A stretch of DNA of 61,190 nucleotides, filler included, from Ionaspis alba (lineage: Eukaryota), in NCBI GenBank assembly GCA_964255285.1. It is 7 parts of 7 records of this genome, joined end to end, with 100 filler letters (N's around TTAATTAATTAA, not from the genome) between each part and the next. Parts side by side here need not be neighbours in the genome. Positions count along the whole stretch, not along the records: positions 52,547 to 61,190 come from CAXUUL010000721.1; 6 more parts are not named here. The stretch is one strand, 5' to 3'. The translations under genes and the position numbers were made by a program. The notes below the pieces were generated by a model. It was not told where the DNA came from, made no database searches, and saw nothing but the letters and a program-made list of their open reading frames with translations. Positions 1 through 61,190 of this stretch are shown here, one piece after another (within the stretch, counting starts at the first letter, position 1; each line of letters opens with the position of its first letter).

Positions 1-3000
1 TTTTTCGGACATGGGGGCTGGAAGGAGATTGTGGGGTGGGAAGAAGGAAGGCGGGGTTTTGGCGTCGAGGAGGGCGAGTTCGTCTTTTTGGGAGAGGGAA
101 TAGAGAGCGCGCCGGATGGGGGGGGAGAAGAGGAGGTTTTGGGTTTCGGTCGTGCTGGATTGGTTGGAGCAGGCGATGGAGATGGGTGGTGCGGAGGCGG
201 CGGGACGGGCGCACGGTTCGATCACGCTGAGGCCGGTGGAGTCCCATTTTGTGCGGGAGATGTTGAGGAGGTTGCGGAGGTGGCCTTCGTTGGTCATTTC
301 TGCGAGGGGTTGGCGGGTGCTCCGCTCGACTATGTTGAACATGGCGTGGGCTGGGGTAAAGCTGGGCTCGTTGTTATCGTCGTAGATGGCTTGCATTCGA
401 CCAAGACGATTGGGCTTGTTGCTGAGATTGACAGCTCGCGTGAAGATACCCGTGTGAGTAGCATCGTATGCTTCACCGGCAGATGTATCGGAGAACCGAA
501 GCCACGAAAATGTGTCGTTCTCCTTCGAAGCCGCCAATATATGCTCTGGCGTCCAGATGTTCATCAATTGCTTCAAATACCTGCCCTTGAACCCCGCTAC
601 CTGATTTCCAGGTCCGGGCATATCCAGTCGAGCTTCAGGCGAGCATAACAATCGCGGAAGATCATACTCAATCAGATTCCTGATCGAATACCCAACATTG
701 ACATTCTGACCCTCCCTCAGGAACGACGCAGTCTCCGCAAAGTAGGCAAACGAAAGCGGAGAAGTCGTCTCGGCTCTCTCAAAGAGATCCGGATGGTTGC
801 AAACTTTCCGGAACTGCATAACCAAGTTCATCAAAGTGGCCGTATCCTGATCGTCTCCGACAGCAGCTTTCTCAATCAAGTCCATGATACTGATCTTGTT
901 CCTTAAATTGCCGTAGTAAGCCCTTTGGCGATAAGTCAGATCACAGAAAACGTCCTTCTCGATCTTATCCCCAAGTTCTTTCTGCACGTTCTTCTTAACA
1001 CGGCGCAACATGAACGGCTTGAGGATCATATGCAACCGCTTAAGCTGGTCTTCATTAAGCTTGGTATTGCTTTGCGCATGACTTTCGATATCCTTCGAGA
1101 ACCAGTCACTGAACTCATCGTGCGAGTCGAACAGACTGGGCATGATGAAATGGAGCAGGGCCCATAATTCCTGCATGTTATTCTGGATCGGGGTACCAGT
1201 TAGCAAAAGTCGATTACGACAATGGAAGCCTAGTAGACTCTTCCACCGGGAGCTCTGAGACGACTTGATAGCTTGAGCTTCATCCAAGATCATGTACTGC
1301 CAACGAATTTTCTGGAAATATTGCGTATCCATGACGACGAGTTGGTAGGACGTGACCAAGACATGGAAAGGCGACTCCCTCGTATACGTAATATGCTTGC
1401 GGTCCCAGAACTTTCGCAGCACCTTACGGTCCTTGGCAGTTCCCCAGTACGGCAGAACTTTGAGGTCTGGCACGAATTTCGTAATTTCCTGCTGCCAGTT
1501 GTGCAGCGTCGAGGCGGGTGCAATCACCAGGAAGGGACCCCAGATATTGTGCTTCTCGGCCAAGTATCCCATAACAGAGATCGACTGGATCGTCTTACCG
1601 AGACCCATCTCATCGGCCAGGATACCATTGATACCTTGTTCGTAAAGATTGACCAGCCAGTTGAGACCTTTGAGCTGGTACTCTTTGAGCTGAGCCGTAA
1701 GCATCTTTGGCTGCGAGACGTCGACATCACCAAGACTGGTCGGATTCTGGAAATTCATCTCTCCCTCGTCGAACTGAGCTTGAAGTTGATTGTCCTCGCC
1801 ATTGAAGGCTCGGGCTCTGTCTTGCGCTTCTTGCACCGCGTTCTGGGCATTTGCCATGGCAGCCTGTCGAAGTACAGTCTCATCTTCCGCATCAAAGTCA
1901 AGATCTTCGAAATTCGTGACCTTCGTACCGACCTTCGCGACGCTCGCCGGCAAGTTGACAGTATGCGCGTTTGGTTTACCAGGCTGGACCGTCTCGGTCG
2001 AGATAGCAACATCCGCACTGTCAGTGGACCGCTCCACTTCGTCCGTCTTGATCTTCGACCCAATAAAATGAGAGTACAACTCCGTCTGCGAGATCAAGAA
2101 GTTGAGCTTCCGCTTCTGCCGGTTGGCTTCACGATCAGCCTCAGCCTTCTTCGCATTATCAAGCTCCTGTTTCTCGGCCACACGACGCATATCACGTTCC
2201 TCGCGCTCGTTGCGCTTCCAGAAGCCCATCATCTCACGCATGCTCCTTTTCGCTCTGGCTTGAACATCTTTCGTGCTCTTGTTGGTTCGCAGTTGCCATC
2301 GTCGGGCTTCCTTGGCGGCGAGCTGCGCAGTTTTACGCATGTTGGAGAGGCGGGTGGCGTGTGAGTCGTTTTTGATTTTGAAGACCTTGTAAACGTCTTT
2401 GCGAGCCATGTCTTTCCATATCTGGTCGTAGATCTGCTGATATCCTTTCGATGCATAGTTGGTGACGATAGCCGGAGGCGAAGGCTCCTTGACGACTTTC
2501 GCGCTCTTGCTCTCTCGAGTAAGTGCACTTCGCCGATTTTCCTCCTTAGGGGCAATACGAACGGGATCTTCTCTTTCAATACCAAAACCAGCAAGATGCG
2601 CAGCTTCAGCATTGTCCTTCTCGGCTTGTTTCTTCTCCTTAGATTTCCTTGGTCGTGTAGTGACACCGCCACGATTTTGTCTCTTCCTTGGTGGTTCTGG
2701 CGATAAGTTGTTACCAGCCTGAAAGGTGCCCATGGTACCTCCATTGAGGTTCAATGCCAGTGGCGTGACCTCACGGATGCCTTCAGGAGCTTCGCCAACA
2801 TCCAGTACCCGTTTTGTGCTCTTGACCTTCATCTCCGCCTTTTGTGCCTCCCGCAAAAGCTTCTCACGTTCCGCATTGTCAGCTGTAAGCTGGAGCTTTT
2901 CGATAGCTGCACGTTGTTTCTGCTCTTCGTTCTGGATAGTCTTTTCCCGCCGACGCTTGCGTTGCATATCCTTTTTGCGTTCCTTTTCATCTTGAATCTC

Positions 3001-4419
3001 CTTCTGTTGCACTTCCGCTATGACTTCGTCTTCGTGGAGCTGCACGAATTTGTCTTTGCCAATTTTGGCGAAGGATCCCATTTGGGAGGAGATTCTGCCG
3101 CTGCCAACTGTTCGACGGCGCTATAAGGTTATTAGCAAGTACACTTAAGAAGAGCTAGACGAGGCCCAACACACCTTGCGCTTGCCAGTCTCGCCATCTT
3201 CGACCTCGAGCTGTCGCTTCTGGCTCAATATTCTGTGGCGTTCCTTGGCATCATTCCACTCAGGCGATTCAATATCGCTATGCTGCATGCTATTGATCTC
3301 ATCCAGAGCCCTTGTTATCTCCTCGTTTTCTTTGTCAGATGTTGTTGGTACCGGCTTGGACGATGGAATGACTTTCGAGTGCCTAGGCTTGACAGCATCT
3401 TTGACCCGCTTCTCTTGAATTGACTCATCCTTGAATACGTGTGAAGACTTGTACGAGGATTTGCGTGCACTAGTAGTGGGTGGCATGGCATTCACTCCAG
3501 ATCCAGTCACATCGCCATTCGGTGTCTTGGAAGATCTCCGATTTTGCTTAGGGGTAGACTCTTGCTTCACCACGGTTTTCGGAGGCTCGACAACAGTACT
3601 TGACAGAATGCTTGAGAACGACATCGGATCCGCACGTACTGGCTTTGGTTCCTCGACGGCCTTTTGTGGTGTGCACACTTGTGATTTGATGTCCGCTGCA
3701 TTCGCCTGCTCCGACACACCGTTCATGGTCGAAGCAATCCCCAAATGGTTCTGCTGCATGGATGGAGAGGCACCGGAATTGTGGGCTGGTGACTGTGGCA
3801 CGGAGTTGTGGCGGCTTGACGGATGAGCATGGAGATTTGGAAAAGTTGGGGAGAGCTGCGGGAAGCGTGCTGAGATGGGTGATTGATGAGTGCTGCGACT
3901 TTGTTTGTGGTCAGAGCTATGCTCGAAATACGATGCCGAGTCTCGGTTCTACCGGGCCATCGTTAGTTCCCTTACATTGAAGTCTTAGATCGAAGTTTTA
4001 CTTACCTGCATGGGAGAGTATGCCGGGCGAGGAGACTGGTTCCATGCCGCAGTGCCTTCACGATGCTCGGAGGTAGGATCGTAGTACGTCGAAGTACCAG
4101 GCTCTCGCGAAGTATATCCCATAGACCTGTTCAAGTGCGAGAGACCATTCTTGGGCGACGGTGGTGGACCTAGACGTGGACTTTGAATTATATTTGTGGA
4201 GGCAGGCATGGCTGTCGAGGTGGAAGGGCGGGACGAATAGGTAGGGTATGCTGATGATTGATGGTGACCGTTGGCGGATGGATTGGAGTAGTGGTTTAAT
4301 GTCGGCGACCGCGATTGATATGGCGGTAGTTGGTGCACACTCGAGCCAGCCATGTTGTCTCTTCGTAGACGCTCGTCCTCTTCGGTAGGAGACCGCTGGG
4401 TCACCGGGTTATGATACAT
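1..4419 (-). CDS. INO80: INO80 chromatin-remodelling ATPase (SNF2 family), 3' end truncated at window start; exons about 4419-4006, 3948-3175, 3120-<1
   Basis: Manual translation of the minus strand gives [25 protein letters not shown], Walker [51 protein letters not shown] and [28 protein letters not shown] introns with branch sites at 4005-3949 and 3174-3121. The long exon is absent from the ORF track because it runs off the window. Confidence 0.95.
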
Positions 4420-5781
4420 GATGGTATTGATGATTGTTGCTGCATCGCACCAATGATGATGGTGAGGTTGGATGCAGGAGTCGTGGCAAACGCTGGTGGG
4501 TTTGAGGGCGGGATAGTCGCGTTTCTCGATCAGTCAGTCAGTCTATTGTAGCGTGGTAGTTTATGTTGACAATAGCAGTGGTGTGATGGTGGATGAATGC
4601 TAAGGATATCGGAGGGTCATTGAAGAGATTTTTTGCGGGGCGCACGAGTCGCCCTGGCCTGCTTCGAAGGGGTTATACGCGTGATGACCGGATTCAGCCG
4701 CGCTTTGAAGGTTGGTGAAGGGGGATTATTATCGCATCGTTGTCCGGTGACTTGGTCGGGATGACGAATTCGACGACGAGAGAGGATTATCGAAAGGCGA
4801 TATGGAGATGGGAGGAGAGGATGATGATGGTGAATGGGGGGCAATTCATGGTGGTTGCGTAGCTGAAGGGAGAGATGACAGCTTTGCCGGGGAGTAGTGG
4901 CTCTTCGTTTTGGAATCCATGGTCTTGGATGCGAGGGACAAATTTCACACTCGAACCATCACCGCCCCCGAACAACTTTCGCCCACACAAAGTGAACAGG
5001 AACCCTGGACTTTTGGAGCATACATCCAGAAGATGGCACTAAGCCTAATTTGCAATAGCAAGCATGCTCTCCTCTACGATCACCGGCTTCTATCTTCTAT
5101 ATGTTCTGTATACAATGATAAATTGTTAGACCGTTGTTGCTGTTGTTCTCCTTCTCTTCTTGTTCCGCCAAATTGCGACGGCGGCTTGTGCACAAGTAGT
5201 AAGTGGTTGCTGTTGGTTGACCTTAAATTTTCCCTTTATCGATTGTCGACCTTTCTGTCCTTCCGTTCATGCCTTCCCGCCTACCCGCTTTCAGCATATC
5301 ATCCCTGTTCAACCATGCAGCGCCTCCATTATTCCATACGTGGTGCAACAGATTGTACAGAACTAGAAGTAGCAGACTTTCACTCTACATGCAGGATTAA
5401 TTCGTCGAGAGCAGCATAATGATGCATACGACTTTCTGAGACTTGACTGAGATTTGGCAAAGTTCAGTTCTAGAAGATGGCAAGCTCTCTTGAAGAGGCG
5501 GAACTAATCTCTCGTCATAACCACGGTCTGTACGCACCGTAGCACCACCGCAACGCTCCTACCCAACCAACCGGAGTTCCCAAGCCCGCAGCAATGTCCG
5601 ACACCTCTCTATCCCTCCAACCAGTCACTCACCCAATAATCATCCATTCATAACACGCTCAATATTCACCTTCTCATAGACAGTAAAAGCTCTAGATTTA
5701 ATCTACTACTCCCCATGCGATGCCCAACGCCATCAACAATCATGCATTCCGACCCTGTGGTATCATACATTTAAACGCTCC

Positions 5782-8071
5782 TCAAACCCCACCTCCCGGG
5801 CCATTCCCACTTCCTCCTCCTCCCCCACTCCCCTTACCACTCTGATCCAACAAAAGCGTCGGCTTAATAATCCCCTCATCCAGCCTCTGAAACCAAGCCG
5901 CCGAATCATCCGTCCCCGTAAAGAACTCCCTCAACGCCCCCGTCGCCGTCATATGGCCCTCATGTCCCGCCTGCAACGGATGCGTACTTCCCGACGTCGG
6001 ATACGGATTCCTCATCCCATCCTCCCCAGATGGCGGAGGCGAAGGTCTCCGCTTCGGCGACCGACGCGGTGCAGCGGGGGGAAGATCGCTATCGGAGTAG
6101 AGGTCTTCGTCACTGGGGGTGTTGGAGCCTTTGCCCAGGAAGGGCTGGTCGGCAGTGGGGATGCGGTCTCGCTGATTATGAATCGAGTTGTGGCGGCCGG
6201 AATTGGTCGATGTGGGTCTGATCGGCGGACTGGGATTGTTGCTCCCGCTGCTATAACTGCCTTCCCAAGCTCCGCCATTACCGTTGGCACGAGCATCGAC
6301 TTTTCCGAGACGCACGTTGAAGTCGTTACGAGAAGGCGTGTGGCCGAAAGCGTTGCCGCTGCGTTTGTAGTAGGTCCCGTTTGTGGTCGTTTCGATGTCG
6401 AATTCGTCGTCTGAGTCGACTTCTTCGACGACGCCCGTGCGGATGCCCATGATTTCGAGCATGCGGGCTGTGGTTCCGCCGAAGATGATTACGGTAAGCA
6501 CGACGACGACGAGAACGGTGGCGCGCAGGGTGCTGACGTTTTCGTCGCTGCCCACTATGCCTTCCGCGAGGGCGACACCGACTGCTCCACGTAGTCCTGC
6601 CCAGAAGAGCATCACTTGGTATGAGTGTGGGAGTTCTTCCGCGCCGGCCATCTCTCCTCGGCGTTTGGCGCGGAATCGGATGGTCCAGTTTATTAGTTTG
6701 GAAAGGGGAAACACTGCGACGTATCTCGCGACGCATATTCCTATTGTGGCGATTAGGATAAACAGTGGATTGAAATATAGCTTCTTCTCAGTGAAGAGCG
6801 TAATTCCTAGGTAAATGAAGATGAAATTCTCGGATAATTGTGCGAGGACTTGGAAGATGTATTTGGTGGTCAGCTGTGTCCGTCGTGACATGTTGTAATA
6901 AGCGTAGTGCTTCAATGTTATGCCGCAGAATAAAAGAGCCACAATACCTAGAGCATGTCAGTTCTCTGAGAACACTCACCTCGCGTAGATATTTACCAGA
7001 CATGCCAATCCCATTGGCAAAGAAATAGCTCGCATATGCGATAAGAATGACAAGGCAGCTCTCGATCTTTGGGAATCGTCGCACGTGCGTGAACTTCAGC
7101 CCCAGAGTCGCCAGGACACCTACCACGACTCCTATGACAAGGCTCCCAAAGAACACGAGCAAGAAGACTCCTATGGCCTCGAAGAAGGTAAGAACGCTTA
7201 AGTGGCTCTGTTTCTGCGGAGATTTCGTCGGCACGTACTTCTGCGCCGTCTCGAACAGCACGATGGCAATAGCATCATTCAGAATAGATTCGCCAAAGAT
7301 CACGGTATATAGCTTCGGATCCACCTTATAAGCATTGAAGATAGCGAGGATAGTCACTGGATCTGTCGCCGAAAGAGTCGCGCCGACGGAGAAAGCCTCC
7401 ACGAAAGAGATGGTGAATTCATCGATGGGAATGAGAGTCCAGAGATAGAGTATGACGCCCAGGACAATGGCTGAGATGAAGGTTCCCGCGAATGCGAAGG
7501 TCAAGATGGTGCCGATGTTGCGGAAGAAATTGGCTTGGTGCAATTCGTAGCCTGAGGCGAGGATGATGGGCGGAAGCAGGAGATTGAAAAAGAATTGATA
7601 GTTGAAGGTCACGGCGCTTTGGATGAAGTTATTGGATGTCAGTCGTATTATGAGGCCCACCACCATGCCTACAGTGTCGCAGTCAGTTTTGAGGTACTGT
7701 TTGTGTGATGATATAGCGAGTGGAGTCCGCTGGGTACATACCACCAAAGATGGAGAGAACCGTCTCATGCACAGCTTGTATCTTCTTCTGTTGTAGCATG
7801 TAACTCGTAAAGAGAGCGACGATGAGGAGCATTATGAGTATGAAGAGGGCCAAGGACGACGAGACTTCTTTCTGTCCTGCTTTCGGGGCTGAATGGTCAC
7901 CATCAGTATGTGTTTCTTCTCGAGTACACAGCTACTCACATCCATCTTCAGGCGCCGCATCTTGATCTCCTCGCTCTAAGCAGATGAATTAGCTCTCGAT
8001 TCCAGGTACCTTTTAACGGCGGAGATCGTACTGAGGAGCTCAAGGACGGTGTCCGTAATGACCGAGGCCAT
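5782..8071 (-). CDS. NHX1: Endosomal Na+(K+)/H+ exchanger (CPA1 family), multi-exon
   Basis: Motifs IQAVHETVLSIF, FFFNLLLPPIILASGY, LSATDPVTILAIF, FGESILNDAIAIVLF and WAGLRGAVGVALA. ATG at 8071 (MASVITDTVLELL) followed by short introns. The start position is less certain than the call. Confidence 0.93.
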
Positions 8072-8673
8072 GATGTTGGTAAGAGTATCACTGGATCATG
8101 AGGAGGAACAGGTTTCTGCGACTTCCATCTCTGCCATGTCCATTGACAAAAAGAAACGTAAGTGGGTGTCCTTAAGTTCGGATGAATCTGGTGATGCACG
8201 TTAAGGCCGAAGCCCTGGTAGTAGCTAAGCCGGGAAAATGTCACACCACGGGTGCGGCGTTTCGAGATTGAGCCAATCAAAGCTCACTATTTGCACGGGA
8301 CGAACGGCCTTCAGGATGGCCCCGGTCGATGTTAGAGTGTCGGTATCATGTTTTCTTTTGGTTACGTAGGAAACGGTTTTTGGCTAATAATGGTCCTCCA
8401 GAAATATTCTTCTATTACTCTACATCGCTTTTTGAACGTGACGAAGTATACTTGAAGAGCAATCTCACACGTGGCTGGACAGAGCCGAATCAATATCAAA
8501 TTATGTACAGAAAGAAGTCGTATTTGTACAGCGCGGTGATCTCACCGCACAAAATCCCCCACTGGGACACCTGCACCTCTCCACTTTGACCCAAAGGGAT
8601 GTATTCAATACATCCTTACCCCTATACTGTCGGCCGTAGCACCTAGGGTAGAGCGACTTCTCCTTCGACTAAC

Positions 8674-8773
8674 NNNNNNNNNNNNNNNNNNNNNNNNNNN
8701 NNNNNNNNNNNNNNNNNTTAATTAATTAANNNNNNNNNNNNNNNNNNNNNNNNNNNNNNNNNNNNNNNNNNNN
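8674..8773. other. Artificial contig linker (N44-TTAATTAATTAA-N44)
   Basis: 100-nt N run with a stop-codon spacer, identical to five other linkers in the window. Confidence 0.99.
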
Positions 8774-9016
8774 GACTCAGTTCCATACATACAGAAGAAC
8801 TCAAAGATAATCAAATAAAACAATAAATTAAAGCCGCAATCCCATAATTCATGAACATATTTCATGCCGCGACTCGAGGAGCAAATAGATCTGAAGGTTG
8901 TTCATTATTTCATCCTTAGGTTGAAACGATATGGTGAAATAAAATACAATCCAATTCTGCAAATTTCCACTTCTAATAATCCTGCATTCTAACGTTTTCT
9001 CATATGTTTTCCAAAA

Positions 9017-9925
9017 ATGACCGAGCCTCAAAAGCCCGCAGATCTAGCAGATCAAGTCACATCAGACGATACACCCGGAAGCCTTCTGCCTCCTCCGTTC
9101 AATTACACTCTGCCTCCCCCTGTAGTCATCACACAGGGTGCCGAAGCAATTCTCTACCGGACTCACTTTCTCACCCCAGCTCACCCCGCTGCGCTGAAAT
9201 ATCGGCCCACAAAATCGTGGCGGCATCCCTTACTAGATGTGCGACTCACCCGGCATCGAATCTTGAGTGAGGCAAGGATTTTGGTGAGATGTAGGAGAGA
9301 GGGCGTTGCCGTCCCTGGAGTGTTGAGCTTGGACTGGGAGGGAGGAGAAGTGGACGGGGGAAGGGGAAGGAAAAGTGGGGGCTGGATGATTATGGAGTGG
9401 ATCGAAGGGGAGACTGTCAGGAAGGTGCTGGAGGAATGGCTTAGATATGAGAAAGAAAGTCCCATGTTGAAGGACAATAAGGGCGAAGTACAGGCGGAAG
9501 GGAAGGGCCAAAACGAAGAGCTGACGATGCTCATGAGCAGAATCGGAAAAACGGTCGCCAGGATGCATGAGATCGGGGTTGTTCACGGTGATTTGACGAC
9601 CAGCAACTTAATGCTACGTCCGTGGCGAATGTTGGAAGGTCTTGCCAATGAAAAATCCAATGGCTTTATGCAGTCACGACCTTCGTTGGACGGCGATATA
9701 ATACTGATAGACTTTGGACTCGCTGCACAAAGCGTTCAGGACGAAGACAAGGCCGTGGATCTCTATGTCCTAGAAAGAGCGTTTGGCAGCACTCACCCCA
9801 CCGTGGAAGGGCTCTTCACAGAAGTACTCAATGCCTACGGGAGTAGCTACAGAGGAGCGAAAGTGGTCCTGAAGAGACTCGAAGAGGTGCGGATGAGGGG
9901 AAGAAAGAGGAGCATGCTGGGCTAA
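9017..9925 (+). CDS. BUD32: EKC/KEOPS complex atypical kinase Bud32/TP53RK
   Basis: QGAEA, LKYRPTKSWRHPLLD, HGDLTTSNLML, IDFGLA, DEDKAVDLYVLERAFGSTHP and the C-terminal RMRGRKRSMLG. Confidence 0.97.
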   Translation: MTEPQKPADLADQVTSDDTPGSLLPPPFNYTLPPPVVITQGAEAILYRTHFLTPAHPAALKYRPTKSWRHPLLDVRLTRHRILSEARILVRCRREGVAVPGVLSLDWEGGEVDGGRGRKSGGWMIMEWIEGETVRKVLEEWLRYEKESPMLKDNKGEVQAEGKGQNEELTMLMSRIGKTVARMHEIGVVHGDLTTSNLMLRPWRMLEGLANEKSNGFMQSRPSLDGDIILIDFGLAAQSVQDEDKAVDLYVLERAFGSTHPTVEGLFTEVLNAYGSSYRGAKVVLKRLEEVRMRGRKRSMLG

Positions 9926-10068
9926 AGACGTGGCTGAAGATCCTCAGCCTACTTGCTTCGATGACTATCTGGTGATACATGAAGACTGGTATTACATGCG
10001 TCAACGCCTCCGGCGCCAGGAACGCCACGCTGTTGTGAACATCAACCACATCAAGGCGGTCCACAAGC

Positions 10069-11078
10069 TCAATCTCTGATCTCGGCCATTGCAAAGTACC
10101 CTTTATTCTCGATCACGCCACGATCGCGCACCACGGCTGTGTACTTTACCACCCATTGTGGCTCGACGTCACCTTTCAGCCCCCCGGAGTCTCCCTCAGC
10201 GTCTGCTAGCACACCTGCGCCTTTCTCTCCTGAGCCAAGCAGCTCTCTCATCGTACCTTTAGGCAAAATGTTTGTGCAATCATTGTGTGTCAAGAGCTCA
10301 ATTCTCTCTTGTTTGGCGTACAGTATCAAGGACTTGGGCACCACGCAACAATCTCGGACATTTATCTGATCCACTGATGGACGGACTTTGACCCTGGGAA
10401 GGAATTTCTTGAGCCTGTCGCTCCCAAACTCGGCAAGCCCAATCTGTGCTACTATGTTTTTCGAGTGGAGGTATTCCAGAGTTTGCCATGTCTTCACCAT
10501 GTCGTCCAGTCGCTGAGCCTCTTCGCATTCATCTCCTTCTAGGTCTTCATCTTCATCGTCATCCGCGTCAAAGGAGACTCCTTGATAGGACACTATCAAT
10601 AGATCTATCGAAGGCACGTGGAGTTCTTTCAGGACCAGATTTACGGCCTCCTCTGTATGCTCACAGCGCGCGGCATTCTGTGTGCTTGGCAGGAAGAAGA
10701 GCTTAACGGTGATATCGTATTGTGACCTTTCCTCTGCTAGACCGGACGATGAGAAATCAATTGATGGAACATATAAGACATTGTTCTCCCTCCTGGTCCA
10801 ATTGCTATAAAGCGGTTTCTTTGCTCCAATCGTACGTGGGTTATTTCTGTTCCCATTGCGGAGCTCCCCATTGGCGACAGGCTCGACCGCTTGCTGAGAG
10901 GCTTGAATGTTGGCACGGAGTGAATTTGTGAGTTCCGTGTTGGACTTCTCTGATGTTGGACGTCGAATTATGGAGGGCCCGCCATTCATGATATTGCTAT
11001 GATGCCCGGTTAGTGAATGGGGACAACCAGCACTCCGCACAGGAGCGCATACGATGTAGATAGGATAAGCTTCGTCAT
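10069..11078 (-). CDS. Glutamate-cysteine ligase regulatory (modifier) subunit, aldo-keto-reductase-like fold
   Basis: Spliced start MTKLILST|SNIMNGGPSIIRRP; YDITVKLFFLP, IGLAEFG, RPSVDQINVRDCCVVP, ELLTHNDC and WVVKYTAVVRDRGVIENKGY. Confidence 0.88.
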
Positions 11079-11435
11079 GGCGATTACTTGTCAGGCCTGA
11101 GAAATAGAACTAAATCTATTCTTCAGGAATTCTTCCCACAACGCCCGGTCCCGGTGAAACCCTGATTGGGAACCGGTAACACCGTGGCATATATGGATCG
11201 TACAGGGACTGGAGAACACGAAACAGTCCGGTGATATGTCCTGAAGGCAATGACTTAGCTTAAAAGAAGTAGAAATTCCTGATTTGCAAATTTCTTTCTG
11301 GTCTCCATAATATGGCGGTCGATGCGGCGGTCTATCCTCTTGGCGGGGTGAAATTGCCAAGATAAATCTTCCGAGCCTCATCCCGCCTGTTCTTCTCGCT
11401 CCGCCGCCAACAGTGCACCTTCGACGGCGCAAAGG

Positions 11436-12209
11436 ATGGCTATCAAGTGAGATTGCTACGAAAAAAGCATCCTGACTTCCAGCTGACGATCGCTTAGCTA
11501 TCTCATCCTATTGTCTCGGCAGGGTAAAGTTGTGAGTGCTCCCAGTGGTGACCTACCCTATTAGCTTCAAAAGCTGATTAGCAAAAAAAAAAAAAATCAG
11601 CGCCTGGCAAAGTGGTTCACTACACTCTCTCCCAAGGATAAAGCAAAGATCATCAAAGATGTGTCGCAGCTCGTACTGTCACGGCGCACTCGCATGTGCA
11701 ATTTCCTTGAGTACAAAGGTACGGCGCAAGGCGGCAATTGCTCATTGCAACGATGCTGATGTTCTCTGAATAGATACGAAGGTGGTCTATCGGCGTTATG
11801 CGTCCCTCTTCTTCATCGCTGGTTGCTCCTCGACCGACAATGAGCTTGTTACACTTGAGATAGTCCATAGATATGTGGAGCAAATGGATAAATACTATGG
11901 AAATGTTTGCGAGCTGGATATCATCTTCAATTTCCAAAAGGCATACTTCATTTTGGACGAGTTACTGTTGGCCGGTGAAATGCAGGAGAGCAGCAAGAAG
12001 AATGTGTTGAGGTGCATAAGTCAGCAAGACAGCCTGGAAGACATGGAGGTGAGTATCTAGCTTGTCTGTGCGTTTGGTTTCTCGCTTGGAGGACTTTCCA
12101 TGGATTTGTTGCCTTTTCTTTCCAAGACAGGCCTCCTCGCGATCGTGTCATCGACTGACACATGACGTTTTCTCAGGTCGAGGATGATGGGGTCACCAAG
12201 ATCATGTAA
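11436..12209 (+). CDS. APS1: AP-1 adaptor complex sigma (small) subunit, 5 exons
   Basis: Spliced product [68 protein letters not shown]...[31 protein letters not shown]. Confidence 0.95.
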
Positions 12210-13234
12210 TGGTTGTTCCGGTTGAGGATTATTAATTGTATATACCCTGCTGGCATTTTCTGGGGTCGGAGACACACTTATACGAGCATTTCCAAGCGGA
12301 TCTAGCTAATGGCTTGATATCTGTTCCACCGACAGGCTTCAGAAGATATTCAGAGCAGACTCCAGGACGCTGGTTTGATATGAAGGACAACTTGCATGAT
12401 TGGGGTAATCCTTGGTCTCCGGCGCACATAGCGCGCACGGGCTTCTGCTACAGGTATACCCCGAGGCGTTTGAGCAGTCCCTACCAAACTTTGGACTCGG
12501 AAAAGTTGAGGAACGATGAGAAATGACATTGATTGAGCCAGGCCCAATCCCTAAGACCTTCCCATTGCTTTGCGTCGTGCACGTGAAAAGGGAGTTTGAG
12601 ATATCACCTACATTTCCTCGCTGCCATGATCTGTTACTGTACCAATCAATATCTGGTAATGAAATCTGTGCTGACGAGTCTAGACGTCGCCCCGAAATGC
12701 AGTTTCTGTGTGGCTTCATGCCCATATCATGTCACTATATCTGATCAGCCCTCGTACTGATATCAGTCGCTCCCTCTTTCCATGTCAGCTGACTTATCCG
12801 ACTAACCGCATTCGTACTTTACCGTGCCTACCGGGCGCATTATTGCTCCTCACTCCCCCAACCCAATACCATCACTGCCATAATATCAGAACAATATGTC
12901 ACATCACGCTGCTGCCATCTGCTAGACATCTGTCTAGCAGATCGTGTACTCGAGGGGACTCCGCCAGTACGTTCCACAGTTGCTATCGCAAGCAGATCGG
13001 CATATATACCTAGAACTCCCCGCATCAACAGGTTGCGCGTCGCAATCGCCGAAGCTGCACTGCAGGATTCCATCCTGCTTGCTATAGGGTCACCTTGGCA
13101 TTAAGGTCTTGAGGACATCCGTATCGGAGTAGTTGATCTAACACTCAACAACAAAGTAAAGCTCTCCTCTGTCCAGCGTCAGCAGAAGTACATGTGTGTT
13201 AACTGAATCAAGTGGCCTTTCAACTTAACACGGT

Positions 13235-14407
13235 ATGAAGGTATGTCGAATACTACGCTTGACGCGCACAATGCACGTGGGCGCGTCCCCCTGTGAACGA
13301 GGAGTGCTTAATGCCTATATGCCGGACACACGACTGACAAGAGCTGCTATCAAGTACCTACCAATTCGCGAGTTCGACGACGTCACAAATGCGCTCAACT
13401 TCGATACGGCCGATTGCCATGTCGTAGGCGGGTGCGATCTTTACACAACGAAGGCCGCTGGGAGTGACAAGAAACTGTACAAAAATATTGAGCACTCTCT
13501 GGAGTCCCAGTATGAGTCGCTGCTACGGTTTTCCGCATCCCTTTCACCACCCCAGGCGAGCTCGGCCGCTGCATCCCTAAATCTGTCTCGCTCGAGCCCT
13601 TTTGGTCCGCTGAGCCAGATCTCCAGCCGTCGTACGTTTGCATATCTGATTGCAACGCTGAACGCGAGTCATCCAGATTATGACTTTTCACATCTGCTTC
13701 GACCGTCTGATTTTCGGCGCGAGAAGAGCTTAAGATCAGTGATGAACACACTCGATACAACGTTGTATAATCTTAGGCCGAGGCCGCTGAGCTCCTTTTT
13801 AGCTGGCCCTCCGCATTGGTCTCCGAGCGTGTCTTCGAGTGGGCCACCTACTCCAGGCGGTAGTCAGCCTTGGAGTCCGAAGATGTGGAGGGCCATTGAT
13901 AAGGAAATGAGTCTCAAAGAATGTAGCATTTACTGCTATTCTCCAGAAGACGATCCGTATGATGGCGAAGAAGGTGCAATATGGAGCTTCAACTACTTCT
14001 TCTTCAATAAGATTAAGAAGCGGGTGTGTTACATCTATTTGCGTGGGCTAAGCATCATCAGTCATAGCCCGGTCCAGAGAACCCCGATCTCCGCCATCAA
14101 ACGGAGTGCCGATGGTGCATGGGGCGGGATAAGTGACTCGGGTGCAAGCAAGCGAGCAAGATACTGGTTGGGCGATCGTGCTATTGGTGAGGTTACGAGT
14201 GGGTGGGACGAAGACGATGAGGTGGAGGAGGACGATATCGAGCTTTGGGGTGAAGAAGAGGACGATATAATGCCGGTCATTGGTGATGATGCCCGCAGGT
14301 ACGTGCTTAGTGCTGATGAAGGGGCCAGCCCTTGTAGCGGTCGCAGCCGGAGCAAGAGTACCGTACGGGGCATCAGTGAAGATATTGCAGAGTCTATGGA
14401 AATCTAA
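13235..14407 (+). CDS. MAF1: Repressor of RNA polymerase III transcription Maf1 (intron 13241-13354)
   Basis: MK|YLP start, GGCDLYTTKAAGSDKKLYK, SSPFGPLSQISSRRTFAYLIATLNASHPDYDFS, WSFNYFFFNKIKKRV and an acidic tail. Confidence 0.96.
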   Translation: MKVCRILRLTRTMHVGASPCERGVLNAYMPDTRLTRAAIKYLPIREFDDVTNALNFDTADCHVVGGCDLYTTKAAGSDKKLYKNIEHSLESQYESLLRFSASLSPPQASSAAASLNLSRSSPFGPLSQISSRRTFAYLIATLNASHPDYDFSHLLRPSDFRREKSLRSVMNTLDTTLYNLRPRPLSSFLAGPPHWSPSVSSSGPPTPGGSQPWSPKMWRAIDKEMSLKECSIYCYSPEDDPYDGEEGAIWSFNYFFFNKIKKRVCYIYLRGLSIISHSPVQRTPISAIKRSADGAWGGISDSGASKRARYWLGDRAIGEVTSGWDEDDEVEEDDIELWGEEEDDIMPVIGDDARRYVLSADEGASPCSGRSRSKSTVRGISEDIAESMEI

Positions 14408-14984
14408 TTTGTGTGTAATGACTTGTTTTGCAGCAAGGCGTGGCGGTGTTCAAGGACGTTAGGTAGTGTCGCGATGAGTTCTGGGGAATGGATTGTACCC
14501 AGTATTTCCTGCCGGGGACTGGCTGGTTTCAATTAGGGGAGTTTGTGGCCGTTTCAGGATACCGTGGTCATGGTCGGTGAGAGCGGCTCAGGGTCTGCGT
14601 GTATAACATCACCTTTGTTATGATACCATTGGAAGGGGCATCCTGTACATACTGGCTGGAGTTTTGCTCATGCTCCTGTCTCTTCTGTCTTTCTAAGCAC
14701 GGTCGACAGCTTTACCTCGCAAGGGTTCAGAACAGTCACCCATACTTCGTTCTGCGTTGAGCAACATGGAGTGCCTCGCCCTTAGTACTTTCCACAGGTA
14801 TCAGAATGCTGTGTTTGGCGCTTACATCAATCCGCTTGACAAAAAGGTAGCCAGACCGGTTTACCCACACTAAGTCATGTCTGTGCACACGTCCTGGGAT
14901 CTCAAGAATGACCACACCAGAGTGTGATATTGCTGCATTTGCGAATACACACCCGAGCAACCTTCTACTCAATCATTGGAAAAG

Positions 14985-16874
14985 CTATACATCGAAGATT
15001 TCCCCAGCTCCACCGCCTCCCATCCTCGTGTCTACGATGTCCAGACGCCATCCCTCCCACTCTTTCAGACCCCTCTTCACCTCCCTCACTCTCTCAATCC
15101 TCTTCCTCCCTTCCTCCTCCTGCGCCGCTCGAAAAGCATCCTCATCGAAACCCCCATCATCACTCGCCAAATCCAGACTGCTCCTCTCGCCTCCACCTGT
15201 AAGCGCACTAAAACCGCTACTCAGCACACCCGCAAAGCTCTGTCCTCTTCCGCCCTTAAAGCTCTGCCGCCGCAGCCCGCCCATCGGCCCACTCAGGTCG
15301 ACGTCGTCAAAGCCTCCGCCAGGACTGCCCGGCATCCCTTCCTCTCCACCCTGCAACTCCCTCTTCTTGTCCTTCCATACCCCCCTCCTCAGATCAAACA
15401 CTTCTCCCTCCAACTCCCGAACCCGTTCTTCGAGCCGCTTTCGCTCCTCATCCTCCAGCTCATCAAGTCCTTCATCGGCACCTCCTCCTCCCACGTTCCT
15501 CTTATGTAATCTTTCCCTCTCCTCCCTCAGTCTTGCATTCTCATTCCCAACCCCAACCATCCGCCTCCTCAATTCTGCAACCTCTTTCTCCGTCTTCTCT
15601 CTTTCCCGTTCCCCATGCTGCCGCCGCGCATCCGCCTCCTTGTGTAGCGTCGTTATAGCCGCTAATTTTTTTTCCAGCGTCTCGACGCGTTTGGTCGCCT
15701 CGTCAGCACTCTTTGCCGAAGCTTCGGCTTCCCGACTTAGTGTTCGGATTTTGGTCTCGGCGGACGTCCGCTCACTACCTTCTTTTACAGCCTTCTCGCT
15801 GGCGCGTTCGAGGTTCTTGCGCAGGTCAAGAAGTTCGCGTTGAGCGGCGCCAGCGGCGCTTTCGGCTCGGCGGAGTTTTTCTTCCAAAGCGGTCACTTGT
15901 TCGGAGTGGGTGGTCAGGGTGGTGGTTTGCTTGTCGAGTTGGGAGCGAAGGTTGGATATTTCCATCTCCATGGATTCGATGGTGGAGGATTTGGAGTCGA
16001 GTTGGGCTAGCAGCGTGTCCGGGGAAGAGCCGGTGGTAGCTTGGCTGGGAGAGGTGGAGTGGCGGGAGCCTTTCGAGGTTTGTGACTGCAAGTGGGAGTT
16101 CTGGCGTTGGAGAGAGGCTAGCTCTGATTTCTGGAGAACTCAATCAGAAAAGGAAGCGAGGATGTAGCTAGAGAGCTTACCAATTTGTTGATCTCATCCA
16201 GCCTCGAATCAGCCTTCTCAGCGCGAGCCTTGAGTTCTGCAGCTTGCCCACTGTTCTCTCGTAGCTCCTCTAACTCCTCCTCCGTCTTCCGCCACCTGCT
16301 CTCCGCTGTTTCGACCTCCCTAGCAAGGCGTTTGTTCTCCCTTTCCAACTCGTCAAGTCGGAAGGCTTGCTTTCTGTAGATTTCCGTGACTGCATCACCG
16401 TCAGGGCTCAATGCAGGTAGGTTGGGGTTTTTGCTGCTGGTTGTTGGAGAAAGAGGGCCTTGTGATCCAGAGGTACGACGGAACGAAGTACTGCGCATTC
16501 TCGACTGCAAGCTGAGGGAAGGTTGCCGAGCATGAGAGGGCTTCGGAGGGGTGGTTTGATCGAGCTCATCATCATTGTCCCTGTATTCATGTTCCTCAGT
16601 CTCCATTTTGGCCTCCGGTTCAGTAGTTTCATCGGCATTGGTTGTAATTGGCGGTGGTCCTTCCCCAGTTGCAGGCTTTTCCTCCTCACTCTTCTTTTCA
16701 CTTGGCTTCTTTCCTTTGTCCTTTTGCTTCTTAAGTTGTTCATACTAGTAATTCTGAATCAGCACATCCGGACGGATTTGCTTGAGCAGCGTGAGAGCTT
16801 TCACTCACCCTCTTCTTGGCTGCCGCAACCTTTTCAGCTTTCGCGGCCTTTTCCTTCTCAGTAGCGTCTGCCAT
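14985..16874 (-). CDS. Conserved fungal coiled-coil protein (often labelled 'M protein repeat protein'), 3 exons
   Basis: MADATEKEKAAKAEKVAAAKKR start, long heptad-rich E/K/R stretches and the C-terminus RIERVREVKRGLKEWEGWRLDIVDTR...GEIFDV. ORF pieces are joined by GT-AG introns. Confidence 0.8.
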
Positions 16875-17126
16875 CGCGAGAAAGTTAATTATGAGCCTAT
16901 AAAGCTGCTGTCGAAGGTCAAATGGTCGTACGCTGCGGATGCGCTTCTGCCTTGTTGACACTCGGCCTTGAGATGTCAGCCCTACGAGTCAAGGGTGCCG
17001 TAATTTTAGCGGCTTGAATTTCGTGCATGGTAACAATGCGAATATGTGGGCGAGCATGTCTGTTTCGCTGCTCACAAGTTCACCATTCTCTTGTATCTAA
17101 AGTCTCGCCAATATGCCCAAGGCCCA

Positions 17127-17435
17127 CTATAAGCCTCTCCTTCTTTCCTTCCACTTCTTAATCCTACGCCGTAAATCTCCTTCACCCTGTTGGTACGGGT
17201 TGAGCTTCCTATCCATGACCATCCGGCTATAATCGTCTCCATATCTCTCCACTAATTTTGATATCCATTCTTCCTCTCTCCGACTCTGTTGCCGAGGTCT
17301 TTGCTTGATCTCCATCAACGCCTGTTCCTCCAGTTCTCCCACAATTCCACGACTTTTGGAAAGAGGAGTAGCATGAATGCTTTCTCTATCGGAAAACGCA
17401 TTTAACGGGTCGTCAAGGGGGTTTTGGGCTTCTGA
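17127..17435 (-). CDS. NOP16: Nucleolar protein Nop16, 3' fragment (5' part lost at contig edge)
   Basis: RQQSRREEEWISKLVERYGDDYSRMVMDRKLNPYQQGEGDLRRRIKKW matches the Nop16 C-terminal signature. Confidence 0.88.
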   Translation of the reverse strand, partial: SEAQNPLDDPLNAFSDRESIHATPLSKSRGIVGELEEQALMEIKQRPRQQSRREEEWISKLVERYGDDYSRMVMDRKLNPYQQGEGDLRRRIKKWKERRRGL

Positions 17436-17535
17436 NNNNNNNNNNNNNNNNNNNNNNNNNNNNNNNNNNNNNNNNNNNNTTAATTAATTAANNNNNNNNN
17501 NNNNNNNNNNNNNNNNNNNNNNNNNNNNNNNNNNN
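17436..17535. other. Artificial contig linker
   Basis: N run with TTAATTAATTAA. Confidence 0.99.
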
Positions 17536-17666
17536 ATAATCAAAGCACAAGTCAAAGCCAATTCAACTCAAACGCCAGGTATCAAGTGTGGTCTTTGCAT
17601 CATCATAACCACCTCGATTCATACAACTCCCCCTTCCCCAATATACCCGTCCATCCGTCCATCCAT

Positions 17667-19522
17667 CTAGTGTCCACCAATCTGACCTCTCGGAATCGGT
17701 CTAATCCAGCTCAACGACAAATTAATCGCAATGGTCATGATGCCAATAATCCAAAACACCTTCCCGTAATTCTTGCCATTATAGCGGAAAATAATCGCAA
17801 AGACGATACCGCCGAGATTGCCCGAAGCGCCGGTGACACCGGAGACGATACCTGCACCACACGAACCCCAGTCAGCCAAATCCATTGTACATTCCCAGCT
17901 CCTCCTCCCGACACAGCAGTGCAAAGGAAAGGTATATTGACAATGTGCAGAAAGAAAGAAGCAAAACTCACCATTAGCAAAAGGATGCACATGCGGCACC
18001 AACGAAAAGTTAGCCCCATTGCCCGCCTCCAAAAAGAACGCCATGCCCGCAATAAGGCCAAACATGGTATTCTGATCCTTCGAATTCGTCACCCCGATCG
18101 CAATCAAAAAAGCCCCCGTCACAAGCGCAAGCCCATGCAGCAAGAACTTCTTCCCCCAAACGCCCGTCCGGCGATAAATGAAATCGGAAATCACCCCGCC
18201 GAGAGGGCGAAAAACCACATTCAACAACCCAAACATAGCGGCCCAATTCCCCGTCCCCGTCTGGCCCAGCGTCGGGAAATTAGTCAGGTAGTAAGCCCCA
18301 AGAATGGAATTGACCGCCAACTCCGCGCCAAAAGAGCAAAAGTATCCACCAGCGAGGACGAGCGTCTGAGCGGAGACGATAACAGGAATGGCTTCCTTGA
18401 ATGAGGGCTTCACAACTACCTCCCCGCGCGCCGTATCCAGCATATCCTGCTCGGGGAGATGGGCCTCATGATCAGCGACGGGACCGTCATGTTTCCCCGT
18501 AGCTTTGAAGCCGAGTTTCTCCTGGGAGTCATGAGAGGGGCTGGCGGAGCCATGGGATGCGGGTTTGCGGTCGGCGAAAGAACCCGGGACGTCGACGACG
18601 TCACCGGTGATGCCGTGGGAGGCGAGGTTTTGCTGGGTGTGGAGATGCCTCTCGGACCATTTCCCTGTCGGAGTATCCGGACACAGGAGCAGCATCGCTA
18701 TCGCCGTGGCAGTGATGAGAATGAAAGGCACGATAAAAGCAACACGCCAGGCGACGTGTGCGGAAAGACCTTGGTGCAGGACCAGGGAGTCGAAAATCGC
18801 CGGCATGAGGAAATAAGTGATGCCGCCGCCCGCGTTGCCGAAACCGCCTGTCAAGGCGTTGGCTGTGCCGACGATGTTTTTGTCGAAGAAGCCGGTCGAC
18901 CAGACTTGGCAGGGGACGAAACTCCCGCCCAGGATCCCGATGAAGAAGCGCAGAGCCAAGAGTCCGGAGACATTGGTTACGGCCCCGGCAAGGGCGGTCG
19001 GGATGGCGCCTGCGAGGAGGCAGCCGGCGAAGGTGTAACGGGGGCCGAAGCGGTCGCAGGCGGGACCGGCGACGAGGCGGATGAGGAGGCTGGTGGTGGC
19101 GGTCAGTGGGTGTTGGGGCCGGAGTAGGGGTGGGCTTACGTGGCGACGAGGGAGATGATGTTGGAGTTAGCGATGTCGACGGTGGTGAGTTTGAGGTCTT
19201 GGGCGATGGTAAGGGTTAGCTGGTGAGGGTGTTAGACTCTTTGTTTATCTTGAGGGAAGGTGGTGGAGCTGGTGTTTTGGGTACTCACGAGTGGTGGAAA
19301 CGCGTACCTGTTGAGCTTGTTAGTTTTCTCGCTTAGATTGATGATGATGAAAGAGTGTTGAGTTGAGACTCACCATGACCAGAAAGCGATCATGAAACCG
19401 AACCATGCGAATGAGAAGACACGTCCGTAGACATTGACGGGGTTGAAGGCTGGAATCGAGCGTGCTTTTCGATTGATGGGGTTCACCTCAGGTGCCCGCC
19501 ATAGGAGGGTGAAGTCCAACAT
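17667..19522 (-). CDS. High-affinity nitrate/nitrite transporter (MFS, NNP family; CrnA/NrtA-like), multi-exon
   Basis: N-terminus [34 protein letters not shown]; nitrate signature motifs [16 protein letters not shown] and [17 protein letters not shown] and [16 protein letters not shown]. Confidence 0.93.
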
Positions 19523-19694
19523 GGTGGTGTACAATCAAGTGTATGACGAGAAGAGTCAAGCTTGGCGAGATCAAAGGGCAATGAAGTGAGCCGACTGCCT
19601 TGAAACCCTTCAAGATCTCGTCTATCGTTCCGTAGAGAAGTGAAGAAGGAAGGTCCGGGATGTCGAAGCAGAGAGCGCCAGGACCTTATTATAC

Positions 19695-20994
19695 TTATCA
19701 GGCCCACCCAATCCCACCTCCTCCACGCCGAGCAAAACAAGAGCAGAAAAATAAAACTGGAGCTCTAAGCTTCTCCGGCCAAAAATCCCCTACACGAAAA
19801 GCGTAATTCCGCGGGTGATCTTGACAGGACGATCGTTCCTAGGATTTCCAATTGTCTGCGACCCAAAACCGCTAGGATTCTCCAGACGGACGGCCGGGCT
19901 TAGGCGAATTGGACGAGAACGCTTGGCCTGATAAGGAGGTGTACGATTGCCAGGTCTGGCCCGAAAGAGATGGTTGTCAGATCTTCAGATGTGGCTGCCG
20001 GGTCCTTGAAAGAAAGGTCTGTCACACACAATGTGTATGTCTGTTCGGCGATATTGGGCGAGTTGGTGCAGTCCCGAGGGAGTGGCAGGTGGGTATCTGA
20101 TTTGAATGATTGCCGATGATTGTAACGGAGCTCATGCAGAGAGAGCGTGCGAGGGTGCGTTGCTGGGAAAAGCTGGGGCGTACGAGAAAGAGAGAGAGGA
20201 GATTGGAGTAGTACAGAGGTACAGCGATAGGGACAGGGTAAAGCAGGAACGAGAGAAATGCCGTAGCACGAGCTGCCTTAGTTCAAGCAAGGGAAGGAGG
20301 GAAAAGGATTCGACCACGATGATTGCGTTGTTGTTTGAACGAGTGAATGATGGGACGGCCGGGGATACCTCGCGCACGCACGTTACGACAACGCGCATGG
20401 ACTACGAGAAGCCCGTTCGGGACCCAACCAGATTACCAGACAGCCACCCGCCCACCAAGCAACCATCATACGGCAACGAGGTCCATATGCAGTGAATACT
20501 GGGGGGTGGGTGTTCTCAGCCAGGAAATGAGGAATTTGGTGAAAGGAGGGCAGAAACGCCCTGAGATTCGTCGAAGGCAGCACAAGCGGAAGGAATCTCT
20601 TATCTTTGGGCTGGCGTTGGATGCGTGTGGATCTTTGATAAGGCCCCTGTCGCGCCCAACATCATAATCCCACAAGCAGAGAGGGAATTTCAGCTTCTAC
20701 CAACCAAACGAAAAGATATATATGTAGTCCATCTCCGCGGCGTCTGAGTAGTTATCTGGGTCTTCGGGGTTCTGGCTATGCTGGAAGTATTTGATATTCT
20801 GTGTCTTGGCGAGTCGTCTCTTGTATGGCCGTCTTTCGAGCAAAAAGTACTTGTGAACGGGAGTGGAAAATCGCGCCAAGGGAAGAGAATATTGGCACCG
20901 ATAACTGTCTAGATGGTGGGAAATGATCAAAGGATTGGCGATCTGGATCGATCAGACGTGCCGCTTTCACTAGATACCACTGTTGCCCTTATCG
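19695..20994. promoter_or_regulatory. Nitrate-transporter upstream region with a NirA-consensus site and multiple GATA (AreA-type) sites
   Basis: CTCCGCGG at 20733-20740 (NirA consensus CTCCGHGG) and a near-match TTCCGCGG at 19807-19814. HGATAA sites on either strand at about 19695, 19929, 20600, 20636, 20752, 20899 and 20989. Confidence 0.55.
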
Positions 20995-21202
20995 CCCTCG
21001 GTTTGGTTGGCCGATGCCACATGCTCTTTGACCTCTTCGTCTACTCTGTCGTTGGAGTTGAGTTTACAAGCTTCCGGCGGCGTACTCAGGTCTACACCTA
21101 GCGTACTCGTAACTACGCAATCGTGCATGTTCAACCATTATTGCAGCATGACGGTCTCACTACTGCGACTTCTTGTACCCATTTTACGATCGGTAACGGT
21201 GG

Positions 21203-21228
21203 CTTCTTCTTCTTCTTCTTCTTCTTCT
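21203..21228 (+). repeat. (CTT)n microsatellite, about 8 units
   Basis: cttcttcttcttcttcttcttcttct, read directly. Confidence 0.9.
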
Positions 21229-21343
21229 AATCCAAATTCATCGGTAAAGGTCTAATACGCGTTTCATCGTCTTTCGGTCGTCTTGATCCGACGTCCATGA
21301 TAATTCAACTCAATCTCATGTCCTTTTCTTGCCTTCCGTTCCG

Positions 21344-22925
21344 CTACCATCCTCGACATCTCACCCATACATCCACGATCTTATCACGAGCATCATCAGG
21401 CCCATCCGAGTCAACCACCAAGTAGAAGCCAAACCCAGCTCCTGCGATACAAGCATGATTAGGCCAGATCCTGATCTTCTGTCCCACTTTCAAACCTGAA
21501 GCAAGACCACTTTCTGATATTGGTTGCAATATCCCATGTTCTTGACTGACCCGAGCTACTTTCCATCCAGTCGCACGTTCCATGGGATGTGACGGTGAAT
21601 GCCCCCAGTCACTCACGATACCCCAACCATCGTACGACTTGCACGGTTCACGGCCCAGAGCAAGAGATCCTGCTGCAATCAGTCTTTCCACTGGCTCTCT
21701 GTCCGAGTACTCACTCGCAACTTCAGCGAGGATGGTCAGGGCAATGTCAGAGTACGACAGGCTTGACGTGTCAACATCCAGGATTGAATGGGTCGCTGAG
21801 GGACTGGCTTTCGTGGCCAATTGCTGCATATCCAAAAACGGATAGACTCCTGCGTGAACTTCGAGTGTGTAGTCTGTGGCAACGTCTTCAATGAGCTCTT
21901 TGAGGCGAATCTGGGGTATTCCCTTGTCTTCATCGCGGAGATATGCCAGGGTCTGGATCGACGTGGCTGAAGGCGTTGCTCCCACGGATAACGTGAATCG
22001 ACGATTGCGTAGTTCCTGTGTGGTAGAAACATGCTTGGCAAGATTTACAGCAAGGTGGAGACCGGTGATTTCGTCATGCAGACATTGTGCTGCTCCAGAC
22101 TTGGAGCTCACGCCATAGCTGTGACCTGCGTGACTGTAGAGCCCCTCGAGCCGATAGCCTTGTTTATTCTCGGAAACGTTGATCTCTTTAATTAGATCCG
22201 TGAGAGCGTTGGATAATGGAGAGACACCTGCTCTCCCGTATCCAGTGTTAACCTTGATGAAGACCCCAATCTCAAAACCAGTGATTGCTTTGAATACAGC
22301 AAGCGGGCGTAGTTGGTCCAAATGATCAATCATCACACTGATGCTTTCCTGGCCGAGCTTCGCACCTAAGGCAGCCAAACGATAGATCTGAGATGGTGGT
22401 AACGGGAGACCGTACAAGACCTACGGCGAATATTAAGAGATCACTGAAGCAGATATATGTCTTTCAGATGTCACCCACATTCACAGAACGACCGTAGCCT
22501 TTGCACTCCAAAAGAAACGGTAGGAGGTACTCAACCTCATTAACAGTTGAGACCACAAGGTTGACATTCTTTGACTCATGTCCTACTTGCAATCGAGTAC
22601 CTTCTATGGTCTTGCATAAAGATCAGCTACATTGAAGGAAAGGGGAACGGCGAAGCAGTATCAGAAGATAGGACAAATATTATAGGAAATGATACAGGAG
22701 GGTGACACGAGTAGAAGAAAGAGAAGTCACCTTATGAGTCTTCACATGCGGTCGAAACTGGATCTTGAGCTTCTTGCAGGTCTCCAGAATCTGCGAACAA
22801 TTGCGTTTGACGACGGCTCTGTCTAGAACTGCTGCAGGAGTCGGAACATCGCCAAGGGTCTTACCCACATAGAGAGCTTGCAATTGGGCTTTGGAAGGCA
22901 CGGGATATAGCATATTATTCTCCAT
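21344..22925 (-). CDS. DSD1: D-serine dehydratase / D-threonine aldolase-like PLP enzyme (alanine racemase fold), 3 exons
   Basis: VPTPAAVLD, PLP-lysine motif FRPHVKTHK, GYGRAGV, YSHAGHSY, SVGATPS, EVHAGVYPFLDMQQL, SQEHGIL and WPNHACIAG. Introns at about 22730-22611 and 22478-22421. Confidence 0.9.
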
Positions 22926-23838
22926 CTTTGCATGAAAGTCTATAACTGTAGGCGATAGCTTCAAAATACTTCTCGAACAGGTCAAACAGGTCGGGAGATC
23001 CCCCCGAACCCCAACCGTGGCTGCAGCTGCCAGCAAGTCGATCAACTAAAGTAAAGCCAGCTGTAGCTCTATCATAGGACGCCCGAGGCATCGTTTCCCC
23101 TCAGTAAACCTAATATTCAATAAAACGGCTGAAGGACACCACTAAGTGGTAGACTCGTGACCAATGAGATCATAGCGTACTGGTGTCTTCGTTTCTGGCT
23201 GTTGACTTTCGGGGTCAATATAGAGAACAATCAATCATATCGCGTTGAGGGTATCTCGGAATGCACAGAGAGGAGGTGTTTAAGCTCTAGTTGACCTAAA
23301 TTCTGCTCAAGCACGACGGAAAGTGACGCGTTCTAACAATTCAGATCTAGGCGGCTTGTGCGCAAACTCGTAGCGCAAAACACAAAGGAGCCATTCTAAA
23401 ATTGGTGCACCACCACGAGCCGTGTGTAACGATTCTCACTGTCAAAGTTTGAGAGCAGTGGCTTTAGGGCCAGAATCCCACTGACAGTGTCTGGTACCAG
23501 CATTTCCTACTCATTGACCGCTGTGCCGGCGTCGGTAGACATCTTGCGCTTTTCTGGATCGGCAGAGTTTGAGTGACACGGCAGTAGCACGAATTCAGTG
23601 GAGCGCATGGGACAACCGGCATAGGCTTCGAGGCTCCCACTTCAGGTCATGACGAACTCTTCCAATATCCTTCACATCGTTCCATCCATCGAACATGGTC
23701 TGTCAACATCTGAAGCCTGACAAACGTTGTATTCTGTCTCATCACTACTGTCTCAGTTGACGCGCCGGCCTCTGAGACCGGATAGCCATACACCCACACG
23801 CTCGCGGCACAGCAATCGTAACACCTTGATCCTACCTT

Positions 23839-26197
23839 ATGGCCTACACAGTACCGGGAGAAGGGGAATGGCTCTCCTCGAACGGCCATGAGTCAAGCGA
23901 TGTGAAAGATGAGACTGCGAGTTCGTTGGACAACCAACCGCCAGCGCATCCCGTTCCGACGATGCAAGGTGCTTTCGAAGAATCCATGATGGAGACCATG
24001 ACCGAGGTCGAGGAGCCCGAAGCGAATAATCGGTACTCGACCGCCGACTCCATGAGCCGTCGCAAAATGCTGCTCGAGCAGGACAAGTATGAACGAACTG
24101 TCGCAGGACGATGGAAACAAAAGCCCGGCGAACGGTTTCACCCTCTCTGGAAATTGATCGCCCAGATCTCGTTTGGAATGCACTTGTTACAGCAGGGTTT
24201 GGCGAAATCGGACGACGAGGTGATCAAGATTCTACAAACACACGTCGATGAAGTAGATGGATTCTTGGAGCGGACGACGGAGGATTTCGATCTTGCGCAG
24301 AATGACATCCATGAGCGCATCGTCTACTTGCGGCTTCCTCTCGAGCACGGTGATGTTTTCGATACTATGCTCGATGACCGGGAGTTCAGAACAGCTATTG
24401 TGGAGGGCAACGAGAAGATCGAGCACATTGTCGACCGCACAGCTGTAGCAATGAAAGATGCTCTTAAGGATGTTCAGAAAGGCCTCGACGCAACAAGAGA
24501 ATTGGCTAGGTATCTTACAAGACTGGATAAAAAGTGGGAGGATCGAACCAGGGAACATGCAGGAGTATTCATGGCCATGATGGGAAACACCGAAGGATGG
24601 AGCGGCGCTTTCATGACGCTGCAGCAGAAGGGGCATGCGTTGGGGATCTCGCTGGTACAGCTTGGAGGTATCATTGCTGAGATGCAAAGAAGGGCTGGCA
24701 TCGCTAGTCGGAGGAACGTGGTAAGCCAATCCGTATATCTAATTACCGTGACTGTGCTTATTTTCCTCCTAGTCTGCACCTCGGTCTATTGACGGCAAAT
24801 ATTTCATGGAGCCAAAATCAAACACGACAAGTCCTCGATACTCCTACACTCCGCCCGACTCTCCTCACAAACCCCTTCCTCGAGCTCCTGCAGTGGTTGC
24901 TGGCTCGACAAACAATTCCACTCCTCACACACAACCCAGACAAGCTTCGAATTTGTCCGTCGAGTTCGAACCCAAGCAGACCAATGGAAAGCCAGCCAAC
25001 TCCAAAACGCCGTCAAAGCTTCAGAAAAAGTCGTCCAAGAACAACGTGAAGGGCAAATCTGCATCACCGCCACAACCGACGACGGAACACGCAACATCGC
25101 AAATCCACTTAACCAAGTCTGTTTCTCCACAAACGTCTACGGCACCAGCCAAAGAGCCCTCTCGCAAGGTGTCTTTCTCAGAGCGGACTCGATCGCTGAC
25201 GCGAAAATTGTCATTCTTCAAAGATTCGGAGGAGTCTGGTAACCACGAGTTGCCTCCTCCCAATGATACGCGTGCTGAGAAGCCCCAAATGACTCCTCCG
25301 CGCAGCTTGGGAAGTAGAACCCCAATGTCCAATTCCTGGGCAACATCTTCGTCACCCAACCACCATCGAGCGCAGTCACGAGAAGAAGTGCCAACTATCC
25401 CACAAACGCCTCGGAAAAAGGTGGTTCTATCATCTCTGGATGCGGAAAACCCAATTGCCGACGAAGACACCATCTTCTCCCTTCTAGCGCACCCAAGTTC
25501 GCCGGGCCCTCGACCGGATTCAAGCCGCTCATCATTCTCGGCTCGACGGCAGATGAAAGCCAGGGTTGTCATGGAGGATGCCGATGAAGGCTCAGTCAAT
25601 CGAGCTCATCCACTGCTGAAGGATCTCAAAGCTAAGGAGGTCCGGTTCACTAGTACAGCGCCGGGCACTCCTTCAAAATCAGTCCAACGAGACCTTCCAC
25701 TCCGGCATTATCGAAGCCAAGAATCTCTATCGATGACAAAAGTAACAAATGGTCAAGCCAGAATCCTGAATATCCCAAAACGTTCAAGCTCCGTGCGCAC
25801 AACTCCTTCAACGTCTTACACAACTCCAGCCACAAAGTCTCCGAAGAATTCGCCGGGCATAGCATCTTCAGGCCAACCATCCTCATTATACCCCTCGGAA
25901 GGCAAAGCATCCAGCCCCGCATCCTCCAACCTCTGGGCCGAATTCTCAAGTAACGGCCGACCATCCTCAACCCAGCCCTCAGAAGGCCAACCCTCCGCCC
26001 GAGCCTCATCCACCGCCTACCCACCCGACATTCCCACGCACTCCTCCTCGATCTATTCTCCCGACCCAGAATCCACCACCCACTCACCCGAAACCAAATC
26101 CTCCCTCCTCTTCGCCTCTCCTACCCACATGACCCTACTCTCACCCGCCCCCGAAAAATCCTCCGCAACCCCCTCACCCCTTCACATCGCCGTGAAG
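23839..26197 (+). CDS. Conserved fungal hypothetical protein: helical N-terminal domain plus a long S/P/T-rich disordered tail; 3' end truncated
   Basis: ORFs 23839-24792 and 24806- are joined in frame by intron 24721-24772 (GTAAGC..TAG). The N-terminal block GRWKQKPGERFHPLWKLIAQISFGMHLL looks conserved. Confidence 0.75.
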
Positions 26198-26297
26198 NNN
26201 NNNNNNNNNNNNNNNNNNNNNNNNNNNNNNNNNNNNNNNNNTTAATTAATTAANNNNNNNNNNNNNNNNNNNNNNNNNNNNNNNNNNNNNNNNNNNN
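26198..26297. other. Artificial contig linker
   Basis: N run with TTAATTAATTAA. Confidence 0.99.
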
Positions 26298-26901
26298 AAT
26301 CACATCCAATCACAATGAGGGTAATATGCGCCGATTGCCCTCCCGTTATTATTTGTTCATCACTTAAAACATAAATCACGCAACCCCTTCTCATCCACCA
26401 ACACCAAGAAAATAGAACCACACCCCAAGCGCGATCAACAGTCTCGATTGCCATAGGCAGCATTGTTGCCAATGTTCTTGGTATAATGTCGGTCGCCTGT
26501 CACGCCGCACTGGCTACTGGTACAGTCCTGTTATGTATGACGGCGTGCGTAAGGCGGCTTGTCTCCAATCTTTTGGACCGCAGAGCCAAGGGCTCGGCAG
26601 ACTTGGCTCTGCTTGTTTCCTTCCTCTCTTTGCCTACGATGCTGCCGGCTCTGTCTTGGAAGCTCTTCTCTGTCCAGCAAAAGCAGAGCAGAGCAAGTCG
26701 CAGAGGAGGGATCGCTGCCGGGCCCCATCCATACCCCATACTCAGGGATTTTCTGCTTTCCATCTCCTTGTGCCAGCATGATTATTTTCCCTTCTCTCGT
26801 ACATGACTCAAGGTCATGTCTGCTACCTTTTCCATTCATCCTCTCCTTCAGTCTCATTGCTGCTGTTGTTGCGATCATTGTGCGAAGCCGTTGACCTCGC
26901 C

Positions 26902-27916
26902 ATGAGCTCTGTTACACAGGTCCCGCACTACGCTGCAGGAAGATCGCCCGGTCCAGAACCTGCACCGTTTGGATCGCCAACGTTAGGACAAGCGCATGCG
27001 CCAGTGTCCAAACCTCCTGCGATCACCATTCCACCCTCGTTCCAGAACCAGAAAACGGTATTTGCTCCTCAAGCGCCAGAAAGTCAAGATTCAGGAAGAG
27101 CAAGTCCGATATCGACCGAGAAGGGATCTTACCAATCCACTTCTTCCAAGCGTGCGGCCTCTCCAAAAGATATAAATGCGATACATTATCTGGATAGAAG
27201 GAAAGGCAACTGGAGACCACCTCTTCCAGAGACGGATACAATCAGCAGCCACAGTGTGGTATATCCAAGGAGTCCTCTGTCGGCATCGGACCCAGAAAAA
27301 CAATGCACTCCCCGTCGAACCAACCAGTCTGATATTGAGCACCTGGTCTCATCCGCAAATCCCTACTCGACAGTGACCTTCATGCGAGATGAGGCACCCG
27401 ACGAAGCAGCCATCCTCAAGCAGCATGTTACCAAGATACTGGCAAGCCATTCCATGTATAATTCCCATGTCCAGACTTTGCTAACCGGCACCCGTCTCTT
27501 AGATCCACCTCTCCATCCTCTCGCCCCTCCTCACCCTTCTATCCAGCATCTACGCCCTCGTCACAACCGTCTTCCTCATCCTCCTAATACCCCTTTGCTA
27601 CTGTACCTCCCACCAACCTCTCAAGTACCATCTATCTACCTTCCTCACACCACCCCTCCGCTACCAGCTCCGCCTCATCCACTCCTCCTACACTCCTTCG
27701 GAGCACCTTCACGTTTTACCGCTCTTGCTGGTCAGCATCCTGTCACCTATCTACGCTTTCAGCATCGCAGTTGCGGCATGGGTTGCTGCTTTCTTCTGGT
27801 TTTATGCGGCTATATTGGGAGATCCGGATGGGAGTCGGGATGATGATGGGAAGGCGGCGGTGTTGGGGGTTAGGCGGTGGTGGGAAAGGTGGCTGATTTG
27901 GGGACTTGGGAGTTAG
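26902..27916 (+). CDS. Hypothetical membrane protein (disordered N-terminus, hydrophobic C-terminal segments), GC-AG intron 27442-27502
   Basis: Splicing GCAAGC...CTAAC...TTAG joins KIL to IHLSILSPLLTLLSSIYALVTTVFLILLIP and puts it in frame with ...AWVAAFFWFYAAILGDPDG...VLGVRRWWERWL. Confidence 0.72.
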
Positions 27917-29038
27917 GAAATGCGGTATGTGATATGGATACTTGAGAAGTTTACGGCTGCATTTGCTGGTGCTGGTGTCTAGGCTGGTGGTTCGGTCGAG
28001 CTTTGGGAATCTGGGCATAGATACGGAGTAGAGGAAGCGGTTGTTGCTCTTTAGAGCGACGGGTATCATGACTATTTATTGGTATGTTACCATGCTTTGA
28101 GCATTTATTGTCAGATCATTTATTTTGTCGCGTTATGTGAGATCGAAGATTCAGGTGTCTGTTGCATGGTTCCAAGGGTCAGGTACGAAAGACCTTATCC
28201 GCTCTCACATATCTGCATTACTGTTGGGTGCGCTCAAGCTTGATGACTAAGAAATGTTTATGTATTTCAACGAAACAGCTGCTTATTGTTCTTGATTGCT
28301 GTGTTGAGACTTGGAAGGATGCAAAACACGTCTGGGTACGCAAAAGTTCCAGCTACTGGACAAAGGGACAAAGATAGAAGTTGAAGCTGCTGCAGTCCGC
28401 GTGGAAGACTTAGAGGAACTCCTACACATAACCAGCTGCTGTCTCGGGACTGCAAAAATCTTTCCAGGTGTCGGAACTGAGTTTCTAGACTCCGGTAGAG
28501 CAGGGCTGATATAGCTGATCTTGGCAACCGATATCAAAATCTGGAATCATGTTTCAAACGACGCCAGACACTCGGTTCCACATTGACTTTCATTGTAATT
28601 CATCAATGGTGCTACACTTAGCCAGGATTTGAGTTGCCACAATCAAGGGTGTGAGTGAAGAACAACATAGTGTTCCAATGGCACGCGGCTGACTGCATAG
28701 AGTGAAGTCGGTCTACAAACGACGAATGAAAGACTAGTCTATGTCCACTAACACCTCCACTGATTCAAGTTACACAAATGTGTTTGCAGCCCCGCCGACA
28801 GCTCGAACCTTCCCGAGTTGACTTCAACAGGGTCTTGAATTTCCATGAAGTCGCTTCAACACTCTGTCTCTCTGGCATGAGTTAACGTTAGCCTTGCTGT
28901 AAGCTCCCTCCAATATAGAAGCAGTCTGTCACCTTCTCGCATTTGACATTGACCTTCCATAATTCCTATAGCTTTATCTCCAGTCTTGTCGACGGTCCTC
29001 AGCCTCGTGCCACCAGGCCTTACCTTTCTTGTTTTGAT

Positions 29039-32000
29039 ATGGCTAGAGTTCAAACGTACGTACAATCTATTTGATAAGGAGGAAGTCTAATCAAAATCAT
29101 CAACTAGTAAGCCTTGCTTCGACTATATCAAATCCGGGAAATGCAAGTATGGCGAAAGATGCAAATATAGCCACGAGCCCAGTCCGACGTCCAACGCACA
29201 GAATCAGGAACCATGCCCTTACTTGGGGACACCGAATGGCTGTTTCAGAGGGAAGCAGTGCAAGTTCTCGCACGAGACTACTGCGGTCGAGAACGGCTCT
29301 AGTACACGATCACAGCAGGCTAATGCCAGGTCACGACCACGAACCGAGCTTGAGACAAGTTTGCGAGAGTGGACATTCCTAATACCGAAGCAGAATCCAC
29401 GTTTCCACGTTCTGGAGATCGAAAAATTCTTCAAGGCAGGCTGGGATCTAATCAAAAAAGAAAATGCAGAGATCGGGCAGCAGATTATCAAGAAGCTCGC
29501 GACTGAAGAAGGACTGGGTATGATCAAGGCTCTCACAGATGACACGATTGATAGTGTCGACACGGAAACGAGGCTCCGTATCTTCGAGGATGGAGTGCTT
29601 CCGCTTTTTCGTACCATTTCTCATCCAGACATCCTGTCATCTCTGATTTTGGAAACACCACTGGATACCATTTGCGGGTATCTTTTTGGCCCCAATGGTC
29701 GTCGCGCTATCAAATTGTTCAACGCTACGGCTTCTGCTCTTGTCGCCCTTGCATGGCATGAGACAACCATCGATGAAGACCTCATTTCCGTTGCAGTGGC
29801 ATCGAGCCTGGCAGTGTTGGAGCGAATTGTAGAGCTGAACCAAAGTGCCCAGATCATCACCGAATTCACATCCATCGTGAACGACATCTCGACCGCCATC
29901 CCCGAACACTTATTGCACGCCGGCAATCGGAGCTTAGCCCGAATTCGAAAGCGTCTCGGTCTTGGAGCAGCAATGCAATTTCCCGAAGACCGTCCAGTTG
30001 TGGAACAAACTCATCGACCAGTCTTCGAAATAGGACAAGACCTTCCTGGAAAATTATCCGAATTAGGTCAGCGACACGACAACGATCACGCCGATATCTT
30101 TGATATCAAGATCCTGCCAACCACAGAAGAAATTCAGTCCCAGCGATTAGAGTATCTACCTTCTAACGATCCCACAAGACATCATCTTCCAGGTCTCCCA
30201 GGTCTACTGGATCGACAATTTAGACTTCTTCGCGAAGATACAGTCGGTCAATTAAGAGATGCGGTTCAGGTAGAGCTTGACCGACTGAATAAGCCTCAGA
30301 AGGTCCAACCGCCACAACAGCGACTGAATAACGGCATCCGGCATATCATATACCACAACGTTACACTCCTACGACTCGATTTCGATCGAAGGAAAGGCCT
30401 CCAGGTTGTGGCTGAGTTTGACCAGCCGCCTGCATTGGCAAAGAAGGCAGCTAAGGAGCGAGAAGAGTGGTGGGCAAACACCAAACAACTACAGATCGAT
30501 GCCTTTGTATGTCTTGTCTGCTCCACGGGTCGTGCTATCTTCTTCTCCGTTGGGGATTCTGCTCCGACACCTCCACAAAAGAGAAGAAACGACGAGGATG
30601 AATTCGTGGTTCAGACAGCCAGATATCAGAAAGCCTTCAACGAACGACCCACACTTTTCAAAAATGCGGAACGAGCCACTTTGATGCTCAGCATAGTGGA
30701 AGAAAACTCGGAGGATATCACTTGGATCAACAGTAACCTTGGCAGATCCCACAAGCAACGACAATCACTCGTCGAATTTCCGGGTATCCTGCTGCCGTCC
30801 TTCCGGCCAACACTACAAGCACTGCAAAAAATGAGTCGTTCACTCGACCTTCCATTCTCCCAACTCATCGCCCCCAACGTACAGTATGCAGAAGATGTTG
30901 ATGTACCCGCACCCGCTTACGCTCGCAAGCCTGGATTTGCCTTCAAGCTGGACACCTTAGCTGAAGGGGAAAGGCTGCGACTTACACCTGGACAGCACTT
31001 CGACTATCCGCTATTACGTCAGAGATCCACACTCGACGATGCGCAGCAGCTTTCTACTGTACATGCTCTGAGTAATTGCCTTGCCATATGCCAGGGGCCT
31101 CCTGGCACCGGGAAAAGCTATACTGGGGTTGCTATCATCAAGGCATTATTGAACAACCGTGTTACGGCTAAGCTTGGGCCAATAATCTGTGTATGCTACA
31201 CAAATCATGCGCTTGACCAGCTCTTGGAACATCTGGTCAAGGACGGCGTAAAGCAGCTCATCCGTTTGGGCTCTAGATCGAAGTCTGACCTCCTTGAGAC
31301 CTTGACTCTTCATCATGTGTCCAAGGGAGTCTCTCCAACAAAGAGTGAAGGCCACGAGAAATATCAGCTTTATGCCGGACTAGATGTTGTACTGCATGAG
31401 ATCGAGGAACTCATGTCAGGTCTACGGGATCCCAGTCACTGGAGCAGTATTAGGGACTTTCTGGAAAAGAACTATCATCTGTACTTCCACCAACTCTTTC
31501 GACAAGAAGTTGACGCGGATGGATTCCGCGAGGTACGCGGCAAGAAGTTCAATGTTCTGAACAGTTGGCTCAAAGGAGCACCCAAGCGGATTACCTCGAC
31601 TCGCCCACCTTCGGACCTTCTCTGCACCAATTTGCAGGAGATGTCAAGCCAAGAGAGGTCGGCTCTGTACAAGAATTGGGTTAGGGAGAACACCGCGGAA
31701 CTCAACGACCGTTTTCTACATGTTATCGACTCTTACCGCAGTATCACAGGTGCTTTGAATAAGTGCCACCAGGAGCTAAATCTGCGTTGCCTGCTCGGTG
31801 CGCATGTCATTGGTGTTACGACCACAGGCCTAGCAAGGAATCTAGATATTCTCAGCCGAGTGCGAGCAAAGGCCGTGGTGTTCGAAGAGGCAGGCGAGGT
31901 ATTGGAAGCACACACCCTGACCGCACTCTTGCCATCAGTTGAGCATGCCATTCTCATTGGTGATCACGAGCAGCTAAGGCCTCAAATCAACAACTACGAG

Positions 32001-34951
32001 TTTCAGCATGACAATCCTCGTGGTGCAAAATTCTCGTTAGATGTTTCACTTTTCGAGCGGCTTGTCCACCCTCAGGCTGGACATCTAAAGCTTCCATATA
32101 GTTCGCTAGAGGTTCAACGCCGGATGCATCCATCTATCGCAGAACTGGTTCGATCCACACTCTATCCTAAGTTGCAAGATCATCCATCTGTATTTGGGTA
32201 TCCAGAGGTTGATGGAATGCGAAAGCGCCTATTTTGGCTTGATCACAATGAACAGGAGGATGCTTCGTCTACCAATCCGACGCAGTCATTCTCAAAGACC
32301 AATGCCTGGGAAGTAGAAATGACGGCAGCTCTAGTCTTTCACCTCCTTCGCCAAGGCTCTTACGGGAAGGAGGACATCGCAGTCTTGACTCCTTACCTAG
32401 GTCAGCTGCAGAAACTCAGACAGCGCCTACGATCTTCTTTTACAATTGTTGTTGGGGACCGAGATCAAGAAGAGATGGAGAACAAGGGAATCGAGGGAGA
32501 CAGCGCGGAAGACACAGCTGCGAACAAGGCTAACGTTCAGAAGTCTACGTTGCTGCAGGCTTTGAGGATCGCTACCGTAGACAACTTCCAGGGTGAAGAA
32601 GCGAAGGTCATCATCATCTCGCTAGTTCGAAACAACGACGAGAGGAAATGCGGATTTTTGAAAACATCCAACCGCATCAACGTCTTGCTGAGTCGCGCTC
32701 GTCATGGCATGTACATCATCGGCAACACCCATACTGCACGTCCTGTACCTATGTGGGATAAGGTTATCACAATCCTTGAGAAGGATGGCAACCTAGGACA
32801 AGCCTTGGAGCTATGCTGCCCTCGCCACAAAGAGACACCCATTCAAGTATCAACGCCTGACGACTTCTCCATCTTTTCGCCAGAGGGTGGCTGCAACAGA
32901 AAGTGCGCCTCAAGACTTAGTTGCGGACATGCATGTATCAACAAATGCCATTCTGAGCCGCTACACAACTCCGTTCGATGCCTGGAGCGCTGCCAAAGGC
33001 CCAAGAAAGGATGTGACCACCCCTGTCAGAAGGTTTGCGGAGACCCTTGCGATTTGAAGTGTCAAACCAAAGTACCTAATATCGCCCTCGCGTGTGGGCA
33101 TGTTCAAGCGTGGTTGTGGTGCTACAAGGCACAGGCTCCAGAGACCGTTCGCTGCGATGTTCAGGTCCATGCTGTTATGCCAGGCTGCAAGCACACTGTG
33201 AAAGTTCGCTGTAACGAACTTCCACTTCCACCAGATTATCCATGCAAGGCTATATGTGGTGCCTTCCTCGAGTGTGGTCATGACTGCAAACAACCTTGCA
33301 AAGATTGCAATATAAAAAATAAAGAGGGCGAGATCACGATTATTCGTCATGGTATCTGTAAGACTCTGTGTGATCGACCGTTCACCACCTGCAGTCATGC
33401 GTGCTCAGAGCCATGCCATGGGGAAAAGCCATGTGGACCTTGCTTGAAGCAGTGTGAAGTTCGTTGCAGTCACTCGCGGTGCGGCAAGAAGTGTCATGAG
33501 CCCTGTGTTCCTTGCGTGGAGAACTGCTCTTGGTCCTGTCCACACCGTGGTACGTGCCAATTGCCGTGCGCGGTGCCCTGTGATCTACTCCCATGTTCTA
33601 GACGCTGTTCTTTGACGCTGAGCTGTGGTCATCAATGTCCTTCTGTTTGTGGGGAGATATGTCCGGAACCCCAATATTGTCAGGAATGTGCAGACAGGTC
33701 GGTCAAAGATATGATGGTTGATTATATCATGGCATCCACCTACGCTGAGATTGATCTCAACGAAAATCCCTGCATTATACCATCCTGTGGTCATATCCTC
33801 ACCTTGGAAAGTATGGACGGCCAAATGAACCTGGCAGAATACTACACATTCTCTGATGACCCGAACGCTGAAGATTCGATCATGGGGTTGAAGTCAAGCT
33901 CAGTACCCTTCGATACCTTGGAGCTGAAAAATTGTCCTATGTGCCGCCGTCCGCTTCGCAACATCAACAGATATGGCCGCATGATTCGACGAGCATGGAT
34001 TGACGAGGCAACCAAGAAGTTTATTGTATGGGCAAACTCCAATTTTGTTCCTCTGGCTACCAAAATGGAGCAGATAGAAGCCAAACTTCAAGAGCCCGTC
34101 GCTAAAGAACAAACCTCCACATCTTCACGTTTTGGACAATTACAGCTAGCTTCGGTACTCAAAAATCTTTCTCTCGAACCCCTCCGGTTGACCGGGACTC
34201 GTGATCAGCAGATAGCTGTCATCCTGAAGACCTTCAAACCGGAATCCAGGTACAAAGATATCTCCTTGCACCGCAACGCCATCCGCAGATTTCTCAAAGC
34301 AGTCGACGAAGGAGAACAACCCATCAGCCGAATCCACGACCTGGTCGCCGATGCCCGCAAACATCGCGGTGTCCAAGCCTCATGCAGTATGGACCTCCCG
34401 TCCGTCCTCCAAGTCCGCAACCGGCTCCTAGCAACAATCCTTCTCCTCCGCTGCGACTACGCCATCCTCCACGACTTCATTACCCAGAGCACGAGCAAGG
34501 CCTCAGCCAACCCCAACCTCGACCTCCGTCTCAATCTCGTTCTCAATCGCAAAGACTGCGAAATCCTCATCCGGGACTCACGTACCCAATCCCAACGGGC
34601 TCAGGAAGTGGAAGGCCTCCTCTACTGGGCTCGCTTCGCAGCCCTAGAACGAGACCGCTCCATCACCATTTCCGATACAGAGATGGTAGACCTCATCGAC
34701 TCTGCCCGCGCCAACCTCGCTCTGGCCCGCACCATCTGCTCTGCCTGCCCTGGCCAAACAAAGGGCATGCTGGACGAAGTGACCGAGGCGGAGAAAATGC
34801 TCCGCGATTCAACGTTCTATGCGCCCGTCACTAATGCCGAGAAGGCAGCCGTGTATGCGGCTATGGCGCAGAGCTTTCAGGGGACTGGACATTGGTATTA
34901 TTGCCAGAATGGTCATCCTTTTACTATCGGCGAGTGTGGGGCGCCGATGGA
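29039..34951 (+). CDS. ZNFX1-like (NFX1-type zinc finger) UPF1-like SF1 RNA helicase with N-terminal CCCH fingers and a C-terminal RZ-type finger; 3' end truncated
   Basis: Short exon MARVQT and intron 29056-29107. Two CCCH motifs; RHDNDHADIFDIKILPT; Walker A QGPPGTGKSY; CYTNHALDQ; EEAGEVLE; LIGDHEQLRP; TVDNFQGEE; RINVLLSRARHG; Cys-rich NF-X1 repeats; GHWYYCQNGHPFTIGECGAPM. Confidence 0.92.
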
Positions 34952-35051
34952 NNNNNNNNNNNNNNNNNNNNNNNNNNNNNNNNNNNNNNNNNNNNTTAAT
35001 TAATTAANNNNNNNNNNNNNNNNNNNNNNNNNNNNNNNNNNNNNNNNNNNN
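34952..35051. other. Artificial contig linker
   Basis: N run with TTAATTAATTAA. Confidence 0.99.
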
Positions 35052-36116
35052 CCTTCCCACCCTCCCTTTCCGCTCAGCAGAGCTTTGAATAGTCCAACTA
35101 CCACATCGGTATGCTCTTCAAGGTAATAGATCACAGCATTTGGCCCGGCGTCAAACGTATAAGCCGCAATCACCTTCCCAGCCTTTGCATTGATATCCTC
35201 CACTGCCCTCACAGCCGCACGACTGACATCGTTGAGATAGAAAATGGGCGGCTCAGTGTCTAAACAAGTGGCATGGAATGAATTACTCTCTCTCATCGTG
35301 ATACGCCCGAAGCTTTCAAAATCTTTCTCCAAAATCGCTTTCTCCATTCCGGCCATGGCCTTCGGCACAACCGTGTTGGTCCTTGTCTGGAACAGATCGG
35401 AGGTCTTCACTGTTGCTTGCATCCCCGTCGTGCTGCTTATCCCCTTCTTATCCGCACTGACGACGAGAATCAGCGCCCTCATCTCAGGCCAGTGCTCTTG
35501 TGGCGCAACAACACGCGCCATACTGTCAGTGCCGTCGGAACGGACACCTTTATCCCATGCCACGTAGCCGCCTAGCAAGCTCCGACATGCTGATCCTGAC
35601 CCCTGACGGGCAATCAAGGAGAGCTCGGTGGGCGATTGCCGCAGCTGGTAGAGATCAGCGATGGCGCGGACCAGGGCAGCAAACCCGGCGGCAGAGGAAG
35701 CGAGACCGGCGGCTGTGGGGAAGTTGTTGACGGATACAAGGCGGAGTGTATAGGTAGATAATTTAGGGAGGGAGGGATCAGCATCTTCGAGTGAGGCGCG
35801 GAGAGAGCGTAGAGCCTTAAGGCAGGCTTGGGGGCGGGCCGAGGAGATCTCTTGAGGGGCGGAATTGAGAATGAGAGTGTCGGGAGCGGAGAAGCTGGCG
35901 GAGCAGGAGGCGGTTGTGTGGGTGCGGAGGTCGGACTGAGCGAGAGTGACAGAGAGGGAGGAATTGGTGGGCAGGTTGAGGGCGGGATCTCGCTTACCCC
36001 AGTATCTGGATCACAATTAGTGGGGAGGAAGGACCAGACAAAGAACAGCCTCACTTGATCACGGCAATGTTCACTGGAGCTGTCGTACTGGCACGATAGA
36101 CCTTTTTGTCCGCCAT
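35052..36116 (-). CDS. MVD1: Diphosphomevalonate decarboxylase, 3' end truncated
   Basis: MADKKVYRASTTAPVNIAVIK|YWGKRD, NNFPTAAGLASSAAGFAAL, ARQGSGSACRSLLGG, SNSFHATCLDTEPPIFY and AYTFDAGPNAV. Confidence 0.97.
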
Positions 36117-36305
36117 CGTGAGGACTGTGGTTAGGGTTACATTTCTTAGACTGGATGGACAGTTGTACTTATATGAGTGGACTTTTGGTGGGATAAGCAT
36201 TTAGTGCCAGAGCCTTCCTGCCTGGACCCTGCCAAGACTTCCCTGCGGCGTCATCACGCCTTTTATTATCTTCTGCACGTGCGTTCGTCTTGAAGCTCTA
36301 CAGAG

Positions 36306-37076
36306 ATGGCTAATGCCAAAGACGAGCCTCCACTCTCCGCTTGCCCTATCGACCCGGCAGCGCGAGAAGCATGGCTCGAGAAAGCCAAGCATGCCCGCGA
36401 GTCCACGAATGCATCTGCCACCCCCAATCCAACGTCCTCAACTCCAATACCCATACCGCAACACCCACGCATCACGAAACACCGACCTCTTGCCTCCGAC
36501 CGCGAAGTTAGCACGATTCCCCGCGCGGATCCCACCATATCCACGACAACGCCCAATCCTTTCTCCTTGAAACCCGCGAATAATGAGCAAGAAACAGGCT
36601 CGGACATCAAATCCGGCAACTGGATCTACCCGTCGGAGAAAATGTTCTTCGACGCCATGAAGCGCAAGAATTACACGCCACAAGCTACCGACATGTCTAG
36701 TATTGTGCCTATCCACAACGCCGTGAACGAGAAGGCGTGGGCGGAAATCAAGGATTGGGAGTCCCGCTTTGCCTGGTCGAGGGAGGCGAACAAGCGCTGT
36801 GGCGGCCCACGGTTGCATAGCTTTGCAGGAGATAGCAAGAAGTTGAGTCCGAGGGCGAGGTGGAATGCACTACTGGGATATACGGAGCCTTTCGATCGGC
36901 ATGACTGGGTAGTGGAAAGATGTGCGGGCAAAGAGAGGGTGGAGTACGTGATTGATTTCTACGCTGGGAAGGAGGAGGGAAGGGGGCAGTGTCTAAACTT
37001 TTATCTGGATGTCAGACCGAAGTTGAATACTTGGGAGGGGTGGAAGATGAGGGCTGCAAGATTGGCTGGATGGTGA
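36306..37076 (+). CDS. CYT2: Holocytochrome c/c1 synthase (heme lyase), most like the cytochrome c1 lyase Cyt2
   Basis: Heme-regulatory CP motif (ACPID), REVSTIPRA, WIYPSEKMFFDAMKRK, IHNAVNEKAW, PFDRHDWVVERC, YVIDFY and LDVRP. Confidence 0.85.
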   Translation: MANAKDEPPLSACPIDPAAREAWLEKAKHARESTNASATPNPTSSTPIPIPQHPRITKHRPLASDREVSTIPRADPTISTTTPNPFSLKPANNEQETGSDIKSGNWIYPSEKMFFDAMKRKNYTPQATDMSSIVPIHNAVNEKAWAEIKDWESRFAWSREANKRCGGPRLHSFAGDSKKLSPRARWNALLGYTEPFDRHDWVVERCAGKERVEYVIDFYAGKEEGRGQCLNFYLDVRPKLNTWEGWKMRAARLAGW

Positions 37077-37803
37077 AGATAAAGATAGTGACCTCAGTGG
37101 CATCTAGTGATGCAGCGCATTCCACAGCGCGATAATGAAAATCTATATAATGTACAGTAGTACCGCCTCCAGCTGTCATAGTCTGGACGGCTCGGTCTAA
37201 CATACCTCCCTTCCCAGCCGACATTCCAAGACACCGTATGCGCCTCTCACGATACTGTTGTACAAAGCCGAGTCTCCAGGACAGGCTTACTCTTCATTCC
37301 TCGGGACAGTAGATCTCTCTGCTCTTTCGACCTCGCAGTTTTTGCATCAGTCAGTGACCCAGGTGGTCCATGTCTCCTGGCACTTATTGGTGCACTCGAT
37401 GCCCTCGCGTATTGCCTTTGGGCAAGACGGCCACAGTGCATACATGAGGCAGTGGCATTTGCGAGCGCGATAGGAGATAACTCGAGACATGGTGCTGATC
37501 TGGTGAAGGTTTCCTAGGTTGTGGTGCTGCTTTGCTGGGAGGTCTGGTGAGTGGATCTGGATCTGGATGCTGGGGATGGGCGATGATGATGATGACGATG
37601 AGGAGGAGGATGGGGAGGAAGGTTGGATAGTATAGCCATACTTATGGAGTAGCAGAGATAGGGAGGATAACAATGGACATTGTTCAAGGACGAAAGTAGC
37701 AGACAACGCGCATTTTTATATTGTCCTTGGAGAAAACCGATGATCTTTCATCCCGAAACAGCTGCAAAAACGATGTATTGTCCTTGGAAAAGACAAGGCT
37801 CTT

Positions 37804-38688
37804 TTATCCCAAGACTGCTGCAAGAATGATGATCGTGAGCACGATCGCCAAGACCATCAGAAGACAACAGGCTTTCCCTCTCGCCTGCTTCTGATATCGA
37901 TTCGCAGATCGCAATTCGAGATCGGCTTGTCGGGTATCTGTGGCTGTGTTTTGGACATTTACTTCGATCGTATCCAGCATTCCTCCCTGCTCGTGAACAA
38001 TATGCGCGACGTCTCTGAACAGCTCGTTCAATTCCCCAACACTTTGTTCAATATTGCGGATTTCAGATTCCCGTTCCACGATCAGCGATTCCTGGAAGTC
38101 CACCTCATCTTGGGATGCTAATCGTAACTGGTCTTGTTCCTGTTGCTGTGATTGTCGCTGCGGATCGTCAGAGTATCGTGGTATGCTGGAGGTATCTCCG
38201 GACTCTAGAGCGGACCGCGTAGCAGAGGCTGAGGCTCTTTGTTTTTCTAGAGCAAGGCGCTGTATCGACTGGAATTCTGTACCTGAAGCCTGAAATTCGC
38301 GGGAAAGCTTCTGTTGAGTATATTTCTGCGAAGCCTATTGTTCAACGGAATCAGCAGCTGCCATCTGAGGTTATGCTCGAAGTGACCTTACACTAACGTC
38401 CTCCCAAGCTGTCAGCTTCTTGATCCCCTCGCCCACGTCTTTGAAACCATCTCTAGCTTCCTCAAGTAGATCATGCACTCTCTCTCGTACACGTTCCGTG
38501 TCTCGCTTCGTTCCGAGCAGACTGATTTGCTGCGAGAGACGGGAGATGTTGGATGTCAAAGAGAACAGTTTCACAGATATATCCTCGGCGAAGCGACTGA
38601 ACTCTGGGTCGTCTCGATACTCGGGATCGTCACTTCGCCGCATGGTCGTAGGCTGCGACTCCATCGATGAGAGTTGATCGAAAGACAT
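37804..38688 (-). CDS. PEP12: Endosomal/vacuolar syntaxin (Qa-SNARE, Pep12/Vam3-like), one intron about 38390-38334
   Basis: Habc-like N-terminus, SNARE motif ERESEIRNIEQSVGELNELFRDVAHIVHEQG and a C-terminal transmembrane anchor. Confidence 0.88.
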
Positions 38689-39015
38689 GCTAACAGTTGC
38701 GCTCTCTGGGAGCTCAAAGATGAAGGATGGTAGCGTATAGAATGGGTTCTGATAATCTCGGTTTTAGGCTGTTCTGCGCATGGTAAATGAGTGGAGTTCA
38801 AGAAAGACAAAGGTTAGTTGCTGTGCCTGACTGCCTTGAGGACAGGACGCCGGCCAAGCCGCTTATGTAAGCAAGAATCCCTGCTCTTGTTGATTTTCGA
38901 AGTCACGGTTCACGTTTAAATGCCGGGCGTTGCTGGCAATCACTCGAATCTTCATGCCTCGACACTGAACATTGACTTTGGAGATGTGCTTATGGTACCT
39001 GTCTGAGCTCTAGAG

Positions 39016-40994
39016 ATGGCTGCGCAGCCTCGAGTACGATTCTACAGAGAGTTCCTGACTCCGGCCCTACACCGAAGGTTCACCTCTGCCGCAGCCCTCA
39101 CTCTCCTTGTTTGCTATGCTGAAGCCGTGATTGTTGGAGACAAGTCCTCATGTGAGCTACACTCCCCTGTTGTGTTGACCCTTGCTTATATGTCATACTG
39201 AATAGTTCTATGGTCATGGTTTCCGCTTGGGCCAGCTGGTTTGCGCGCTCTCATGATCTCGATATCCAGTCTCATCATATTTGTTTTGCGAGTTGCGCAA
39301 CTTCATTTCGGAGCTCGAACAGCGAAATCTCCTCTCCAGGACTTCATTCACCATCTCACAAGCTTCAACACAGCTCGGACATTCGCATTCTATACCTTCT
39401 CCGCCTGGTGGTTTGGCGAGGTATGCATCTGGTCGGCATCCGGAGACAAGAGCTTGGCCTTTGTGAATGAGGGAAAGTAGGCGCATGACATAAGCCATTG
39501 TTTTTCCACAGAAGCTGATCAATGCAGGTCATATGAGCGTCCACAACTAAACGAACGACCGGTCTATCTAAGGTGCTTTGTTTTGATTCTCGCCATAGTC
39601 CAATCGCTGGTTCATCTATGGCTTGATCTAGGGAGAGTACATATACCGTCTGGCTCAACATCTTCTTCGATAGCGCCGCCGATCCAGCAGCTCAAAAAGC
39701 TGATACCCTTAACTTTGAAGACTGCGTTCGTCTTGGCTCTGGTGACAGGCCTCACAGGTCCTATCGTCTATATACTCTGTGTGCGGTGGGTGGCATGGCG
39801 CTGGTCACTATTCCTGGCTCGTCTGGTGTGGAGTATTCCTCAAGGCCCCAAACCCTCAATTCTGCCATTACTCAGTCCTTTCCTACTAGTGCGCTCTGTC
39901 ACATTAGGCTTATTGCTCTTGTGTTTGTGGGGAATAACAAACGCCACATTCAGTGCCTATGTAGCTCAGGAACCACTGAAGAGAGGCCATCCCTTGACTG
40001 ACGACTCACGAGACCCAAATGGGAGCCTTCTGGACGGTTTGCGATCTAAGAAAGAGCCTACGAGGGTAGGTTATTCTCAAACTATTGATAGTCAATCACT
40101 GACAATTTGCAGACGTTTGCTTTCTGGGAGTTACTCCACATCAGTCAGCGTTTTGATATCAGGCGGAAATCGATATTTACAGAACTTGATCGTGCAGGTG
40201 GCTCAACTTGGACCCAAGTTCTTTCAATTACTTTGGAGAAAGTCCAATTGATTAATGCTCGTATCTCAAACTTTCAACAGCCGCCCCCAGCTGCACCGGT
40301 TCTGGGACAAGAAGTCGAGGTTCAGATAGAAACTCTACCGCGCATCTCAAGCCCTTTGCGGCAAGAAAGCGTTTTGACGAGACCTCCGCCACCATCATGG
40401 GCATCATCTGCTGCCAAATCACTTGGTCAGTCCGGCTCGTCTCCGAATGCGACGAGTCCTCGGGCAAAGCAATATCTTAATACGGCAAGACACAAGCTTC
40501 TGAAGCAATTACCAGAGGCGGCAGTGCCCAAAGGCTCAATCTCCTCGCTGTATGACCGAATACTTCAATCTCATCTAGGCTTCCTATTGCAACAAACCTT
40601 TGCACGTCGCGTTAACACCATACTCTTTGACTCTCCCTACAGCGACTTGTACCAAATAGTCAACGCTATCGACTCAGTTTCATCCCTTACCACTGCCAGT
40701 CTCAAAGAGGACCAGTTTGGTACAGTTTCTAAAGATATTCCCAAGGTGATTCGTACATTCGTGAGTACCTCGAACGCTGTGCAGGCCTTCGTTCAGGGAC
40801 TCCCTCCTCACTGGACAGATGTAGATTTTCAAGATTCTGATGGAGGCGGGAGGAGCATCAAAGAGGTGGAACTTGTGAGCGAACATCTCAAAGCAGGTTT
40901 GAAGCAAGTGACTGAGGCATTTGGCGATTATGCCGTGGACCTGGGACTGGGGTTTGGTGAAATGAGGGAAGCCAAACGGATTGCCGGAATGTGA
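39016..40994 (+). CDS. NDC1: Nucleoporin Ndc1 (nuclear envelope transmembrane protein), 4 exons
   Basis: YREFLTPALHRRF start, ERPQLNERP, PLKRGHPLTDDSRDPNGSLLDGL, FAFWEL and SLKEDQFGTVSKDIPKVIR. Introns about 39152-39205, 39478-39527 and 40066-40112. Confidence 0.85.
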
Positions 40995-41967
40995 AAATCG
41001 CAAAACTATCCAGGATTTTGTTTACGGAAAAATGATACCCAGATTTCATTGTACAATCCCTGCTTTCGTATCTTCATGTGATTGTCTGCTTTCGAGAGTT
41101 GGCGGGTTGTAACGAATTGTTTGCACACTGTTGATCATCAAAACGCTCATGCTGCAGGACAAGCACTGCGACGCAAATAATTTTCTTCTGTGAATTGTAT
41201 CATATCCCATGGCATGTTGTCCTAATATTCCCCTTTCCCCGGCTCTAGCAACGTGCCTTTGTCTGCTGTTCCTCTCAAGACTTCAGCTTATCTAGCCAGT
41301 CTCTCCATTCCACGGTGTGGACTAAACATCATCCCCAGGCCCTCAGTATTCGAGCGAGAGCCTCTACCATGGGTGTTGAACATTCTCTTCCCCTTTCCGA
41401 TGATCCATATGGGCCCCTATGTCCGAGAACTCCAATTCCCGAGCTCGCCAACTGTTTAGGCGCCCAGGCCGTGAGGAGACCCGTCCGATTGCGCCGAGCG
41501 AGGCGGAGATGATCGAAGCTTTCTCACCTAGCTCTTGTATATCATATGATGTCAATTCTCACCGATGGAGTGGGAGTGGTTCCAATTCAGTCCAAGCATG
41601 CCAAGTGTCAAGAAGATATTTCCATGGTTGGGCAAGAAGAAGTTAATCAACTACCATGGTTTGTGCACGATCAGTCTCTAGCCAAGCTTCCCCTGGAGTA
41701 TTGTGTTATACTTTTTTCTCGCGAACCTATGACGCTTTGATGCCTATAGGTCAAGACTACTGGCAACTTGCGAAGATGTTACTATGTTCACGAGTAGGCT
41801 CGTGTTGAATTGCGAATCTTTTAATTTCAGGCAGCCTTCGATCTCTACTCAAAAATTGCTCCCTTCCCTACACACCGCTGATACATTGAAAATACTTACA
41901 AGCCTAGCAAGTCTATTGAAAGCCATCAACAAAATCATACCATCCCTCTCTTTCCTTCCTATTCACA

Positions 41968-42841
41968 ATGTCTGGGTTAGCAAATCTTCCCTTCGATCTG
42001 TACTGCCGTATCTTGCCACAACTTGTGGACTTCGATAGCATCGGTGAAGGTTGGCATCTGTTCGATGATCCTGTCAGGTAAGGAAGACCGCTCCTCTAGT
42101 ACTACAGGAATAATAATAACATCTCCTATTAGCGGAAGAGTGGAACGAGAACCCTCCAGTTGCAAGGATATGTCAGAGTTCAGGAATCTGTCCATCCTCT
42201 ACGTTAACAAGGCCCTGAATGCGGCGGCAATGGACTTCTATTACAAAGTGAACACCTTCCGATTCACCTCGCCAGGCTGTGTCGTGGAATTCTCGCAGCA
42301 GACCTGGGACAAAGGTCCACTCTTGCTGGATGATGTCACAAAGCTGCACCTGGAACTCGACGTGTTCTGGGGTGATTTTGAGGGAAGCGAAGACGAAAGC
42401 GGTACTATTATCCAGCCAGGCTGGAAACACGTATTTGACAACGACATCTGGGGACTGAGATGGCTGTTTCCAAAGCTCAGATACCTCGAAATTGATTTCT
42501 ATGAGTGGCATAATAGTGCCAAAAATGGTCACAGCGCTTGCACAATATATGCGGACACTTGTGTCAACTCCAACTTTCCTGAGATCCGGGCGGTGCTGGA
42601 AGAAATGGTCCGTGTCGAGGTTGTGGAGGTGTCGGGATTGGGAAACAAGGATACCGAAAGAGAATTGGAGAAAGCGATGATGGCCGGTCCACCTACGACG
42701 GAGGACGCAGAGGCAAGCCAGATCACGGAGTATTTGAACAATGGGCCGGCGGAGAATGGTGGCGAAGCGATAGGAGACGCTGGGACGTCTGTAGGATTAG
42801 AGGAGCCAGAATCAGGGGGTGAGGAAGTAGCAGATCCTTAG
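41968..42841 (+). CDS. Hypothetical protein with an F-box-like N-terminal motif (intron about 42078-42132)
   Basis: Spliced MSGLANLPFDLYCRILPQLVD...|GRVERE...LSILYVNKALNAAAMDFYYKVNTFRF...LFPKLRYLEIDF. Confidence 0.7.
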
Positions 42842-43090
42842 CGAGGCACAATCAGGTCTGTTTTGCATAGTCAATTCCTTGTGCACGCTGCGTTAGTCTT
42901 GTGATTCTTGGACTCATTCTTACGTGTTGGAAATTCCGCTCAGCACGATGTCTAGTCGAAATATTATATATTATGCCAAAGACTTCTTCGGTTTTATATT
43001 CTGCACCACTTTGTTCACACACAGCATCCCGACCTCAACAGACCACTAGATCATCAACTTATCTCAGAGAGATCACTGCAACGCAATACC

Positions 43091-43701
43091 ATGCCCAGCT
43101 TAGTGGATCTCCCGATCGAGCTCAGGTGCCAGATCTGGTCTCAACTCGTGGACCTTGAATTCTTAGATCAAGGCTATGGTCGTTACAAGAATCCCGGGAG
43201 GTGAGGGAGACAGGCGTCTTCCAATAGTCAACCTCTTTACTGACATACTCATTTTAGCAAAGAAGACGGGCTTCTGCAGAGCCACAACAATCGCAAGGAT
43301 ACCTCTGATATCAGCGCTTTGTCAGTGCTGTATATCAACCGATTAATCTACCGCGAAGCAATCGAGGTTTACTACAAGATGAACACATTTTGCTTTACTA
43401 CACCTGTCGATCTGCTGAACTTTTCTTTCGACACGTATGGCAAGGACTGTCTGTCCTTCGTCAGAAAGATCTGCTTGGAAATCGATCTGTTTTTTGACTA
43501 CGCCGGCCATGAAAACTCGATTGGTAGGATTGTTCCCCTTAGCTGGAAGCAGATTTCTGAGAAGGATGCAAAGGGACTGCACTGGCTTTTCCCCAGCCCA
43601 GAGTATTTGGAGATAGATTTTGCACAATTTTCCACAAGGCCGAGAGGCATGGTTGGACGAACTTTTGTCTACGCTGATGATGGCGGTGTCGAGCTTGTGG
43701 A
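43091..43701 (+). CDS. Tandem paralog of 41968-42841, 3' end truncated (intron about 43201-43257)
   Basis: MPSLVDLPIELRCQIWSQLVD...|KEDG...LSVLYINRLIYREAIEVYYKMNTFCF...GLHWLFPSPEYLEIDF. Confidence 0.7.
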
Positions 43702-43801
43702 NNNNNNNNNNNNNNNNNNNNNNNNNNNNNNNNNNNNNNNNNNNNTTAATTAATTAANNNNNNNNNNNNNNNNNNNNNNNNNNNNNNNNNNNNNNNNNNN
43801 N
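43702..43801. other. Artificial contig linker
   Basis: N run with TTAATTAATTAA. Confidence 0.99.
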
Positions 43802-44084
43802 CACTTCCGCCCCTCCCCTCTCCACCACTGACTCTGCTCCCCCGCCGACTCGGCATCCTGCTCCCCATGGGACTATACTGACTGACCCCACTCTTCCTAC
43901 GCATGGCCTCCAGCGCGCCTCCAAAAGTAAACGCATCCAACCGCTCTTTATGTTTCTTGTCAACAGGCGCCCTGTACTTCGGCTTCGGCATCAACTCGTC
44001 CGGGCCATAGACATTGGCGTCTTTGGGGGACGAGGTCGAGGGCCGGCGGGTGAAGGTCCGTTTGAGCTTTTCGCGGAAGGGCAT
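43802..44084 (-). CDS. Small basic fungal hypothetical protein, 3' end truncated
   Basis: MPFREKLKRTFTR...MPKPKYRAPVDKKHKERLDAFTFG...RRKSGVSQYSPMGSRMPSRRGS; good ATG context (acacaATG). Confidence 0.65.
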
Positions 44085-45311
44085 TGTGTGTTCGGATTAT
44101 GTCGGATGGGGGGTCGGTAGGAGTGTGAAGGGTTTCGACTCGTTGTGGGGTCAAGCTAGAAGCGGTAATTCAGATGGTGCAGGGCTGTGGTTGTTGTGCC
44201 GGAAGGGGTTGTGGGGGATTGACAGAGTGTGGGGAAGTGTGGAGCCGGGTGGTCCGGACCATGGGCCGGGAGACCGAGATTCGAATGGTGGGTGTTGCGG
44301 GACGGGAAGACGGGGCGGGTTGTCAATGAGAGGGTACCTGATATAGAGCTGATGTAGGTGATAGAGGTACTCGATCAGGGGCTTCACCAACCTCCCTCCG
44401 AATTGTGTGGTTGCTGGCGCATATAGCCCTGCGGCTGTTTCATCGCTGTTGCGTTAGCCCCGCGGTCAGAAGGGCCGAAGCGTGTAGGGCTGATGGAGAT
44501 GTCTTGGCGCCGGAGAGGAGAAAGGACGGTATGATGTCAGAGATATAAATAGACTTATCAACGTTTTGAGATGATCGTTGGTTTTCCTGCGAACGATTAT
44601 GCGGGTATGGGGCGAGTGGCAAAGTGTGACGGCTTTCGCATATTGATACGTCGGTTTGTGCAACGCAGCCGTTATCACATTTTGGCTTTACTAATGAGGA
44701 AATAATAACAACGATCACTCAATACCTAAGAATAGTAGTAAATTTTGTTTAAAATTTTTGTACTATGAAGAACTAAGGTGTGCCGAATGTAAATTCTTGA
44801 CTGGCAGAATTAATCGGGGAGCCTGCCACCACACCCCAAACTCTCTTTTCGAATCTTCTGGCCAAATCTTTTTGCCCCCACCCCAGATCTTCATCATCGA
44901 GATCAATCTCTCCAAGCCTCCTTCCCGGAATCCTCTTCCGCTAATCATACACGTGTTTCTTCCTGAGAAGCCCTAGCCCACATTACACTTGCCTGTCGTG
45001 CAGTGGTGGTTGCAAAGAATTGTAAAATGATCCGAGCTCGCCCGTCAAACATACCGTCTTCGCCACAACGCCTCCAGCGTTTGTTTCCCAGTCCACACCA
45101 CCAAAAAATAATCGTGTGGTGCCACACCTGCGAAGCCACCTTTCAAAGCTGCCATCAAAGGCAGAAATAGTCGTACAAATCTCGCGTCCCCTATGTAGAA
45201 TCCCTTCTGTAACAGTAAGCTACTCCTCTGAGCTGCATCTGCGAAGGATTCGCTCTTTTTAGAGATTATTCCTCCTCAGGAGGATTAGAAATTATGAGTG
45301 TCTAATAGCAC

Positions 45312-47828
45312 TCAGATGATATCCGCAATGCTGATGCGGCTCGATCCACCAGAACTGGCCTGAGTGACTCCCAAGTCCATTCTTGGCGCTAGGAACAACC
45401 CTTCTCGTTTCGGTGGCGAAGGTCGTTCTCTTGCCAGCCGCTGCTGATCTTCCAATAGTCGTTGCAGCGTGAGCAAGATGCCGTTCCATCCGTTCCAGTC
45501 TCGCAACTCTTCCTCCCCAACTGCTAATCGCGAAGAACCACCAGTCTCTGACTTGGTGGGACTGACATATTCTCCAACCTGCCACACCCATGCATTTTCG
45601 AGGTTGTTTTGCGCATCTGCAGATAGGTATACCACAAGGTCCTCATTGCGGTCCAAGTATTGCCCTTCTCCTCGTTGTAGACTAGAAACGAGAGATTGGA
45701 GGAAAAACTCCAAATATCGACCGCAGGATCGGTTGATAGGTCTGGCATCTCCAATCGTAGCACTCGCCCGAGCACATATTAAAGCACCTGTATAATCGCC
45801 TCGAAAGCACAAGAACAGTGTACAGCGCCAGATGTGCGTGCACAAAAAGGCACTCGCAGACGATCGAAGCTTTTCCTCCCATTTGTATGGCGGTGCTGTA
45901 CGCCGGGTGGGCGAATCTGGTGGATCTTGCATACTGCGAGATAGTAGACTGGCCGTGTCCCGGGAGATAGTCATACAACTGTCGATAGCTGCGGTTCTTT
46001 GCTCGGGCATCGAGTTGGGCGATAGATTGTGCCTGTGAAGTAAAAGTCGTGCGTTTTGTAGCTGAATCGAAGGACCCAGTGCCTCAGGGTCGAAAAATCC
46101 TTGCGATTGAATGTGATGCTGTGATGGCAAATCTCCTTGACAGATGATCAATTGCTCTTCCGCAGTTTGTAAATTCAGTGTCGGAATTGTTCTGCTCTTG
46201 AGTAGGTTGAGGACCTGAGTAATGCATCGTGCCACTGCCACCATCGAGGTAAAGGCAGTTGTAGAGCCGTTCGGGCTCTGAGGTGATCGAACGCCATAAG
46301 ATTCGAGATATCTACCCTGGCCCGATAGTGGGTCACCAGAAACGTAGTCTTCGTTTTGGATGGTAGGTGATCTTCCGAGTTCAAGTGAGAGTGTTCTGTG
46401 ATAGTTAGTGTGTAGACTCAATGCATAGGCTGCAAGCAAGCCTTACCTATCCGAAATATAAAGAGATCCCCACAGGCGTCGACGCATTTCCTCATCCACA
46501 ACAGACCAAGATCCAACATTTCGGTGCAGGCCTAAATCCTGGGCGGCCCGAATCGCGTAGCCCAGACAAGTCCATCCAGCAGACCTGGAATTTGTTTCAA
46601 CCAGATACATGCTGATGAGAAAAGTGGATCTGACGTGATCCACGGTCAACTGTTCGGGACAAAACTCCACTAAACTTCTCGAGATTTCGAGGAAATTCTT
46701 CCAATCTTCTGACTTTCGATGGAGCGAACCACACAAGAAAACTGCAAAGAGAACAGCAACCCAAGCCCGTGGCACGCTTTGCAACGAGCCTTGTCGGTAC
46801 ACTTGTTCGTAAGTCTCTGTGAATGAAGGCCAGTGAAGGATCGGAAAAGGCACTTGAAAATTCGTTCGATACTCGTGAAGCAGGCGATCTGCAACGTGCA
46901 ACGGAGGCAGTTCTGTTGGAGGAGGGTCCGAAGTCTGCTGAGCCGTAGAGGTGAGTGGCGTGGGCAGTTTGATCACACCTCGACCGAAATTCTCTATATT
47001 TTGACGAGCTGTGGAGTAGTCGTGGGTAGTGGTCAATCTTCGCCTCTTGTGGGATCCAAATTCTGATTGCACAGAGTATGGACTGAATTGAGTATCCACC
47101 TCAGTGTCCACTGAACCGCTGGTTCTTGCAACAGAACGGAGCTGACTGACTTGTTGTCGGGCAATCTGCAGCTGCTTCTCTAGGTCTTGAACCTGCCTAC
47201 CCAGCTATTAGTACGTTCATAGGTCAAAGCTGAATTTCAGAAGCTCACTTGATCGAGGACATCCGCCTATTGGTCTCCTTTGTGAACTGACATTTCACGT
47301 TCCGACTTGAGCATTCCGAACAGCTTGAAGTATCGGTAGCATCACACTGTACACAGTCTATCAGTGGTTGTATTTCCTCATTGGATATCGATAACTGACC
47401 TTGACTTTACGCTCTCGACATGCGTCACAGCTAGGGTCTTTCCTGCGCTGCCTATAGGCTCTTTTTTGTGAAATGGTAGTCGGGGATGCATGGATCTGTG
47501 TGACGCTGGGATTGCCCGCGCCAGGTCCACTGAACTGATACGGGTCTGGATGCGCCGGTACGCCAGGACCCAGATCATACTCGTGGGGGAAGCGCCCGCT
47601 TTCCAGATCCGAGCCAGGCGGTTTCGATAGTTGTTGTGGATGAGAAGTAAAGCCCCCACTGTCCGGCCGACTGGTTGGTCTCACCCCAAGCGAGCCCATC
47701 CCTGATGATCCGCTGGTGAAGCTTTGAGGTGAGGAAGTCGAAAGAATGGAGGCAGAATCGAAAGGAGTTGAGGCTTGATAAACTGGTGCAACTGATTGAG
47801 GAATATTCGGGACTTGCCCAACACTCAT
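45312..47828 (-). CDS. Zn(II)2Cys6 transcription factor with a fungal-specific middle homology region, multi-exon
   Basis: [39 protein letters not shown] binuclear cluster split by intron 47399-47347; [28 protein letters not shown] and LSLELGRSP. Confidence 0.92.
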
Positions 47829-50800
47829 AATGCGGGCCTCAACAGCCGGGTGAGTCGGGTTCCGCGGCGGCGAAGGTCGAGACCAGGCACACGCGCAGGG
47901 CAGCCCTTTAGGGCATCTCGAGAGTGGTTGTCGATCTCCTCTGGGTAGAAGTGGTATCGAGGTACAATCAATGTAAGCGTCGAACAACAGAGCAGTGAAA
48001 TAACGAAGGACGTGGTAGTATAAGAAGAACGAAAGTAAAAGGCCCGAAAATCGTCAAAATCAGAACGAGGGCGAAGGGCATGGGTATTATAGTTAAGATG
48101 AGGAACGGGGAGGAGGCTCGACATATTTAGACCTAGAACGTGTAACCCTAAAAGTAGACGAATCTGCTTGACAGAACCTAAAACGGCCAACCAGATCCAA
48201 GTCGGGAACTGGGCGGATGAGCAACAACGTGAGGAGAGAAAGGCGTTGCTGGGTCTTGCCATAACTGCGAGATCCGATCAATTACCAGATGTAGGGATAC
48301 GCTCCAGGTCGAGGGTAATTACTCGTACCGTAATTGACCGTTGCAGGGTAGAGCAGGGATGAGGGGTGGGGAGAGTGTGTGCCAGGGGGCCGGGCAGGGG
48401 AAGGACGATCATGACATGACTTGGCAGCCCTAAGCCCACACGGGCATGGACTGTTACCGCCAGATGACCAGGATTTGTTGTCTGCCCGTAGCAGAAGAGC
48501 AGAACGGTACACGTACCGGTACGGTACAGTACGGTACCTGGAAGCACATCCGGGTGGCCATTCTGATTGCATGGTACTCCCACCTCAAAGGGTCGGTTGT
48601 CGGGAACCTATCATCAATCTGTATGGACGTGTTTGGGTTCTGTTTGTCTGATGCGCATGTTGCTATATTGGGAAGCACAATAATCGTAATCGCTGTCGTT
48701 GTCGCAAACTATCATCTCGTACATGCGCGTTGTACCTGCGTCCACGAGAACAGCCATCGAGATGTGTATCATGTACGCATATGTACCTGCTGCTGGAAAG
48801 CAAGAAGCATTTCCCTTCCCCATCATAGCCAACCGCCATGCATGATTTCCCACGGTGGCGGCTGCTGTACCTTTCGGCAACGAATCACGAGCCCTCAGCC
48901 GAAAATGCGATGCATTTTGGGGAAATGAATTGTTCGTCCGAGCCATGGAACCACCTCATCTCCCCTTCTCTTTAGTCAGCCACACTTACACTACGCGCTG
49001 TAGGATTGCCGTCCTGTCGCCGCCGAAAGCTTTATTTTCTTCCGTTGCTAGTCATCCCATTCCCTGAATGAGCTGGGATCAACGAAGTTGGCAATAAACA
49101 GTAGGACACTAGCAGCGAATGTTCGAAAGCAGCCACCATGTTTTCTGATAGTCTTCGGATCGTAATAATCCGAAGGGAAATTGTCTAGACGTTTCTGCTG
49201 CAATAGGCCCTCGAACTGCACTCTCTCGTTAGGTCCAGGGGTTCATCGTCGGGAATGGCTGCTCAGATGGGATCTGGGGTAGTCCATGGATCCAGCGCAA
49301 GGGTCCGTAGCTCGGGGAGATCCCGTTCGAGACCCAGTGGGTCGAGGATTCCACGACGGTAGCTATGGTGGATGGATGGATGCCGATTCGGGACACGTTG
49401 ATGGTCGAAGTAAGGACCATTGGACTCTCTCGAGCTTAGCTCAAGCTGCCAGGCGGCCGGAAGGACTGGTAGAATTAGGGTGATCATCGATGGCCCATAC
49501 CATATTCTTTAAAAGTACCAGACTTTGGGTCCCCAGGGTCGAAGATGGTCTTCCATCTGCTGCCAAGCGGCTACATTGAAAGTGGAAGGTAAGGAGTGCA
49601 ATGATACAGGACCGTTCAGATGGAGGGTTGCCGATCAGTGCAACGGAGAGTTCCCAGCAGCCGTTGTGTTGGGAGAGATGGAAGATCATCCGTCTAAGGC
49701 ATGGAAGCTATAAAAAACCATCCAAGGAGATGCTTGGTAAAGATGACTCCGAGGACGGCAAGCGGCTGCTGGCATATGGCACATTTTCGATCGCACAGGC
49801 CAGGCGACGATGCCTGATAGGGCTCAAGCATCAACGACACCGGCGCTAGAACACGCTTAGAAGGAAACTGGCGACCGGCAAAACTGCTTCCGTCGCCAAG
49901 AACCAATGGCGAAAAGACAGCACTCAGCATTTCGTCTTTTCTTGACTCGGAGACTCCCGTTTTGTCGATCTTACCACTCATTATGACATCGAATCAAACT
50001 CAGTACAAATGGTCGGGCGGAAGTCTCCGCCAGAGTCGTTCGGCCATCAAAGCACTCATGCTGCAAATGCGATGTCCATCACTTCGGCGACCTTTTACTG
50101 TTGCAAATAACCATTCAACGCATTGTCCACAGAACCATGAACCATCCACGCTGCATACAACGATGTTCTGGCAATGCGTCAAACTGGCTCGAAGTTCTAC
50201 CGTGAGGAAGTAAAACAGTCTATAGTGTAGTATCACTAAAGAGTGATGACCTTTACTTCCTGCGAGGTCATAGACGGTAGGACAATTTACTGGCTACAAC
50301 ATGGGTTCTATCCCGTCCATGCTGTCGATCGCATCATTTTTTGTTTGTCTGTGGATTTCACGAAATAGATTACCTTGGAAGATGACTAGGGATCTTATGT
50401 GTAGGATACTGAGCCAACTCGAGACTCCGATAACAATACTCACGAGAGTTCAGCGGGCGTGACCAACCAATGTGTGAGGTATCGAACACTGGGAAGAAGT
50501 GAGCGATTGGCACTGGAGATCTTTTCCGTAGATGATTTGGTCGTTCTCCAATGACTCTGCAGGAAATTGAAAATGACGGATGTTCTGACGCCTGTGACAG
50601 CTTTCAGGCGCATGCACGCTGACCTCATCCTCAAGAAGCACAAGAGTGTGTTTTGCTTGATTCCTTGCGGCTGCAGGGACGGGAAACCCCACGCTGGTCC
50701 CCAAACACCAGTCGGCTTACCAGGCTCGTGGCCCTTGCCTCCTCTGGTTGAGTGCCACTTTAGACCTGTGTAACCCGTCCACTCGAAGAGGTGATCTGCA

Positions 50801-52362
50801 TGCTCAATCTGGCATGTCCCAGAACTCTGCTTCAAACCACATTTGGGGCCGTAAACCGTCATTTGCTGATACAATCTGTTGAGATGACTAGACTTGATGA
50901 TGGCCGGCAGCCATCTTTCTACTAGAACTCCTCGGATTCAGCCTAGATGGCACTGAGTATGGGTAGATTAGTGGCAATCAAGTACATTGTGGCAACAAGG
51001 TCAGCAATTGGGATTCTCCAACAGATAAACGACAGTCTCTTAAGCGGTCATGAGTTTGTTCCGCTATTTCGTAGGTTACTATGCTTAGAATCCTATATGG
51101 CAAACTGTCAAAGTGGCAGAAGTTCTGATACCTTAAAGTTCTTTATCTCGCATATACAGTACATTAACATGTTCTGGAGTACTTCTTCTATTCTTATCAG
51201 CCACTCTGCTTCCACAAGATCCCAGTGTAATGGTGACTTTACCGACAAGTCTATGGATGACCCGAGATCGACAATGGAGCAAGCATGTCCGCGGACTATG
51301 GCAGAAATGCGATTAGCCATATTCTCAAGTCCCAGTCGGAGGTGTCTGCCGATTGCCTTCCGGTGCCATGAGGACACCCGATAATCTCTCCAGAACATTC
51401 TAATCGTGTTGGCTTCTTCCTTGCGAGGAAACGTACGCCGAAGGATTATGACCCGAAAATTTAATATCATTGAAAGTTCATTAAAGGCATTTCTTACTCC
51501 ACAGCTGCGCCGCCGTTGGAGGAGCGCGGATATGCCGCTGCGGCATCCTAAACCCATCCGCCACCGACGTCAATGTGCATATACCCCAAATCTCATCTCT
51601 CAAAGACCAACTACCGAGGGTCATTGAGGAAATAAAACAAGAATCTTAAGTAAATTGCGACTCCTGAGGAGCACAGCCACCGAAAGGCCAGCTGATCGAG
51701 AAGTAACATGGGCAAGTACGGGGTGCTAGTAACACAACCAAACACGAGATTCCGGAGTCGTAGGACACGATATTGACCTCGTGGTGCTGCCGTGTGAGCC
51801 GCACTCATTGTTCGAGCACACGTATTCCAAGAGGGGATCGAGTGTTGTTGCACGCAGAAGATCAACACTGTTACATTGAGAGCTTCAAACGAAAGCTATT
51901 TATAAACAATTGAAGTATTTCCCCGAATGGAAGGATTGGGTAGGTATGCAGCCATGTCATGTCCTCTTTTACGTGGCGCAACATCATTATCGTGGCGATC
52001 ACGCAAATAAATGCGCAGTAGGGGCTATCATTTACCCGATCCGAGCAGCTTAATCGGCCCGCGGGACCCCTTGGACTAAGAATGTTCGCAACTCATTGGT
52101 CGGGTTCATGCCAAGAGATCTGGCATATTGATCGCTGAAAGACGATCTCATCGTCCATCCCATTTCGGCGCCCTTCCCGACCTCAATCCTCCAAATTTCC
52201 AATAACCCCAATAACATTATTACCACCCGCCCCTAATATCCCATCTCACCGCATGTTCTTCACACCCTCAATCCTACAGCACCCCGTAACCCCATCTCAA
52301 TCTGCACGAACCGGCATCAATCACCTATTCTCCCCACCATCACCAGCCTCCCCCTCTCCAAA

Positions 52363-52446
52363 ATGTGCAACCACGCCCTGCACCCGCTCCTCGCGGACCT
52401 CCCAAAATGCGAACACCACATGCACCTCGAAGGTGCCCTCCCGCCC
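52363..52446 (+). CDS. AAH1: Adenine/adenosine deaminase, 5' fragment only
   Basis: Manual translation MCNHALHPLLADLPKCEHHMHLEGALPP contains the LPKxEHHxHLEG metal-binding motif. Cut by the linker. Confidence 0.85.
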
Positions 52447-52546
52447 NNNNNNNNNNNNNNNNNNNNNNNNNNNNNNNNNNNNNNNNNNNNTTAATTAATT
52501 AANNNNNNNNNNNNNNNNNNNNNNNNNNNNNNNNNNNNNNNNNNNN
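52447..52546. other. Artificial contig linker
   Basis: N run with TTAATTAATTAA. Confidence 0.99.
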
Positions 52547-53372
52547 GCCATTCATCGGGTAGGCGTGCTATCACACTAGATTGCCCTCTTCAGCATTGCT
52601 TCCACTTCTTTGGTCCACTGCAAACTCCGTACTCAGAATCAGTCAAGTCCGCCCCACATCTCAACACCCCGCCATCTCGTGCTTCGGCTTCGTAATCTGG
52701 CTGCTCCGGCTTCCCAGTACAGCCGGTCGATTTGCTCGGCGATATGCCGGATTGCTTGGGAGGAGTAGACCGTGAGGTTGTGGTGCCGGATGTGGGAGTT
52801 GACTTTGTATTTCTTAGCTTACATGTTTCAGATGACGCTGTTGGGGATGTTTACGCTTGTGCACGACTTCTTGCACGACTTTTTCTTTAAGGTCAGCCCG
52901 GGCGGGCGGGACAGTGGTGCGCCAATTGGGAGTGGGTGCGAGGGGAGCGTTGAAAATGCGGACTTGGGAGGTGAGGAAGTTCTTTTTGTGGAAGATTGTG
53001 GTTATGGTCACTTTGCTCAGTATCTACATTTTGTTTTGAAAGGTGATGATAGAGGGACCTCGAGTGTTGGGCTGCAGGAGAGTTCGACGTGTTTAAAGAA
53101 ATGGTTTAGGGTTCGAGGGCACTTTGCGGTCTTGGTGGAACCGTTTTAGGAGGGGCAGGCGGTGCTACTAATGTAGTACTGAGAAGTCTGTAACATTGTG
53201 GAACAAAGAAGTAAATTCCAGCAGACCTCGTTGTAGATTTGGACATATACATGCGAACCTAAAACAAATCACCACCCGAAAATTCCCAATCCTTCTCGTG
53301 CGTCTCTCTATCTGCGCAGCAGGTATTTGGCCATGAACATGCGTTTTGAGCTCCTGGTGATGTTTCGTCATT

Positions 53373-54467
53373 TTAGACAGCGTTCCCTGGAAGAGGCTTG
53401 TTATTTGGACCCGTCAAGACTCTGGGAGGAGGATCCTTTAGCAAAGACTGTTCCAGTATCTCCTTGACGACCTCATGATTGTCCAGCCCACGTAGTACCA
53501 GCTTGTCCAACTTCCACCCAGTCTCGCGCAGTCCAATTAGGATCGATGGTGAAAAGCGCTCTGTCCTGCTCAATTCCCAATTCGAAAAGTCCAGTTCCAG
53601 CTTCTTCAAGTTTGGGAGATGGTTAGCAGCCGTTGACTTGACCTTGGAGTCCGGATCGCCCATATAGGAATAAGAATCTCGTTCTTTGAATACTGCATCG
53701 TATCCAATGGCCCAGTCACTAGCTTGCTCCACAAGCCCTTGTTTGCGTGTTTTATACGGTTCTATGCGGTTGCCAATCACAAGCCGTACATTCGTCATAC
53801 GCTGTGTTCGTTTCCATCCCAATCCGCGGTTTGAGCGGAGTGAGCGGAAGGCAGATATCTCTCTCGCTTTGGTGAAAGAAAAGGTGTTCTGGTATAGAAT
53901 GGGTGAGGCCTCCCGATAGATCTGCCTGGAAGTGAGTAGAATAGAGGAATCGATGTCTGGGATTCGTTCCACGTCGTCCGTGCGATATTCTATCAGCTGT
54001 CGACTTGGATTTTTGATTGTGTGAGCCGAGAGCAAGACTTCTCCGTAGATCTTCAATCTTATTTCAAGAGGAATCCGTAAGAACAAGGGCAATTGGAACG
54101 TCGAACAATCGCCGTGGTCTTTCAGTGACGTGGTGGCTTCCATGCATGGACTGTCGCCGGGTCCCTCCATCTCCATATCGCAGTCGGTGGCGTCGTGCTG
54201 TTGTTCCGAAGCCTCTTCCTTTGACAATAGAGCGGGGCTTTCGTGCTGTTCAGTGCCTTCCATCGTTAGCGACATTGGATCCGTCTTCCAACCCACACCT
54301 CGATTTAGCTTCGAGATGACCTTTGCGGTTGCTCGCATCATCTGCCTATGACGAATCGTCGCATTTCTCTCGTTCCTGTCGAGCTTAGCTCCATTCTCCG
54401 CCAACTGCGCAACTACATTACGAAGGAGGCCTTTCGTGGACACCTTTGATTTCCTTGTCATTGCCAT
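53373..54467 (-). CDS. Hypothetical protein with an F-box-like motif
   Basis: FLRIPLEIRLKIYGEVL, SILLTSRQIYREASPILYQNTFSF and LPNLKKLELDFS. First ATG at 54467. Confidence 0.7.
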   Translation of the reverse strand: MAMTRKSKVSTKGLLRNVVAQLAENGAKLDRNERNATIRHRQMMRATAKVISKLNRGVGWKTDPMSLTMEGTEQHESPALLSKEEASEQQHDATDCDMEMEGPGDSPCMEATTSLKDHGDCSTFQLPLFLRIPLEIRLKIYGEVLLSAHTIKNPSRQLIEYRTDDVERIPDIDSSILLTSRQIYREASPILYQNTFSFTKAREISAFRSLRSNRGLGWKRTQRMTNVRLVIGNRIEPYKTRKQGLVEQASDWAIGYDAVFKERDSYSYMGDPDSKVKSTAANHLPNLKKLELDFSNWELSRTERFSPSILIGLRETGWKLDKLVLRGLDNHEVVKEILEQSLLKDPPPRVLTGPNNKPLPGNAV

Positions 54468-54747
54468 GGTAGTCGAGCTGTCAAAGTATGCCAGGAAGAT
54501 TCGTCCTCGTGGATTCACTAGGCTGTATGAGCAGCTGTCTTCGAAATCGATGGCGACAGATATTAGAAGTATTGGTGGTTTCCGGAGGAATTTATATGTG
54601 AAAAATCTCTTGACGGTGTGGTCGAAACCAAAATTTCAAAACCTGGAATGGTGACCACCAAGCCACATCGATCCATGGTTCAATCACGAAATCTTCAAAT
54701 ATGAGGATGCTAGCCCACTCAACGATGGGTACAATATTGAACGCTAA

Positions 54748-55517
54748 TTAGGATGACTCCGATTGTACAGTTTGCTATAGGCAAAGGTGTCAGTAGCTTA
54801 CCTGTGGAGCGGTCTTGGAGGAACTTACCACCAGCCAGTCCATGCCCTCGTTGACTCCTCTGCCATCGACAGCAGAACACGCCATAATACTCCAGTTCCT
54901 ATCTCGAAGCTCTCCTAACCTTAAAGCCTCTGAAATGTCCCCTGCTCCCTTCGCCCCTGGTTGATCTTGTTTGTTGGCAAAGACCAACAACGCCGCCTCT
55001 TTCAGTTCATCTTCATTCAGCATCGCTGCAAGCTCTTCCGAAGCTGTACCTAGTCGATCGATATCCGTGGAGTCGATAACGAATATTACGGCCGCAGTGT
55101 TGGCATAGTAGCATCTCCAGTATGGTCTTATGGAAGTCTGACCACCAAGATCCTGACATACTCATTAGCAACTGCTGCCTATAGCTAATGGCCTGACATC
55201 TCATACCCAGACATTGAAATTGAGATTCTTATAAGTTACGGACTCGACATTGAAGCCTATCGTCGGTATCGTGGTGACAACCTCGCCTATCTGAGAACGA
55301 TTCAATCAGTGTACTGATCCAGTTCTCTCTTCTTCGTATTGGCCACACCTTCAGCCTATAGAGTAGAGTCGTCTTTCCAGCATTATCCTATCGCTCGGAT
55401 TAGCTACGCAACGTATGCCCATTGGGATCTGAAGCATACCAAACCTAATATTAATATTCTGATCTCTTTCTTGGTCCATAAGAGACCCGAGAGTATCCGC
55501 GACACTGAACCGCCCAT
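54748..55517 (-). CDS. ARL1: ADP-ribosylation factor-like GTPase Arl1, 5 exons
   Basis: [57 protein letters not shown]...|[19 protein letters not shown]...[11 protein letters not shown]; myristoylation-type MG start. Confidence 0.97.
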
Positions 55518-55525
55518 CTTAGAGC

Positions 55526-55625
55526 NNNNNNNNNNNNNNNNNNNNNNNNNNNNNNNNNNNNNNNNNNNNNNNNNNNNNNNNNNNNNNNNNNNNNNNNNNN
55601 NNNNNNNNNNNNNNNNNNNNNNNNN
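55526..55625. other. Scaffold gap flanked by an identical 55-bp direct duplication (assembly overlap artefact)
   Basis: 55471-55525 equals 55626-55680. This gap has no TTAATTAATTAA spacer. Confidence 0.9.
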
Positions 55626-56481
55626 TTGGTCCATAAGAGACCCGAGAGTATCCGCGACACTGAACCGCCCATCTTAGAGCTCCGGGTTATGTGCGTTGGT
55701 TATAAACGGGTCGGAGGCTGTAAAACAATAACTGAATGAAAGAATGTAACTCGATTTGAAAGCCAGGTGCTGTCCGGGGTTGCGTCGGGCGTGCTATTTC
55801 TCCTCTTTTGTGGGCTTGAGCAGTGCGTGTAGCTGGTCTCTGACGTATAACTTCACCTATTCGTCTTCACTACCATCTCGGTCATATCGTAAGAAGGCCG
55901 AATCCATATCGGAGCCGTAGATTTACCGCTTCCGTGCATTGGGCACATGCCTCGGGTCGTCCCGAGGACCTACTTCCGCCAACTTTTCGCGACGTCTCTC
56001 GCTTTGTTTGCTTCACCATCGCGAGCCGAGCTGAAAGCCACAATATAGTACCACCACTGCCATCAATGATTCAGGGGCACCTGGCGGCTTCAGCTTCGCG
56101 ATACTATCACCAACTCGGCAGATGGCGGTTCTTGTCGAATGTGATGTGAATCTTGGCTCACATCCGCTCATGCCGCTTTCGCTCAGACCTCGAGCGATGG
56201 CGTGTTGCATGCTTTCACAGCTGAGAGTAGGACGGTTGCCACTATATCACGAGGATTGGAAGAGTACCAAATCAGATACGATATGTTTCTGAATTCCGTC
56301 TTGGTATGGGCTTGGAAATATTCTGCCTTGTCGTTACGTCCCGCCATGTCGCTTCTATTTAACATGGCTACTTTTTCGTGCTTTTCCTTCCGTTTGGGCT
56401 CTCCACCAGACAAGCAAGATATCAAAATCATCTATAATCACTCTGAAAACGTGACACTCGTACGCAATCGTGCTCGTACCG

Positions 56482-59400
56482 ATGGCTTCGACAGGTCCTC
56501 ACCCACCTGGCGGCCCTATCCCCACGAACCCGACTCATGCTCCTAACCCTCCCGCGTCGTCAGGGTCGAATACCACCGGAGGTACGGGTGCAACACCATC
56601 AGGTTCTGAAGCAGATCCCATTGCCACCAAGCCAACTACTTTTGAGCAACTTCTGGTCAAAGTCAAGAGCACCAATGCCACTTCTACAGACAAAATCCCC
56701 GTAGATGTCTCATTCGATCGACTGGTCACGATCAATGCCCAATCGGAGGAAAGCAAGGGCCAAGATGTCACCATCCGCGATACCTTACGTTTCAATCTTT
56801 CTGAAAATCTTAGTGGCGAAGCTACCTTGTCCGATGTCATTTACCCGTCTTCCCTCACTGTAGAGGTGCTGGGCGGTGACGGCATACCAAAGGTCCGGAA
56901 AGATGCGAAAGTAACCAAAGAGAATACGGAAGGCTTGTCCATCGACCTTACACAAGCGGATGTTGACACCATCCTGAAGACAGCGAAACCTCCGCCTAAG
57001 CAAGATTCCATTATTGAACGACCAGCTCTTTTTGTCGAGATTGCTATGAACAGTAAAGCACCTAAAGCTAACTTTGCCAATGCCAATCTCCTGGTTGCTC
57101 CACTCCGATTCGGCGAACAGGGGGCCGATTGGACTCGTGATGGGTTTGCAAGCATCCTGAAAAGTGACAAAGGGCCCATCACGATCGCCCAGCCTTTGAA
57201 GACTCCTCTCCCAGTTGGTATAGCAAGCCTTCCATGGACAGAAAGTCGAGTCGCAGTCGATGGCAGGTTCACAGCCAAGTTCATTGCTGGCAATTACAAT
57301 GCTTGGGCCTGGTTGCTCACGGGGGCTCGCCCCGACAGCATGCTCGGAGTCATAGCAGATGACAACCTCAAAGAAGACAGTGTACAGGTTCGTTCCATCA
57401 TTCTACCATCAGCTCCTGCCCCATCGGACTCGGGCTCGGGACAGGGGGACGACAAAGGGACACCGGCAGGTGGAGACTCAGGAGAGTGCCATTGCGATTC
57501 GGGTACTCGAGTACCAGCGGTTGTTTCTGAAACGGAGCTTGCCAACAATCCTGACGTCTACACGGAAGATCCGGGGTCCTTTTGCAAGCCTTTCTCTAAT
57601 CCAGAGCGTATCCTGTCGGAACGGTCGTTCTACAGCATCTTGAGGATTGAGCAGCCTGTTCTGTCCGCCTCGGCCAGTTCTTTACTGAGGAATCCTCTAC
57701 TGTTGGATCTCGATCCTGTTAGGTTCAATCCAGCTGTATCGCATCTCGCTGATGCTCAGCCAAGAACCCTTGCCTTCAACTTGGGTACCATCAATAGGGC
57801 AAATTTGATACCAAAATTCGGTGGCATTTGGGACGTTCTCGAAGGGGGCCGTTACGAGATGAGCGCGAAGCATCCAATGCAGTGGGAAGGAGACAGTCTG
57901 AAATATCAAGCAACAACGGTAGCCGTGGGCCATATCCTTGAATTCAGGCTGAGAACCAGAAGCAACGGATACAGTCTTGGGGGTGTGGCTAAAACGATGA
58001 CACTAGCTCCTAGACAAACAAAGCGTATGGCACACGCCGAATATACCACTTTGATAAACAGCCACTAACGTGGAGAACCCAGGTATTGAAAAGATCGAAT
58101 GGGCGCGCACGGAGCGAGCCGCGAGGATCGAGAGAGGGCAGCTGACTGATGCTACCAATGATTCGATGACTCACGATACATCCTATCAGGACGCCGTAGG
58201 AGCGACTCTGAACGAATGGTCACAAGGTAGTTCGTCTAGTAGTGTGACTTCCGCAGCTGCTGGAGGTGGCCTGGCTCTTGGTCCTGTTGTTATCGGCGGC
58301 GGTGTCGCGACATCCTCATCGAAGTCCTCCAGCCAACAGCGTGGAGGCAGGGATACAACCGCTTCGGAAGAATCGCAGTGGCGTGATGCAGTTCGAAGGC
58401 ATGGCGATGCATTGAGGAAGCAGGAATCAATGGTCGTGCAGGAAGTGACAGAAAGCGAGACTGTGACAGGTAATAAGGCACATACTGTTCCTAAAGCTGC
58501 GCATATCTGACCTTTGAGCAGGGACGACGGAGGTCATTCGCAACATAAACTACGCCCACAGCCTCACCGTTGTATACCACAACATCCTCCGCCACTTGCG
58601 AGTGGATACCGAGTTTGCTGCTGTCAGGGAATGCTTGTTCGTTCCGTTGGCAATGAAGCCGTTCACGCAAGAACGCGCATTGAGATGGAAAGAGACGCTC
58701 GCGAGAGTGCTCAGGAATCGCAAATATTCTCGTGCTATGACTTACATCAAAGATGTCGTTACAAACTTTGCAAACTCCTCTATCCCTCCCGGTCGAAGGT
58801 CTGATCATCCAATTCGATCCCTTTGGGGTTCTATCTACATCGAGATCGGTATTCCTCGACCCAGCGACAGTGCAGATGGCAAATATGATGCAACAAACTG
58901 GGCCCGGCTTCTGCCATTTCTCCCACTGCCAGCTCTTTCCATCTGGCAACAACTTCAAGTTATGGTTGAAAGCCTTAAGGACCAGGCCTTCCAGAAACAA
59001 TACGCCCCAGCGATCGCAAGGAAATGGTGCGACCACCTCCAAATCAAAGACAGCAACAAGGTTCTTACAGCAGATTTCACTCTCGCTACGGAATATCGTT
59101 TCAACGGGCGGGTCCGTGTAGACTTCACGGCTGACACTGAAGGTGTGACTCGGGAAACTCTCAGCAACATTACTATCTCGGCGCTCGATCCACTTCTACC
59201 AGGTTCCATAGCCAACGTCAAAAGTTTGAGCTACAATTACGAGACTGATTACGAACGCGGAAGCGTCTCCTTAAATCGTGGCACGGCTGATTTGATCTCT
59301 TCCGATCTCGGCACCGTCGATCTAAGTGGAGCAAAATTCAGCTCCGTCCCGTCGGCGTATGAAAGAACGAACGTTCAAGACGAGCTCAGGTTTGCGGTCA

Positions 59401-60983
59401 AGGATCTAGTCGATCATCTCAACGAATATGTTGAGTACTACCACAAGGCCATCTGGTGGAACATGGACCGTGATCGTCTCTTCATGCTCATTGACGGCTT
59501 CACAGTTCCCAAACTTGACAAGGCTGTAAGCATTGCCAACGTTGTTGAGAGAGACCCCATCGCTTTCGCAGGCAACTCACTCGTCTTTCGTGTATCCGCA
59601 GGAGTCTTCATTGGCTCCAAAGATCCGAAACTCGAAGATCCCGAGGCTTTGTTCAACCATTATAACACGGGCAAGGGGGTGTCCGCGCCGATGCATATCA
59701 GTCTTCCTACTGATGGGCTATATGCCCAGACTATCATGGATGATTGCAACGCTCTTGAGGAACATTATGGAAACCATGACTGGGCATTGAACGACCCTGA
59801 CCCTGAACTTGGTCCGCTGGATCCTAGCCTACTTACGACTCGCCGAGCAGATCCACCGAAGACAGATCCCACACCCTTCCCATCCACGATCATCAATCTG
59901 TCGAACGCCACACCCGCTCCTGGACCCCAAGGGGTGGCTGGTGCTCTGAATGCTGTGCAGAACGCCAATGCGTTCCGTGACATGGCTGGACTTGCTGGAA
60001 CGCAGCAATTAGCTACAGCGGGACTGACGGCCGCTACTTCGCTCGCCACTAGCTTTGGCGCATCTGCTGCAGCACTTAAGATGGCCGACACCGCTGGCAA
60101 GCAGCAGGCTGTCGCGGACGCTGACAAGAAGCTGGCTTCCATTGCTCGTGCAAAGGACAAGCAACTTATTCCTAACGCTGAAGCTGAGAAACAAGCCGTC
60201 CAAGTGCTCCAGGACATGTCTGGCTCCCAGCCCGCCAAAGCCCCTCACGAGGACCCAGCCATTCAAAGCATCATCAAATCAGCCAAAGAAGCATCTGACA
60301 ATGGTGCTCCGACGTCTCTCGAGGCTTCGACCACAGAAGGTTCCGTGCTTCTCAACTTTGGAATGCCCGAAAGTGCTATTTTAGCATCTAACGTGGCTGC
60401 GAACGGGGCAAGGCGACCGCGTCCAGACTTCCAAACTTTCCAGAGAGAAGATTGGGACTATGCTTCGCATCCCAATAGCACAGAAGTTCTCAGGGCTCTC
60501 AATGACGCTTGGGTCAACAACAGCGCGTTCTCTAACACGTGCACCATGCGTATCTCCCGCGGCTTGAATTACTCTGGCGTTCTCCTGCCGAAGCCCGGCA
60601 AGTTCAACGGCCTTCTGACCATCATCTGCAAAGACGGCCGTCCATACGCTATCCGCGTCAAGGAAATGCGCAAATATCTCACAACCATCTGGGGCGAGCC
60701 TGACTTCGACATCAAAAACAAAAGATCTGGCGAGGATTTTAACCCTGCCGATCATCCTGAGCTAGTCAATCATAACGGCATCATCGCCTTTGATATTGCG
60801 TTTGGTGGTACTGCGCCGGCATCGGGCCATTTCGATATCTGGAATGGGGTGATGTTCTCGCATGAGTCGTCGGAGCCCGAGGCTGGAGCGACAGATCCGA
60901 AGGATTATTGGAAGTTGGCGACGAGAATCAGTTTGTGGTATCTGCCCATGAGTCCGGATGTGGAGGCGCCAGAGGACATTTAG
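56482..60983 (+). CDS. Large three-exon protein (about 1463 aa) with a toxin-scaffold-like central region and a C-terminal Tae4-like (T6SS amidase effector, NlpC/P60 papain-like) peptidoglycan amidase domain
   Basis: Exons 56482-58024, 58083-58469 and 58522-60983 are joined in frame by introns GTATGG..CTAAC..CAG and GTAATA..CTGAC..CAG. The C-terminus reads RPDF...FSNTCTMRISRGLNYSG...KDGRPYAIRVKEMRKYL...GEPD...NGIIAFDI...SGHFDIWNG...SLWYL. Confidence 0.82.
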
Positions 60984-61190
60984 TGGTCCGAAGAATTGTG
61001 AGACTATGTGTGGGAGTAGTGGGTTTTATTCCTCTATGCGGAAGGCACTGGTCGCTCAATTTGCAGCTCTTATGCGGGTATCTGTATCGAGGTTTACGTA
61101 GCTTTTGTGATTTATTTAGTCTATCTTGATCCTGGTCCATCCATTCGACGTTTACTGCACATTGACCCACGGCTATAATCTACTTCCTGT

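What the first reader, a model, noticed from the sequence alone, without database searches (positions are those of the whole stretch)
60411..60983. Bacterial T6SS amidase effector (Tae4)-like domain in an intron-containing fungal gene: candidate domesticated antibacterial toxin
Seen in the sequence: the last ~190 aa carry, in order, RPxF, NTCTMRISRGLNYSG (Cys codon 60540-60542), KDGRPYAIRVKEMRKYL, GEP, GIIAF, SGHFDIWNG (His codon 60828-60830) and a terminal LWYL. Established: this is the motif order of the Tae4 family (Pfam PF14113), papain-like NlpC/P60 amidases. They cut peptidoglycan peptide stems with a Cys-His dyad and are delivered between Gram-negative bacteria by type VI secretion. Horizontal capture of tae genes by eukaryotes ('dae' genes, for example in ticks; Chou et al. 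2015) is known. I am not aware of a characterised fungal case, or of one fused to a >1200-aa carrier. Inference: fungi have no peptidoglycan, so an intact dyad suggests a weapon against bacteria, a tool for managing bacterial or cyanobacterial associates, or a repurposed substrate.
Basis: partly seen in the sequence, partly recalled or inferred. Interest (0 to 1): 0.92.

Follow-up and report, generated by a model that had tools for sequence, protein, structure and literature searches.

The report
Fungal gene ending in Tae4 amidase
A fungus carries an intron-bearing gene for a 1,463-residue protein that ends in a bacterial cell-wall-cutting enzyme, and the whole protein, not only its tip, belongs to a large unnamed family of mostly bacterial proteins that carry interchangeable cell-wall enzymes.

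Summary

The gene has three exons, 56482-58024, 58083-58469 and 58522-60983, giving 1,463 aa. It lies in a fungal genome. Its neighbours are fungal, an independent contig bridges the N gap, and depth is even. Two distant relatives share intron 1.

The interpretation needs correcting. The 1,273-aa "carrier" is not fungal. It is about 50% identical to an unannotated, mainly prokaryotic family (2,103 representatives at E<=0.001). These proteins carry swappable C-terminal enzymes: 55 tail clusters, including GH25, DUF2272, M15 and beta-lactamase-like domains. Seven fungal carriers form one clade, so the scaffold itself was probably acquired from bacteria.

Every Tae4-tailed carrier I found is fungal or intron-bearing. 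Their Tae4 domains form one group, and the nearest relatives are stand-alone proteins of about 162 aa on prokaryote-like contigs.

Both parts are under purifying selection. No signal peptide, known secretion domain or immunity gene was found, and the carrier core matches no known fold or family.

The most likely role is antibacterial peptidoglycan hydrolysis. How the protein is delivered is unknown, and expression could not be tested.

The parts
56482..58024 (+). Exon 1 (codons 1-514 plus the first base of codon 515). It holds a low-complexity N-terminus, then beta-sandwich modules (aa ~50-310), then the first conserved core motifs.
   Evidence: ATG at 56482. Donor GTATGG at 58025. Frame check. 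Model m5d7649d6958f has pLDDT above 90 for aa 50-310. Pilin/CnaB/transthyretin-like matches: Foldseek E 4.5e-6, VIA Z no higher than 7.8.
58025..58082 (+). Intron 1, 58 nt, phase 1, GTATGG...CACTAAC...CAG.
   Evidence: An intron at the same codon and in the same phase is present in L055 and L038.
58083..58469 (+). Exon 2 (129 codons including split codons): a Gly/Ser-rich segment flanked by conserved charged strands.
   Evidence: Consensus AGG.G...G..V.GGG...G.A.S.S.Q.GGR in A3/A4.
58470..58521 (+). Intron 2, 52 nt, phase 1, GTAATA...ATCTGAC...CAG.
   Evidence: It is absent from L055, where the match is continuous from residue 516 to 1451.
58522..60983 (+). Exon 3 with the stop codon: second half of the carrier core, a disordered stretch, a long helical linker and the Tae4 domain.
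   Evidence: Model ma30642a67a4d has mean pLDDT 81.
58524..59813 (+). Well-folded carrier core (exon-3 residues 1-430) with invariant F47, G102, P113, R210, D324, S336, G350, N351, P395, G398, A401, C408, E412 and W420.
   Evidence: A3 invariant columns. pLDDT above 90 over residues ~40-380. No convincing match in PDB or BFVD.
59829..60299 (+). Disordered stretch (exon-3 residues 436-492), then an Ala/Gly/Thr-rich long helix (484-545) and further helices to residue 592. This is the conserved AFRDMAGLAGTQ linker that precedes the variable cargo.
   Evidence: Secondary structure and pLDDT. Consensus. A non-significant PHROG holin hit at residues 478-535, E 0.24.
60411..60953 (+). Tae4-fold amidase domain (exon-3 residues 630-810). 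The Pfam envelope is 60528-60863.
60540..60542 (+). Catalytic Cys codon (TGC) in NTCTMR.
   Evidence: It aligns to the Cys of 4hfk/4hff. The Cys is kept in 7 of 8 fungal tails.
60828..60830 (+). Catalytic His codon (CAT) in SGHFDIWNG.
   Evidence: It aligns to the His of 4hfk/4hff. It is invariant in 8 of 8 fungal tails.
55471..55680 (.). Scaffold joint: 100 N (55526-55625) flanked by an identical 55-nt repeat. This is an assembly artefact, not a break in linkage.
   Evidence: X1 contig record 1 joins 55525 to 55678 with 6 letters between.

Best explanation
This is a nuclear gene of a filamentous ascomycete. It encodes a 1,463-aa member of a large, so far unnamed, mainly prokaryotic 'carrier-cargo' protein family. 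The first ~1,270 residues are the conserved carrier: a low-complexity N-terminus, beta-sandwich modules, a strongly conserved core of unknown fold, and a long Ala/Gly-rich helical linker. The last ~190 residues are the exchangeable cargo. Here the cargo is a Tae4-type papain-like peptidoglycan amidase with its Cys and His nucleophile pair intact.

Shown: the scaffold entered fungi from prokaryotes. In my sample this looks like a single entry, and the gene then acquired spliceosomal introns. It has been kept under purifying selection in at least four named genera of different fungal classes. The Tae4 cargo of all fungal members has one origin. Its nearest relatives are small stand-alone Tae4 proteins on prokaryote-like metagenome contigs.

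Inferred: the protein cuts the gamma-D-glutamyl-mDAP bond of bacterial peptidoglycan and serves the fungus against bacteria, whether competitors, invaders or associates. The carrier provides targeting or passage to the wall without any dedicated secretion machine, because it works in hosts as different as Actinomycetota, Bacteroidota, Chloroflexota and fungi.
For: Tae4 identity.

Gene model and fungal residence:
- Introns.
- Neighbours with Fungal_trans, DUF7730 and Arf domains.
- GC 0.51-0.54, like the flanks.
- A 55-nt overlap at the N gap.
- An X1 contig bridges the gap, with depth 112 upstream and 107-122 over the gene.

Carrier family:
- 347 long proteins with E<=0.001 among 7,999 scored. 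The best 120 listed are 48-62% identical over 68-99% of exon 3, and named ones include Streptomyces, Nocardioides, Ornithinimicrobium, Arthrobacter, Vicinamibacteria and Deltaproteobacteria.
- 2,103 representatives at E<=0.001 and 533 at E<=1e-30.
- 16 of 16 confirmed genome loci are prokaryotic, spanning about 9 phyla.

Polymorphic cargo:
- 275 tails fall into 55 clusters.
- Pfam names include GH25, DUF2272, Peptidase_M15_4, Beta-lactamase2, OmpA, NLPC_P60, Peptidase_C70, Tyrosinase, PETase-like and DUF4056.

Origins:
- Single fungal clade: 7 of 7 fungal rows form one side of a branch among 145 carriers, support 100.
- Single Tae4 fusion: 8 of 8 carrier-fused Tae4 domains form one split against 70 prokaryote-like Tae4s, SH-aLRT 97.
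- Of 80 metagenome Tae4 loci kept, 2 are carrier-fused and both carry the fungal intron.

Selection: L038 versus L055 gives pS 0.77 (saturated), with pN 0.10 for the carrier and 0.22 for Tae4. Cys is kept in 7 of 8 tails, His in 8 of 8, and an acidic residue at His+12 in 8 of 8.

T6SS independence: TssC was found in 1 of 5 carrier-bearing genomes.

Tae4 bond specificity is as quoted in PMC7641422 (passages).
Against: - No enzymatic or expression data. No RNA run is listed for this stretch, so splicing rests on sequence logic and on intron conservation.
- No signal peptide in the fungal protein. Only 3 of 152 prokaryotic carriers have a hydrophobic N-terminus. How the enzyme would reach peptidoglycan is therefore unknown.
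- The Asp that completes the Tae4 triad (position recalled from the literature, about His+11) aligns to His in 6 of 8 fungal tails, so the active site is not textbook.
- Trematosphaeria has Ser at the Cys column.
- Some family cargoes (tyrosinase, PETase-like, Peptidase_C70) are not wall enzymes.
- No conserved immunity gene lies next to the prokaryotic carriers.
- No prokaryotic carrier with a Tae4 tail was found, so where the fusion arose is open.
- The direction of transfer is inferred from distribution. The trees are unrooted.
Confidence: 0.6

Rival explanations
1. A small bacterial T6SS effector gene (tae4) was captured by a fungus and fused there to a pre-existing fungal protein of more than 1,200 aa, giving a dae-like domesticated effector on a fungal carrier.
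For: The nearest non-fused relatives of the Tae4 domain are stand-alone ORFs of about 162 aa on prokaryote-like contigs, at 42-46% identity. No prokaryotic carrier-Tae4 fusion was seen among 275 tails or 80 metagenome loci. The cargo could therefore have been joined to the carrier inside a fungus.
Against: The carrier is not fungal in origin. There are 2,103 representatives, and every named non-fungal member is prokaryotic. Only one small fungal clade exists. The carrier family swaps cargo as a rule, so a prokaryotic donor that already carried Tae4 is at least as likely.
Confidence: 0.12
2. The family is not an exported toxin. It is a cell-autonomous lysis or defence module: a sensor-like scaffold, a membrane-active helix and an endolysin-type enzyme acting from inside the producer, as in abortive infection. 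The fungal copies have been repurposed, for example against endohyphal bacteria or on a non-peptidoglycan amide substrate.
For: Signal peptides are absent (3 of 152). The cargo classes mirror phage endolysins: muramidase, amidase or endopeptidase, and M15 peptidase. The genes are solitary and sit beside integrase, IstB, DruA, Abi_2, HSDR_N and TraG genes. The Ala/Gly-rich helix just before the cargo gives a weak holin hit, E 0.24, not significant.
Against: No PADLOC match. No hydrophobic segment reaches a transmembrane-like score; the maximum Kyte-Doolittle 19-residue mean is 1.54. Self-lysis cannot apply in a fungus that has no peptidoglycan, yet the Tae4 active site is conserved there. The tyrosinase and esterase cargoes do not fit lysis.
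Confidence: 0.18
3. The segment is bacterial contamination or a chimeric scaffold joined to fungal DNA across the 100-N gap.
For: A 100-N gap (55526-55625) separates the gene from the rest of the window. The protein's closest annotated relatives outside fungi are bacterial.
Against: There are two spliceosomal introns with fungal branch sites, one of them shared with L038 and L055. The 55 nt on either side of the gap are identical. An independent contig spans the joint, and depth is even across it. GC matches the flanks. The closest named orthologues come from fungal genome assemblies with contigs of up to megabase size.
Confidence: 0.02
4. The gene is a decaying relic of a transfer with no present function in the fungus.
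For: No expression data. There is no signal peptide. One orthologue (Trematosphaeria) lacks the Cys at the aligned column.
Against: The 1,463-codon frame is intact. Full-length orthologues are intact in several fungal classes. pN is far below the saturated pS. The His and the acidic residue are invariant.
Confidence: 0.06

Closest known systems
Tae4 (type VI amidase effector 4, Pfam PF14113; structures 4hfk, 4hff, 4j30, 4jur, 6ijf; Serratia Ssp1/2 4bi3, 4bi4)
   Different: Only 22-26% identical. It is the C-terminal domain of a 1,463-aa protein rather than a free protein of about 160 aa. It lies in a eukaryote with no T6SS. No Tai4-like immunity gene was seen. The residue aligned to the third catalytic Asp is His, followed by Glu.
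Dae proteins (domesticated amidase effectors of ticks and other eukaryotes, Chou et al. 2015). That paper was not held, so its content is recalled. Hayes et al., bioRxiv 10.1101/2020.04.10.036376, was read in passages.
   Same: A bacterial peptidoglycan amidase gene resident in a eukaryotic genome, with introns and under purifying selection.
   Different: Dae proteins are small and, from recall, carry eukaryotic signal peptides. This protein has no signal peptide and keeps a 1,270-aa carrier of prokaryotic type. The host is a fungus.
Bacterial polymorphic toxin systems (conserved N-terminal trafficking region plus variable C-terminal toxin; concept recalled from Zhang, Aravind et al. 2012)
   Same: One conserved N-terminal region with at least 55 unrelated C-terminal tail clusters. 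A tandem pair with different tails occurs in L013.
   Different: No known trafficking domain (Rhs, LXG, PAAR, filamentous haemagglutinin, MuF) was detected by Pfam or NCBIfam. No consistent adjacent immunity gene. The carrier is unusually conserved, at about 50% identity across phyla.
GH25 muramidase transfers across domains, including to fungi (Metcalf et al. 2014, PMC4241558; passages read), laterally acquired Tae4 in Giardia muris (PMC7641422; passages read), and NlpC/P60 genes in Trichomonas (10.1101/320382; search listing only)
   Same: Antibacterial wall hydrolases that have moved from bacteria into eukaryotes.
   Different: In the passages and listings I saw, those cases are described as the enzyme gene, with no large carrier mentioned. 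Here the delivery scaffold came too.

Membership tests
Tae4 (PF14113) | Profile match above Pfam's gathering score | tested here: met
   71.3 bits against 27, E 1e-19.
Tae4 (PF14113) | Tae4/NlpC-P60 papain-like fold | tested here: met
Tae4 (PF14113) | Catalytic Cys and His present at the aligned positions | tested here: met
   Alignment to 4hfk/4hff. Codons at 60540-60542 and 60828-60830. Conserved in fungal orthologues: Cys 7 of 8, His 8 of 8. Spatial adjacency was not measured.
Tae4 (PF14113) | Third catalytic residue (Asp, about 11 residues after His; position recalled from the literature) | tested here: inconclusive
   The aligned residue is His, followed by Glu. An acidic residue at His+12 is present in 8 of 8 fungal tails.
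Tae4 (PF14113) | Delivery by a type VI secretion system, and a cognate Tai4 immunity gene | tested here: not met
   The host is a fungus. The carrier family occurs in genomes where no TssC was found (found in 1 of 5). No downstream immunity gene lies within the window, which ends 207 nt after the stop.
Tae4 (PF14113) | Hydrolysis of the gamma-D-Glu-mDAP bond of peptidoglycan | not testable with these tools
   Needs a biochemical assay.
Dae (domesticated amidase effector) | Resident in a eukaryotic nuclear genome, with introns | tested here: met
Dae (domesticated amidase effector) | Eukaryotic secretion signal | tested here: not met
   The maximum Kyte-Doolittle 10-residue mean in the first 45 aa is -0.43. 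An upstream exon that I missed cannot be excluded.
Dae (domesticated amidase effector) | Purifying selection after transfer | tested here: met
   pN 0.22 against saturated pS 0.77 for the Tae4 part of L038 versus L055.
Dae (domesticated amidase effector) | Expression and antibacterial activity | not testable with these tools
   No RNA run is listed. Activity needs an assay.
Polymorphic toxin system | Conserved N-terminal region with variable C-terminal domains | tested here: met
   55 tail clusters among 275 proteins. At least 10 Pfam cargo types.
Polymorphic toxin system | Adjacent cognate immunity gene | tested here: inconclusive
   Small same-strand downstream ORFs occur in 4 of 10 loci (L001, L011, L015, L016), with no shared family.
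Polymorphic toxin system | Recognisable secretion or trafficking domain | tested here: not met
   Nothing found in Pfam, NCBIfam, PHROGs or PADLOC for the carrier. Signal-peptide-like N-terminus in 3 of 152.

The most novel reading that the evidence does not exclude
The ~1,270-aa carrier is a self-sufficient delivery vehicle that needs no secretion system. It takes a wall-degrading enzyme out of the producer and through a target bacterium's envelope. Because it needs no host machinery, it has spread between bacterial phyla, to an archaeal MAG and into fungi. In fungi, the Tae4-armed version is an inherited antibacterial weapon.
Probability: 0.25. Interest if true: 0.9.

Novelty: new variant of a known kind. 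Interest (0 to 1): 0.72.

Why it matters
If the enzyme is active, this would be a fungal counterpart of the tick dae genes. It would be an inherited antibacterial wall hydrolase in several classes of filamentous ascomycetes, relevant to fungus-bacterium competition, endohyphal bacteria and microbiome control.

The larger point is the scaffold. This protein family has more than two thousand 50%-identity representatives and is about 50% identical across phyla. It has no Pfam, NCBIfam, PHROG or PADLOC model and no structural relative found. It carries endolysin-type enzymes without a signal peptide. Working out how it delivers its cargo could reveal a new route of protein export or entry, and a modular platform for antibacterial enzymes.

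Tried and rejected
- Whole genome: none is held for this window.
- ESM Atlas on exon 1 and on the carrier core: no usable hit.
- NCBIfam, PHROGs and PADLOC on the carrier: only non-significant hits.
- Family profile (A2) against PDB sequences: only a low-complexity hit to huntingtin in the linker, plus noise.
- Foldseek against PDB for the carrier: weak PLAT/lipoxygenase-like rows, E above 0.03.
- BFVD viral structures: 0 matches at E<=0.001.
- The middle of the carrier (end of exon 1, exon 2, start of exon 3) was folded only in pieces cut at exon borders and came out poorly (pLDDT below 60). Its fold is therefore untested, not unknown.
- Stand-alone relatives of the Tae4 domain in the word-indexed protein search: none at 104-333 aa. 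Among longer proteins, only the window's own protein and P0255 were found. The metagenome DNA scan found them instead.
- RNA evidence: no RNA holder is listed.
- Pfam scan of 30 family members at E<=10: no recurrent hit in the core.
- Chou et al. 2015 could not be read.
- First fold submission was too large and was repeated with 48 and 45 rows.
- dN/dS proper could not be given because dS is saturated.

Full report
**Observation.**
- The last 190 residues match Pfam Tae4 (PF14113) at E 1e-19, 71.3 bits against a cut-off of 27.
- They also match the sequences of solved Tae4 proteins: 4hfk at E 2.4e-9, plus 4hff, 4j30 and 4jur. The Cys and His are aligned.
- An AlphaFold2 model of exon 3, built on a 48-row alignment, has pLDDT above 90 over this domain.
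- Foldseek's 11 hits at E<=0.001 are all Tae4/Tai4 or Serratia Ssp amidase entries, with TM up to 0.80 on the target.
- I could not measure the Cys-His distance because coordinates are not exposed.

**Gene model.** Three frames are joined by two short introns.
- Intron 1 is 58025-58082: GTATGG, branch CACTAAC, CAG.
- Intron 2 is 58470-58521: GTAATA, branch ATCTGAC, CAG.
- Splicing gives one open frame of 1,463 codons.
- Both junctions recreate motifs that are continuous in the unspliced prokaryotic relatives: APRQTKRI..I.W and E.V.G..EV.RN.NY.

**Is it really fungal DNA?** Yes.
- Upstream ORFs carry Fungal_trans, DUF7730 and Arf domains.
- GC is 0.51-0.54 over the gene and 0.43-0.52 over the preceding 16 kb.
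- A 100-N gap lies between the Arf gene and this gene. The 55 nt on each side are identical, which is the signature of two overlapping contig ends.
- In run X1, a 1,909-nt contig from an independent assembly crosses the joint. Contig depths are 112 upstream and 107-122 over the gene.
- Two metagenomic relatives (L055 and L038, 56-58% identical in protein) have an intron at exactly the same codon and phase as intron 1. L055 lacks intron 2.
- No RNA run was listed, so expression is untested.

**The carrier is not fungal.** Searching with exon 3 among longer proteins gave 347 hits at E<=0.001 among 7,999 candidates scored.
- The best 120 listed are 48-62% identical over 68-99% of exon 3. All but the top two cover only its carrier part.
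- Named hits include Streptomyces, Nocardioides, Ornithinimicrobium, Oryzobacter, Arthrobacter, Vicinamibacteria and Deltaproteobacteria. Four named fungi also appear: Trichoglossum, Purpureocillium, Cyphellophora and Capronia.
- The exhaustive representative search found 2,103 proteins at E<=0.001, 1,285 at E<=1e-10 and 533 at E<=1e-30. Nearly all match only residues 1 to ~615 of exon 3.
- A scan of species-representative genomes confirmed 16 loci from about nine phyla. One of them is a Nitrososphaeraceae archaeon MAG.
- No Pfam, NCBIfam, PHROG or PADLOC model covers the carrier.

**Cargo is exchangeable.** I cut 275 proteins after the carrier envelope and clustered the tails. This gave 55 clusters, with sizes 67, 38, 21, 17, 16, 13, 13, 12 and smaller.
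- Named cargoes are DUF2272, GH25 muramidase, Peptidase_M15_4, Beta-lactamase2, OmpA, NLPC_P60, Peptidase_C70, Tyrosinase, PETase-like, DUF4056 and Tae4.
- DUF2272 is a papain-like family that PMC10318531 groups with NlpC/P60 (passages read).
- Most cargoes act on the bacterial cell wall, but not all of them do.

**Context in prokaryotes.** The gene is usually solitary.
- Neighbours differ from locus to locus. They include an integrase, IstB, DruA, Abi_2, HSDR_N and a TraG-like coupling protein.
- L013 has two carriers in tandem.
- Five genomes hold one to three matches each.
- The T6SS sheath gene was found in 1 of the 5, though incomplete genomes cannot prove absence.
- Only 3 of 152 carriers have a hydrophobic N-terminus.

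**Structure of the carrier.**
- After ~50 disordered residues come beta-sandwich modules at aa 50-310, with pLDDT above 90. They resemble pilin, CnaB and transthyretin domains: Foldseek E 4.5e-6 but low TM, and VIA Z no higher than 7.8. That is a common arrangement, so it says little.
- The core in exon 3 (residues ~40-400) is confidently folded, but it has no convincing relative in PDB or BFVD.
- It is followed by a disordered stretch, a 60-residue Ala/Gly-rich helix and further helices before the cargo.
- The segment spanning the exon borders was folded only in pieces, so its fold is untested.

**Phylogeny.**
- In a FastTree of 145 carriers over 1,157 columns, the seven fungal rows form one clade with support 100. 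The rows are the window, Trichoglossum, Purpureocillium, Trematosphaeria, Rhexocercosporidium, Cyphellophora and Capronia.
- The nearest rows are P0146, P0005 and P0012.
- Rows I left out: near-duplicate members of the P0009 cluster, and partial proteins.
- Five of the seven fungal carriers have Tae4 tails. The two Chaetothyriales share a different tail with no Pfam name.
- For the Tae4 domain, a profile of seven tails found 185 metagenomic relatives, of which the best 80 were kept.
- The closest, at 42-46% identity, are ORFs of 162-163 aa on contigs of GC 0.58-0.67. Each is preceded by an unannotated ORF of ~220 aa, with no T6SS gene within 6 kb.
- In a 78-row tree (matches under 330 nt and duplicates dropped), all eight carrier-fused Tae4 domains form one split with SH-aLRT 97.
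- So in this sample there was one entry of the scaffold into fungi and one fusion with Tae4. Where that fusion happened is not settled.

**Selection.**
- Between L038 and L055, synonymous sites are saturated (pS 0.77), while pN is 0.10 in the carrier and 0.22 in Tae4.
- Across eight fungal tails, His is invariant and Cys is present in seven. Trematosphaeria has Ser at that column and a Cys one position later.
- An acidic residue follows 12 positions after His in all eight. The position aligned to the third catalytic Asp of E. cloacae Tae4 is His in six of them.

**Literature.** Searches found no paper on a fungal Tae4 or on this carrier.
- Related precedents are Tae4 in Giardia muris (PMC7641422, passages) and GH25 muramidase in fungi and other domains (PMC4241558, passages).
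- A further precedent is NlpC/P60 in Trichomonas (search listing only).
- The tick dae2 preprint was read in passages.
- Chou et al. 2015 was not held, so what I say of it is recalled.
- bioRxiv supplements are closed, and I opened no supplements. They could list fungal hits that I have not seen.

**Verdict.** The domain call is right and the gene is fungal. The story is the transfer and retention of a whole prokaryotic carrier-cargo gene, rather than a T6SS effector grafted onto a fungal protein. An antibacterial wall-hydrolase role is the best-supported function, at about 0.6. The delivery mechanism is the open and most interesting question.

Noticed in passing
window 8674-8773, 17436-17535, 26198-26297, 34952-35051, 43702-43801, 52447-52546: Six pairs of 44-N runs, each pair separated by 12 bases, recur about every 8,750 bases. 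They look like regular masking rather than assembly gaps, unlike the 100-N gap at 55526-55625.
   Followed up: no
protein cluster of P0009 (no window coordinates): A 1,637-aa carrier with an unnamed tail sits on many separately assembled contigs of nearly constant length (6,933, 6,993-6,994, 9,116-9,119 nt), with 19 cluster members. This could be one strain sequenced often, with breaks at flanking repeats, or a small replicon.
   Followed up: no
L002:8213-13801: A 1,863-aa carrier, 51% identical to the window's, lies in a MAG labelled Nitrososphaeraceae archaeon. Either the family reaches archaea or the contig is mis-binned.
   Followed up: no
L023:5278-5940, L057:5266-5952, L029:4236-4829, L021:5288-5938: The stand-alone ~162-aa Tae4 genes closest to the fungal domain are each preceded, on the same strand and within ~15 nt, by an ORF of 198-229 aa with no Pfam match. 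It could be an immunity or adaptor partner.
   Followed up: partly
window 59873-60107: In run X1, two contigs of 235 nt cover this stretch, at depths 84.6 and 51.5. One is identical to the window and the other has 15 differences. Two alleles, nuclei or strains differ in the helical linker region.
   Followed up: no
P0011 and P0027 (Cyphellophora, Capronia), last ~250 residues: The two Chaetothyriales carriers share a tail that is unrelated to Tae4 and has no Pfam match. The same tail is found on P0132, P0136 and P0201. The cargo therefore differs within the fungal clade.
   Followed up: partly
L011:8129-12625 and two other family members: Three of 30 carriers scanned have an N-terminal HHH_3 helix-hairpin-helix domain, best E 1.8e-16. 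That is an odd addition for a wall-enzyme carrier.
   Followed up: no
P0002 (Purpureocillium lavendulum, 1,860 aa): It is annotated 'acetyl esterase'. The Tae4 domain ends near residue 1,414 and ~450 further residues follow. This is probably a merged gene model.
   Followed up: no
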